The notes beneath the pieces are model-generated. The model saw only the letters and a list, made by a program, of their open reading frames with translations. It had not been told where the DNA came from and did no database searches. This document shows, piece by piece, positions 1 through 57,327 of a stretch of DNA of 57,327 bases. This stretch comes from Actinomycetota bacterium (GTDB lineage Bacteria > Actinomycetota > Acidimicrobiia > Spongiisociales > UBA11373), in the NCBI GenBank assembly GCA_016870535.1, contig VGBK01000005.1, forward strand, positions 1 to 57,327, given 5' to 3'. The position numbers and the translations under genes are program-made. Position 1 is the first letter of the stretch; the number at the start of each line of letters is the position of its first letter.

Positions 1-852
1 CTCGTCGTAGGACGTCTTCAGGGCGTAGTAGGTGCCGCGGAACACGACACCGAAGAGGTGGGCCACCGGCTCACCGTCGAGATGCAGCAGTTCGATCCGC
101 AGCCATCCTCGGGCGGCGCAGTCCCGAGCCACCCGGGTGTAGAAGGCTCGGGCCCCCGGCTCGGAGAGCAGCGAGGTTCCCTCCCGGTCCTTCCAACTCC
201 GACGCTCGATGCCCAGCACCTCGGTCAGAGCCCGGTCTGCTTGGGCGGCATCGGCGACACTGACCCACTTGGCGTCCCATTCCGCCTCGAGCCGCTTCCG
301 CTTGCGACTCAGCTGGTGACGGACGCGGCGATCCCGCGACCTCAGGTAATCGTCCCAGTCGCCCTCCAGGCGGATGATCGGGGTGCCCTCCTTCACGCGC
401 ATCACATGGCGGGAGCCGCACGCCTCGAACGCCGCCACCGCCGGGGAGGCGGCATCGCAGCAACGCAGCCGAACCCGGGAGCGTCGGCGGGTCCGCTCCA
501 GGTGGGCCAGCACCGCCTCGACCACCGGCCCCGGATCCCTGAACGCGAGCAGCGCGCAGCGCCGGGCATGCGGGTTCACCGGGGTGACCAGCGAGCGAGG
601 GCAGCCGATGCTTCCCTCCCGGTCGTCGAGCAGCGGCGCCAGGCCGACCAAGTCGTCGCCGTCGTATAGGAAGAGGAAGGCAAGGGGCCGACCCTTCCAG
701 TAGGTGTCCAGCCAGGCCGTGATCCACGGGTAGGTCTCGAACAACTCGGCGCCTGGAGCCCGTTCCGCCAGGTCCTCCCACTTCGCCCGGTGGCCGCTCA
801 AAGCCTCTGCCGACGTGATCTCCTCGACCCGCAGGCCGGCGCCGGTGCTCAT
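1..852 (-). CDS. GNAT family N-acetyltransferase (CelD/BcsL, Acetyltransf_6 type), runs off left edge
   Basis: Not in ORF track because it has no stop in the window. Manual translation from ATG 852: MSTGAGLRVEEITSAEALSGHRAKWEDLA...FETYPWITAW...LVGLAPL...GWLRIELLHLDGEPVAHLFGVVFRGTYYALKTSYDE. ATGA overlap with the upstream ORF. Confidence 0.8.
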   Translation of the reverse strand, partial: MSTGAGLRVEEITSAEALSGHRAKWEDLAERAPGAELFETYPWITAWLDTYWKGRPLAFLFLYDGDDLVGLAPLLDDREGSIGCPRSLVTPVNPHARRCALLAFRDPGPVVEAVLAHLERTRRRSRVRLRCCDAASPAVAAFEACGSRHVMRVKEGTPIIRLEGDWDDYLRSRDRRVRHQLSRKRKRLEAEWDAKWVSVADAAQADRALTEVLGIERRSWKDREGTSLLSEPGARAFYTRVARDCAARGWLRIELLHLDGEPVAHLFGVVFRGTYYALKTSYDE

Positions 853-1367
853 GCCCGCTCCAGCCAGGCTTCCTTCCAGAAGAGGAAGCAGGTGCGATGG
901 CACCCGGAGTAGTCGTCGGTGCCTCCGGCCGGGGGCTCGCAGTAGACCTCGTCGAGGATCACCGTGTGGCGAATCCGCAGCATGCGGCGGGTGCGCTCGT
1001 CGAAGAAGCGCTCCACTCGCTTGCGCACGGTGAACTCCCGGCCGCAGAAGGCGGCCTGCACCGGCATGAAGCCCAGGCCCTGGCAGTCGCCCACCTCGTC
1101 CAGCGTGGCCCGGATCTGCTCGAGGGGCCTCACCCGGACGCGCTCACCCTCCTGCAGGTGCAGCGGCGCCGGCACCACCGGTTCGGGGCCCCCCCGATAC
1201 GACTCGCGAGGACGGCGCGGCACCAGGCGCGCCTTCTCGAGCAGCAGGCGCGGGTCGGCGGCAACGCGGCCGGCCCGGCGCAGGAGGCGGGAGACGCGGA
1301 GACGCCGGCGCTGGCCGCGCGACAAGCCCGCGCCGGCGGCGGGCAGATTCTGCAACTGGCACTCCAT
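849..1367 (-). CDS. Conserved hypothetical Cys-rich protein (GE.VRVR..E.I.ATLD...CG...C...GC.R.C..FW.EAWLER type)
   Basis: 172 aa ORF with RBS GAAAGAGG; coupled to the GNAT gene; motif pattern recalled from uncharacterised proteins of polysaccharide loci. Confidence 0.75.
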   Translation of the reverse strand: MECQLQNLPAAGAGLSRGQRRRLRVSRLLRRAGRVAADPRLLLEKARLVPRRPRESYRGGPEPVVPAPLHLQEGERVRVRPLEQIRATLDEVGDCQGLGFMPVQAAFCGREFTVRKRVERFFDERTRRMLRIRHTVILDEVYCEPPAGGTDDYSGCHRTCFLFWKEAWLERA

Positions 1368-1485
1368 GTAGCCTCTTTCGGTGCGGGCGCGGCCCTACTG
1401 CTGCAGACTCATCGGGCCTCGGGGTTGAGTACTGAAGCCGAGTCGGGCAGTCCGGCGGGAGCATCCGGAGAGGGAAGCCCCTTCG

Positions 1486-1740
1486 CCTCCCCCGTGGGGA
1501 CGGGGAGGGAGGCGGCCAGGCCCGGCAAGCCGCCGGAGCGTAAAGCCCCTGTCTCCTCCCCCGCCCCAGCGGGGGAGGTGGGTGAGGCCGCCAGGCCGAA
1601 CCCGGAGGGGGCTGCTACCCACGTAAGCCTCCGCCGCGCCCTTCGCTTCCCTCCCCCCGACCCCCTCCCGCTGGAGCGGGAGGGGGAGTCGTCCGCTGCT
1701 CTCCCCGCCGCCGCGGAGGAGGGAACCCCACCCTGGGGTG
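1486..1740. repeat. Cluster of REP-like CCTCCC...GGGAGG palindromes
   Basis: Perfect stems cctcccccgc/gcgggggagg (1555-1578) and ccccctcccgct/agcgggaggggg (1661-1686); imperfect copies at 1486-1508 and about 1699-1723. Confidence 0.65.
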
Positions 1741-1748
1741 CTGCTACC

Positions 1749-2564
1749 TCACTGGATCTGCCACCACATGGTGACCGCGCCCTGCTCGGCGCCCAGGCTG
1801 AGCCGGCCGTCCTGCTCCACGACGCCGGGAGCCAGCAGGCCGGCCAGTTCTGCCCTCCGTTCCATAGGCACCAGCAGGCGCCTCCGGTAGAACTCCACCA
1901 GTTCCTGCAGGTCCGTGAAGAACATGCGGGCCCGGCCGCTCCAGTGCTCCACCTCGGGCGTTACTCCAAGCACCTCCGCGATCACGTCCAGCAGCAACCC
2001 GCCCGTAGGGCCGTCGGGGCGTTCCAGGCCGTGCAGGGCCCGGTAGTAGGGGATCAGGCCGGCCCAGGGGTGCCGCTCCCCCGCCTCCAGCACCACCGCC
2101 CTCCGGGCCACCCCGTGCAGCGCCCGGAGGAACGGGGCCAGGTCGGACACGTCGTACACCACGTGGGCGCAGACGGCGACGTCGTGACCCCCCACCGCGG
2201 CGGCCACCTCCGGCCAGGACCCCTCAATCACCCGCACCTCGACCCCGGCCGCTTCCGCCTCAGCCCGCAGCGCCGCCACCATGCCCGGGTTGCGCTCCAC
2301 GGCGGTGAGGGGATGGCCCGCGGCCGCCACCCCCAGCGAGGCCCGGCCGGTCCCCGCACCTACATCCAGCAGCGACCCGCCCTCCGGCAGCACCTCCCCC
2401 AGCACCCGGGCCGTCGGGCCGGAGGGGATTCCCGCCTCCTCACGCTGGAGCCGCCGGTAGAGATCTGCCGGCCAGACGTAAGGCGAATCGGGCACCGCCG
2501 CCAGCAGATCTGCCGGCAGGGCCCAGGCTTCCAGGCACGCCCGCCAGCGGGCGGCGGCGCTCAC
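1749..2564 (-). CDS. Class I SAM-dependent methyltransferase
   Basis: LLDVGAGTG motif I and DVAVCAHVVY; start placed at GTG 2564 (GTGA overlap with the SRPBCC stop). Confidence 0.85.
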   Translation of the reverse strand: MSAAARWRACLEAWALPADLLAAVPDSPYVWPADLYRRLQREEAGIPSGPTARVLGEVLPEGGSLLDVGAGTGRASLGVAAAGHPLTAVERNPGMVAALRAEAEAAGVEVRVIEGSWPEVAAAVGGHDVAVCAHVVYDVSDLAPFLRALHGVARRAVVLEAGERHPWAGLIPYYRALHGLERPDGPTGGLLLDVIAEVLGVTPEVEHWSGRARMFFTDLQELVEFYRRRLLVPMERRAELAGLLAPGVVEQDGRLSLGAEQGAVTMWWQIQ

Positions 2565-3040
2565 GCTGTGCCCAGGTAGTCCCGGCACCGGGCCAGCACC
2601 CCGCCCCAGGCGGAAGCGAAGTAGGCCGCGTCCTCATCCCACGCCGGGCCCTCGCCGAAGCCGGTCTGCACCAGGCGGATCCGCGTGGGCCCCTCCGGCG
2701 TTCCCCGGAAGGTGACCACGACCCAGGTGTGGAGAGGGCGGATCTCCGGGAGGTGCGGCGGCGCGTTCCACGAGAAGGCCAGCATCTCGCCCGGCACGTA
2801 GGCCAGGACGCGGCAGCCCTCGGCGCCCTGCTCCCCTTCCGGAGCGTCGAGCAGGAAGAGGATCTCGTAGCGCCCGCCGATGCGCAGGTCGATGCGCGCC
2901 TCGGCCCCCAGGAAGTTGACCACCCGCTGCGGGTCGACCCAGGCCTGCCAGGCGTCGGCCGGGGAGGTTGCCACCACGACCTCGTGCTCCACCCGACGCG
3001 TCGGCACCCCGGCCACGGCAAAGGATCCCAGATCGCTCAC
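2561..3040 (-). CDS. SRPBCC/AHSA1 (START-like) domain protein
   Basis: AWQAW, IDLRIGGRYEI, LAFSWNAPP, YFASAWGGVL pattern; TACGAT 6 nt before GTG. Confidence 0.85.
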   Translation of the reverse strand: MSDLGSFAVAGVPTRRVEHEVVVATSPADAWQAWVDPQRVVNFLGAEARIDLRIGGRYEILFLLDAPEGEQGAEGCRVLAYVPGEMLAFSWNAPPHLPEIRPLHTWVVVTFRGTPEGPTRIRLVQTGFGEGPAWDEDAAYFASAWGGVLARCRDYLGTA

Positions 3041-3062
3041 CTCGCGATCGTAACCCCGGCGC

Positions 3063-3908
3063 TCAGCGCAGGCCGGCGAAGAGGTCGGGGGCGTCCTCGG
3101 GCGAGGCCACCCGGGAGAACACCCGGATGAAGGCCTCCCGGCTGAAGGCCCGGCGCCGCACCTCCTCGGGGATGGTCAGCAGCCAACCCGTCTCGGCGAT
3201 CTGGGTGCGGTGGGCCAGGATCGCCGCCCACTTGCGGTCGAACCAGGGGGCCACGTCCACGAAGGTGCTGATGTGCTCCTCCATGGTCCCGGAGTCGGGT
3301 TCCACCTCTGCCTCCTCGGCGGGGATCTCCCCGGCCTCCGCCGCCAGGCGGCGGCGCTGGCGGGTGCGCTCCCGCGGCCAGGTGACCCAGTAGAGCTTGG
3401 CGGGCTGCCAGGCCTCCTCCCCCTGCTCCACAGGGAAGCGCCCCACGTCCGCCGCCCCGAAGAAGGCGGCGGTCCCCACCCGGTGCACCTGGATGTGGTC
3501 GGGATGCCCGTAGCCGCCGAAGGGGTCGTACGCCGTCATCACCTCGGGCCGGTATCGGCGGACGAGCCGCACCAGGCGGCCCACCGCCTCCAGGAAGTCG
3601 GCCCGGCAGAAGCATTCCGGGTGACCGTTCTCGGGAGTGCCCGCCATGCCCGAATCGCGATAGCCCAGGAACTCCACGGCCGTCACACCCAGGAGCGCGC
3701 CGGCGGCGCGGGTCTCCGCCTCGCGGATCTCCCCCAGGCGCTCGCGCAGCGACTCGGGCTCCTCATGGTTGAGGATCTCGCCGGCTTCGCCGCGAGTGGC
3801 CACGACCACCGCCACCTGCTCCCCGGCGGCGGCGTAGCGGGCCAGCGTGCCGCCCATGGACAGCGACTCGTCGTCGGGGTGGGCGTGGAAGGCGAGCAGT
3901 CCGGGCAC
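3063..3908 (-). CDS. PIG-L family deacetylase, MshB/Mca-like (mycothiol pathway)
   Basis: HAHPDDE, YRDSGM and GGYGHPDH motifs (MshB-like G rather than the P of Mca); start set at GTG 3908. Confidence 0.88.
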   Translation of the reverse strand: MPGLLAFHAHPDDESLSMGGTLARYAAAGEQVAVVVATRGEAGEILNHEEPESLRERLGEIREAETRAAGALLGVTAVEFLGYRDSGMAGTPENGHPECFCRADFLEAVGRLVRLVRRYRPEVMTAYDPFGGYGHPDHIQVHRVGTAAFFGAADVGRFPVEQGEEAWQPAKLYWVTWPRERTRQRRRLAAEAGEIPAEEAEVEPDSGTMEEHISTFVDVAPWFDRKWAAILAHRTQIAETGWLLTIPEEVRRRAFSREAFIRVFSRVASPEDAPDLFAGLR

Positions 3909-4014
3909 GGCGCGGCAGCGTAGCGAAGACCCGATGGCAGGCAACCGCGAGCCGCAGTTCTCGTGCGCCCCTGCCTGGCGGCGCGCGCGACGGGACGCGG
4001 CGTCGCGACTTCTG

Positions 4015-4430
4015 TTAGTCCGCCTCGGTATTCGGCACGGTTGCCAGGCGGCCGGCCCCCTCCACCGCCCCCGGGCTGCCGCCGGCCGCCCCGCCGAGAT
4101 CCGTCAGCGCCGCCGCCAGCAGCAGCGCCTGGCGACGGGCCTCCTCCACGGCCTCCGAGCCTTCTCCTTCGACTACCTGGGCCAGGTCGGTCAGCAGGGT
4201 CACCCGGTTGGCCACGATCTGCAGGAAGCCCCCCCGGACGGCCAGCACCACCTTCGGCCCGTCGACGGGGGTGATCGCCGCACTCCAGGGCACCAGGGAC
4301 GCCATGAGAGGCTGGTGGTTCGCCAGCACCCCGATCTCCCCCTCGGTGGTCCGGGTGATGAGGAACACCGCCTCTCCCGACCACAGCACCGCTTCGGGGC
4401 TGACGACGTCGAGGCGGAAGGCATTGGCCA

Positions 4431-4431
<1 letters not shown>
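4015..4431 (-). CDS. atpC: ATP synthase F1 epsilon subunit
   Basis: VVSPE, GEIGVLANHQP and GGF motifs; last gene of the atp operon. Confidence 0.95.
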
Positions 4432-6744
<2,313 letters not shown>

Positions 6745-6749
6745 GGCGG

Positions 6750-8264
<1,515 letters not shown>

Positions 8265-8279
8265 GGATGTGCCCTGCTC

Positions 8280-8816
8280 CTATCGCCGCTGCAGCGCTTG
8301 CCGCAGACCTTCCAAACGGTGCCGCAACGAGCCGTCGATCACGGTGTCCCCCACCCGGGCCACCACCCCGCCCAGCAGCGAGGGATCGATGACCGCCTTG
8401 ATCTCCACCTGCTTGCCGGTGGCCCGGCTCAGCGCCTCGGCCAGCCGCGCCGTCGTCTCCTCGTCGAGTTCCCGGGCGGTGCGCACCTCGGCCACAGCCC
8501 GCTCCCGCTCGGCCGCCGACAGCGCCGCCAGCCGGTCGGCTATGGCGGGCAGGTCGCGGCTGCGCTCCGCCGCCACCAACAGGTTCACCAGGTTCAGCGT
8601 CAGCGGCAGCACCCGGCTGCCCAGGAGGTCGGCCACGATCCCGTGCTTGCGCTCCGGGGGCAGGCGGGGGTCGCTCAGGGCGAGGCGAAGGTCCGCTGAG
8701 GACTCCAGCGCGCGCGCGATGCGGTACAACTCGTCGCTCACCCGGTCCGCCACTCCCTCGGCGCGCGCCAACTCGAGGAGGCCGGAGGCGTAGCCGCGGA
8801 CCCGGTCGTCGGCCAT
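8280..8816 (-). CDS. atpH: ATP synthase F1 delta subunit
   Basis: YASGLLELA...DPSLLGGVVARVGDTVIDGS; start ATG 8816. Confidence 0.95.
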   Translation of the reverse strand: MADDRVRGYASGLLELARAEGVADRVSDELYRIARALESSADLRLALSDPRLPPERKHGIVADLLGSRVLPLTLNLVNLLVAAERSRDLPAIADRLAALSAAERERAVAEVRTARELDEETTARLAEALSRATGKQVEIKAVIDPSLLGGVVARVGDTVIDGSLRHRLEGLRQALQRR

Positions 8817-8818
8817 GG

Positions 8819-9382
8819 CTAGCGGGGCATCCCTTCGAGTTCCTCGATGTAGCGGTCTACCAGGGCCTGCTGGACGGCGGCATCCACGCTGCCCGACACC
8901 ACCTTCTGAGCCAGTTCCAGCGAGAGGACGGCGACCAGATCGCGCATCTGGGCGGCGGCGCGCTCCTTGTCGGCCTCGATGGCTTCGCGCGAGCGACGGG
9001 TCAATTCGTCGGCCTCGGCTTTGGCCTTGGCCAGGATCTCGGCCCGCGCCGCCTCGGCGGAGCGCCGGCCTTCCTCGATAATCCGGTTGGCCTCGTCGCG
9101 CGCCCCGGACACCTCGCGCCGGCGCTCGGCCAGCAACCCCTCGGCCTTCACCTTGGCTTCCTCCGCCTCGGCGAGCGGCCGGCGTACGGCCTCCTGCCGG
9201 GCGGTGACCATCCGGCCGATCAGGCCGCGTCCCTTCCACCAGATGAACCCGAACACGATCAGGAAGGAGATGACCCCGGCCACCAACTCGTGCATGTTGG
9301 GAAGCACCAGGTCGATGCCGCGGGACTCACCCTCGGCCGCGGCCAGCAGGGCCCCGTGCGCCAGCAGTTTCAGCACGAACAC
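8819..9382 (-). CDS. atpF: ATP synthase Fo subunit b
   Basis: N-terminal TM followed by Ala/Glu/Arg coiled coil; position between atpE and atpH. Confidence 0.93.
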   Translation of the reverse strand: MFVLKLLAHGALLAAAEGESRGIDLVLPNMHELVAGVISFLIVFGFIWWKGRGLIGRMVTARQEAVRRPLAEAEEAKVKAEGLLAERRREVSGARDEANRIIEEGRRSAEAARAEILAKAKAEADELTRRSREAIEADKERAAAQMRDLVAVLSLELAQKVVSGSVDAAVQQALVDRYIEELEGMPR

Positions 9383-9389
9383 CGTCCTC

Positions 9390-9656
<267 letters not shown>

Positions 9657-10466
9657 TCAGTGCTCGGGATGCAGGGACGTCTGGATGTACACCGCCGCCA
9701 GCAGCGTGAAGATGTAGGCCTGCAGGATGGCGACGAAGACCTCGAAGGCGAAGATCGGGATCCCCAGGGCGAACCAGAGCACGCCCAGGACCGAAGTCCC
9801 ATCGAACCGGGTGATGAAGATGAGGCCGCCCACCATGAGGACGCTGAGCAGCATGTGGCCCGCCACCATGTTGGCGAAGAGCCGGACCGCCAGAGTCAGC
9901 GGCCGCAGCAGGAAGGTGGAGAAGAACTCGATGAGCCCCACCAGCGGGCGGAGGGCCAAGGGCACGCTCGACGGCCAGACGATGTCGCGCAGGTACTTGA
10001 AGCCGTTCCGGGCGAAACCCAGGATCACGAAGATCACCCAGGTGACCAGGGCCAGGAAGGCAGGGATGGCCATGCGCGAGGTCACGGGGAAGTTGACCAG
10101 CGGGGTGATGCCGAAGAGGTTCCCCACCAGGATGAACAGGAACAGCGACAGCAGGTAGGGGAAGTAGCGCACCCCCTCGGGGCCGATGACACCGACGGCC
10201 ACCTCGTCGCGCACGTAGCCCACCACGCCCTCGACCATGACCCCGAACCGGGTGGGTACCAGTCGAGGTCGGCGGTAGGCGGCCAGGAGCAGGGCGATAA
10301 CCACCAGCGCGGCCAGCACCATCAGCAGCATGGCGCGGTTCACCCCGAAGCCGCCGATGCTGAAAAGGGTGGGTGTCTCGAACAGCTCATTGGTGTTGGC
10401 CGGGGCACAGGCCGCCGGCTGAGCCGGATCGCACTCGATGGCGAGCACTACCTGATCTGCCGTCAT
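9657..10466 (-). CDS. atpB: ATP synthase Fo subunit a
   Basis: RPLTLAVRLFANMVAGH, LQAYIFTLL; start ATG 10466 (ATGA overlap). Confidence 0.96.
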   Translation of the reverse strand: MTADQVVLAIECDPAQPAACAPANTNELFETPTLFSIGGFGVNRAMLLMVLAALVVIALLLAAYRRPRLVPTRFGVMVEGVVGYVRDEVAVGVIGPEGVRYFPYLLSLFLFILVGNLFGITPLVNFPVTSRMAIPAFLALVTWVIFVILGFARNGFKYLRDIVWPSSVPLALRPLVGLIEFFSTFLLRPLTLAVRLFANMVAGHMLLSVLMVGGLIFITRFDGTSVLGVLWFALGIPIFAFEVFVAILQAYIFTLLAAVYIQTSLHPEH

Positions 10467-10849
10467 CCGCCTCTCCGTCGCCGCGACACCACGATCGCCT
10501 CCCAGCTGAGCAGCACCAGGTAGCTCGCCACCACGGCCACCGCCATCGCCGGCCGATCGACGTCCCAGATCCAGGCTACGCCGAACATCACCAGCATGAT
10601 GAGACCAAGCCGGATGATGAAGCCGCCGAGGGCAGCCGCATGATAGAGGCCCGGGGAGTGGCGGGCGGCCCACGAAAGCAGCAGTCCCGACAACACGAAG
10701 TTCCCTGCCACGACGGCCACTCCCGCCGCGGCGGCGACGGCGCCCGGACGGCCGCGCCAAAGCCACATCGCCGCCACCAGTACCGGCCCCACCACCAGCG
10801 CTCTCGCCGCGGTGGCTCGGCCCAGAGCGGCCTCAACGTCGGGGGTCAT
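10463..10849 (-). CDS. atpI: ATP synthase protein I (AtpI)
   Basis: Four-TM hydrophobic protein immediately upstream of atpB. Confidence 0.8.
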   Translation of the reverse strand: MTPDVEAALGRATAARALVVGPVLVAAMWLWRGRPGAVAAAAGVAVVAGNFVLSGLLLSWAARHSPGLYHAAALGGFIIRLGLIMLVMFGVAWIWDVDRPAMAVAVVASYLVLLSWEAIVVSRRRRGG

Positions 10850-11087
10850 CGAGCCTCGCGGCGTACTGCCACATCCTCCAGAACCCGGTCCCTGCTCCGG
10901 CGAAGATGCCGAAGATGGTGAGCCCCGGGCCGGTACCCAGCCACCGGTCGGCGAAGAAGCCCAGGAGGAAGCCGCTGAGCAGAGAGGCGAAGAAGGCGGC
11001 CGACTCGGCGCCGGAGGTGACCGCCCGGCCGAGACGACGAGAGACGGAGTCGGTGTGCTCCGAGCCGGAACCCTCGGCCGGGGGCAT
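10833..11087 (-). CDS. atpZ: AtpZ/AtpI-family small membrane protein
   Basis: MPPAEG...GFLLGFFADRWLGTGPGLTIFGIFAGAGTGF (G..+D.WLGT.P signature); C-terminal part of track ORF 10833..11654; start ATG 11087. Confidence 0.8.
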   Translation of the reverse strand: MPPAEGSGSEHTDSVSRRLGRAVTSGAESAAFFASLLSGFLLGFFADRWLGTGPGLTIFGIFAGAGTGFWRMWQYAARLDDPRR

Positions 11088-11698
11088 TACGGGCGCGGCC
11101 TCCGCCGCACCGGCGGCTTCGTTTCGCCGACCGGCCGATTGAGCGCCCGCCGCTCCGCCATGGCGTCGGCCCAGGCGAGCGCGGGCAGAGGGAGCAGCGG
11201 GGCCACGATCACGCCGATCAGCAGAGCGATGCGCAGCAGCACGAAGAGGTACACGGTGACCAGCACCGCGGCCAGCACCCGCCGTCCCACCGTGTGCTCC
11301 GGCTCCATCCGAAGCGCCACCAGGCCCCCGGCGCCGAAGCCGGCCACCATGGGGGTGTAGGGCTCCCCGGTCACGAACGGGAGCCACAGCCACATGGCGG
11401 CCCCGAGAACCCCGGCCACGGCAACGGCGCGCGCCGGGCGAACCCGCCGGGAAACCAGGGCCAGAGCGGTGAAGCCCGCCAGCATCAGCAGCAACCCCCC
11501 GCCCAGGGCGGCTCCGACGGCACGGGTGAAGGGCACCTCGGCCCCGGCCCTGATCTCCTCGACGGTGGTGTCGCCCAGCCAGAGGTTGAAGGCGAGCAAG
11601 ACCAGCCAGAAGGCGCCCGTCAGCAGGGCCGTCGCCACCCCGATGGCCGTCCACTTCCGCCGGGTGGAGGTGCGCTCACCCGCCTCCGAGCCGATCAC
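11087..11698 (-). CDS. Hypothetical multi-pass membrane protein
   Basis: 203 aa with about 5-6 hydrophobic segments; overlaps both tsaC and atpZ. Confidence 0.7.
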   Translation of the reverse strand: MIGSEAGERTSTRRKWTAIGVATALLTGAFWLVLLAFNLWLGDTTVEEIRAGAEVPFTRAVGAALGGGLLLMLAGFTALALVSRRVRPARAVAVAGVLGAAMWLWLPFVTGEPYTPMVAGFGAGGLVALRMEPEHTVGRRVLAAVLVTVYLFVLLRIALLIGVIVAPLLPLPALAWADAMAERRALNRPVGETKPPVRRRPRP

Positions 11699-12291
11699 GG
11701 CCCGCCCCAGACCACAGGACCGGAACGCACCACCCGGGGAGCGGGACCGGTGAAATCGACCACCGTCGATGGAGCCAGGCCCCCTCCCGGCCCGGGCAGG
11801 TAAGCGGCCACCCGCGCCCCGAACATCGCCCGGGCGCCGGCGGCGTCAACGGCCGGCACCTCGCCGGACCGGTTGGCGCTGGTCACCGCCAGGGGGCCCG
11901 AGGCCGTCAGCAGGGCGAGCGCCGCCGGGTGGTCGGGCACCCGGATCCCCACGGAGTCGCCCTCCGGGTCGCCGACCCATTCGGGCAGGCCCGGAACGCG
12001 GGGCACCACCACCGTCAGGGCGCCGGGCCAGTAGGCGCGCGCCGCCTCCAGGGCTGCCCCCTCGATCACCCCCAGCCGGGCGGCGTGCTCCACCGAGGCG
12101 GTCAGGATGGGGATGGGCTTGACCGCCGGCCGGCCCTTCAGCGCAAAGAGCGAGGCCACCGCCTCCGCGGAGAACGGGTCGGCCCCCAATCCGTACACGG
12201 TGTCCGTGGGCAGGCCCACCACCGCCCCCTTCCGCAGGGCGGCGACCGCCTGCGCCAGGTCGCAGGGCCGGGGAGCGCTCAGCGGCAGCAT
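11695..12291 (-). CDS. tsaC: L-threonylcarbamoyladenylate synthase (TsaC/Sua5/YwlC)
   Basis: PTDTVYGL, LKGRP..KP, WPGALT, TSANRSG; start ATG 12291. Confidence 0.93.
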   Translation of the reverse strand: MLPLSAPRPCDLAQAVAALRKGAVVGLPTDTVYGLGADPFSAEAVASLFALKGRPAVKPIPILTASVEHAARLGVIEGAALEAARAYWPGALTVVVPRVPGLPEWVGDPEGDSVGIRVPDHPAALALLTASGPLAVTSANRSGEVPAVDAAGARAMFGARVAAYLPGPGGGLAPSTVVDFTGPAPRVVRSGPVVWGGP

Positions 12292-13082
12292 GAAGCTCCT
12301 CTCCTCGCCACCACGAAGCGGGGGCGACCGGCCAGGTCGGCCCGCACCTCGCACTCGTACTCCCCGAAGAGGCCCAGGACGGCCTCGCCCTGAGTCTCGC
12401 CGATCTCACAGATCAGCCGGCCCCCGATGCCCAGCCACCAGTAGGCCTCGGCGGCCAGGCGGGCCAGCACCTCGGTGCCCTCCGGCCCGGCCACCAGGGC
12501 CTCCCGGGGTTCGTGGAGGCGGATCTCGCCGGGGAGGGCTTCCCACTCGGCGTCCGACAGGTAGGGAGGATTGGAGACGATCATCTCCACCCGGCCGCGG
12601 AGCCCTTCCGGCAGGGGCCCGAGCAGATCGCCCTCGAGGAAGGTGACCTCCAGGCCGTTGACGGCAGCGTTCTCCCGGGCCAGGTCGAGGGCCGTTGAGC
12701 TGAGGTCGATCCCGTACACCGGAGCGGTGGGGAAAGCGGCCCGGAGGGCGAGGGCCAGCGCCCCCGACCCCGTGCCCACATCGACCAGAGGAGTCCCCGG
12801 CCCGGCCTGCCCCAGCAGGCCCACGGCCAGTTCCCACAGTTGCTCGGTCTCGGGGCGGGGGATCAGCGCCCGGCGGTCTACCCGCACCTCCACCGGCCCA
12901 AAGGGGACCGTCCCCTCCAGGTACTGCAGAGGCTCCCCGTCCAGCCGGCGGCCGATGAGGGAATCGAGGCGGGCCTGCTCTTCGGGAGCAGTCACCGGCA
13001 CGGCGAGGAGAGCCGCCCGGGAGCGGCCCGTAGCCGTCATGGCCAGGCGCTCCAGTTCGTGCGAAGGCAGGGCGGACGCCAC
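12279..13082 (-). CDS. prmC: Release factor glutamine methyltransferase
   Basis: GEPLQY, ALIPRPETE, DVGTGSG, SNPPY. Confidence 0.95.
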   Translation of the reverse strand: MASALPSHELERLAMTATGRSRAALLAVPVTAPEEQARLDSLIGRRLDGEPLQYLEGTVPFGPVEVRVDRRALIPRPETEQLWELAVGLLGQAGPGTPLVDVGTGSGALALALRAAFPTAPVYGIDLSSTALDLARENAAVNGLEVTFLEGDLLGPLPEGLRGRVEMIVSNPPYLSDAEWEALPGEIRLHEPREALVAGPEGTEVLARLAAEAYWWLGIGGRLICEIGETQGEAVLGLFGEYECEVRADLAGRPRFVVARRGASCCR

Positions 13083-13142
13083 GGCACCATCATGCCAGGA
13101 CCACGGCGGCTAGCGTCGGCCGAGCCGAGCCGAGGAGTACCC

Positions 13143-15062
13143 GTGGTCACTGCACCCTACGGCGCCTGGGGGTCCCCCATCACCGCCCCGGCGGTGACTC
13201 GCGCCTCCCTCCGTTTCTCCGACAGCCTGGAAGCGGATGGGGACGATCTCTACTGGGCGGAGAGCCGCCCCGCCGAGGGAGGGCGCACCGTGGTGGTGCG
13301 CCGCGCCGCCGACGGTGCCACCACCGACGTGACCCCTCCCGGCTTCGACGCCCGCACTCGCGTCCACGAGTACGGCGGCGGGGCCTATGCCGTCCGCGAC
13401 GGTGGGGTCTGCTTCGCCAACTTCACCGACCAGCGGCTCTACCGGCACCGCCCCGGCGAGGATCCCCGGCCCATGACCCCGGAGCCGGCGCTCGCGGCAG
13501 CACGGCGCTTCGCCGACTTCACCTTCGGCGACGGCTTCCTCGTGTGCGTCCGTGAGCGCCATGAGGACGGCGAGGTGGTGAACGAGTTGGCCCGCCTCCC
13601 CCTCGGCGGCTCGGAAGAGGCCCGGGTGATCGCCTCCGGGCACGACTTCTTCTCCTCTCCCCGCATCTCCCCAGACGGGCGCCGCCTGGCCTGGCTGGCC
13701 TGGGACCACCCCGACATGCCCTGGAACGGGACCACCCTCTGCCTGGCTGCGCTCTCGCCCGACGGCGCTCTCGGTGAGGCCCGCGCCGTGGCCGGGGGGC
13801 GGGGCGAGTCGATCTTCCAGCCGGAGTGGTCCCCCAACGGGGTGCTGCACTTCGCCTCGGATCGCACCGGGTGGTGGAACCTCTACCGCCTCCAGGACGG
13901 CGAAACAGTCCCGGTGGCGGCGGTGACGGGGGATTGCGGCGTGCCCCAGTGGGTGTTCCGGCTGCGCCGCTACGCGTTCCTCGACGATGGCTCGATCGCC
14001 GCGGTGTACTCGTCTCCTTCGGGGACCACCCTGCTGGTGCACGCGACCGACGGTACGGCCCGAGCCCTGCCCGCCCCCGGCACCTGGCTGGCCGGGCCGG
14101 TGGCGGCGAACGGCCGCCTCTTCCTCATTGCCGGATCCCCCACCGCCTTCCCCGCAGTGGTGCGCCTCGACCCCGCCACCGGCCGCTCCGAGACAATCCG
14201 GGCACCCGAAGGGCCGGGCCTCGACCCCGCCCTCATCTCGATCCCCGAGCGGGTTGCCTTCCGCACTCCCGACGGCCCGGCCTACGCCTACTACTACCCC
14301 CCTACCAACCCCGGGTTCCGGGCACCTGCCGGCGAACTGCCCCCGCTGCTGGTGACCATCCACGGCGGACCTACCTCGGCCGCCCGGCCGGTCCTCGATC
14401 CGGAGGTGCAGTACTGGACCAGCCGGGGCTTCGCCCTGGCCGACGTGGACTACGGCGGGTCCACCGGCTACGGCCGGGCCTACTGGGAGCGCCTCCAGGG
14501 CACCTGGGGGATCGTCGACGTACGCGACTGCGCCCTGGCCGCCGCCCACCTGGCGGCCACGGGCCGGGCCGACCCGGCGCGCCTCGCCATCCGGGGCGCC
14601 AGCGCCGGCGGGTACACCACCCTGGCCGCCCTGGCCTTCCGTCGCGAGTTCGCCGCCGGGGCCAGTCACTTCGGGGTGGCCGACCTGGAGTTGCTGGCCC
14701 GGGACACCCACAAGTTCGAGTCCCGCTACCTCGACTGGCTGGTGGGCCCCTACCCGCAGGCCGCCGAGTCCTGCCGGGAGCGCTCCCCCATCCATCACCT
14801 GGACGGCATCGATCGGCCGGTCATCCTCTTCCAAGGGCTCGAGGATCGGGTAGTCCCCCCGGAGCAGGCCCAGATCATGGCCGCCGGCTTGCGGGAGCGC
14901 GGCGTGCCGGTGGCCCACCTCACCTTCCCCGGGGAGGGCCACGGCTTCCGCCGGGCGGAGAACATCGCCCGCACCCTGGAAGCCGAGTTGTCCTTCTACG
15001 GGCAGGTTTTCGGCTTCGACCCGGCGGGAGGCATCGAGCCCGTGCTGGTAGAGGAGCTCTAG
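13143..15062 (+). CDS. S9 family peptidase (prolyl oligopeptidase / dipeptidyl aminopeptidase-like)
   Basis: APYGAWGSPI N-terminus, HGGPT, GASAGG (Ser), GLEDRVV (Asp), EGHGF (His); GAGGAG RBS before GTG 13143. Confidence 0.92.
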   Translation: MVTAPYGAWGSPITAPAVTRASLRFSDSLEADGDDLYWAESRPAEGGRTVVVRRAADGATTDVTPPGFDARTRVHEYGGGAYAVRDGGVCFANFTDQRLYRHRPGEDPRPMTPEPALAAARRFADFTFGDGFLVCVRERHEDGEVVNELARLPLGGSEEARVIASGHDFFSSPRISPDGRRLAWLAWDHPDMPWNGTTLCLAALSPDGALGEARAVAGGRGESIFQPEWSPNGVLHFASDRTGWWNLYRLQDGETVPVAAVTGDCGVPQWVFRLRRYAFLDDGSIAAVYSSPSGTTLLVHATDGTARALPAPGTWLAGPVAANGRLFLIAGSPTAFPAVVRLDPATGRSETIRAPEGPGLDPALISIPERVAFRTPDGPAYAYYYPPTNPGFRAPAGELPPLLVTIHGGPTSAARPVLDPEVQYWTSRGFALADVDYGGSTGYGRAYWERLQGTWGIVDVRDCALAAAHLAATGRADPARLAIRGASAGGYTTLAALAFRREFAAGASHFGVADLELLARDTHKFESRYLDWLVGPYPQAAESCRERSPIHHLDGIDRPVILFQGLEDRVVPPEQAQIMAAGLRERGVPVAHLTFPGEGHGFRRAENIARTLEAELSFYGQVFGFDPAGGIEPVLVEEL

Positions 15063-15079
15063 AGAAGCGCCGGTAGCCC

Positions 15080-15517
15080 TCAGCCCTCGGCGGAGCAGGC
15101 ACAGGCCTTCAAGTAGGCCAGGGCAGCCTGCCGCGGCAGGAATCGTCCCACCACGACCTCGCGCCCCGGCATGCCGGCGAAGACCTCCTTCGCGAAGCGA
15201 GTGAGGGCGGGACGGAGCGCCTGCATGCCGGGCCACGCCTCCCCCACCGGCACCGCCACGACGTTGTGATCGACGAAGCCCGCCTCCGTTTGCTCCATCA
15301 GCCCGACGGGCTCGCAGTCCACCAGTTCGCCGGTGCTCAGCGGAAGGCCGGTGACCACGAAGCAGTCCACGCAGTCCCCGTCGGGAGCCAGGGTGCCGGG
15401 GATGAACCCGTAGGGGAACGGGTAGGGCGCCCGCACCTGCTCGGTGCGCAGGAAGGCCAGCGTCTCCTCATCGTGGTGGTGCTTGAGGTCGGAGCCGGCC
15501 TCGTTCTCGATGAACAC
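15080..15517 (-). CDS. Family I inorganic pyrophosphatase-like protein, divergent
   Basis: YPFPYGFIPGTLAPDGDCVD and DHNVVAVP; start uncertain (GTG 15517 chosen). Confidence 0.75.
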   Translation of the reverse strand: MFIENEAGSDLKHHHDEETLAFLRTEQVRAPYPFPYGFIPGTLAPDGDCVDCFVVTGLPLSTGELVDCEPVGLMEQTEAGFVDHNVVAVPVGEAWPGMQALRPALTRFAKEVFAGMPGREVVVGRFLPRQAALAYLKACACSAEG

Positions 15518-15570
15518 CCGCAGCCGGGGGCCATCCTGCCGCCCACCGCGGCGGTTCCCGGGGCCGCCGG

Positions 15571-16011
15571 TCAGTTGCCCAGCCCCTGGTCGAATCCCCG
15601 CACTCGCGCCGTAAGGGCCAGAAGGAGGCGCAGGGCCAGCCGTCCGTCGGACTCGACCAGGCGGCGGAAGGAGGCCCCCTCGATCGCCAGAGTGATCACC
15701 GGTTCGTCGGCGGTGACCGTGGCCGACCGCAGCCCGCGGTCGATCACCGCCATCTCGCCGAAGAAGTCGCCCGGGCCGAGCCGGACGACGACGTGCCCCC
15801 TCACGGACACGGTCGCACGACCGCTCGCCACCACGTGCAGAGCATGAGCCACCGCTCCCTCGCTGACGATGGCGTGCCCGGCAGAATGGGGCACCTCGCG
15901 CGCCAGAGCGGCGACGGTCCGCAGGGTCCCCTGGGGCAGACCGGCGAAGAGCGGGACACCGCTCAGCAGCGACGCTCTCGCCTTGCCGGTGATGGCGGCG
16001 CCTCGTTGCAT
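15571..16011 (-). CDS. Stand-alone cyclic nucleotide-binding domain protein
   Basis: VPLFAGL, LGPGDFFGEMAVIDRGLRSATV phosphate-binding cassette; no HTH; TACGAT 6 nt before ATG. Confidence 0.88.
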   Translation of the reverse strand: MQRGAAITGKARASLLSGVPLFAGLPQGTLRTVAALAREVPHSAGHAIVSEGAVAHALHVVASGRATVSVRGHVVVRLGPGDFFGEMAVIDRGLRSATVTADEPVITLAIEGASFRRLVESDGRLALRLLLALTARVRGFDQGLGN

Positions 16012-16278
16012 CGCGCCATCGTATCTCGCTCGCCCTCCACCGTGGGAGGCGATCCCCTTCGGCACGCCGTCGCGCCCTTCTGGAGCGGACGCGGCGGCAC
16101 CTACGGGCCACGCTCGAAGCCGTGGCCGCCGCCGTAGCGGAGAAACGAGGCAGGAGGACGACCACTGAGGAGATGCCGCGGCGCTCGCGGACTTCGACCC
16201 CGCCCGGCACGAAGAGGAGGCCCGGCGCAGCGCATGCCGGCAGCCATCGCGGCCCACGAGGGATGACCGATGGGGCCC

Positions 16279-17358
16279 TCAGCCCGACTGAGCCAGGCGG
16301 CGCGCCTCATCCTCCTGGGTGAGGGCGTCGACGAACTCGTCGAGGTCGCCTTCGAGGATTTCGGGGAGACGTTTGATCGTCAGCCCGATACGGTGGTCGG
16401 TGACCCGGTTCTCCCGGTAGTTGTAGGTCCGGATCTTCTCGGCCCGCTCCCCTGTGCCCACCTGGGAGCGGCGGTCGGCAGCCTGCTCGGCATGCTGACG
16501 GTCGGCCTCGATCTGGAAGAGGCGAGCGCGGAGCACACGGAGCGCCTTCACCTTGTTCTGCAACTGGCTCTTCTCGTCCTGGCAGATGACCACCAAGCCG
16601 GTGGGCCTGTGGGTGAGGCGCACCGCCGAGTCGGTGGTGTTGACCGACTGGCCACCGGGGCCGGAGGAGCGGAAGACATCGATCTCCAGGTCGCCCTCGG
16701 CGATCTGCACCTCGACCTCCTCCACTTCGGGCAGCACCGCCACGGTGGCAATCGAGGTGTGGATGCGCCCCTGGGATTCTGTCTTCGGGACCCGCTGCAC
16801 CCGGTGCGGCCCCGCCTCGAACTTGAGCCGGGAATAGGCGCCGCGCCCCTTGACGGCGAAGATCACCTCCTTGAAGCCCCCGCTGTCCCCCGGAGACGAC
16901 ACCATGGGCTCCACCCCCCAGCGGTGCCGTTCGGCGTAGCGCTGGTACATGCGGAACAGGTCGCCCGCCCAGATGCCGGCCTCATCGCCGCCGACGGCGG
17001 CCCGTATCTCCATGATCACGTCCCGGTCGTCGTTGGGGTCGCGCGGGGCCAGCATCAGCCGCAGGCGGCCCTCCAGTTCGCTCGCGTCGGCCTCCCGGCT
17101 GCGGGCCATGGCCGCCAGTTCACCCGCCATCGCGTCGTCGACCTCGGCGGCGGCCAGTTCCCGGGCCTCGGCGGCATCGCGCCCGGCCGCCAGATAGGCA
17201 TCGAAGGCGTCGGCCACCGGCTTCAGTTCGGCGTGGCGGCGGGCCGCCTCGGCGTAGCGGACGCGATCGGCCAGGACCTCGGGGTCGGCCAGGGCTTCCA
17301 AGGACTGCTCCAGCGCCCGGCGCACCTCGCGCAAGCGAGCGAGCAGGGTGTCGTCCAT
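16279..17358 (-). CDS. prfA: Peptide chain release factor 1
   Basis: [21 protein letters not shown] (PxT RF1 motif); start ATG 17358. Confidence 0.97.
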
Positions 17359-18287
17359 CAGGTGAACTCGGCTTCGAGGGCCCCCGCCGCAATGGGCCCC
17401 CGGCGCTCCACGCCCTCCCGCTCCGCCGGGTCGAGGGCGGCCAGCAGGCTGGTGACCGCCACCTCCACCTGGTCGTCGTCGGGCGGCCGCGTGGTGAGGG
17501 CCTGCAGCCACATGCCGGGGATGGCCAGGAAGCGCAGCCAGCGCCGGTCGGAGCCCAGTTTCAGCACCTCGTAGGCCAACCCGGCGATGACCGGGATCCC
17601 CAGTACCCGGCTGGTGATCAACCAGGGCCAGGCGGGCCGGCCGAGCATGGTGAAGGCGATCAGGGCGATCAGCACCACGATCATCAGGAAGTTGGTGCCG
17701 CAGCGGGGATGCCGGGGGCTGTAGCGCTGAATGGCCTCCAGGGTCAGCGGGTCGCCGGCCTCGTAGGCGTGGATGGTCTGGTGCTCGGCCCCGTGGTAGG
17801 CGAAGACGCGACGGATCTCCTTGGAGAGGCCGATCAGCCAGATGTAGGCCACGAACAGCCCCACCCGCACCACCCCGTCGACCACGTTGAACAGCACGGC
17901 CGACTTCCCCCACACGTGCTCCATGCTCCGCGCCACCGCCAGCGGCACCACCATGAACACGGCGATGAAGAAGGCCAGAGCGAAGACCATGGAGAGCACG
18001 ATCTGGTAGCGCTTGACCTCGCCCTCCTCTTCGCTGCCTGCCTTGGCTGCCGACCAGGAGAGGGCGCGGAAGCCCAGGCTCAGCGACTCCCCGAGCACCA
18101 GCACCCCCCTAATGAAGGGCACCCGCGCCCAGCGGGAGCGAGACGACAGCCGGGGCAGGTCGTGGGAGACGGCCTCGATGACCCCGTCGGGGCGACGCAC
18201 CGCCACCGCCCACTTGGCGGGGGCGCGCATCATGACCCCTTCGATGACCGCCTGGCCGCCGACGGTGGCGCCCGGGGCTCGGCTCAC
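17358..18287 (-). CDS. DUF1385 (YqhQ-like) membrane protein
   Basis: [26 protein letters not shown]; usual position between rpmE and prfA; start GTG 18287. Confidence 0.92.
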
Positions 18288-18601
18288 TAGCCCTCCGCGG
18301 GCTCGGACTCGGCGGCGGCGCCCTTGGCCGCCTTCTTGGCGGGCCGGCGGGTGACGGGTTGCTCGCCGTAGCGGCGGCGGAACCGCTCCACCCGCCCCCC
18401 GGAGTCCACCAGGATCTGCTTCCCGGTGTAGAAGGGGTGACTGGCGCTGGAGATCTCGACCCGGGCCAGCGGGTAGGTATTGCCGTCCTGCCACTCCACC
18501 GTCTCGTCGGTGCGAACGGTGGAGCGAGTCAGGAACGAAAAGCCGGACGAGGTGTCGAGGAACACCACCGGCCGGTAGTTGGGATGGATGCCTGCTTTCA
18601 C
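18287..18601 (-). CDS. rpmE2: 50S ribosomal protein L31, type B (Zn-independent)
   Basis: [16 protein letters not shown]...[24 protein letters not shown]; no Cys. Confidence 0.95.
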
Positions 18602-18628
18602 TTCACTGCTCCTCTGCGGCCCCGCATG

Positions 18629-20143
18629 TTATGCGCCCCCGGAACCCGACTTGGCCACATCGGCCAGGAACTCACGGTTCGACTTGGTCTGGCGCAGCCG
18701 ATCGATGAGCAACTCCAGCCCGGCCGCGGGCTCGGGGAGGGCCAGCAGCACCCGCCGCAGCTTCCAGACCTGGACCCGCTCGGCGTCGTCGAAGAGCAGC
18801 TCCTCCTTGCGGGTGCCCGAGGCCTCGATGTCGATGGCCGGGTAGACCCGCTTGTCGGCCAGCTTGCGGTCGAGGCGCAGCTCCATGTTCCCGGTGCCCT
18901 TGAACTCCTCGAAGATCACCTCGTCCATTCGGGACCCGGTCTCCACCAGGGCCGTGCCCAGGATGGTCAGGCTCCCCCCCTCTTCGATGTTGCGCGCCGC
19001 CCCGAAGAACCGCTTCGGCGGGTAGAGGGCGGTGGAGTCGACCCCGCCCGACAAGATGCGGCCGCTGGCAGGAGTGGCCAGGTTGTAGGCCCGGGCGAGG
19101 CGGGTGATGGAGTCGAGCAGGATCACGACGTCCTGCCCCATCTCGACGAGCCGCTTGGCCCGCTCGATGGCCAGTTCGGCCACCTGGGTGTGCTCCTCGG
19201 CGGGGCGGTCGAAGGTGGAGAACACCACGTCGCCTTTGACCGAGCGCTGCATGTCGGTGACCTCTTCGGGCCGCTCGTCCACCAGCACCACGATGAGCTT
19301 GCACTCCGGGTTGTTGTGGGAGATGGAGTTGGCGATCTCCTTGAGCACGGTGGTCTTGCCCGCCTTGGGCGGGGAGACGATCAGGCCGCGCTGGCCCTTG
19401 CCGATCGGGGCGATGAGGTCGACGATCCGGGCCAGTACGTGGTTGGGCTGCCCCTCCACTTCGAGGCGAAGGCGCTGATCGGGAAAGAGCGGCGTCAGGT
19501 CCCCGAACTTCGGGCGGGCGCGGGCCTCGTCGATGGTCATGCCGCTGACGTGATCGATGCGGACCAGGGCGGGGAACTTCTCCTGGGTGCGGGGCGGACG
19601 CACCGGCCCGGCCACCACGTCGCCCTTGCGCAGCCCGTACTTGCGGATCTGGTTGGCGGCGACGTAGACGTCGCGCTCGCCCGGCAAGTAGCCGGTGACC
19701 CTCAGGAAGCCGTACGACTCGGGGAGGATGTCGAGGATGCCCTCGCGCACTTCGAGATCCGACTCGTCGTAGTAGGGCTCGCGGCGCTCGCCGCCGCCGC
19801 TGCCGCTGCGCCGGCGGCGCCGCTTGCGCTGACCGCTCTCCCAGCGGTCGTCGCCGGAGTCCTCGCCCTCGGCGGCAGCCTCCTCGCTCCCCTCCTCCCC
19901 CTCAGCCCGGGGGCTCCCGCCTTCGGGTTCGGGCCGCACCTCGCCGTCGGCGGGACGCACCTCCTCGATGGCCGGAAGCGCGATCTGCACCGGCTCGGCG
20001 CTGGCTTCGAAGCCGTCCGAGCCGACGATGGCGGTGATGAGCTTCGACTTCTGGAGGTTCTCGTGGTCGGGCACGCCGAGCGAGGCGGCGATCACCCGCA
20101 GCTCGTCGAGTGACTTCTCCTGAAGCATGGCTCTGCTGGTCAT
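18629..20143 (-). CDS. rho: Transcription termination factor Rho
   Basis: [30 protein letters not shown]; N-terminal polar insertion; start ATG 20143 with AAGGAA RBS. Confidence 0.98.
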
Positions 20144-20162
20144 AGGTTCCTTTCGGCGGGCC

Positions 20163-20828
20163 TCAGCCGCGCCCGGCGGCCAGGGCGCGCTGGTAGGCCT
20201 CCCAGTCGGCGTTGAAGCGCGCCATCCCAATGTCGGTCAACGGGTGGTGGAACAGGCGTTCCATGACGGCGAAGGGCATGGTGGCGCAGTCGGCGCCGAT
20301 GCGGGCCGCCTCGACCACGTGCACCGGGTGCCGCAGGCTGGCGGCGAGCACCTGGGTGTCGTAGCCCTGGGCGGCATACACCTCGACGAGATCGTGGAGC
20401 AGGCCCAGCCCGTCGTTGCCTGCGTCGTCCACCCGGCCCAGGAAGGGGGAGACGAAAGTGGCTCCGATGCGGGCGGCCAGGATGGCCTGCGCCGCCGAGA
20501 ACACCAGCGTCACGTTGATCGACATGCCCTCATCCACCATGCGGGCCCCGGCGGTGACGCCTTCCTTGCTCATGGGCACTTTGACCACCACGTTGTCGGC
20601 GATGGCGGTGAGGTCGCGGGCCTGGGCCAGCATCTCCTCGACCTCGGGAGCGACCACCTCGGCAGAGACGGGCCCCGGGGTGATCTCGCAGATGCGGGCG
20701 ATGAGTTCGGGGAACTCGAGGCCCTCCCTGGCGGCCAGGCTCGGATTGGTGGTCACCCCGTCGAGGATGCCCCACTCATGGGCGGTACGGATGTCGGACA
20801 AGTGCGCTGTATCGAGGAACAGCTTCAC
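20163..20828 (-). CDS. tal: Transaldolase (small FSA/TalC-type family)
   Basis: [18 protein letters not shown]; SAEV (Glu) and SPFLGR (Phe) are transaldolase-type residues rather than FSA Gln/Tyr; GGAGG RBS before GTG 20828. Confidence 0.9.
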
Positions 20829-20922
20829 GGCACCTCCAGAGGACCCGGGCACCTTCGTCACGCACGCATGCGCCGAGATCGGCACCGGTACTGGGAACAA
20901 CGGGTCGCAGACCCGAACCGTG

Positions 20923-20950
20923 ATTCTAGGGCCTTTCCTCCCCGGAGCAA
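20923..20950 (-). promoter_or_regulatory. Probable housekeeping-sigma promoter for tal-rho
   Basis: TTGCTC-16 nt-TAGAAT on the minus strand. Confidence 0.55.
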
Positions 20951-20974
20951 GGCCGAACCCCGGAACCGGCCGGG

Positions 20975-22471
20975 TCAGTCGCCGGCCGGCGGCTCAGGCA
21001 CCAGATAGACCGTGATCGGGCGCAGGCCGCTCACCACCCGCCAGGGCTTCCCCAGGGCGTCGACGTAGGCCCGGCGCGCCGCACCCTGCGGCTCCAGCCG
21101 GTGCCCGGTGAACATCACGAAGGCGGGCCCCCCGGCACGGGAGGGGAGCCTCACCTCCTCGCGGGGGAAGAGGACCGCGTCGCACCCCGAATACCACATC
21201 ACCTGCGGCACCCGCTGGGTCATCACCACGCAGGGCCGTCCGCCGGCCTGCTCCCCAACGGCCGCCGCCGCCGCGCGCAGTGGCCGCCGGCTGCCGCCCA
21301 AGTCGCGATTGCGGTCCCGCCCCAGCCCGATCGCGGCCGCCGCCAGCGCCAGCAGCAGCACCAGCGCCAGCGCCGGGCGCATCCTGCCGGGCAGCCGCCG
21401 GCCCAGCCCCTCCAGCCCGGGAGCGGCGGCCACCCACAGCCACGGGTAGACGGGCGCCAGGTAGCGAACCTCCCCATGCAGGACCGTGGCGATCGCCGCG
21501 GCGGTGGCCACGCTGATGCCCGCCGCCGCGATCCAAGCGCCGCGGTCGACCTCCCGGCGGCGCACCCAGCCGATGGCCGGCACCAGGCCGGCCAGGGCCA
21601 AGATCACCGCCGCCGGGGCAAGGACCTGGCCGCTGAGATCGAGGTAGTCCCCGAATCCGGCGAAGTTCAGCCATCCCCGGGTGCCCACCGCGCCCAGCGG
21701 CGCGCCCCCCGCCCCGGTCAGCCGAGGAACGGCCAGGACGGCCGCCACCGCACCGGCCCCGAGGAGGGCGGTGGAGACGGCGGGCCAGGGGAACCGCCAC
21801 AGGAGGCGCCATCGCCACAAAGCCACCCCCAGGAAGCCCACCGCCATGGGCAGCGGCGCCCCGAACCGTAGGAAGGTGGCGGCCGCCACCACCGGCACGG
21901 CAAGGAGCATCCACCACGAGGCACGCTCCCCACCCGTGGCGAAGACGAAGAGGGCCACGGCCAGCAGACCCAGCGCGGCGCCGGGCACATCGGGCCACAC
22001 CTGGGTGGCGGAGAGCACCAGAGGCGGCGTCACCGCCACGCCGGCGGCGGCCACCAGGGCAGGCCGCGCCCCGAAGAGGTGGCGGGCGAGCAGCCAGGTG
22101 ACCCCGATGAGGCCCAGGCCGAAGCCGGCCACGGCCAGGCGGAAGACGCTGGCCTGGCTGCCCAGGCCCCACAGCAGGTGCAGCATCCAGGGGAGGCCCG
22201 GCGCCCGATAGGTGTTCCAGTAGGCGCCGGGAGCGGCCCCCTGAGCGAAGTCCCGGGCGCGCAGGCTGTAGACCGCCTCATCCCAGCCCAGCGGGGGCCC
22301 CCGCCGCACCACCAGCACCACGACGATCAGGTACACCGCGAGGATCGCTCCCAGGATGACCCACTCGTTGCGGGCGAAGGATCCGCCCACCGAGAATCGC
22401 CGGCGAGCCGCGGGAGCGGGAGCGGCCTCGGGGGCAGGAGCGGGATCGGGGGCAGGAGCGGGATCGGTCAT
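20975..22471 (-). CDS. GT-C fold glycosyltransferase (ArnT/PMT, GT39/83-like)
   Basis: TM followed by WDEAVY, RAPGLP, many TMs, EVRYLAP. Confidence 0.82.
   Translation of the reverse strand: MTDPAPAPDPAPAPEAAPAPAARRRFSVGGSFARNEWVILGAILAVYLIVVVLVVRRGPPLGWDEAVYSLRARDFAQGAAPGAYWNTYRAPGLPWMLHLLWGLGSQASVFRLAVAGFGLGLIGVTWLLARHLFGARPALVAAAGVAVTPPLVLSATQVWPDVPGAALGLLAVALFVFATGGERASWWMLLAVPVVAAATFLRFGAPLPMAVGFLGVALWRWRLLWRFPWPAVSTALLGAGAVAAVLAVPRLTGAGGAPLGAVGTRGWLNFAGFGDYLDLSGQVLAPAAVILALAGLVPAIGWVRRREVDRGAWIAAAGISVATAAAIATVLHGEVRYLAPVYPWLWVAAAPGLEGLGRRLPGRMRPALALVLLLALAAAAIGLGRDRNRDLGGSRRPLRAAAAAVGEQAGGRPCVVMTQRVPQVMWYSGCDAVLFPREEVRLPSRAGGPAFVMFTGHRLEPQGAARRAYVDALGKPWRVVSGLRPITVYLVPEPPAGD
22413..22466. 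repeat. 18-bp tandem repeat encoding DPAPAP
   Basis: ggggcaggagcgggatcg twice exactly (22431-22466) plus one degenerate copy. Confidence 0.75.
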
Positions 22472-22512
22472 CGAGCCGCGATCCTATCGCCCGGCCTCGC
22501 CGTGCGCCCCGC

Positions 22513-24177
22513 CTACATGTGCTCGGGGGCGGAGATCCCGAGCAGGCCGAGCACGGCGAGGAGCACGCTCTCGGCGGCAGCCACCAGCCAGAGCCGGGCC
22601 CGGGAGAGGGCGGGATCCTCCGTCACCACCCGGCAGTCGGTGTAGAACTTGTGAAAGGCGGCGGCGAAGTCCTGCCCGTAGGCAGCAATGCGGTGCGGCG
22701 CCCGGCGCGCCGCCGCTTCGGCCACCTCCTCGCCCAGGCGATCGGCCTGCTTGAGCACCTCGACCTCGGCCGGATCTCGGAGCAGGGACAGGTCGGCCTC
22801 CTCCAGCGGCCCCCGCTCCACTCCTTGGGCGGCGGCGAAGCCCTGCAGGCTGCGCACCCGGGCGTAGGCGTACTGAAGGTAGTAGACGGGGTTCTCCATG
22901 CTGCGCCGCTTGGCTTCCTCCAGGTCGAAGTTGAGGGTGGTGTCGGGGCTCACCGCCACCAGGTAGTAGCGGGCGGCGTCGGCGCCCACCTCCTCGATCA
23001 CCCGGCGGAAGGTGACGAACTCCCCCGCCCGGGTCGACATGCGCACCGGTTCACCGCTGCGGAAGAGGTTCACCATCTGAGTGATGATCAACTCCAGGCG
23101 GTCCGGGTCGAAGCCCAGGGCGGCCACCGCCGCCTTCAGCCGCGGCACGTAGCCGTGGTGATCGGCTCCCCAGATGTTGATCAAGCGGTCGAAGCCGCGC
23201 CGGAACTTGTCGAGGTGATAGGCCACATCCGGGGCCAGGTAGGTGTAGCGCCCGTCGCCGGTGACCAGCACCCGATCCTTCTCGTCGCCGAAGTCGGTGG
23301 AGCGGAACCACAGCGCCCCTTCGGCCCGGTACACGTGCCCATTGGCTTCGAGGAGGCCGATGGCCTCCTCCACCTCACCGCGGCGGTGCAGGTCGGCCTC
23401 GCTGAACCACGCGTCGAAGGGAATCCGGGCCAGGGCCAGGGTCTCCTCGATGTCCTGCATCGCCCGAGCCAGGCCCCAGCGCAGCACCACCGGCTCCCAT
23501 TCGGCGGCCGGCAAGGACCGGAGCGTGCCTCCCATCTCCTCCGCCAATTCGCGGCCCCAGGCTTCCAGGTAGGCGCCGTGGTAGCCGTCCTCCGGTACCG
23601 CCGCCTCCTCCCCCAGGGCCCGCCGGCAGCGGGCCTCGAGGCTGGCGGCGAAGCGTCCCATCTGCGCCCCGGCGTCGTTGTAGTAGTACTCCCGCTCCAC
23701 CCGATGGCCGGCGTAATCCAGCAACCGGCTGAGCACGTCCCCCACCACCCCGCCGCGCCCGTGGCCGATGTGCAGCGGGCCGTTCGGGTTCGACGAGACG
23801 AACTCCACCTGCACCCGCTCCCGGCTCCCTGCCGGCGCCCGGGCGTGGTCCGCCCCTCCCCGCGCTGCCCGCGCCAGCACCACGGCGTACCAGGAGGGAG
23901 CCAGGGTGAAGTTGATGAAGCCGGGCCCGGCCACCTCGACCCGCTCCAGGTGGGCAATCGGAGGCAGGTGGCGCACCACGGCCTCCGCCACCTCCCGGGG
24001 GGAACGGCGGGCGGCCCGGGCCGCCACCAGGGCGGCGTTGGCCGCCCAGTCGCCGTGGCTGCGGTCGCGGGGGCGCTCCACCACGAAGGCCACCTCGCCC
24101 GGGTCGGGGAGGTCCCCGGCGGCCGCGGCCGAGCGCAGGGCGGCGGCGACGGCCTCGTGGATAGCGGAGGGGAACAT
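22513..24177 (-). CDS. argS: Arginine--tRNA ligase
   Basis: VEFVSSNPNGPLHIGHGR, WGADHHGY, RMSTRAG, NPVYYLQYAYAR; start ATG 24177. Confidence 0.97.
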   Translation of the reverse strand: MFPSAIHEAVAAALRSAAAAGDLPDPGEVAFVVERPRDRSHGDWAANAALVAARAARRSPREVAEAVVRHLPPIAHLERVEVAGPGFINFTLAPSWYAVVLARAARGGADHARAPAGSRERVQVEFVSSNPNGPLHIGHGRGGVVGDVLSRLLDYAGHRVEREYYYNDAGAQMGRFAASLEARCRRALGEEAAVPEDGYHGAYLEAWGRELAEEMGGTLRSLPAAEWEPVVLRWGLARAMQDIEETLALARIPFDAWFSEADLHRRGEVEEAIGLLEANGHVYRAEGALWFRSTDFGDEKDRVLVTGDGRYTYLAPDVAYHLDKFRRGFDRLINIWGADHHGYVPRLKAAVAALGFDPDRLELIITQMVNLFRSGEPVRMSTRAGEFVTFRRVIEEVGADAARYYLVAVSPDTTLNFDLEEAKRRSMENPVYYLQYAYARVRSLQGFAAAQGVERGPLEEADLSLLRDPAEVEVLKQADRLGEEVAEAAARRAPHRIAAYGQDFAAAFHKFYTDCRVVTEDPALSRARLWLVAAAESVLLAVLGLLGISAPEHM

Positions 24178-24221
24178 GGTGGCCCGGCATCGTAGCCCGG
24201 GGAGCGCTCCCCTCGCCTTGG

Positions 24222-24227
24222 TACAAT
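24222..24227 (+). promoter_or_regulatory. -10 element for tRNA-Arg
   Basis: TACAAT 9 nt upstream of the tRNA 5' end. Confidence 0.55.
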
Positions 24228-24236
24228 CGGCGGGTC

Positions 24237-24308
<72 letters not shown>

Positions 24309-24309
24309 C

Positions 24310-25086
24310 CTAGAAGAGAGCGCGTGCCATCGCCGCCCAGCCGATCTCCCGGCCGATCACGAAGGCATCCATGGTGATGGCCACCACCCAATGGAGCGCG
24401 GCACCCAGAAGGAACGACCGGGAACGCAGCGCCAGGTAGCCGAGCGCCGCTCCGGCCAGGATGGCGGCGAAGGTCTCCGGCATGGGCTTGCCGAAGTGGA
24501 TCATCACGTAGGGGATGACCGTCACCGGGATGGCGTTCCAGCCGAGACGCGGGAAGAGGCCGAACAGCAGGAACCCGCGGAAGAAGGCCTCCACCCCGAG
24601 GAACTGGAGCCCGTAGAACAGCTGGAATCCCCAGAAGTGCCAGCCGCCCGCCACCGCCCCGTCGTAGAACGGGTACTTGCGCTGGAAGGAGGCCAGGGCG
24701 GAGGCGCCGAAGAGCACCGGGAGCATCACCCCGAGGAACACCGCATAGGGCCAGATGTGCCGCCAGGTCCGGGGAAGATGCCAGCCCCACTCGCGCGGGG
24801 ACTCGCGCAGCACCAGAGCCACCACGGCCAGCGGCACCAGCACCCGCAGCACCAGCGAACTGACACCCCAGTACTGATAGGGCAGCAAGTCGAAGTAGTC
24901 CCGGTAGCCCGGCCCGAGAGCGTCGGCCAGTGAGCGATGCAAGGCGGTGCCCTTGAAGCTCGCCGGCAGTCCCCAGTACTCGAACACGATCAGCAGCACC
25001 ACCGCCGCGGTGAAGACCACCAGGGTGCGGCGATCGGGACGAAGCCCGGCGGCGCCGGCCCGCAGCGACGTTTCGGTATCAGCCAA
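24310..25086 (-). CDS. CPBP family intramembrane glutamic endopeptidase (CAAX protease-like)
   Basis: VEAFFRGFLL, HFGKPMPE, RS...LHWVVA; start uncertain (TTG 25086). Confidence 0.82.
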   Translation of the reverse strand: MADTETSLRAGAAGLRPDRRTLVVFTAAVVLLIVFEYWGLPASFKGTALHRSLADALGPGYRDYFDLLPYQYWGVSSLVLRVLVPLAVVALVLRESPREWGWHLPRTWRHIWPYAVFLGVMLPVLFGASALASFQRKYPFYDGAVAGGWHFWGFQLFYGLQFLGVEAFFRGFLLFGLFPRLGWNAIPVTVIPYVMIHFGKPMPETFAAILAGAALGYLALRSRSFLLGAALHWVVAITMDAFVIGREIGWAAMARALF

Positions 25087-25234
25087 GGTGGTGGACTCGC
25101 ACGGGGCATCCCACCCTAATGGGGATTCGCGGGCTCCCGCGGTCTGGGAGTCTGGTGGTTGAGCCGTCGGCTGCGGGGGCGGCCGCCGCGGGGACCACCG
25201 GGCCCACCGACGGACGTGGAAGCGGATGACCCGG

Positions 25235-25372
25235 TCAGCCGGCCAGGCTGCGGCGCCAGGCTTCCCGATGATCGTCGGCGATCCGACGAGCGCGCACTTG
25301 GGCGACAAACAGCAAACCGACGAGCGACCCGACTCCGGTAACCACAGCGGTGGCGGCGAGCATGGGATCCAT
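25235..25372 (-). CDS. Putative small single-TM protein (45 aa)
   Basis: Below track cutoff: MDPMLAATAVVTGVGSLVGLLFVAQVRARRIADDHREAWRRSLAG*; fills the intergenic gap. Confidence 0.5.
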   Translation of the reverse strand: MDPMLAATAVVTGVGSLVGLLFVAQVRARRIADDHREAWRRSLAG

Positions 25373-25428
25373 TATCCCCAGCATCGTCGGCTGAGCCGGG
25401 TAGGTTGAACCGGGGCGCTGAGCGGCTC

Positions 25429-25890
25429 TCAGCCGGCGCCGAGCTCCTCCCGCACCAGGCGGCCGACCAGGGCGCCGTCGACCGTTCCCCCGGCCGCCTT
25501 CATCACGTGCCCGATGACTCGGCCGGCCATCTTGGGGTCGCCGGCTCCCAACTCGGCGATGGCGGAACGCACCAGCTCCCGGGTGGCCGCCTCATCGAGG
25601 GTAGACGGCAGCCATCTAGCGAGATACTCGATCTCGAAGGCCAGCTTCTCCGCCTGAGCCCGCCCCCGCTCCCCCGCGGCGGCGAACTCCAGGCGGGCCT
25701 TCTCCATCTTCTTGCAGTACGCCCCGATGACCCGCCGGTACAGCTCGTCGCCCGCCTCCCCGCTGAAGCCCGGCTCGGTGCGCGCTCGCGAGACCTCGGT
25801 CTCCACCTGCCGGATCACATCGAGGCGCTTCCGGTCACGAGCCCGCAGGGCGTCCCTCAGTTCCGCAGCGAGTTCTTCGTGAATTCCCAT
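25429..25890 (-). CDS. GatB/YqeY domain protein
   Basis: LRDALRARD, EIEYLARWLP, MAGRVIGHVMK, VDGALV. Confidence 0.88.
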   Translation of the reverse strand: MGIHEELAAELRDALRARDRKRLDVIRQVETEVSRARTEPGFSGEAGDELYRRVIGAYCKKMEKARLEFAAAGERGRAQAEKLAFEIEYLARWLPSTLDEAATRELVRSAIAELGAGDPKMAGRVIGHVMKAAGGTVDGALVGRLVREELGAG

Positions 25891-25956
25891 CGTCCATCAG
25901 GGTAGTGGCCGTCCCGCCCATCGCGATCTTCCTGGGAAGCGCTTTCAGGAGATCGG

Positions 25957-25985
25957 TTGACGAGGCCCCGCCGCCGCCCTATCTT
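25957..25985 (+). promoter_or_regulatory. SigA-type promoter of whiB1
   Basis: TTGACG-17 nt-TATCTT. Confidence 0.7.
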
Positions 25986-25998
25986 GTGTAAGGCCCAT

Positions 25999-26016
25999 TT
26001 GTGAACTGCTTCACAT
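25999..26016. promoter_or_regulatory. Rex (or CRP/GlxR) operator
   Basis: TTGTGAA-CTGC-TTCACAT matches Rex TTGTGAA-N4-TTCACAA and CRP TGTGA-N6-TCACA. Confidence 0.7.
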
Positions 26017-26049
26017 TCCAGGGCACCGAACAGAGAAAAGAACCGGATC

Positions 26050-26322
26050 TTGATAACCCTGACCGTAATCGATTGGCGTGACGCCGCCGCCTGCCGAGAC
26101 TCCGAACCCAACCTCTTCTTCCCCATAGGCTCCACCGGACCGGCCGTCGACCAGATAGAGGCCGCCAAGGCCATCTGCACCGAGTGCACCGTCCGGGAAG
26201 ACTGCCTGACGTACGCCCTGGAGACCAACCAGGAAGCCGGGGTGTGGGGAGGCTACGCCGAGGACGAGCGGCGCCGGCTGCGCAAGCGCTGGCTGGCCGA
26301 GCGGCGCCGCCGCGCCGGCTGA
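26050..26322 (+). CDS. whiB1: WhiB family Fe-S transcriptional regulator, WhiB1/WblE-like
   Basis: DWRDAAAC, LFFPIGSTGPA, CxxC...C, GVWGG, EDERR. Confidence 0.92.
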   Translation: MITLTVIDWRDAAACRDSEPNLFFPIGSTGPAVDQIEAAKAICTECTVREDCLTYALETNQEAGVWGGYAEDERRRLRKRWLAERRRRAG

Positions 26323-26359
26323 GACCCGCCGCGTCCTCTCCCCGGTCGTCCCGGGGGCT

Positions 26360-26584
26360 TCACTCTTTTCCGAAACCGATCCGGGGGGACTTGTCCGCTT
26401 CGACGTCGAGATAGGCGATCTTGTCGACCACCAGGCCGTGGCGGCGGCCCTCCTCGTCCACCAGCCAGAGGATCTTCTCCCCGTCCTCCACGGCCTGCCG
26501 GAAAGAGCGGATCACCTCCTCGGCGTCGGCCACCTCGAGATCCAGTTCCCGCGCCGTCATGGTCACGCCGATCCTCACCCGCAC
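26360..26584 (-). CDS. DUF3107 family protein
   Basis: VRIGV...REL, L.DEEGRR, KIAYLDV, RIGF C-terminus. Confidence 0.85.
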   Translation of the reverse strand: MRVRIGVTMTARELDLEVADAEEVIRSFRQAVEDGEKILWLVDEEGRRHGLVVDKIAYLDVEADKSPRIGFGKE

Positions 26585-26599
26585 CTGTGCCTCCTCGCG

Positions 26600-27682
26600 C
26601 TATTGCAGCTTCAGTCCCGGCGGGCGCCGCACCCGGGGCCGCCGCGCCGCCAGCCCGGCGGCGATCTCATCGAAGGCGGCGGCTGCCTCGGAGCCGGGCG
26701 CGGCCAGCACTGCCGGTTCCCCGCGGTCGGCCCCTTCCCGCAACGCCGGGACCAGCGGCACCCGGCCGAGCAGCGGCACCCCCAGGTCGTCGGCCAGCGC
26801 CCGGCCTCCTCCGGCGCCGAAGATCTCGTAGCGCTTGCCGTCGTCCCCGGTGAACCACGACATGTTCTCCACCACCCCGGCCACCTCCTGCTCCATCTTG
26901 GCGACCATCAGGGCGGCCCGGCGCGCCACGCGCTGGGCCGTGGGCTGGGGAGTGGTGACCACCACGGTCAGGGCACCGGGGAGGAACTGCGCCAGGGAGA
27001 TGGGCACGTCGCCGGTGCCGGGAGGCAGGTCGAGCAGCAAGAACTCGGGTTCGTCCCAGTAGACCTCATCGAGGAACTGCTCCAGCGCCTTGTGCAGCAT
27101 GGGCCCCCTCCACACGACCGCCTGGTCGGGAGGGACGAAGAAGTCCATCGAGATGACCCGTACCCCGTGAGCGGCAGGCGGCACGATCAACCCGCCGACC
27201 ACCGCCGGCGGCTCCTGGACCCCCAGCATCCGCGGGATCGAGAAGCCCCAGACGTCGGCGTCGAGCACGGCGACGTCGTGGCCCGCCGCGGCGAGCGCCA
27301 CAGCGGTGTTGGCCGTCACCGAGGACTTGCCCACCCCGCCCTTGCCCGAGGCGATGGCGATCACCCGGGTGCGGGATCCCGCTCCGCCCGGCCGGGCGGG
27401 GCGCCCGGCGGTGAGCCGGGCGGCCAGAGCCTCCTCGGCGGAGGAACCCATGGGCGCCGCGTCCACCCGGATGCCGGCTGCCCCGGCCGCTCCGGCGGCG
27501 GCGAAGACGGCAGCCCGCAGTTCGGTTTCGAGGGCCAGGCCCTCGGGCAGAGCCAGGCTCACCCGTCCCGAGCCGTCTCCGGCCAGATCGAACCCCGTCA
27601 TCAGGCCCAACTCTCCTACGGAGCGGCGCAGGCGAGGGACCACCACGGCTCCGACGGCGTCACGGATGGCTTGCCGATCCAC
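26600..27682 (-). CDS. mrp: Mrp/NBP35 (ApbC) family ATP-binding protein
   Basis: SGKGGVGKS, WRGPMLHKA, DLPPGTGD, VVENMS. Confidence 0.93.
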   Translation of the reverse strand: MDRQAIRDAVGAVVVPRLRRSVGELGLMTGFDLAGDGSGRVSLALPEGLALETELRAAVFAAAGAAGAAGIRVDAAPMGSSAEEALAARLTAGRPARPGGAGSRTRVIAIASGKGGVGKSSVTANTAVALAAAGHDVAVLDADVWGFSIPRMLGVQEPPAVVGGLIVPPAAHGVRVISMDFFVPPDQAVVWRGPMLHKALEQFLDEVYWDEPEFLLLDLPPGTGDVPISLAQFLPGALTVVVTTPQPTAQRVARRAALMVAKMEQEVAGVVENMSWFTGDDGKRYEIFGAGGGRALADDLGVPLLGRVPLVPALREGADRGEPAVLAAPGSEAAAAFDEIAAGLAARRPRVRRPPGLKLQ

Positions 27683-27744
27683 TGCGGGGCTCCCGAACGA
27701 GGACGCGTCGAGACTAGCGACGCCGTCGCCTCTACCCTTCCCTC

Positions 27745-28434
27745 ATGCCCGTCCCCGACTTCAACCAGGCCCTGGGCCGCCTAACCGGTTCCCTGGGCGA
27801 CCCCACCCGGCGGGCCATCTACCTCACCGTGCGCGAGTCCGACGACGAGATCACCGCGGCGCGCGTCGCCGATCTCTTCGGCATCCACCCCAACGTGGCA
27901 CGGCACCACCTGGACCGTCTGGTGGCCGACGGCTACCTGCGGGTGCGAGATCGTGACCCCGCCCGTCCGGCAGGGGTAGGCCGTCCGCCCCGGGTCTTCG
28001 AGGCCACCGAGGACGACGTCGCCGTCTCCTACCCGGCTCGCCGCCACGACCTCCTCGCCGAACTCCTGGTGCGGGTGGTGAAGCGCCTCGCTCCCGAGGA
28101 AGGGCCCCGGGTAGCAGAAGAGGTGGGGCAAGCCTACGGAGAGGAACTGGCCGCCGCCATCGGCCTGCCCACCGAGCAGGGCTTCGCCCCGGCCCTGGCG
28201 GCGGTGGCCCGGGCGCTGACCGGCGCCGGCTTCGAGATCACCGCCGACCTCGAGGCGGGCCGCCTGGTGGCGGGGGCTTGCCCCTTCGGGCGCACCGCCG
28301 CCGACCACCCCGAGGTGGTGTGCCGCCTGGACCTGGGCATCGTGAAGGGCCTCATGGCTGCCGCCGGGGCCCCGGCTCGCCGCGTGGTCATCACCCCCCG
28401 GCGGCGCCCCAACCGGCCCTGCGTCGCCTCCTGA
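27745..28434 (+). CDS. ArsR-like HTH transcriptional regulator with C-terminal Cys (COG2345/SufR-like)
   Basis: LGDPTRRAIY, IHPNVARHHLDRL, GRPPRVF, CPF..HPEVVC..C. Confidence 0.85.
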   Translation: MPVPDFNQALGRLTGSLGDPTRRAIYLTVRESDDEITAARVADLFGIHPNVARHHLDRLVADGYLRVRDRDPARPAGVGRPPRVFEATEDDVAVSYPARRHDLLAELLVRVVKRLAPEEGPRVAEEVGQAYGEELAAAIGLPTEQGFAPALAAVARALTGAGFEITADLEAGRLVAGACPFGRTAADHPEVVCRLDLGIVKGLMAAAGAPARRVVITPRRRPNRPCVAS

Positions 28435-28490
28435 AAGGCCGCCGGCACCCGGTTATCCTCCTCCAGCCTGCCCCACGGAGCCTCCTGCCC

Positions 28491-31160
<2,670 letters not shown>

Positions 31161-31248
31161 AGCCGGGCGTGCCCCGGGGGCCGACGCGGCGGCCCGAGCG
31201 CCGCAAAAGGCGCGTCTCCCTGCCCGCCCACCCCTAGGGTTCTCAGAC

Positions 31249-31797
31249 ATGCGCCCCGGTGCCCTCCGCGCCCTGCTCCCCGCCGCCGTCCTCGCCCTGT
31301 CGGCCGCCGCTTGCGGAAGCGCGGCTCCGCAACTCACCGCCCCGGCAGACTCGCTCGCCTCTCCCAGTACCAGCGAGGCCCGCCCGCCTGCCCCGGTCTT
31401 CGAGGTGGCTCTGTTCGACGGCACCAGTTTCAGCCTGACGCGGCACCTGAGCCGGGACGGACGACCGGTGGTGTTGAACCTGTGGGCCTCCTGGTGCCCG
31501 CCGTGCCGCGAGGAGATCCCCCGGATCGAGGCCGCCGCCCGCCGTCATCCCCAGGTGCTCTTCCTCGGGGTTGCCGTCCAGGACGAGCCCGCGGCCGCGG
31601 CGGCGGCGGTGGCCGAACTCGGGGCGACCTATCCGACCGGGGCCGACCTCGACGGCACGTTGGACGCCGCCTTCCCCTCGCCCGGGCTCCCCGCCACCTT
31701 CCTCATCGCCGCCGACGGCACCCTCATCGGGGCACACTTCGGCGCCCTGACGGCCGCCGACATCGAAGCCCTCGTGACCCGCTACCTGGCCGGGTAG
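31249..31797 (+). CDS. TlpA/ResA-family thiol-disulfide oxidoreductase lipoprotein
   Basis: Lipobox-like LSAAAC, VVLNLWASWCPPC, GLPATF. Confidence 0.9.
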   Translation: MRPGALRALLPAAVLALSAAACGSAAPQLTAPADSLASPSTSEARPPAPVFEVALFDGTSFSLTRHLSRDGRPVVLNLWASWCPPCREEIPRIEAAARRHPQVLFLGVAVQDEPAAAAAAVAELGATYPTGADLDGTLDAAFPSPGLPATFLIAADGTLIGAHFGALTAADIEALVTRYLAG

Positions 31798-31805
31798 CGG
31801 CCGCC

Positions 31806-33005
31806 TCAGACCCCGGCGACGCCCCGGCGACGCAGCACTCGGCGGAGGGCGGCGAGCACTGCGGGGTCGTACTCGTAGGCGCTGCCCTGATGGAGGATCT
31901 CCAGCGCGTCGCCGGGTTCCATGCCGCCGCCCACGGCGTAGTCGTAGGCGGTGGCCACCTTCACCACCTGGGCGGCAGGAGACACGCCGGGATCACGCTC
32001 CTCCCCGGGGCGGCGGTAGGGATGGGACGACTGGGCCACCAGCGCCGCTACCGGCTCCAGGGTGGGAGCGGCAGCAACGATGGCGGCGCTCCACCGGGCG
32101 AGGTCCGCCGTGGTGACCACCCGGCCGGGGGTCGGCATCACCCCCGCCATCGCCACCCTCCCGATGTCGGCCAGGAAGGCGGCTTGCTCCACCCGGCGGC
32201 TTGCCTGAGCCCGCATCCCCAGTTCCCCGGTCAGGGCCACCGCCACCTCGGCGGAGCGCTCGGCGTGACCGGGGGGCGAGAGGCCGCCGGCCTCCGGCAC
32301 CTTTCCCAGGACCCGGATCGTCTGCCGATAGGTCAGGTCGCTGGCCGCCAGGCGGCCGAAGGCCAGGTGGGCGAAGCCGTACGGCAGACCCGCCAGGAGC
32401 ACGGCCCAGGCCCCCAGCGCCGGGGCGGTGAGCCCGTAGAGGCTTCCCGCCGCCACCAGCACGAGGTAGACCGGCCACTCGGACAAAGCGGTCCGCCAGA
32501 GCAGCCCGCCGGAGAGCCGCCGCCGCGTGCCGGTCCAGGCGGCGCGCGCCGCCGCCGACGCCAGGTACCAGGCCACCATCGCCGCGACCAACACCGCCAG
32601 CTGCCCCCAGGGACCGCTGCGGTGGGCCACCGGCGCCTCCAGGAGAGCGAAGACGCCCACGAAGCCGGCCAGCCCGGCGGCTTCGCCCGGCACGAGGTCG
32701 GCCGCCTGCCGCTCGCCGAAGCGGAGACGAGCCGCCACCCAGCCCAGAGGCACGCCCATCGCCGCGCCCCACAACAGGGGCACCAGCAGCTGGCTCAGCA
32801 CGGCTGCCGTGGCGACCGCCGGGCCCACCGGCTGCAGCCTCCCGCCGCCGAAGCGCAAGGGGAAGAGGTGCCCCAGGGCGAAGGCGGCGGCGAGGACCAC
32901 CGCGGCCGTTGCCTCCCCGCGCCCGATGGCCGCCGCCAGCCCGGCGGCGCCTACCGCGCCGGCCGCGACCGCTCGCCAGGAGAAGCGCTCAGGCACGGAG
33001 GGCAC
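31806..33005 (-). CDS. Membrane-anchored degenerate HD-GYP domain protein
   Basis: About 6-7 TMs, then GHAERSA, FLADIGR (HD changed to AD), VKVATAYD, YDPAVLAAL. Confidence 0.8.
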   Translation of the reverse strand: MPSVPERFSWRAVAAGAVGAAGLAAAIGRGEATAAVVLAAAFALGHLFPLRFGGGRLQPVGPAVATAAVLSQLLVPLLWGAAMGVPLGWVAARLRFGERQAADLVPGEAAGLAGFVGVFALLEAPVAHRSGPWGQLAVLVAAMVAWYLASAAARAAWTGTRRRLSGGLLWRTALSEWPVYLVLVAAGSLYGLTAPALGAWAVLLAGLPYGFAHLAFGRLAASDLTYRQTIRVLGKVPEAGGLSPPGHAERSAEVAVALTGELGMRAQASRRVEQAAFLADIGRVAMAGVMPTPGRVVTTADLARWSAAIVAAAPTLEPVAALVAQSSHPYRRPGEERDPGVSPAAQVVKVATAYDYAVGGGMEPGDALEILHQGSAYEYDPAVLAALRRVLRRRGVAGV

Positions 33006-34287
33006 GCTCCTTGACCAGGCGGGCCACCTCGGCGGCGCTGGCGTCGTCGGGGGCGCCGTAGGCCTCCCCGCGGCGGGTTATCCCGCCAATGAGCGCCTCG
33101 ACGACCTCCCCGCCGAGGGCGGCGGCCCGCTCCCGCAGCCGGGCGAAGGCCTCAGCCTGGGTCAGAGCGGCCCGATAGGAACGCGTGCTGGTCATCCCGT
33201 CGAAGGAGTCGGCCACCGCCAACACCCGCGCTTCGACAGACCCGCGCCCCCCCACCGCCACCCGATGGGATTCTTCGATGAGGCGCACCGCCGGCGCCAG
33301 CACGTCGATCCCGGCCAGCAGGTCCTCGACCACCCTCATGTGACGGGCCACCGCCGCCTCCTCCGCCGGGCCGAGCGGTTCGGTCCGGCGCAACAGGGCG
33401 GCCGGCACCGCCAGCTTGCCTACGTCGTGGAGGAGGGCGGCGGAGCGCAGGCGCTCCATGCGGCCGGGATCCAGCCCCAACTCCGTCCCGGCGACCGACA
33501 CCAGGTGGAGCACCCGGTCGGTGTGGCCCCGGGTGTACGGATCGAGGGCCTCGACGGCCTTCACGAAGCCGTGCACCGTGTCCAGGTGGGCCCGGCGCAC
33601 CCGGGCGTAGGAGGCGAACCCGACGTGCCCCGCCACGAAAGTCAGGCCGACCAGCGGAAGGATCACCGGCCCCACCAGCAGGTACGCCGCCCCGGCCAGG
33701 CTGCCGACCACGGCCAGCAGCGTCATGGCCAGGTGGTTGGCGCGCAGGGCCGACCACGCCTCCGGCGGCCGGTCCGGGTACAGGCGCCGGGTCATGAAGG
33801 CCACCAGGTAGAAGTTCACCCAGTCGTAGGCCAGGGCGGCGGGGACGGTGGCGGCCAGGATGCGGGGCACGGCGGCCCGGGTCACCGGCCCCGCCGGCAG
33901 CAGCGCCGCCAGGAGCCCCACGCCCACCGTGGAGGAGAGCACCAACTGGCCGAAGTTGGCCACCGGCAGGGTCCAGCGCCGCCGGGCGAAGTAGGAGGGA
34001 TGCACCAGCGCCAGGGCGGCCATCAGCGCCACCGCCAGCACCCCGCTCTGCGGTCCCATCACCACCGCCGTGCCGAAGGCCACCGCCACTGCGGAACTGA
34101 CCAGGAGGCGGTCGCCCACCTCCACGGCGGCGTACTCCAGAGCCACGTAAGCGGCGGCGAGGGCTCCCCACAGCCACAGCGGCCGGGGGAGCGACTGAAA
34201 CCGAACGAGCAAAACGAGCGCCGCCGCGCCGGCGGCGCCCAACACCACCGCGGGGAAGGTGGTCCGGTCCCGTGCTCGTAGGCTCAT
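32989..34287 (-). CDS. Membrane-anchored HD-GYP-like phosphodiesterase (HD retained, GYP loop absent)
   Basis: About 6-7 TMs, then DPYTRGHTDRV, ALLHDVGK, ARVLAVADSFDGMTSTRSYR. Confidence 0.87.
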   Translation of the reverse strand: MSLRARDRTTFPAVVLGAAGAAALVLLVRFQSLPRPLWLWGALAAAYVALEYAAVEVGDRLLVSSAVAVAFGTAVVMGPQSGVLAVALMAALALVHPSYFARRRWTLPVANFGQLVLSSTVGVGLLAALLPAGPVTRAAVPRILAATVPAALAYDWVNFYLVAFMTRRLYPDRPPEAWSALRANHLAMTLLAVVGSLAGAAYLLVGPVILPLVGLTFVAGHVGFASYARVRRAHLDTVHGFVKAVEALDPYTRGHTDRVLHLVSVAGTELGLDPGRMERLRSAALLHDVGKLAVPAALLRRTEPLGPAEEAAVARHMRVVEDLLAGIDVLAPAVRLIEESHRVAVGGRGSVEARVLAVADSFDGMTSTRSYRAALTQAEAFARLRERAAALGGEVVEALIGGITRRGEAYGAPDDASAAEVARLVKERALRA

Positions 34288-34314
34288 ATGGGTAGCGGGC
34301 GCCCGGGTCCCGGC

Positions 34315-34397
34315 CTAACCGATCCTCCAGTTCACCGGAGGCTCGGCAGGCAGCTCGGTGACTCTTCGTCTTCGACGCGGTCGACCTTCCGGCTCAC
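34315..34397 (-). CDS. Candidate small peptide (21 aa as read; 27 aa ending LPAEPPVNWRIG if one base is missing)
   Basis: AAGGGGGT RBS-like motif 6 nt before GTG 34397; lies just upstream of the HD-GYP start. Confidence 0.35.
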
Positions 34398-34733
34398 CTA
34401 CCGACCCCCTTCTTCGAGGCTCGACGCCGGCGCTACTCCGGCGGCGGCGCTCCGCTTCGCTCTTCTCTTGGGGTTTGCTCGTCCGTAGGTTGACCCGGGC
34501 GGCCCGTCTCCGGAACGGCCGTCCGCTCGGGTGGCTCATCGGCAGGATCACCGCCGACCTTCACCCTCTCGCGACCGCTCCTGCTACCCGGCCGGCACGG
34601 GCCGGCCGGGGACACTGTACCCCCGCCGGCCGGGAGTTCGCGGGCGCTCCCTCCCGCCACCCGCCACCGCATGACAGACCGTTGCCGCACCGACTACGCT
34701 ATGTGGCCGGGCGGTGCTGGGGAAGGCGGAGGC

Positions 34734-35348
34734 ATGGACTTCAGGGAACTCGAGGAGACCCTCGCCCGGTTGCCCTCGGTGCACGCGGTGCGGGTGAGCG
34801 GCGACCGCTCCCGGGTGCGCGAGGTCCACGTGCTCGCCGCCCCCGACAAGGCGGCCAAGCAGGTAGTCCGCGACGTGCAGACGCTGGCCCTGGCCCGCTT
34901 CGGGGTAGACCTGGACCGCCGCATCATCTCGGTGGTGCAGATCGGGCCGGACCGCATCCGTCCCGAGGAGGACCGCCCGGCCATCCTCGGGGTGCACGAG
35001 ATCCCCGAAGGGGCCCGCACCACGGTGGCGGTGTCCCTGCGCTGGCACGGAGAGGAGTACTCCGGCACGGCCACCGGGCCGGCCGCCGCCTCCGCTCGAC
35101 TGCGCCTGGTGGGCGAGGCGGCCCTTCGAGCGGTGGAGCGCATCGTGGGCGACGAGGCCCTGGCGCTCGACGCCGTCGGCGCCCCGGCAGTAGGGATGCG
35201 CCGGGTGATCGTGGTGGTGGTGCTCAGCACCGGGTCGCGCGGCGAGGCGGTGGCAGTGGGGTCCGCGCTGAGCCAGGGAGACGACGCCGAGGCCACGGTG
35301 CGCGCCGTGCTCGACGCCCTCAACCGCCGCATCGTTCGCCCCGACTGA
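34734..35348 (+). CDS. Conserved hypothetical protein (EVHVLA...KQVVRDVQ...ISVVQ N-domain; C-terminus resembling the LeuA allosteric domain)
   Basis: 204 aa with GGAAGG RBS; ends ATVRAVLDALNRR; TACGCT -10 at 34695-34700. Confidence 0.82.
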   Translation: MDFRELEETLARLPSVHAVRVSGDRSRVREVHVLAAPDKAAKQVVRDVQTLALARFGVDLDRRIISVVQIGPDRIRPEEDRPAILGVHEIPEGARTTVAVSLRWHGEEYSGTATGPAAASARLRLVGEAALRAVERIVGDEALALDAVGAPAVGMRRVIVVVVLSTGSRGEAVAVGSALSQGDDAEATVRAVLDALNRRIVRPD

Positions 35349-35375
35349 GGCCCGCCTTCGCTAGGTTGGGCGGCC

Positions 35376-36980
35376 GTGCCCTTCCCGGTGCCCGCTCCCT
35401 CCCGCCCCGCCGTCTCCGCCGTAACCGGTCGAGGCGGAGTGGCGGTGACCCCGCACCACCTGGCCACCGCCGCCGCCGTGGAGATGCTGGCGGCCGGGGG
35501 GAATGCCGCCGACGCGGCGATCGCCGCCAACGCCGTGCAGGGCATGGTCGACCCCACCACCTGCGGGCCGGGAGGCGATCTCTTCGCCCTGGTGCACCGG
35601 CCCGGGGCTTCCGTCCCGGACGCCCTCAACGCCTCCGGCCGGGCCGGATCGGGGTTGAGCGCCTCCGCGCTGCGAGTCGCCGGCCACGCTCGGGTTCCGC
35701 ATGACGCCCCCGAAGCGGTGACGGTGCCCGGCTGCGTGGATGGCTGGCTGGCCCTGGCGACCCGGCACGGCAGCCTGCCGCTCACCGCCTTGCTCGCCCC
35801 CGCCATCCGCCTGGGCGAGGAGGGCTTCCCCGTCTCCGCCGACCTGGCCGACGCCCTCGCGCGGCTTCACCCCAGGCTGGCGGCACAGCCTTCGGCATCC
35901 GACCTCTACCCCGCCGGGCTCCCGGCCCGCACGGGCACCACCCTGCGCCGCCCGCTCCTGGCGGCCACCCTGCGGTCCATCGGCGACGGAGGCCGCGAGG
36001 CCTTCTACGGAGGAGAGCCCGGCATCGCCCTCACTGCGGTGACCGGCGGCGGCATCAACGCCGCCGATTTCGCCCGGTCTCAGGCCGAGTGGATGCCACC
36101 CATCGGCCTGGACGTCTTCGGCCGGCGCTTCTGGACGGTGCCGCCCAACAGCCAGGGCTACCTGACCGGGGCGGCCTCCTGGCTCCTGGAGCGGGCTCTC
36201 CGCTGCGCCGATCCGGGCGAGGCCGCCTTCCACCATGCCGTGATCGAGTGCTACCGGGCGGTGGCCGCCGAAGGCGACCACCTGGTGGCCGACCCGGGGC
36301 ACCTGCCCCTGCCTGCCGAGCGCCTCCTGGAACCCGAGCGGCTTCGCTCCCTCCTCGCCTCGATCCGCCCCGATCGCGCCGCCCACCATCCCCCACCCTC
36401 GCCCGAGCCCGGAGGTACCGCCTACCTGGCGGTGCTCGACGCCGCCGGCATGGGGGTCTCGCTCATCCAGTCCAACTTCACCGGCATCGGCAGCGGACTG
36501 GCGGCCGGAGCCACCGGCGTCTGGCTCCACAACCGGGGCGCCTGCTTCACTCTGCAGCCCGGCCACCCGAACGAGGCGGGGCCGGGGAAGCGCCCCCGGC
36601 ACACCCTCTCTCCCACCTTGTGGACCCGGGAGGGGCACCTCGCCCTGCTGCTGGGCACCCGGGGCGGCTACCAGCAACCCCAGTACCTGCTGCAGGCGGC
36701 GGCTCTGCTGTTCGCCGCCGGGCTGTCCCCGGCCGAGGCCCAGGCCCACCCGCGTTGGCACCTCGAGAGCGGGCCGGGAACCGGGTCACTCGTCGTCGCG
36801 GAATCCCGGATGCCGGAAGATCTCGTCGCCGGGCTGCGCCGTCTGGGGCACCCGGTGGCCGCGGGCCCGGCCCTGGCCCCCGGCTGGGGTCCGGTTTCCA
36901 TGATCGCGGTCGCCGCCGACGGGACTCGCACCGCGGCCGCCGACCCCCGCGTGGCGACGGCGCAGGCCGCCGCCCACTGA
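35376..36980 (+). CDS. Gamma-glutamyltransferase family protein (cytoplasmic YwrD-type)
   Basis: GGNAADAAIA, GPGGDLF, LNASG, PPNSQG, GGTAYL (Thr nucleophile), PGKRPRHTLSP. Confidence 0.92.
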   Translation: MPFPVPAPSRPAVSAVTGRGGVAVTPHHLATAAAVEMLAAGGNAADAAIAANAVQGMVDPTTCGPGGDLFALVHRPGASVPDALNASGRAGSGLSASALRVAGHARVPHDAPEAVTVPGCVDGWLALATRHGSLPLTALLAPAIRLGEEGFPVSADLADALARLHPRLAAQPSASDLYPAGLPARTGTTLRRPLLAATLRSIGDGGREAFYGGEPGIALTAVTGGGINAADFARSQAEWMPPIGLDVFGRRFWTVPPNSQGYLTGAASWLLERALRCADPGEAAFHHAVIECYRAVAAEGDHLVADPGHLPLPAERLLEPERLRSLLASIRPDRAAHHPPPSPEPGGTAYLAVLDAAGMGVSLIQSNFTGIGSGLAAGATGVWLHNRGACFTLQPGHPNEAGPGKRPRHTLSPTLWTREGHLALLLGTRGGYQQPQYLLQAAALLFAAGLSPAEAQAHPRWHLESGPGTGSLVVAESRMPEDLVAGLRRLGHPVAAGPALAPGWGPVSMIAVAADGTRTAAADPRVATAQAAAH

Positions 36981-37937
36981 GGGCCGCACCGCCGCGCCCC
37001 CACCGTCGCCCGGGCCGTCCGCCGCGGGCGCCAGAGCCAGTCGGCGCAGCGCCATCTCCGCCTGCAGCCGCGAGCGCCGACCCATCCAGGCGAAGCCGAC
37101 CGCCGCCGCCAGCAGGACCGCGGTCGCCGCCACGCCGGCAATCCACCCCTTGGATCCCCCGGGAATGGCCCCCGACTCGTCGAAGAGGGCCTGTCGCCAG
37201 CCCTCGTCGAGAGCCGCCAGACGGTCCGGATCTGGAGAGGCCAGGTAGCCCGCCCCCTCGGCGGCCACCACGAAGGAGGTGAAGTCCCCCGCTCCCCCGT
37301 AGCCGAACTCCGGACGCCACAGGATGGGATCGGCCAGGGTGCTGATGGCCCAGGGGAACGGGGGCCACGGCTCCCGCAGCCCGATGTTCTGCCTGAGGAA
37401 GATGCTGTGGATGGCCTCGGTGGTGCCGTCCAGCCGGCCGAGGTACCAGCCGATGACGTCGTCGGCGAAGGGCTGCGGGTAGTCGCCGCCGCTCGCCCGC
37501 CAGAGGGCGATGTGGATCAGTCCCACGACCCCGGCATCCTGCAGGTAGCGGGTCATCCAGGCGGAGACGGCCACCGCCCCCAACTCCCCAAAAGCCACCG
37601 CGCGCAGCGGGTGGTCCGAGTACCAGCCCAGCGCCTCCGCATCGAGGGCTATCTCGTCGGCGAACAGACAGACCTCCACCCCGTCCAGAGGTCCGATGTC
37701 GGCCTCCAGCCACTGCACGATCAACGAGAACTCGCCGGCGAAGCGCTCGGTCATCTCGACGTTCACCCCCGCGCCGCGCACCACCACCGGCCCGGTGCGG
37801 GCGGCGGTGTCGAAGGCCGCCTCCGGGAAAGCCGCGGCGCAGCCGCCCGGCCGGAACGGCCTGCCGGCCTGGGCAACTGCCGGTACCGCGACGAGGATCA
37901 GCCCGAGCAGGGTGAGCAGGGGAAGGAGCCGGCGCAT
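36786..37937 (-). CDS. Hypothetical exported, C-terminally anchored protein
   Basis: Signal peptide MRRLLPLLTLLGLILVAVPAVAQA and TM WIAGVAATAVLLAAAVGFAW; tail overlaps the GGT 3' end. Confidence 0.72.
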   Translation of the reverse strand: MRRLLPLLTLLGLILVAVPAVAQAGRPFRPGGCAAAFPEAAFDTAARTGPVVVRGAGVNVEMTERFAGEFSLIVQWLEADIGPLDGVEVCLFADEIALDAEALGWYSDHPLRAVAFGELGAVAVSAWMTRYLQDAGVVGLIHIALWRASGGDYPQPFADDVIGWYLGRLDGTTEAIHSIFLRQNIGLREPWPPFPWAISTLADPILWRPEFGYGGAGDFTSFVVAAEGAGYLASPDPDRLAALDEGWRQALFDESGAIPGGSKGWIAGVAATAVLLAAAVGFAWMGRRSRLQAEMALRRLALAPAADGPGDGGGAAVRPSVGGGLRRRHAGVGGRGASPVGGDRDHGNRTPAGGQGRARGHRVPQTAQPGDEIFRHPGFRDDE

Positions 37938-38018
37938 GTGGATCTCCGACTGGGTCACCCGTCATGCTACCGGTCCCGCGCCCGCGCCTCCGGGGTACAC
38001 TCGTGCCTGGAGGCTCCG

Positions 38019-38363
38019 ATGAAGAAACTGCTTCGCTTCCTGCTGTTCGTCGCCGTGATCGCCGGGGTGGTCGCGGCCGTCTCCCGAATCCGCGAGCGCC
38101 TGGCGGCTCCGGTGCGCCTGGGATCACCGGAGACGCCCGCCGGGGAGCCGCCTGCGTCCTCCGCGCCCCTCCCCGCCGCCGGCGACCTGGCTGCGATCAA
38201 GGGCATCGGCCCGGTCTACCGGGCGCGCCTCGAGGAGGCCGGCCTGGCGACCTTCGCCGCTCTGGCGGCGGCACCACCGGCCCGGGTCGCCGCCGCCGCC
38301 GGGATTCCAGCCGCACGCGCCGCCGACTGGATCGCTCAAGCCGCGGCTCTCGGCGGCGACTGA
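38019..38363 (+). CDS. Membrane-anchored helix-hairpin-helix domain protein
   Basis: N-terminal TM, Pro linker, DLAAIKGIGP..ARLEEAG..TFAALA..WIAQA; GGAGG RBS and TACACT -10. Confidence 0.82.
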   Translation: MKKLLRFLLFVAVIAGVVAAVSRIRERLAAPVRLGSPETPAGEPPASSAPLPAAGDLAAIKGIGPVYRARLEEAGLATFAALAAAPPARVAAAAGIPAARAADWIAQAAALGGD

Positions 38364-38370
38364 CCGCCCG

Positions 38371-39402
38371 GTGCCCTACCTCACCCCGCCCGAAGACCTG
38401 GGGTCGCTGTTCCCTGAGGAGCCTGCCTACCGGGTGCGCCAGCTCCGGCGCTGGCTGTACCGCACGCCGGTGCTCACCGCCGATGCCATGACCTCCCTGC
38501 CGGCGGCGCTCCGCCCTCGCCTCGAGCCCCTCTGGCCCTTCGCCGTCGAAGCCGAGCAGGCGGGCGACCGGGGAAGCACGGTGAAGTGGCTGCTGCGCGC
38601 CCCCGACGGTGCCTCGTACGAGGCGGTTCTGATGGCCTACCCCCGCCGCACCACGCTCTGCCTGTCGAGCCAGGCGGGCTGCGCCATGGGATGCAGCTTC
38701 TGCGCCACCGGTCAGTTCGGTTTCGAACGCCACCTGCAGGCCGGCGAGATGGTGGCCCAGGCCGCCTACGCCGCCGCCCGCCTGCGGGCCCGGCCCCTGC
38801 CCGGCGGGCCGGACCGCCTGGGGAACGTCGTCTTCATGGGCATGGGCGAGCCGCTGGCCAACTACGAGAACCTCCGGGAGGCGCTGCGCCGCCTCGTCGA
38901 GGAGATGGGCCTCTCGGGACGAGCCATCACGGTGTCGACCGTGGGCGTGATCCCGGGGATGCTGCGCCTCGCCGCGGAACCGTGGCCGGTCACCCTGGCG
39001 CTGAGCCTCCACGCCGCCGACGACGACACCCGGGCCGCCCTGGTGCCCCTGGCCCGCCGCTACCCCATCGACGACCTGGTGGAGGCGGCGCGGCGCTTCT
39101 CCGCCGGGCGAGGCCGGCGGGTGACTCTGGAGTGGACGCTGATCTCCGGGGTGAACGACACCCCGGAACAGGCGCGCGGCCTGGCCGCCATCGCCGTAGA
39201 ACTGCGCGCCCACGCCAACGTCATACCGCTGAACCCCACCCCGGCCTCCCGCCACCGCGCCCCGCCGCCGGAGCGGGTCCGCGCCTTCGTGGAACAGGTC
39301 AGGCGCGCCGGGGCGAATGTCACCCAGCGCGACACCCGCGGTCGCGGGATCGACGCCGCCTGCGGCCAACTGCGCTCGCGCCGGGCCGAGGAAACGCCCT
39401 AA
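38371..39402 (+). CDS. rlmN: 23S rRNA A2503 / tRNA A37 C2-methyltransferase (radical SAM)
   Basis: CLSSQAGCAMGCSFC, MGMGEP, SLHA, IDAACGQL. Confidence 0.96.
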   Translation: MPYLTPPEDLGSLFPEEPAYRVRQLRRWLYRTPVLTADAMTSLPAALRPRLEPLWPFAVEAEQAGDRGSTVKWLLRAPDGASYEAVLMAYPRRTTLCLSSQAGCAMGCSFCATGQFGFERHLQAGEMVAQAAYAAARLRARPLPGGPDRLGNVVFMGMGEPLANYENLREALRRLVEEMGLSGRAITVSTVGVIPGMLRLAAEPWPVTLALSLHAADDDTRAALVPLARRYPIDDLVEAARRFSAGRGRRVTLEWTLISGVNDTPEQARGLAAIAVELRAHANVIPLNPTPASRHRAPPPERVRAFVEQVRRAGANVTQRDTRGRGIDAACGQLRSRRAEETP

Positions 39403-39525
39403 GGGGGCTAGCGGATAGGCGGTGGGCTTCGCCCGCCGTCTGGTCTGTTCCGCCCGAAGAAGCTGCGCCTTCGGGCGGGGGTCCGGCGGATGGGGCTCGC
39501 TCCGCTCGCCCAATCAGCGCGGCCC
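39403..39525. terminator. Multi-hairpin element between convergent genes (bidirectional terminator or REP-like)
   Basis: Perfect 10-bp stem ccgcccgaag/cttcgggcgg plus flanking hairpins. Confidence 0.45.
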
Positions 39526-40296
39526 CTAACCCGCCGCGAAGAGGAACTCCAGAGGGCGCCACACCCGGGCCGCCCAGGCGTCTTCGAAGTGCTCCGCGGC
39601 CGGGTCCACCACCACGTCGAGGCCTTTCCCCCGCCGGAAGCCCTTCGCCTCGAGCACGGCGAGCATGCCTTCCAGCCCGGGTTGGAGTTCGGCGTCCAGT
39701 CCCACTCCACCGTTGTCGAGGTAGAGGCGGAAAGGCCGGTCCGGCCAGGCCGCATCCGCCACCCCGGCGCACAGGCCCGGCGAGAAAGCCGGCGAGAGGC
39801 ACCCGGCGCCGCCGAAGGTCTCCCCGCAGTGGTAGAGGGCCAGGAAGGAGATGAGGCCTCCCATGGAGGAGCCCATCACCATCGTGGACTCCCGGCCGGG
39901 GAGCGTCGGGTAGCGGGCGTCGATCAGAGGCTTCAGCCCTTCGACCAGGAATCTCAGGTAGGCCCGGCCGGCGCTCCCCTCCCCGTACTCCTCCCGCCGC
40001 TCGGCGGTGCACTCGGCGCCCACGACGAGGATGGGCGGGATGCGGCCCGCCGCGATGAGCCCGGCCGCCACTTCGTCCACCTGCCAGTCGGCCCCGAACG
40101 ACGCCGTACGCGGGTCGACCAGGTTCTGGCCGTCGTGCATGTAGACGACGGGATGGGCCGTGCCGGCGTCGTAGCCGGGGGGCCGCCACACGAAGACGCG
40201 GCGCTCCCGGATGCCCGGAGCGGGGAACATGCCGAGTTCGTCGATGCGGCCCACGACGTCGGAGCGGCCCGTGGGCAGAAAGGGCGAGCCCGGCAT
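39526..40296 (-). CDS. Alpha/beta hydrolase (putative esterase, COG2819-like)
   Basis: PVVYMHDGQN, GSSMGG, H.EDAWAAR; TACGCT 7 nt before ATG 40296. Confidence 0.88.
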   Translation of the reverse strand: MPGSPFLPTGRSDVVGRIDELGMFPAPGIRERRVFVWRPPGYDAGTAHPVVYMHDGQNLVDPRTASFGADWQVDEVAAGLIAAGRIPPILVVGAECTAERREEYGEGSAGRAYLRFLVEGLKPLIDARYPTLPGRESTMVMGSSMGGLISFLALYHCGETFGGAGCLSPAFSPGLCAGVADAAWPDRPFRLYLDNGGVGLDAELQPGLEGMLAVLEAKGFRRGKGLDVVVDPAAEHFEDAWAARVWRPLEFLFAAG

Positions 40297-40398
40297 GGCC
40301 GCCAGCGTACCGGCGCCGCGACGGCCCCGTCTTCGACGCCTTCCCGCCGACCGACGACCACTACTCCGAACCGCCGTTATCATCCCCGAGCCGCAGTC

Positions 40399-42195
40399 AT
40401 GTCGAAGCCCCTCCGCATCACCCTCATCGCTGCCTCGGTGCCCGTCGCCCTGGCCCTGCTCGTGGGCCTGGGGTTCGCCGGGGATCGCCTGAGCAACGGC
40501 GGCCAGGTGCTGGGCCGGGTGACCGTGGCCGACGTCGATTTGGGCGACCTCAGCCGGGGGGACGCCCTGGCAGCCGTCCGCCGGCTGGAAGACCGCCTGG
40601 CGGCCACCCCGGTGCCGGTCACCGTCGCCGGCCGCAGTTTCGCCCTCGACCCGAGGGCAGTCTCCTTCGACATCGATGAGGTAGCCATCGTCGACCGCGC
40701 CATGGAGCCGGGGCGCGAGGGGCACCTGGGCAACCAGTTCGTCTGGTGGGTGCGCCACTTCTTCGACCGGGAAGTCCTCCCCCTGGACCTCCCGTACAGC
40801 TACGACGAGGCCGCCCTCGCCGAGATCATCGCCGCCTGGGAGGTGGAAGGCATCGACCATCCTCCCTTCCCCGGAGAGGTGGCGGTGGCCGACGGCCGGG
40901 TCGTCTTCCGCTACCCGGAGGCCGGGGTAGGCATCGAGCGCGACCCGGCCGCCGCCCTGCTCGGAACCGCCCTGGGCGACCCCGACCGGCGTGGCGTCGA
41001 TTTGCCCAGCCGCCCGCTCACTCCCCCGCTCACCGAGGCCGACATCGACGCCGTGATCGCCGAGGCACAGGGCCTGATCGGTGACGGCGTCAGCCTGATC
41101 AGCGCCCCGACGGAGGACCGGCTGACCATCCCACCCGCCGTACTCGGCCGCTCGCTCTCCGTGGCCCGCGACGACGCCGTCTCCCCTCCCGTATTCACCT
41201 TCTCCTGGGACCCGGAACCGCTGCAGGCCTTCCTCGAGCCCCATATGGCGCGACTCTCCACCGAGCCGGTGAATGCCGAACTGATCATCGACGTCGAGAC
41301 GGACGAAGTCACCATCATCCCCAGCGTGGCCACTCAGGAACCCGACCCCGAAGCCCTCGCCGCCGAGGTGGACCAGGCTGCCCGGTCGCCCCGGCGCACC
41401 TCCGATCTGGCTTACCGGGAAGGGGCCGAGCCCGAAGTCACCACCGCCGACATAGAGGCCCTCGGCATCACCGGGCTCATCGGCGAGTTCACCACCCCCC
41501 ACAACTGCTGCGAGGCCCGGGTCACCAACATCCAACTGATCGCCCGCGCCACCGACGGCGCCATGGTGATGCCGGGGGAGGTCTTCTCGCTCAACGCTCA
41601 TGTGGGACAGCGCACCTCGGCCAAGGGCTACGTCCCCGCCCCGGCGATCATCAAAGGGGTCCTGGAGTGCTGCGACAGCATCATCAACATCGGCGGGGGG
41701 ACCAGCCAGTGGACCACCACCCTGTACAACGCCGCCTTCTTCGCCGGCCTCGAGGACGTCGCCCACACCCCGCATTCCACCTGGATCTCACGCTATCCCG
41801 AGGGTCGTGAGGCCACTCTCGGGTGGCTCGAGCCCGACCTCAAGTTCCGCAACAACACCGGGAACGCCATCGTCATCCGCGCCACCTACACCGACACCTC
41901 GGTGACGGCCAAGATCTACGGGGACAACGGCGGGCTGCAGGTGGAGGCCGGCCTCTCGAACCGCTACAACTTCTCCGGCATCCGCACCCGCCGCGAAGCC
42001 AACCCCGACCTCCCCTGCGACACCGAGCGGGTGAAGTCGGCCGGATCGGGAGGGTGGTCGGTGGACTACTACCGCTACATCACTAATCCCCTTGGGGAAC
42101 AGACCACCGAGAAGTGGACCTGGCACTACACCGGCCTGTTCGAGGTCATCGAATTCGGCCCCAAGTGCCCCACCCCGCCCCCCACGGAGCCCTGA
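40399..42195 (+). CDS. VanW family protein with peptidoglycan-binding (PG_binding_4) domains
   Basis: N-terminal TM; RVTNIQL, PGEVFSLN, GGGTSQWTTTLYNA, YPEGREAT, DLKFRNNT; start ATG 40399. Confidence 0.88.
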   Translation: MSKPLRITLIAASVPVALALLVGLGFAGDRLSNGGQVLGRVTVADVDLGDLSRGDALAAVRRLEDRLAATPVPVTVAGRSFALDPRAVSFDIDEVAIVDRAMEPGREGHLGNQFVWWVRHFFDREVLPLDLPYSYDEAALAEIIAAWEVEGIDHPPFPGEVAVADGRVVFRYPEAGVGIERDPAAALLGTALGDPDRRGVDLPSRPLTPPLTEADIDAVIAEAQGLIGDGVSLISAPTEDRLTIPPAVLGRSLSVARDDAVSPPVFTFSWDPEPLQAFLEPHMARLSTEPVNAELIIDVETDEVTIIPSVATQEPDPEALAAEVDQAARSPRRTSDLAYREGAEPEVTTADIEALGITGLIGEFTTPHNCCEARVTNIQLIARATDGAMVMPGEVFSLNAHVGQRTSAKGYVPAPAIIKGVLECCDSIINIGGGTSQWTTTLYNAAFFAGLEDVAHTPHSTWISRYPEGREATLGWLEPDLKFRNNTGNAIVIRATYTDTSVTAKIYGDNGGLQVEAGLSNRYNFSGIRTRREANPDLPCDTERVKSAGSGGWSVDYYRYITNPLGEQTTEKWTWHYTGLFEVIEFGPKCPTPPPTEP

Positions 42196-42219
42196 CCGCC
42201 GGCACCGGGGTGGCCCGCC

Positions 42220-43224
42220 TCACCAGCGCAGCAGGAACGACCCCCAGGTGAAGCCGCTCCCGAAGGCGGCGCCGCAGACCACCATCCCCTCGCGGAGGAG
42301 TCCCGCCTTCAGAGCTTCGTGGAGGCCCAGAGGGATGGTGGCCGCGGTGGTGTTGGCGAAGCGGTCGATGGTGTTGAACACCCGCTCCGGAAGCAGGCCG
42401 AGCCGCTCGGTGACCGCCTCGTTGATGCGCAGGTTGGCCTGGTGGAAGAGGAACAGGTCCACGTCGTCCACCCCCAGACCATTGGCCGCCAGCGACTCCA
42501 CCACTGCCTCGGCCATGCGCTTCACCGCGTTGACGTACACCGCCCGGCCGTTCATCTGCGGGAAGTGCAGCCGGCGCTCCAGCAGGTCGGCCGACATGAA
42601 CCGCTCGTAGGCCATGCCCGGAGCGGGCAGCCACAGGTCCCCGGCCCCGGACCCGTCGGCGTGCAAGTGGGTGCTGAGGATGCCGGGAGCGGCGGGATCG
42701 TCGGTTTCGCCGGCTTCGAGGACCACCGCCCCGGCCCCGTCGCCGAAGAGCACGGCCACGTCGCGACCTGTGGTGGAGATGTCGAGCCCCTTGGAATGCA
42801 CCTCGGCTCCCACCACCAGAATGCGCCGGGCGAATCCGGTGCGCAGGTACTGGTCGGCGATCGAGACGGCGTAGACGAACCCGGTGCACTGCTGGCGCAC
42901 GTCGAGGGCGGGCTGTCCGGAGACCCCCAGCTTGGCCTGCAGGAAGCACGCCGTCCCCGGGAACTCGTGGTCGGGGCTCAGGGTGGCCAGGATGACCATG
43001 TCGAGGTCCGACCCCGAGAGGCCGGCGTCGGCCAGGGCTTCTTGCGAGGCCTCCAGGGCCAGGTCGGAGGTGGTGACGTCGGGGGCTACCCAGCGGCGCT
43101 CCCGGATGCCGGTGCGCTGCACGATCCACTCATCGGAGGTGTCCATGACCGCGGCCAGATCGTCGTTGCCGACCACCCGCGGCGGCAGGCACGAGCCCAC
43201 CCCGGTGATGCGCGCCCTGATCAC
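42220..43224 (-). CDS. fabH: 3-oxoacyl-ACP synthase III
   Basis: DTSDEWIVQRTGI, QCTGF, FGDGAGA, HQAN, ANTT (Cys-His-Asn triad). Confidence 0.93.
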   Translation of the reverse strand: MIRARITGVGSCLPPRVVGNDDLAAVMDTSDEWIVQRTGIRERRWVAPDVTTSDLALEASQEALADAGLSGSDLDMVILATLSPDHEFPGTACFLQAKLGVSGQPALDVRQQCTGFVYAVSIADQYLRTGFARRILVVGAEVHSKGLDISTTGRDVAVLFGDGAGAVVLEAGETDDPAAPGILSTHLHADGSGAGDLWLPAPGMAYERFMSADLLERRLHFPQMNGRAVYVNAVKRMAEAVVESLAANGLGVDDVDLFLFHQANLRINEAVTERLGLLPERVFNTIDRFANTTAATIPLGLHEALKAGLLREGMVVCGAAFGSGFTWGSFLLRW

Positions 43225-43327
43225 TCAGTCCTCCCGTCGGTGACGCCGGGAGGGTAGCCGTCGCCACCTGCCTCCGGGAGAGGCGGCCCTCGGTAGTTAC
43301 CATCGCCGGGCGCGACCAGGAGGCGGC

Positions 43328-44317
43328 ATGAGCGAGGTGACCTTCTACCGGGAACGGGACGCCGACCCGTCGGCCCTGCGCGGGACCTGTGTGGCGGTGA
43401 TCGGCTACGGCAACCTGGGCCGGTCGATGGCGCTCAACCTGCGCGACTCCGGTCTCGAGGTGGTGGTGGGCAACATCGACGACGACTACCGGGGTGCCGC
43501 CGACGACGATGGCTTCGATACGCTGGACATCGCCGACGCGGTGGCGGCGGCGGGATTGGTCTACGTGCTCCTCCCCGACGAGGCGACTCCGGAGTGCTTC
43601 GCCGGGGAGATGCGCCCGCATCTCCGTCCCGGCGCGGCCGTGGCCTTCGCTTCGGGCTACGTGCTGGCCTTCGGGCTCATCGAGGTGCCCGACTTCGTCG
43701 ACGTCCTGATGCTGGCGCCCCGCATGCTGGGCGAGGAAGTACGCCGCTCCTACCTGGACGGCACCGGGTTCTTCGGGTATGTGTCGGTGGAGCAGGATGC
43801 TTCCGGCCAGGCCACCCGCCGGCTCCTGGCCCTGGCCCACGCCTCCGGATGCCTCCGCAGAGGAGCCATGCCCCTCGCCGCTCGCCAGGAGGCCCTGCTC
43901 GACCTGCTCATCGAGCAGACGGTGGGGCCCTACCTGGGCACGGCCATCCAGTTGGCCTTCATGATGGGTGTGGGGGCGGGCCTGCCGGCCGAGGCCATGG
44001 TCCTCGAGATGTACATGTCGGGCGAGATGGCACGCACCTTCCAGGCCTTCGCCGAGGCCGGGTTCATGGAGTCGGTGGGCTGGCACGGGGCGGTGGCCCA
44101 GTACGGGGGCTTCGTTCGCACGCTGGAGGTGGACCGCGAGGCGATGCATCGCATGTTCGGCGCGGTGCTCGAGGACATTCGCGGCGGCGGCTTCGCCCGC
44201 CGCTTCCAGCAGGAGCACGCCGCCGGGTATCCCACTCTGGCCGCCATCGAAGCGGTCAAAGCAGCGGGCACTCTCATGACCGAGGCCGAGAGCCGGGTAC
44301 GCGCCGCCCTGGACTGA
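43328..44317 (+). CDS. Ketol-acid reductoisomerase-like (IlvC-like) oxidoreductase, divergent
   Basis: IGYGNLG..ALNLRDSG, LLPDE, E..LDL..EQ, AQYG; AGGAGG RBS. Confidence 0.82.
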   Translation: MSEVTFYRERDADPSALRGTCVAVIGYGNLGRSMALNLRDSGLEVVVGNIDDDYRGAADDDGFDTLDIADAVAAAGLVYVLLPDEATPECFAGEMRPHLRPGAAVAFASGYVLAFGLIEVPDFVDVLMLAPRMLGEEVRRSYLDGTGFFGYVSVEQDASGQATRRLLALAHASGCLRRGAMPLAARQEALLDLLIEQTVGPYLGTAIQLAFMMGVGAGLPAEAMVLEMYMSGEMARTFQAFAEAGFMESVGWHGAVAQYGGFVRTLEVDREAMHRMFGAVLEDIRGGGFARRFQQEHAAGYPTLAAIEAVKAAGTLMTEAESRVRAALD

Positions 44318-44332
44318 GAGCGGGCCCCCGCC

Positions 44333-45796
44333 TCAACGGCCCGCCAGCAGGCGCAGCAGGCCCCTCCGCAGCCTCATGCCGCCCCGCCGCGGGAACCAGT
44401 AGGCCTCGCGTCGGCGCCGCCAGCGGGGCTCGGTCACCGCCACCAGGTCGCAGAAGCCCTGCACCCCCTCGGCTCCCCCCATGCGTCCCCAGCCGGAGTC
44501 CCCCACCCCGCCGAAGGGCAGCCCCGGAATGCCGTAGTTGACCAGAGCGTCGTTGATGGCCACCGTCCCCGCCCGGAGTCGGGCTGCCACCCGCCTCGCC
44601 GCATCGGGGTCGCCCGACCACACCGAGGCATGCAGGCCATAAGGGGAGTCGTTGGCTCGAGCTACCGCCTCCTCCTCGTTCGCCACCCGCATCACCGGCA
44701 GCACCGGGCCGAAGGTCTCTTCGCGCATCACCGCCATAGAGTGATCCACCCCGAGCAGCACCGTGGGCTCGTAGAAGGACTCCCCCACCCGCCGACCCCC
44801 GGAGAGAAGGATCGCCCCGGCGGCCACCGCCTCCGCCACCTGGGCTTCCACCACCTCCATCTGGCCCGGCCCGAAGACCGGGCCGATCCCGCGAGGCGGC
44901 TGCGCGGAGGCTTCCACCTCGGCCACGGCGCGGCGCAGCGCGGCCAAGAACTCCTCGTACGCCTCCGCCACCACATACACCCTCTCCACCGAGACGCAGG
45001 CCTGGCCGGCGTTGAAGCATCCCCCCCACACCGCCCCGCGTGCCGCCCGGACGGGGTCGGCGTCGCCCAGCACCACCATGGGATGCTTTCCCCCCAACTC
45101 CAGCAGCGTGGGCACCAGGCGGGCCGCCGCCGACGCCGCCACCTCCCGGCCCACCGCCGAGGACCCGGTGAAGGAGAGCACGTCGACCCCGGCACCCACC
45201 AGGGCCCGGCCGGTGGCCGGCCCGCCCTGGACCACCTGCACCAGGCCCTCCGGCAAGCGTGCGGCGTCGACCACCTCGGCCACCAGGGCCCCCGACCGGG
45301 GAGTGGCGCTCGCCGGCTTGAGCACCACGGAACACCCCGCCGCCAGAGCGGTGAGCGCCGGCTGGAAGGACAGGAAGAAGGGGAAGTTCCAGGGCGAGAT
45401 CACCCCGGCCACCCCGCGCGGCCGGTACTCCACCCAGGCTCGCTTGGTGAGCACCGGTTGCGGGCCGACCCGGCGCGGGGCGAGGTGCCGATGGGCGGTG
45501 CGTGCCAGATAGCGGGCTTGCACCGCGGCGGGAAGGACCTCTCCTTCCAGCGCATCGAGGGGCGCCTTCCCCGTCTCGTCGGCAACCACCTCCACGATGT
45601 GGTCCGCCGCCTTCACCAGCGCCCGCTTCACCGCCTGCAGGCCGGCGCGCCGCTCCCCGAGCGTCAGCGACGACCACACCACCTGCGCCGCCCGGGCGGC
45701 GGCCACCGCCGCCACCGCTCGCCCTGCAGCAGCCTCGGCCGCGACGTCCGGCGGCGGGAGGCTCAGACCTCCCGGATCCCTTCGATCGCCATCCAT
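44333..45796 (-). CDS. Aldehyde dehydrogenase family protein
   Basis: ISPWNFP, FTGS, LELGGK, NAGQAC, EETFGP, PFGG; start approximate. Confidence 0.92.
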   Translation of the reverse strand: MDGDRRDPGGLSLPPPDVAAEAAAGRAVAAVAAARAAQVVWSSLTLGERRAGLQAVKRALVKAADHIVEVVADETGKAPLDALEGEVLPAAVQARYLARTAHRHLAPRRVGPQPVLTKRAWVEYRPRGVAGVISPWNFPFFLSFQPALTALAAGCSVVLKPASATPRSGALVAEVVDAARLPEGLVQVVQGGPATGRALVGAGVDVLSFTGSSAVGREVAASAAARLVPTLLELGGKHPMVVLGDADPVRAARGAVWGGCFNAGQACVSVERVYVVAEAYEEFLAALRRAVAEVEASAQPPRGIGPVFGPGQMEVVEAQVAEAVAAGAILLSGGRRVGESFYEPTVLLGVDHSMAVMREETFGPVLPVMRVANEEEAVARANDSPYGLHASVWSGDPDAARRVAARLRAGTVAINDALVNYGIPGLPFGGVGDSGWGRMGGAEGVQGFCDLVAVTEPRWRRRREAYWFPRRGGMRLRRGLLRLLAGR

Positions 45797-46317
45797 ATCC
45801 CGGCCAAGAGTAGGAGCGCCCCCAGCACTCGCGAGGCCCACACCAGCACCCGGTCGGGCAGCGGACGCCGGGGCAGGAAGCCCAGGGCGATCAGCACCGC
45901 CAGGGCACCGCCCGCCGCCCCCAGGGTGGCGGCCACCCCTTCCCGAGCGCCGCTCGCCACCGCGACCACCAGCACCTCGGGGCCCAGTAGCAGGGGGAAC
46001 GCCACCGGCCACAGCGCCGCCCGCCAGCGCCGCGGCACCGGCTCGTCGGCCGGGCGGGGAACGGCCAGCACCACGCCGGCGGCGACCACGGCGGTGAAGC
46101 CGGCGGCGATGCGGAAAGTCTCGGGAGTGATCTGCAGAGAGCGCAGCAGCGGCCCCGAGGCCGCGGCGAGCCCGACCACCACGCCCAGGGCCAGCAAAAC
46201 GCCGGCCAGGAGCACGAAGGGACGCGCCCGGCGCGCCTCGCCTTCGGGTACCCCGAGCCGCGTCCGCGCCACGTTGAACGCGGCCAGGTAGGCCACCGTC
46301 AGGAGCGCCGCCGTCAT
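45763..46317 (-). CDS. MarC family membrane protein
   Basis: ITPETFRIAAG, PVAFPLLLGP, RVLGALL...GI. Confidence 0.8.
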   Translation of the reverse strand: MTAALLTVAYLAAFNVARTRLGVPEGEARRARPFVLLAGVLLALGVVVGLAAASGPLLRSLQITPETFRIAAGFTAVVAAGVVLAVPRPADEPVPRRWRAALWPVAFPLLLGPEVLVVAVASGAREGVAATLGAAGGALAVLIALGFLPRRPLPDRVLVWASRVLGALLLLAGIWMAIEGIREV

Positions 46318-47489
46318 CCCGTCACCTCCCTTGCCTGCAGCAGCGGGCGGGCGGCCAGCAGGCCCGACAACACGTGCTGCACGTCGTCCATCTGCACGAA
46401 TCCCCGATAGAACCAGGCTCCCTGCACCAGGCCCGGCCGCGGGTAGGCGGCCGCCTCCAGGGAGGTGGACTGACGCTCCACCATCATCCCGGCGAAGCAG
46501 GCCAGGCGATCCTCGATGTTGGGGAGCAGGTCGCCCATCCGGGACTCATCCTGGGCCAGGTGCCAGAGGGCGCCGATCCCCTCCCCGGCGGTACCCACCC
46601 CGGCGGGAGTGCCCGGCACCCAGCGCAGCAGCAGGTTGATGCCCGTCCCCCGGCGCTGCGCCTCGAAACGCAGCCGTATCCCGAAGTAGCCGGCCAACTG
46701 CCGAGCGTACCCGGCGCGCACCTCGTCCAGATGCCCGGAGCCCACCTCCGCCAGCGCGTAGGCGGCCCAGTGGTCGGGCATCCGGGTCAGGTAGCCCTCA
46801 TCCCGGTCGCGGTGGAGAGCCAGGTAGTCCAGGGTGACCAGTGCCGCCTCCGTCCAGCCTTCGCCGGGGAACTCCCCTTCGAGCAAGGCGAGGGCCCACG
46901 CGGCTTCGCCGGTAGCGAACTTTGCCGGTATCGGGATGGTCCGAGCGGCCACCGGGTCCCAGTAGCCGTGCATGCTGCCGTCGGCCTGCTGCTGCGCCAG
47001 CATGAAGCGGCCCAGACCCCGCAGAACGGCGTCATGCGCCCCGTCCCCCACCGCCTGCCGCCGGAACACCAGGGCGGCGGTGAGCAAGGCATTGGCCCCC
47101 AGTTCCACGTCGTGTCCCGGCGGCCGCCACGCCAGCCAATCGGCGTGAGCGATCAGTTCGTCCAGCATGGAGTCGAGGCCCCGGTTCGCCGCCGCCAGTA
47201 CCGCGGCATCCTCGAAGAAGGTGGCGTACTGGTACAGCGACATGGTGACCCCGGCGTGGCGAACGAAGTTGTACTCGGTGCTCACTTCGTCGCGCCCGCG
47301 GTGGTAGCCGTACAGGTACCGCCCGTCCTCCGACTGGTTGCGGGCGAGCCAGGCAGCGGCCTCGTGGACGGCGGCCTCGGCCTCAGCGGCGGTGACCTCG
47401 GGGCACACCTCGGCCGGCACCACGGCCAGGCGGAGCCCGGCCGCGACCACGGCCAGCAAGGAGAGGTGGAGCAGCAGGCGCCGGCCCAT
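46314..47489 (-). CDS. Hypothetical exported protein, probable alpha/alpha-toroid fold
   Basis: N-terminal hydrophobic segment; WLARNQSEDGRY, YNFVRHAG, QQQADGS, GEAAWAL, MDDVQHVLS. Confidence 0.72.
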   Translation of the reverse strand: MGRRLLLHLSLLAVVAAGLRLAVVPAEVCPEVTAAEAEAAVHEAAAWLARNQSEDGRYLYGYHRGRDEVSTEYNFVRHAGVTMSLYQYATFFEDAAVLAAANRGLDSMLDELIAHADWLAWRPPGHDVELGANALLTAALVFRRQAVGDGAHDAVLRGLGRFMLAQQQADGSMHGYWDPVAARTIPIPAKFATGEAAWALALLEGEFPGEGWTEAALVTLDYLALHRDRDEGYLTRMPDHWAAYALAEVGSGHLDEVRAGYARQLAGYFGIRLRFEAQRRGTGINLLLRWVPGTPAGVGTAGEGIGALWHLAQDESRMGDLLPNIEDRLACFAGMMVERQSTSLEAAAYPRPGLVQGAWFYRGFVQMDDVQHVLSGLLAARPLLQAREVTG

Positions 47490-47512
47490 GGCGGGAGGTT
47501 AGGCGGTGCGGC

Positions 47513-47971
47513 TCAGTCGAGGGGCAGGCGCAGCACCTCCTCGCCGTCGTCGACCTCCCCGGTGGCGGTGAACCCCAGCCTCTCGTAGAAGGGCCGCGGG
47601 CCGCCTTCGCCGGGGACGCAGGAAGTGAGCAGCTCCCGGACGCCCGGCAGGGAGCGGAGCCGGTCGATCACCAGCCTCAGGGCCCGCCACCCATAGCCTC
47701 GCCCCTGGTACTCGCCGGCGATCATCAGGCGCCACAGGTAGTACTCGGCCTTCTCGGGGTCCTCGTAGAGCATCACGAAGCCCACCGGGTCCGAGTCGGC
47801 GTAGATGGCCCGGAACCACGCCTTCGGCTCGAAGTAGGCCTCGGCGATGGACACCGCGTTGGGCGCCACGAAACCATCCTGGCCCGGTCCCACCTGCAGG
47901 CGGCAGACCGCCCGCACCGTGTCCCGGGTGACCTCCCGCAACGTGACCTCGGCCGATCCTTCACCTCTCAC
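47513..47971 (-). CDS. GNAT family N-acetyltransferase (diamine/spermidine acetyltransferase-like)
   Basis: FVAPNAVSIAEA, LWRLMI, YQGRGYG, FYERLGF. Confidence 0.9.
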   Translation of the reverse strand: MRGEGSAEVTLREVTRDTVRAVCRLQVGPGQDGFVAPNAVSIAEAYFEPKAWFRAIYADSDPVGFVMLYEDPEKAEYYLWRLMIAGEYQGRGYGWRALRLVIDRLRSLPGVRELLTSCVPGEGGPRPFYERLGFTATGEVDDGEEVLRLPLD

Positions 47972-48071
47972 GGCACCGGGAGCCTAATGCTGCGGGGATC
48001 CCGGCCCGGGTGACCCGCCCGGGTCCGCGAGAATGGGCGGCGGGGACCGAAGCCGTACCGAGGAGCAGGCA

Positions 48072-48707
48072 ATGGACGAGATGCTGATCACCCCAGAGGT
48101 CGCGGCGAGCTTCACCGACGGGCCGGTGCTGGCTACGGAGTGCAAGGTGGTAGTGGCCAACGCCGTGGCCCACATCCTGCGCGCCGTCGGGGAGGACCCG
48201 CAGCGGGAGGGACTGCGCGACACCCCCTCCCGGGTGGCCCGCATGTACGACGAGATCCTGGCCGGGTACGCCGTCGACCCGGTGGCGCTGCTGAACAACG
48301 CCCTGTTCGATGTGGACTACCCCGAGATGGTGATCGTGGGGGACATCGACTTCTGGAGCATGTGCGAGCACCACCTCCTCCCCATCTTCGGTAAAGCCCA
48401 CGTCGGCTACATCCCTCGCGACAAGGTGGTGGGCCTCTCCAAGATCCCCCGGGTGGTCGACACCTTCGCCCGGCGCCTGCAGGTCCAGGAGCGCATGACC
48501 CGCCAGATCGCCGAGCTGCTACAAGAGCTGGCCAACCCCCTCGGCGTCGGTGTGGTCATCCGGGCTACCCACCTCTGCATGTCGATGCGGGGCACCCAGA
48601 AGGCCAACGCCCACATGCGCACCACCTACCTCACCGGAGCCTTCCTTACCCACCCCGAAACCCGCGCCGAGTTCCTCGGCTCGATAGGGGCCACCACCCG
48701 GGACTGA
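48072..48707 (+). CDS. folE: GTP cyclohydrolase I
   Basis: [38 protein letters not shown]; GAGGAG RBS before ATG 48072. Confidence 0.96.
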
Positions 48708-48791
48708 ACCCCGCCCCGCAGCCCGGCAGCGGCGAGCGCGGCCGTGTAGCCTCGCCCATTCAGAGAACCCCCGAGCGGAAGGCAGCCAGAG

Positions 48792-50495
48792 ATGAGGTTC
48801 CGGGTCGCCGTAGAAGCCAGCACCGGGGAGGTCTACCTGCCGGTGGAGGAGCGAGGCCGCCAGCTCCTCGAGGAGCCCCTCCTCAACAAGGGCACGGCCT
48901 TCACCCCTGAAGAACGCGAGAGTCTGGGGCTCGAAGGACTGCTCCCCGCCCGCACCAGCACCATGGAGCAGCACCTGCAGCGGGTGCGGACGCAGTGGGA
49001 GAACAAGCCCACCCCGCTCGAGAAGCACATCTTCATGGCCGCCCTGCACGACCGCAACGAGACCCTCTTCCACCGCTTCATCCTCGAGAACCTCGAGGAA
49101 GCGGTGCCCATCGTTTACACCCCCACGGTGGCCGAAGCCTGCCGCTTCTGGAGCCGCATCTTCCGCCACGCCCGCGGCATCTACCTCACCCCCGCCGACC
49201 GCGGTCACATCGCCCGCGTGCTGCGCCGGCGCGGCATCCGCGAGGCGGCCATCGTGGTGGCCACCGACAACGAGCGCATCCTGGGCATCGGCGACCAGGG
49301 GTGCGGGGGCATGGGAATCCCCATCGGCAAACTGGCGCTCTACAGCGTGGCCGCCGGCATCCACCCCTCCCTCTGCGTCCCCATCTCCCTCGACGTGGGC
49401 ACCGGCAACCAGGCCCTCCTCGCCGACCCGCTCTACCTGGGGTGGCCTCACCCCCGCCTGCGCGGCGAGGAGTACGACGCCTTCATCGAGGAGTTCGTCG
49501 CTGCCGTCAAAGAGGTCTTTCCCGAAGCGGTGCTGCAGTGGGAGGACTTCGCCAACACCACCTCCTTCCGCAACCTCGAGCGGTTCCGCGAGGTGATCCC
49601 TTCCTTCAACGACGACATCGAAGGCACCGCGGCCACCGTCCTCGCCGGGATGCTGGCCACGGGCCGGTTGACCGGGGCGAGCCTGGCCAGCCACGTCTAT
49701 GTGATCCACGGAGCGGGATCCGCCGGCGACGGGATGTTCGACCTGCTGGTCGCCGCCATGGGCCGGGAAGGAGTACCCGCGGCGGAGGCGAAGCGGCGCA
49801 TCCTGGTCCTCGACAGCAAGGGACTCATCCACCAGGGCCGTCGCGACCTGGATCCCCGCAAGGCTCGGCTCGCCGCCGACCGCGACCTGCTGAAGGCCTG
49901 GCGGGCACGGGGCGACACCATCCCCCTGGAGCAGGTGCTGGAGCACAGCGGGGCCACGGTGCTCTTCGGCGTCTGCGGCCGGGCGGGGGCCTTCACCGAG
50001 CCCATGATCCGCACCATGGCGGCGAACACGCCGCACCCCATTGTGATGCCGCTCTCCAATCCCACCGCCAACGCCGAGGCGGTGCCCGAGGACATCCTCC
50101 GGTGGTCCGAGGGACGGGCGATCATCGCCACCGGGAGCCCTTTCCCGGATGTCGTCTTCGAGGGCCGGCGGCACCGCATCGGCCAGGCGAACAACATGCT
50201 GATCTTCCCCGGAGTGGGTCTCGGCATGCTGGTCTCCCGGGCATCCAAGGCCACCCAGGGGATGTTCCTCGCCGCCGCCGACGCCCTCGCCGGGTGCATC
50301 ACCGCCGAGATGGTGGCCGAGGGAACCCTCTATCCGCCCATCACCGCGGCCCGCGAAGTCTCCCGCCGCGTCGCCCACGCCGTGGCCACCCAAGCGTCGG
50401 CCGAAGGCCTGGCCGCCTCCCCATGCATCGACGTCGAGGGCACCATTGCGCAGATGATGTGGTACCCGGCCTACATCCCCTACCGGCCGGCCTGA
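48792..50495 (+). CDS. maeA: Malic enzyme (large MaeA/SfcA type), copy 1, NADP-type signature
   Basis: LNKGTAF, YTPTV, TDNERILGIGD, QWEDF, FNDDIEGT, GAGSAG, DSKG, LSNPT, GQANN. Confidence 0.95.
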   Translation: MRFRVAVEASTGEVYLPVEERGRQLLEEPLLNKGTAFTPEERESLGLEGLLPARTSTMEQHLQRVRTQWENKPTPLEKHIFMAALHDRNETLFHRFILENLEEAVPIVYTPTVAEACRFWSRIFRHARGIYLTPADRGHIARVLRRRGIREAAIVVATDNERILGIGDQGCGGMGIPIGKLALYSVAAGIHPSLCVPISLDVGTGNQALLADPLYLGWPHPRLRGEEYDAFIEEFVAAVKEVFPEAVLQWEDFANTTSFRNLERFREVIPSFNDDIEGTAATVLAGMLATGRLTGASLASHVYVIHGAGSAGDGMFDLLVAAMGREGVPAAEAKRRILVLDSKGLIHQGRRDLDPRKARLAADRDLLKAWRARGDTIPLEQVLEHSGATVLFGVCGRAGAFTEPMIRTMAANTPHPIVMPLSNPTANAEAVPEDILRWSEGRAIIATGSPFPDVVFEGRRHRIGQANNMLIFPGVGLGMLVSRASKATQGMFLAAADALAGCITAEMVAEGTLYPPITAAREVSRRVAHAVATQASAEGLAASPCIDVEGTIAQMMWYPAYIPYRPA

Positions 50496-50616
50496 GCCCC
50501 GGCCGGGGGAGGGTTCGGGGCCATTGCCCCGTAACCTTGGGCCTTGGATCCCTACCCGTTGCCGCCGCCGCGGCGTAGCGTGGCTGCCAGCCGGATCCGA
50601 AGAAAGGCGGCTCGCC

Positions 50617-52317
50617 ATGCGGTTCCGTCCGGCCATGGACGCCATCACCGGGGACCTCTACCTGCCCGTGGAGGAGCGGGGAAGCCGGCTGCTCGAGACA
50701 CCCCTGCTAAACAAGGGCACCGCCTTCACCCCCGAGGAGCGTGAGGCGCTCTCGCTGCGCGGACTGCTCCCCGCCTCCACCAGCACCATGGACGCCCAAC
50801 TGGCGCGGGTGCGCAGTCAGTGGGATGCCAAGCCCAGCGCCGTCGAGAAGCACATCTACCTGGCCAGCCTCCACGACCGCAACGAGACCCTGTTCCACCG
50901 CTTCATCCTCGAGAACCTCCAGGAGGCGGTGCCCATCGTCTACACCCCCACGGTGGCCGAAGCCTGCCGCCACTGGAGCCACCTCTTCCGGCAGGCCCGC
51001 GGCATCTACGTGACCCCCGGGGACCGTGGCTCGGTCTCCCGGGCGCTGCGCTGCCGGGGGGTGCGCGAGGCCGCCGTGGTCGTGGTCACCGACAACGAGC
51101 GCATCCTGGGAATCGGCGACCAGGGGTGCGGGGGCATGGGGATCCCCATCGGCAAACTGGCGCTCTACAGCGTGGCCGCCGGCATCCACCCCTCCCTCTG
51201 CGTCCCCATCTCCCTCGACGTGGGCACGAACAACGAAGAGCTGCTGCGGGATCCCCTCTACCTGGGCTGGCGCGCCCCGCGCTTGCGCGGCGAGGCCTAC
51301 TGGTCGCTGGTGGAGGAGTTCGTCATGGCGGTCAAGGAGGTCTTCCCCAATGCCCTGCTGCAATGGGAGGACTTCGCCAACGTCACCTCGTTCCGCGCCC
51401 TGGAGACCTACCGGGAAGTGGTTCCCTCGTTCAACGACGACATCGAGGGCACCGCCGCCATGGTGGTGGGCGGCCTGCTCGCCGCCCTGCGGCGCCTGGG
51501 GGGTCGCCTGGGGGACCAGGTCTACGCCATCCACGGCGGGGGTTCGGCCGGTACGGGCATCTACCGCCAACTCCTGGCCGAGATGGTCGGCGAGGGCTGC
51601 TCGCCGGAGGAGGCGGCCGCCAGGTTGTTCGTCATCGATCAGCAGGGCCTCCTGGTCGAGGGCGACAAGGGCCTCGATGACCGCACGCGGGCCATGGCCG
51701 CCAAGCGAGAGGTGGTGCGGACCTGGCAGGGGCGCGGGGACCGTGTCGGCCTGGAGCAGGTGGTGGCGCATGCCCATCCCACGGTGCTCATCGGAGTCTG
51801 CGCCCGGCCGAACCAATTCACCGAAGCGGCCATCCGAGAGATGGCCTCATACTGCCCGAGCCCCATCGTCATGCCGATGTCCAACCCCACCGCCAACGCC
51901 GAGGCGGTGCCAGAGGACATCCTCCGGTGGTCGCAAGGGCGGGCCATCGTCGCCACCGGCAGTCCCTTCGAAGATGTGGTGCTCGACGGTCGCCGGCACC
52001 GCATCGGGCAGGCCAACAACGTGTTCATCTTCCCCGGCATGGGCCTTGGCGTCCTGGTCTCGAAGGCCACCAGGGTGACTCCGGGCATGTTCGGTGCGGC
52101 CGCCCGGGCCCTGGCCCGCTGCGTCGACGAGGACATGCTCGCCCAGGGAGCGCTGTATCCGCCGATCACCGAGGTTCGCGATGTCTCCCGCCGGGTGGCC
52201 CACGCCGTCGCCGAACGGGCGGTGGCCGACGGGGTGGCCCACCCCGTGGTGGACGTAGAGGCGGTCATCTCCCAGGTCATGTGGTACCCGGCCTACCTCC
52301 CTTACCGCCCCGCCTGA
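50617..52317 (+). CDS. maeA: Malic enzyme, copy 2, NAD-type signature
   Basis: Same catalytic motifs; GGGSAG and DQQG; start ATG 50617 by alignment to copy 1. Confidence 0.95.
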   Translation: MRFRPAMDAITGDLYLPVEERGSRLLETPLLNKGTAFTPEEREALSLRGLLPASTSTMDAQLARVRSQWDAKPSAVEKHIYLASLHDRNETLFHRFILENLQEAVPIVYTPTVAEACRHWSHLFRQARGIYVTPGDRGSVSRALRCRGVREAAVVVVTDNERILGIGDQGCGGMGIPIGKLALYSVAAGIHPSLCVPISLDVGTNNEELLRDPLYLGWRAPRLRGEAYWSLVEEFVMAVKEVFPNALLQWEDFANVTSFRALETYREVVPSFNDDIEGTAAMVVGGLLAALRRLGGRLGDQVYAIHGGGSAGTGIYRQLLAEMVGEGCSPEEAAARLFVIDQQGLLVEGDKGLDDRTRAMAAKREVVRTWQGRGDRVGLEQVVAHAHPTVLIGVCARPNQFTEAAIREMASYCPSPIVMPMSNPTANAEAVPEDILRWSQGRAIVATGSPFEDVVLDGRRHRIGQANNVFIFPGMGLGVLVSKATRVTPGMFGAAARALARCVDEDMLAQGALYPPITEVRDVSRRVAHAVAERAVADGVAHPVVDVEAVISQVMWYPAYLPYRPA

Positions 52318-52406
52318 GGTGTTCGCCGTGGCGTGCCGGGCTGCGCCGGAGTAACCTCGCGGCAGCGGAGTAAGGGGCCCCCGCAAGGGGTGACCTTGCA
52401 GCAGCG

Positions 52407-52444
52407 AGCCCCCGGCGGCGTGACCCGTCACCGGGGGCTTCTGC
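52407..52444 (+). terminator. Terminator-like hairpin
   Basis: agcccccgg/ccgggggct stem followed by TCTGC. Confidence 0.45.
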
Positions 52445-52476
52445 ATCACCGGAGGAGCCGAGCGCAAGGAAGGGTC

Positions 52477-53268
52477 GTGGGCCGGGGCGAGCCGGGGATC
52501 TGGCGGGCCGCCGCCCGGCCCACCGAGCACGGCGGGTGGGGGTTCACCCTGGAGCCCGTGCTGCTGGGCCTGGCGGTGGCCCCGAGCCGGGCGGGAGGGG
52601 GGTTGGCGGCGGCCGCCTTCGCCGTCTTCCTGGCCCGCCGTCCTCTCCGCCTCCTGGCGGAAGACGTTCGCCGGCGCCGCCACCTCCCCCGCACCCGAGC
52701 GGCGGGAGGGGTGCTGGCAGTCTGCCTCGCCGTCGTCGCCGTTGGGCTGATCGCCGCCGCCCGTCTGGCCGACGGGCCGTTCTGGTGGGCGCTGCTCGCC
52801 GCGGCGCCGGCGGCGGCGTTCCAGGCGGGAGCCGATCTCGCCCGCCGCGGCCGCACCTTTCCCGCCGAAGCGGCGGGGGCCATTGCCATGGGGGCTGCCG
52901 CCCCCGCCATCGCCCTGGCCGCCGGATGGGGGCCGGGCCCGGCGTTCGGCCTCTGGGCGGTGGTGGCGGGGCGAGCCCTCCCTTCCATCCTGCTGGTGCG
53001 CGCCCAGATCCGCCGGGGCCGGGGAGGGTCGGCGGCACCCCTCCCCTGCCACGCCGCCCACCTGGTGGCCGCCGCCGCCCTGAGCGGGTTGGCGGCGGGC
53101 GGGCAGGTGCCCTGGACCGCCGGCGCGGCCGTCGCCGCCCTGTGGGCCGGGGCGTCGGCGGCTTTGGGCCGGCCCCCGGTGCCGGCCCGCACATTGGGCT
53201 GGACCCAGGTGATGGCCGGCCTGCTCTTCGTCGCGGCCACCATCGCCGGTCACCACCTCGGCTGGTGA
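52477..53268 (+). CDS. YwiC-like family membrane protein
   Basis: PTEHGGWGF signature, multiple TMs, ARTLGWTQ; AAGGAAGG RBS before GTG 52477. Confidence 0.85.
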   Translation: MGRGEPGIWRAAARPTEHGGWGFTLEPVLLGLAVAPSRAGGGLAAAAFAVFLARRPLRLLAEDVRRRRHLPRTRAAGGVLAVCLAVVAVGLIAAARLADGPFWWALLAAAPAAAFQAGADLARRGRTFPAEAAGAIAMGAAAPAIALAAGWGPGPAFGLWAVVAGRALPSILLVRAQIRRGRGGSAAPLPCHAAHLVAAAALSGLAAGGQVPWTAGAAVAALWAGASAALGRPPVPARTLGWTQVMAGLLFVAATIAGHHLGW

Positions 53269-53350
53269 GGGCCCGGCCTGCCGTGCCCGGCCGATGCGTC
53301 GGGCCGAAGCGGCACTTCTCCTGCCGGTGCCGGGCCCGGTTCGCCGGCAC

Positions 53351-55021
53351 TCAGCGAGCGGGGAGCACCTCGCACTCCTCGGAGAGCCCCGTTGCCCCCT
53401 CGTCGGTCTCCACCTCGACCAGAGCCGACTGCACCCGGCGGCGGATCCGCTCTGAGTCCACGATGGGCAGGTTGCGGAAATCCAGTTCCGGGGCGTAGTA
53501 GGGATGCCCGAAAACCACGGTGGCGATGTCGTCGTAGTCGAGCAGCGCGGCGTAGCCGATGAGATCGGGGAGGAAGGACAGCGGCAGGTTGGTGGTGGTG
53601 CTCTCCCGCACCGCCCGGGCGATCTGGGGGAAGTGCCACGCCAGGGTGGCCGGAGTCGCCTGGGCCGCCAGGGCGCGCAACGTGCAGCGCTGGCGGCGCA
53701 TGCGGGCGGCGTCGTTGGTGTTGGTCCGGTTGCGCACGAAGGCCAGCGCCTGATGCCCGTCGAGGTGGTAGTTGCCCGGTTCGGCGATGGTGACCACCAC
53801 CGGGTCTTCACCGGGGCGAGCCGGGGAGAACCCGACATCCATGGTCTCGGTGATGTACAGGTCGAGGCCGCCGAGGGCGTCCACCAGATCGACGAAGCCG
53901 GCCATGTCGACCAGCACGTAGTAGTCGATGGGCAGGCCCAGCATCAGGCTCAGGGCCTGGCGCAGCGCCTCCATGCCGGGATCGGGAGCCCGAGGGAAGG
54001 TCCGCACCCAGGTGCTGGTGAAGGTCCAGAGGCCGTTGATGCGGTCCGGGAAGCACCGGCAGGACTCGAAACCCTCGCGCGCCGGCGGCTCCTCTCCGGC
54101 CTTTTCGGCCTCCCTCACCGCCAGGCTGTACTGCATGTCGATGAAGGACTGGTCCCACCCCCGCGGGAGCGGCGGGTTGATCATGTCGCGAGAGATGCTG
54201 AAGAGCACCGCCCGCCCCGTCTGCAGGTTCATGGTGGCCACGATCATCACGTCGGTGCGCAGGCTCCACCGTCCCGGCCCGGCGTCGCCCCCGGCGAGGA
54301 GCACGGTGAGGCGATCCTTCTCGAGGCGCTCGTGCAGGGGGGGGAACGGCGCCTCGAACAGAGTGGCCTCACGCGGGGTGATCACCGGCCGCACCGGGTG
54401 CAGGTCGTCCTCGGGGATCCAGGTCTCCTTCCCCCACTCGAAGGCGTTGGGGGGGAGGGTGGAAGGGGTGATCACCGGGAGGAGGGTGGTGGTGGGGCCC
54501 AGGTCCTCCTCCCGCACCCCCTGCTCGCGCAGTTCGCGCTCCCGCTCCTCCAGGGATGGCACCTTGCCGGGCGCCGCCAGCGCCTGGACGGTGCTGATAC
54601 CTTCTACGCCGTAGTAGGCCACCACGGCGTGCGGCACCGCCACCGCGACCAGGAGCAGGACCACGACGATGCGAGCCGGCCAGCCCCGGCCCGGTTGCCT
54701 GCCGGGGCGCCGGCGGCGCTCCAGCAGGTAGGCGTCCACCACGGCGAACCCCCGCACCGCCAGCACCAGCAGGTTCACCGCCAGCAGCACCCACAACCAG
54801 CGGGGCTGGACGAAGATGCGCAGCAGGTAGATCTTCCCGCGAGCGGCGAACCAGAGGGTGGCGCCCAGGCCGGCTCCGGCCCAGGCCAGCAGCAGCACCG
54901 CCCGCCTTCGCCGCCCGGCATGCCACTGCCCCGCTCCCGGCAGCAGGGCCGACATGAAGGCGGCCAGGGTGGGCCGCCCTCGGCGGCCCGGCGCGTCGGC
55001 ACCACTGCCCAGGTCGATCAA
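53351..55021 (-). CDS. LCP (LytR-CpsA-Psr) family cell-wall phosphotransferase
   Basis: RTDVMIVA, FSISRD, IDYYVLVDMAGFVDLVDALGG, LDGHQALAFVRNR, D..RMRRQ. Confidence 0.92.
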   Translation of the reverse strand: MIDLGSGADAPGRRGRPTLAAFMSALLPGAGQWHAGRRRRAVLLLAWAGAGLGATLWFAARGKIYLLRIFVQPRWLWVLLAVNLLVLAVRGFAVVDAYLLERRRRPGRQPGRGWPARIVVVLLLVAVAVPHAVVAYYGVEGISTVQALAAPGKVPSLEERERELREQGVREEDLGPTTTLLPVITPSTLPPNAFEWGKETWIPEDDLHPVRPVITPREATLFEAPFPPLHERLEKDRLTVLLAGGDAGPGRWSLRTDVMIVATMNLQTGRAVLFSISRDMINPPLPRGWDQSFIDMQYSLAVREAEKAGEEPPAREGFESCRCFPDRINGLWTFTSTWVRTFPRAPDPGMEALRQALSLMLGLPIDYYVLVDMAGFVDLVDALGGLDLYITETMDVGFSPARPGEDPVVVTIAEPGNYHLDGHQALAFVRNRTNTNDAARMRRQRCTLRALAAQATPATLAWHFPQIARAVRESTTTNLPLSFLPDLIGYAALLDYDDIATVVFGHPYYAPELDFRNLPIVDSERIRRRVQSALVEVETDEGATGLSEECEVLPAR

Positions 55022-55154
55022 CTCGCCGGCTCCCGCCTCACGTGATCACGATAGGGTGGTTCGCCGACTGCGCCGGCCGGAGGGGCGGCACAGGGCGCCG
55101 GAAGACCCCCGGCCCGGACCGCCCCGGTCTCCCGAGTGCGCGAGACTCAGGGCT

Positions 55155-56090
55155 ATGAGCGGCGGATCGGCGGTGGCCCGTCTGGCCCGGCAAGGGGTCT
55201 TCCTGGGCACCTGCTCCTGGACCGACCCCACCCTGATCGAAGCCGGCACCTTCTATCCCCACCGGCAGATGACCGCCGCCGAGCGCCTCGCCCACTATGC
55301 CGCCCAGTTCCCTCTCGTCGAGGTCGACGCCACCTACTACGCCCCGCCGGCCGCGCGCACTGCCGGGCTCTGGGTGGAGCGCACCCCGGCCGACTTCACC
55401 TTCGACGTCAAGGCTTTCCGCCTGCTCACCCAGCACCCCACTCCGCTCCGTTCGCTATGGAAGGACATCGCCGCCGCCCTGCCGGAGGAGTTGAAGGCCA
55501 GGAAGAACCTCTACGCCCGGGACCTCCCGCGGGAGTTGCTGGCGGAGGGGTTCGATCGCTTCGTGTCGGCCCTCCTGCCGCTGCACTCGGCGGGGAAGCT
55601 GGGGGTGGTTCTCTTCCAGTTGCCCCCCTACGTGGCCCCCTCTAGAGGCGCCTACGGCTACCTGGCCTGGGCGGCGGAGCGCCTCTCCGAGTACCGGGTG
55701 GCGGTGGAGTTCCGCCAGGAGCGCTGGATGGACGAAGCGCACCGGGGCTCCACCCTCGCCTTGCTGGAGGAGCACGGCCTCACCTATGTGTGTGTGGACG
55801 CTCCGCAGGGGTTTCGCAGTTCGGTGCCGCCCGTGGCCGCCGCCACCGCATCGCTCGCCGAGGTCCGCTTCCACGGCAGGAACACGGAAACCTGGGAGGC
55901 GCCGGGCATCGGCGCGGCCGAGAGGTTCCGTTACGACTACACGTCGCCCGAACTCGGGGAGTGGGTACCCCGGGTGAGGGCTCTGGCGGAGCAGGCGGGC
56001 CGGGTCCACGTGCTGATGAACAACTGCTACGCCGACTACGGGGTGAGGAGCGCCCGCCTGCTGGCCGACCTGCTCGACCAGGCCTGGTGA
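55155..56090 (+). CDS. DUF72 (YecE/YunF) family protein
   Basis: GTCSW, VEVDATYY, F.VKA, LFQLPP, AVEFR, VRFHGRN, MNN; start ATG 55155. Confidence 0.92.
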   Translation: MSGGSAVARLARQGVFLGTCSWTDPTLIEAGTFYPHRQMTAAERLAHYAAQFPLVEVDATYYAPPAARTAGLWVERTPADFTFDVKAFRLLTQHPTPLRSLWKDIAAALPEELKARKNLYARDLPRELLAEGFDRFVSALLPLHSAGKLGVVLFQLPPYVAPSRGAYGYLAWAAERLSEYRVAVEFRQERWMDEAHRGSTLALLEEHGLTYVCVDAPQGFRSSVPPVAAATASLAEVRFHGRNTETWEAPGIGAAERFRYDYTSPELGEWVPRVRALAEQAGRVHVLMNNCYADYGVRSARLLADLLDQAW

Positions 56091-56145
56091 GAGAAGCAGG
56101 AAGCAACCCCATCTGGTAACGACTGGTTCACCGCGCCGGGTCTCT

Positions 56146-56164
56146 TGTGCTACTACGTAGCACA
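56146..56164. promoter_or_regulatory. Toxin-antitoxin operator palindrome
   Basis: TGTGCTAC-TAC-GTAGCACA perfect inverted repeat ending on the A of the antitoxin ATG. Confidence 0.75.
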
Positions 56165-56437
56165 TGACTGAGATCGGAGTCCGAGCCCTCAAGCAGAACG
56201 CTTCCGCGGTGGTGGCTCGTGCCGCCGCCGGAGAGTCGCTCACCATCACCGATCGGGGCCGAGCCGTCGCCCAAATGGTCCCCCTCCAGACAAGCCGTCT
56301 CGACACCCTCATCGCCGGAGACCAGGCACGGCCGGCGCTGCGGTCTTTGCACGGGCTGCCCCCCGACGCGGCGCCGGCGCGGCCGGCCCCCTCTCTCCGC
56401 CGTGCTGGCCGAGATGCGCCAGGAGGAGCGATCCTGA
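56164..56437 (+). CDS. vapB: Phd/YefM-family (VapB) antitoxin with apparent +1 frameshift
   Basis: IGVRALKQNASAVV...ITDRGRAVAQMVP; typical tail PLSAVLAEMRQEERS* lies in another frame ending at 56437. Confidence 0.82.
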
Positions 56438-56438
56438 C

Positions 56439-56828
56439 GTGTTCTACCTCGACACGTCGGCAGCGGTCAGGCTGGTGGTAGCCGAGGCCGGTTCCAGGGC
56501 ACTGCGCACGTGGCTCTCCTCTCGCCAGGATCGCATCGCCTCGAGCGACCTGCTCCGCACCGAATTGCTGCGGGTGACCCGCCGGGCGGCGCCTGAGGCC
56601 ATGGTCCAGGCGCGAGCCGTGCTCGATGCGGTGATCCTCCTGAAGATGACGACCGCGATGTTCGAGCGGGCGGCGACCCTGGATCCCGAGGCGCAGCGGA
56701 GCCTCGACTCGCTGCACCTCGCCGCCGCCATGGAGTTCGGAGATGACCTCGAAGGGATCATCACCTACGACACCCGCTTGGCCGCCGGCGCCGCGGCCGT
56801 CGGAGTCACCGCCGTAGCGCCGCGCTGA
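56439..56828 (+). CDS. vapC: VapC PIN-domain toxin
   Basis: YLDTSA, RTEL, RSLDSLHLAAA, TYD. Confidence 0.92.
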   Translation: MFYLDTSAAVRLVVAEAGSRALRTWLSSRQDRIASSDLLRTELLRVTRRAAPEAMVQARAVLDAVILLKMTTAMFERAATLDPEAQRSLDSLHLAAAMEFGDDLEGIITYDTRLAAGAAAVGVTAVAPR

Positions 56829-56945
56829 CCCAGGCAGACGGCATCAGCCTTCCGCGAAGCCCGACGCGACGATCCGACGGCGCCCGCGCCTTCCCGGCAT
56901 CCCCCGGGCTCGGCGGCCTCCCGAAGGGGCCTTGCGGACTCGGGC

Positions 56946-57154
56946 TCATTGCCGAGACGGCCGAGTCGTCGATGAGGGCTCGATCCGAGCGCTGGTCGGA
57001 ACGTGATCGAGCGAGCGATCCGACGAGACGATCTCCCGGATTCCGGCAGCCTCCGCCGAGGCGCCGAAATGGGCCCCGGCGAAGTTGCCGCCGCGCGCCT
57101 CGCACATCTCGATCGACCGGAGCGGCAGGGCGGAATCGAGTGGACGCATCGCCG
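56946..57154 (-). pseudogene. Decayed C-terminal fragment of a PIN-domain toxin gene, truncated by the IS
   Basis: LDSALPLRSIEMCE...NFAGAHFGASAEAAGIREIVSSDRSLDHVP..RIEP resembles PIN DF.DA...SFD, with one acidic residue lost. Confidence 0.6.
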
Positions 57155-57327
57155 TGTCAATGGCCAAGTTGTGGTCCCCGCTGGTGGCCAACTGGAAGTC
57201 CCCACCCCTCGGGGTTGATCAGGGCTTCGGTTTGGGGCCACCACCCCCTTTCGCTCTCGCCTGGCGCATCCTGAACGATTCGCCGTCGGTGACTACGACG
57301 ACGCTGTGGTGGAGGAGGCGGTCGAGG
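57155..57327 (-). mobile_element. IS21-family insertion sequence, right end (continues beyond window)
   Basis: Terminus TGTCAA at 57155; two TGGCCAA..GTCCCC repeats (57161-57180 and 57185-57204); IstB C-terminus adjacent. Confidence 0.85.
57219..57327 (-). CDS. istB: IS21 helper ATPase IstB, C-terminal fragment
   Basis: Manual translation LDRLLHHSVVVVTDGESFRMRQARAKGGGGPKPKP*; DRL.HH..G.S.R is the IstB C-terminal signature. Confidence 0.85.
   Translation of the reverse strand, partial: LDRLLHHSVVVVTDGESFRMRQARAKGGGGPKPKP

Follow-up and report, generated by a model that had tools for sequence, protein, structure and literature searches.

What joins a pair of membrane HD-GYP genes to an uncharacterized gene that diverges from them across a long intergenic gap? 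HD-GYP domains hydrolyze or bind c-di-GMP or cGAMP. The locus raising this question lies in a 57,327-nt stretch of DNA from an Actinomycetota bacterium of the class Acidimicrobiia (contig VGBK01000005.1), the whole of which we call the window. Its own genome has three GGDEF matches, so c-di-GMP can be made. We compared the locus with those of the same family (the window family), the same order, other Actinomycetota, and Bacillota.

The HD-GYP gene pair and its divergent partner

Two overlapping HD-GYP-family genes, each encoding a multi-TM protein, had been reported in a first-pass annotation of this DNA, and both were confirmed on the minus strand. HD-GYP1 (32989 to 34287) encodes 432 aa, with a MASE9-like multi-TM N terminus and an HD_5 domain. 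HD-GYP2 (31806 to 33005) encodes 399 aa, also multi-TM, with a degenerate HD-GYP-like domain that has no HH/GYP region. The two ORFs overlap by 17 nt. In a profile search, HD-GYP1 matched Pfam HD_5 (PF13487) with 69.1 bits, above the curated cutoff of 27.2 bits, and HD-GYP2 scored 23.3 bits, which is under it. A crude hydropathy scan found at least five hydrophobic segments within the first ~220 residues of each protein. The HD box is intact in HD-GYP1 (LLHDVGK). In HD-GYP2 of the window it reads FLADIGR, with AD rather than HD, and HD is retained by most orthologues. The HHExxDGxGYP motif is absent from HD-GYP1 in 3/3 window-family sequences, in which the loop is deleted; outside the family, 9/11 HD-GYP1 sequences have an HHxx[DN]GxGY[GH] loop. 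No GYP loop was present in any of 14 aligned HD-GYP2 sequences. Tandem membrane HD-GYP pairs, previously said to occur in actinobacteria, proved to be the rule in Actinomycetota. HD-GYP2 follows HD-GYP1 in 12/15 order-level loci, and the remaining three reach contig ends.

Proteins of the MASE9-HD-GYP type named in passages of Galperin and Chou (bioRxiv 10.1101/2021.11.05.467447) include Thermotoga maritima TM1467 and Streptomyces venezuelae HdgA/Vnz_24090. HD-GYP1 resembles this type in having an integral-membrane N terminus fused to HD_5/HD-GYP, and by tblastn its residues 55 to 410 align with a Caldanaerobacter MASE9-HD-GYP protein. However, HD-GYP1 of the window lacks the HHExxDGxGYP loop and falls below a MASE9 match (PF20972; none at E ≤ 0.1). 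The same profile matched 4/14 HD-GYP1 orthologues, with a best E value of 2.3e-8.

The divergent gene (34734 to 35348, plus strand), which we call the partner, encodes a 204-aa protein. The ORF is real. The protein is 72 to 97% identical across the window family, which is above the conservation of the neighboring genes. The first-pass annotation called its function unknown, and it had no match in Pfam or NCBIfam at E ≤ 0.1, LeuA_dimer (PF08502) included, nor among PDB sequences at E ≤ 5. An AF2 model (pLDDT 89.6) has an alpha-beta-beta-alpha-beta N-terminal domain and a C-terminal domain made of two beta-beta-beta-alpha repeats. Foldseek matched it best to LeuA (E 5e-6) and to the regulatory domain of LiCMS (target-normalized TM 0.46 to 0.51), with weaker matches to dsRBD, RAD52, and PUR folds. 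The modeled C-terminal domain has the fold of the LeuA regulatory (allosteric/dimerization) domain, the same two beta-beta-beta-alpha repeats that are found in 2-isopropylmalate synthase and citramalate synthase (PDB 1SR9, 3FIG, and 3F6G/3F6H). However, the partner has no sequence match to that domain, carries no synthase, and has an extra N-terminal domain. We propose from the model, whose fold is that of an amino-acid-binding allosteric domain, that the partner may be a cytoplasmic ligand-sensing regulator.

A folded leader and a conserved short ORF in the gap

The gap between HD-GYP1 and the partner runs from 34288 to 34733 and has the 446 nt first assigned to it. Back-to-back −10 boxes had also been claimed there, and the plus-strand one stood up well. 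TACGCT at 34695 to 34700 lies 17 nt downstream of TGACAG, forming a candidate partner promoter (34672 to 34700), and it was found in 20/20 window-family loci, in one of them as TACCCT. However, the minus-strand box, TACAGT at 34614 to 34619, which would serve the leader and HD-GYP transcript, fared less well. TACnnT at this position is common to only 7/22 aligned window-family sequences, so the candidate minus-strand promoter is weakly conserved. A strict sigma-70 consensus scan of 34100 to 34900 returned no sites.

The HD-GYP operon is predicted to have a folded 5′ leader in this gap. This ~320-nt leader (34288 to 34607, minus strand) has conserved blocks in 20 window-family loci and a minimum free energy of −177.5 kcal/mol (z −4.75). 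Its covariation was above 500/500 shuffles on all five measures and above all slid controls, with 95% of cells paired, versus 31 to 46% when the 3′ partners were slid. G-U cells outnumbered A-C cells by 20 to 7, which favors the minus strand as the leader RNA. Rfam 15 matched only one tRNA in the window at the gathering score and nothing meaningful in 34100 to 34900 at E ≤ 5. The RNA structure of the gap had been missed in the first-pass annotation.

The leader presumably begins with a GC-rich hairpin (helix 1, 34590 to 34607, minus strand), which has five compensatory pairs and 70% of cells paired. Two long-range helices reach from the minus-strand leader to the HD-GYP1 start. In P1, GGGUAGC (34583 to 34589) pairs with GCUACCC (34290 to 34296), which stops 2 nt short of the HD-GYP1 AUG; 93.6 to 95% of its cells are paired, with compensatory change at three pairs. 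In P2, GGGCCGCCCGGGUC (34492 to 34505) pairs with GACCCGGGCGCCC (34297 to 34309), with ~95% of cells paired and compensatory change at five pairs. CCCGGG blocks occur at positions matching P2 in other families of the order. Several other helices of the single-sequence fold were poorly conserved (32 to 58% of cells paired).

The 3′ strand of P2 lies between HD-GYP1 and a short ORF. Many tiny ORFs are indeed present in the gap, as had been noted and as is expected at 72% GC, but a single frame is conserved, W-[RK]-[IV]-G-stop on the minus strand. In the window it ends the mini-ORF GUG AAC UGG AGG AUC GGU UAG (M-N-W-R-I-G-stop; 34315 to 34335, minus strand), whose stop codon (34315 to 34317) is 27 nt before the HD-GYP1 AUG. 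The mini-ORF sits in a covarying hairpin (helix 18) with seven compensatory pairs. An in-frame start lies two to three codons ahead of the W in 20/22 window-family loci. Across 34 loci, each of the four Gly codons and each of the three stop codons occurs, and AGG, CGG, or AAG is found at the basic position. Therefore, the codon use of the mini-ORF is that of a coding frame. It has no visible Shine-Dalgarno sequence, and in the genus of the window the frame is reached only through a stop-start overlap (GUGA, in 5/5 loci of the genus) with a genus-specific frame of 21 codons, sORF-A (34332 to 34397, minus strand), whose UGA overlaps the mini-ORF GUG. A Shine-Dalgarno-like AAGGGGG (34405 to 34411, minus strand) lies 7 nt upstream of the sORF-A GUG. 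It is part of an invariant block, GAAGGG..CGGUAGGUGA, which pairs with CCUACGG in the folded leader; in helix 9 (146-155 with 240-249), 74% of cells are paired. The spacer that separates the mini-ORF from the HD-GYP1 AUG contains no GGAG, GAGG, or AGGA. Neither MNWRIG nor the 21-aa sORF-A product is hydrophobic, and so neither window ORF encodes a membrane helix. Throughout the window family, the short ORF has either 6 codons or 20 to 27 nonhydrophobic codons.

A cassette in Actinomycetota and Bacillota

The expected co-localization of the partner with HD-GYP genes was borne out. HD-GYP1 adjoins the partner in 19/19 window-family and 15/15 order-level loci (34/34 Acidimicrobiia). A membrane HD-GYP gene adjoins it, divergently or codirectionally, in 18/20 loci of other Actinomycetota families and also in 26/30 Bacillota loci. 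The first-pass annotation had stated that in other phyla the partner family recurs next to genes for membrane HD-GYP proteins that have small upstream peptides, and Bacillota provide such a case. In 27/30 of their loci, an unannotated gene for a ~25-aa membrane peptide (consensus ..LAL..LVLAGGA.F[KR]W) lies between the partner and HD-GYP genes. A membrane-type small ORF is also present in Acidimicrobiia families other than that of the window. The upstream small peptide gene is found in relatives, but the window ORF has six codons and encodes no membrane peptide. The mini-ORF is probably a remnant of the cassette's ~25- to 30-aa membrane peptide gene.

Among Bacillota genomes, the partner is present in 60/63 with a MASE9 match versus 30/138 without one, and in 64/72 that are positive for DUF5317. 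DUF5317 was found in 15/16 genomes of other families and in 0/25 window-family genomes. As a specificity control, we examined 12 MASE9 genes that do not adjoin a partner, and none had the small ORF or the leader motif described below.

This motif consists of AGCGAAGCGGA followed by a hairpin with an AGUAGCG loop (34415 to 34464, minus strand). A model of it, R1, was built from the window family alone. It matches the genome of the window once, at this locus (E 4.7e-17), and it also detects copies from other classes and from Bacillota. AGCGRAGCG is present in 35/35 Acidimicrobiia gaps. A hairpin lies 3′ of the motif in 54/54 instances, with AGC in the loop in 29/54; hairpin length and loop vary. 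Bacillota leaders, which had no Rfam match, carry two to six AGCGG(A) repeats before the hairpin. One window-family genus alone lacks a full-length partner, and it has no strong R1 match. The AGCGRAGCGG-plus-hairpin leader motif is common to Actinomycetota and Bacillota.

Judged by these sequence comparisons, the window carries a widespread, unnamed cassette in its Acidimicrobiia form. Its constant parts would be the partner, the AGCGRAGCGG-hairpin leader, a short ORF, and a MASE9-type membrane HD-GYP-family protein. In Actinomycetota, the HD-GYP gene is followed by a paralogue that appears catalytically degenerate, and most lineages also have a DUF5317 membrane protein. The window family seems to have a reduced cassette, with DUF5317 not found, the peptide shrunk to a six-codon M-x-W-R-I-G, and the GYP loop lost. 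Because DUF5317, the membrane segment of the peptide, and the GYP loop are missing together in one lineage, their co-loss counts as one event. We found no paper describing the cassette. Neither an accessory protein nor a small ORF nor a leader is mentioned in the passages of Galperin and Chou on MASE9, MASE10, and inactive or degenerate domains, and DUF5317 is absent from them. New here are the folded leader, the short-ORF remnant, the cassette reduction, and the LeuA-like fold of the partner.

Models for the leader, the short ORF, and the partner

We give about an even chance to a model in which the leader controls expression of a translationally coupled HD-GYP pair and the partner is a ligand-binding regulator. 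Features of coupling through an upstream ORF are present: the short-ORF stop lies 27 nt ahead of the AUG, the spacer is covered by the covarying helices P1 and P2, and the AUG has no Shine-Dalgarno sequence. One helix would sequester the short-ORF ribosome-binding site, and P1 and P2 would bury the 30 nt ahead of the HD-GYP1 AUG. If the short ORF were translated, ribosomes would reach its UAG and melt both long-range helices, freeing HD-GYP1 and the HD-GYP2 gene that overlaps it for translation. A factor acting on the AGCGRAGCGG-hairpin domain would set access to the short-ORF ribosome-binding site. The target of the partner might be the leader, the HD-GYP proteins, or something else. Known upstream-ORF leaders of translational coupling and attenuation include those of the ermC type, and the mgtA-region uORF is reported as another (PMC8092293). 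As in both, the short ORF here ends near a main start that is buried in RNA structure. However, the window short ORF probably comes from a membrane-peptide gene, and the burying helices span ~200 to 290 nt.

Somewhat short of an even chance, in our estimate, is a broader proposal, that MASE9-type HD-GYP phosphodiesterases of Actinomycetota and Bacillota have an unrecognized regulatory layer. It would comprise a new class of cis-regulatory RNA (AGCGG repeats with a UAGCG-loop hairpin), a ~25-aa membrane peptide, DUF5317, and a partner whose LeuA-type fold reads a cytoplasmic metabolite. The window family would be a natural "minimal" version. If so, because it keeps the RNA, the last small-ORF codons, and the partner, these three would be the regulatory core.

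The first-pass annotation had instead proposed a heterodimeric membrane sensor of HD-GYP1 and HD-GYP2, for which the small peptide would be a ligand or modulator and whose output would involve the partner. MgrB and SafA are small membrane-protein modulators of PhoQ, and the predicted ~25- to 30-aa single-helix peptide of the relatives is likewise encoded directly ahead of a membrane sensor enzyme. The conserved tandem pair, the ever-adjacent partner, the membrane-type small ORF upstream of HD-GYP in Bacillota and other Acidimicrobiia families, and the co-occurrence of DUF5317 with the cassette are consistent with this idea. However, we consider it unlikely. The window-family peptide lacks any hydrophobic segment, no DUF5317 was found in that family, no protein-contact test supports the complex, and conservation of the small ORF is confined to its last four codons and stop, which fits a cis role. 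Binding of the leader AGCGG repeats, as RNA or DNA, by the partner, which would then repress or activate the short ORF and HD-GYP operon, seems to us similarly improbable. The motif is itself repeated, the partner gene abuts the leader in divergent and codirectional layouts alike, and the motif is missing both from MASE9 genes that lack an adjacent partner and, as a strong match, from the genus without a full-length one. The beta-beta-beta-alpha repeats and the weak dsRBD, RAD52, and PUR matches also point this way. CsrA and RsmA bind GGA sites, and AGCGG is comparably repeated two to six times, once in a hairpin loop, beside a ribosome-binding site. However, the motif is a different one, and the partner family is acidic (median pI 5.3 to 5.8), which argues against direct RNA binding. 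The folds that match it best belong to allosteric domains that bind small molecules, and searches of Pfam, NCBIfam, and PDB sequences found neither a helix-turn-helix nor a known RNA-binding family.

We doubt still more strongly that the AGCGRAGCGG-hairpin is a riboswitch aptamer for a small molecule (e.g., an HD-GYP nucleotide) that controls the short-ORF ribosome-binding site with the partner uninvolved. It does have invariant unpaired nucleotides between covarying helices, beside a sequestered ribosome-binding site, and it is kept across two phyla as a single copy per genome that matches no Rfam family. However, the variable repeat number in Bacillota would be more usual for an array of protein-binding sites than for an aptamer, and the hairpin is inconstant in length and loop. 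It is very unlikely that the partner functions with a codirectional neighbor and is next to HD-GYP genes only through a shared intergenic control region. The neighbor would be the gamma-glutamyltransferase gene (GGT; 35376 to 36980, plus strand; Pfam G_glu_transpept, E 8e-105), which starts 27 nt beyond the partner and comes after it in 15/19 window-family and 13/15 order-level loci, or hpf, which precedes the partner in 25/30 Bacillota loci. A few loci (L056, L070, L085, and L090) have a partner without an adjacent HD-GYP gene. However, GGT and hpf are each lineage specific, whereas HD-GYP adjacency outlasts gene-order inversion and covers two phyla.

Gene layout and distribution of the cassette

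The two HD-GYP genes lie on the minus strand and overlap by 17 nt (HD-GYP1, 432 aa, 32989-34287; HD-GYP2, 399 aa, 31806-33005). Beyond a gap of 446 nt (34288-34733) upstream of HD-GYP1 lies the divergent gene of a 204-aa accessory protein, the partner (34734-35348), for which Pfam and NCBIfam returned no match. A gamma-glutamyltransferase (GGT) gene begins 27 nt past the partner. The first-pass annotation had described just such an overlapping, multi-TM, HD-GYP-like pair, with the same gap and divergent protein, and all of this held: HD_5 of Pfam scored 69.1 bits on HD-GYP1 and 23.3 bits on HD-GYP2 (below the cut-off of 27.2), and each protein has at least five hydrophobic segments within its first ~220 residues. 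G+C around these genes is 72 to 78%. Window proteins have Acidimicrobiia MAG proteins as their nearest named relatives, and the assembly (2.57 Mb, 322 contigs) is 96% complete. Elsewhere in the window, a tRNA gene (24237-24308, plus strand) was the sole Rfam match at gathering score. An ORF at 28278-31160 (plus) looks aconitase-like by eye, a TlpA/DsbE-like thiol-disulfide oxidoreductase gene (31249-31797, plus) is convergent with HD-GYP2, and a 390-aa ORF downstream of GGT (36786-37958, minus) had no family match.

The adjacency of partner and HD-GYP1 was conserved. The two adjoin in 19/19 loci of the window's family, where they are divergent (GGT is downstream in 15/19), and in all 15 order-level loci, a sample of eleven further families plus two extra genomes of the window's family. 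HD-GYP2 is next in 12 of these 15, and the remaining three loci stop at contig ends. Other Actinomycetota families have the adjacency in 18/20 loci, arranged either divergently or in a row of hpf, partner, HD-GYP1, and HD-GYP2. Bacillota loci were sought with a single Caldanaerobacter protein; wide alignments had no stretch conserved enough. HD-GYP1 is downstream of the partner and adjoins it in 26 of the 30 loci found, with hpf upstream in 25. The four without an adjacent HD-GYP gene comprise two contig ends, one N-masked locus, and one that has none. The first-pass annotation had stated that the partner family recurs in other phyla beside membrane HD-GYP genes with small upstream peptides, and the Bacillota bear this out, since a small ORF is present in 27/30 loci.

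The cassette is found in about 30 to 45% of sampled genomes of two phyla: the partner occurs in 60/201 Actinomycetota and 90/201 Bacillota, the phylum of Caldanaerobacter. Among the latter, 60/63 genomes with a Pfam MASE9 match have the partner, versus 30/138 without one. DUF5317 was matched in 72/201 Bacillota genomes, 64 of which also have the partner, usually 2 to 2.5 kb away where contigs permit placement. Unpublished genomes contribute to some tallies: G028 and G039 (loci L025 and L024) to partner identity, order-level synteny, and DUF5317; G039 to the whole-genome search with the leader model; and G242, G258, G287, G385, and G411 to the 60/201. The conclusions do not depend on any of the seven.

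Some Bacillota loci (L048:158-497, L058:2906-3316, L055:3141-3516, and L051:289-712) have a sub-gathering match to the Rfam cspA thermoregulator (31 to 71 versus 78 bits) upstream of hpf; the order there is cold-shock gene, hpf, partner, small ORF, HD-GYP. In Caldanaerobacter (L041:8680-12622), genes for a 3H/HTH_11 regulator, a 186-aa protein that has no family, and secA come next after the cassette, which is thus inserted in the hpf...secA region. Among 14 control genomes, Thermus thermophilus and Thermotoga maritima match both MASE9 and DUF5317, so the cassette may extend to Deinococcota and Thermotogota.

The partner protein and the HD-GYP pair

The partner is 72 to 97% identical inside the family and 42 to 63% inside the order, and is more conserved than HD-GYP1 (41 to 77%) or GGT (57 to 74%). 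At E<=1e-3, an exhaustive search returned 1618 cluster representatives, most of them 205 to 235 aa long. Pfam and NCBIfam scans assigned no family to its members, the longer ones included; ten longer members had no Pfam domain accounting for the family, and a profile search of the alignment against the PDB found no match. Named members, in Caldanaerobacter, Alkaliphilus, and Zhaonella, are called "hypothetical protein."

An AlphaFold2 model (mean pLDDT 89.6) has an alpha-beta-beta-alpha-beta domain (residues 1-70) and, after a low-confidence linker, a C-terminal domain of two beta-beta-beta-alpha units (residues 83-195). Its best fold matches in Foldseek were regulatory domains, that of Mycobacterium tuberculosis LeuA (E 5e-6 to 2e-4) and that of Leptospira citramalate synthase with a target-normalised TM of 0.46 to 0.51; dsRBD, RAD52, and PUR folds matched more weakly. 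The family is acidic (median pI 5.3 to 5.8). Because of the LeuA-type fold, the acidity, and the invariable adjacency, the modelled protein is most simply read as a ligand-binding regulator of the cassette. The C-terminal domain is also found as separate paralogues of ~130 aa, often in tandem and 39 to 48% identical. One stand-alone copy in the window's genome (G000:C52:6891-7313; L002:1504-1923) directly follows a large ORF to which no family was assigned, and relatives have tandem pairs, for example at G018:C4:20806-21585.

Both HD-GYP proteins fall, as divergent members, in a known group, the MASE9-HD-GYP proteins treated in the available text of Galperin and Chou (bioRxiv 10.1101/2021.11.05.467447). 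Pfam MASE9 matched 4/14 HD-GYP1 orthologues, and a profile search did not match it to the window's HD-GYP1. Aligned to the Caldanaerobacter MASE9-HD-GYP protein, which reads HHEWYNGSGYP, HD-GYP1 retains LLHDVGK and has the HHxxDGxGYP loop deleted. The loop is absent from 3/3 full-length sequences of the window's family and present, as HHxx[DN]GxGY[GH], in 9/11 from other families. HD-GYP2 lacks the HH/GYP region in 14/14 sequences; its HD box is FLADIGR in the window, and most orthologues retain HD. The loop-less HD-GYP1, and HD-GYP2 without most catalytic residues, may bind a nucleotide instead of hydrolyzing it. Synthesis of c-di-GMP and of c-di-AMP are both possible, because the genome has three GGDEF and two DAC matches (one DAC truncated by a contig end).

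The small ORF and the leader RNA

Between partner and HD-GYP, Caldanaerobacter has an ORF of 27 codons with a Shine-Dalgarno sequence; it encodes a single hydrophobic helix and ends in AGGANLTWH. Bacillota small ORFs share the consensus ..K..LAL..LVLAGGA.F[KR]W(G), and Acidimicrobiia families other than the window's also have one (e.g., MKAKVARFIAIASSLSALIVAGAASFKVG in locus L028). These peptides matched no family in Pfam and NCBIfam scans (no meaningful NCBIfam match), and a collection of 15 billion proteins contained two of ten, both nameless. Of this frame, the window's family keeps only the end, W-[RK]-[IV]-G-stop. In 20/22 family loci, an ATG or GTG in the same frame stands 2 to 3 codons ahead of the W. 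Across 34 loci, all four third bases occur in the Gly codon, and TAG (18), TGA (12), or TAA (4) serves as the stop; the basic codon is AAG, CGG, AGG, AGA, or CGT. This pattern is a coding signature.

In the window, this frame is the six-codon mini-ORF GUG AAC UGG AGG AUC GGU UAG (34335-34315, minus strand). It is preceded, in a different frame, by the 21-codon sORF-A (34397-34332, minus), which starts 7 nt after AAGGGGG. The UGA of sORF-A overlaps the GUG of the mini-ORF, an overlap seen in 5/5 loci of the genus. At L015 and L016, the G-W-K-I-G unit at the small-ORF end is duplicated in tandem on the leader strand, and a 1-nt change has removed the stop of the first copy, yielding ...VGWKIGSPIDGWKIG-stop.

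Upstream of these ORFs, the gap carries a motif shared between phyla. All 35 Acidimicrobiia gaps (35/35) have AGCGRAGCG, placed ~60 nt before the short ORF. In Bacillota, AGCGNAGCG lies downstream of the partner in 19/30 loci and close variants such as GAGCGGAAG in several others, with 2 to 6 AGCGG(A) copies per leader. A hairpin of dG<=-5 follows the motif in all 54 collected instances, and its loop contains AGC in 29 and UAG variants in others. RNAalifold on a cross-phylum MAFFT alignment of 42 of the 54 gave zero consensus pairs; hairpins were judged by per-sequence folding, and phyla were searched with R1, a covariance model trained on nothing but the 20 family sequences. R1 located the motif where it was expected in further Acidimicrobiia families and in further classes of Actinomycetota; its Bacillota matches were weaker (L063, E 1.6e-3; L058, 5e-3; L044, 0.04). 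Over the whole genomes of 41 relatives, it gave one strong match (at least 45 bits), at the cassette, in each of 22 family genomes. One genome had a second strong match on a different contig, and one further family genome scored 31.6 bits at the cassette; all else was at 27 bits or less. The genus that lacks a full-length partner is represented by two genomes, both with weak matches only. Because most strong matches are training sequences, this search is informative for uniqueness per genome. In the window's genome, uniqueness is limited to motif plus hairpin, and the bare word AGCGRAGCGG is not enriched (43 versus ~39 expected). Twelve MASE9 genes away from a partner had no R1 match (best E 1.3, filters off), upstream AGCG motif, or LAGGA-type ORF.

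Aligned gaps from 20 family loci have long invariant blocks, so the gap is more than an ordinary spacer (L021 and L035, which have long insertions, were excluded from gap alignments A2 and A9). On the minus strand, RNAalifold found three helices with 11 pairs changed on both sides. Standard pairs fill 95.2% of the cells of its 25 pairs, versus 90.9% in shuffles and 31 to 46% with the pairing-partner column slid, and all five covariation measures exceeded 500/500 shuffles. Two long-range helices reach up to the HD-GYP1 start: P1 (34589-34583 with 34296-34290) ends 2 nt ahead of the AUG, and P2 (34505-34492 with 34309-34297) occupies most of the 27 nt from the mini-ORF stop to the AUG, a spacer with no Shine-Dalgarno sequence. 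The single-sequence fold (MFE -177.5 kcal/mol, z -4.75) adds a helix of CCUACGG with CGGUAGG, the latter in the ribosome-binding block of the short ORF (74% of cells paired). The mini-ORF sits in a hairpin that is 77% paired, with 7 compensatory pairs and many G-U; several further helices are poorly kept (32 to 58%). Rfam had no match at this leader or on Bacillota leaders.

We weighed other explanations for this region. A conserved frame so close to HD-GYP1 could be a recoded N-terminal extension of that protein, but its stop varies among TAG, TGA, and TAA, which excludes read-through. The structured gap could instead encode a stand-alone sRNA on the plus strand. We rejected this reading because the plus strand gives a weaker consensus fold (-25.8 versus -35.1), the conserved frame is on the minus strand, and leader pairs contain 20 G-U versus 7 A-C cells, which points to the minus strand. 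A small hydrophobic peptide with a fold-back mRNA also resembles a type I toxin-antitoxin system. We rejected this in view of the fixed, vertically inherited locus, which here no longer encodes the hydrophobic part.

Proposed control and the reduced cassette

The anatomy of leader, short ORF, and AUG can be read directly, and from it we infer leader-controlled, translationally coupled expression, a coupling that we consider plausible and a little short of probable. Ribosomes on the short ORF(s) would end 27 nt ahead of the HD-GYP1 AUG, which lacks a Shine-Dalgarno sequence and would be buried under P1 and P2. Terminating ribosomes would open both helices, and the AGCGRAGCGG-hairpin domain would set access to the ribosome-binding site of the short ORF.

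The input to membrane HD-GYP enzymes is an open question, for which the cassette gives concrete, testable handles. In the available text of Galperin and Chou (bioRxiv 10.1101/2021.11.05.467447), the MASE9 ligand is not known and one member alone has been addressed experimentally. The accessory protein, small ORF, and leader are unnamed in Pfam, NCBIfam, and Rfam, and also, supplements aside, in the literature found on MASE9, DUF5317, and HD-GYP small ORFs or leader peptides. That search found no DUF5317 paper and nothing relevant among the best matches for HD-GYP with a small open reading frame or leader peptide.

DUF5317 is often part of the cassette and is present in 15/16 genomes of the order's other families, mostly just past HD-GYP2. 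It was not found in 25/25 genomes of the window's family (completeness 69 to 98%). What this family has jointly lost is DUF5317, the GYP loop, and the small ORF's hydrophobic stretch; it has retained the leader motif, the last small-ORF codons, both HD-GYP genes, and the partner. In its reduced form, the cassette shows which parts can go as a group (membrane peptide, DUF5317, and GYP loop) and which are always kept (leader motif, last codons, and accessory protein). With a single lineage, and hence a single event, behind it, the three-part loss is a lead and not a test. Bacillota loci L056 and L070, which have a partner without an adjacent HD-GYP gene or small ORF, are in genomes without a DUF5317 match, as is L061, in which the small ORF is present.

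Further hairpins were seen on the HD-GYP strand. One within the first 25 HD-GYP1 codons (34215-34241, minus; 12 pairs, 10 of them G-C) is terminator-like and has UUUUG after it; three overlapping sites were found there versus 0.2 expected from shuffles. This hairpin may act as a terminator that responds to translation, or may result from Ala, Gly, and Leu codons. Seven family loci with longer gaps (L012, L013, L019, L020, L021, L035, and L036) have, unlike the window, a GC hairpin (GGCGGACG...CGUCCGC) and U run between the partner promoter and the leader, upstream of P1, which looks like a terminator or attenuator.
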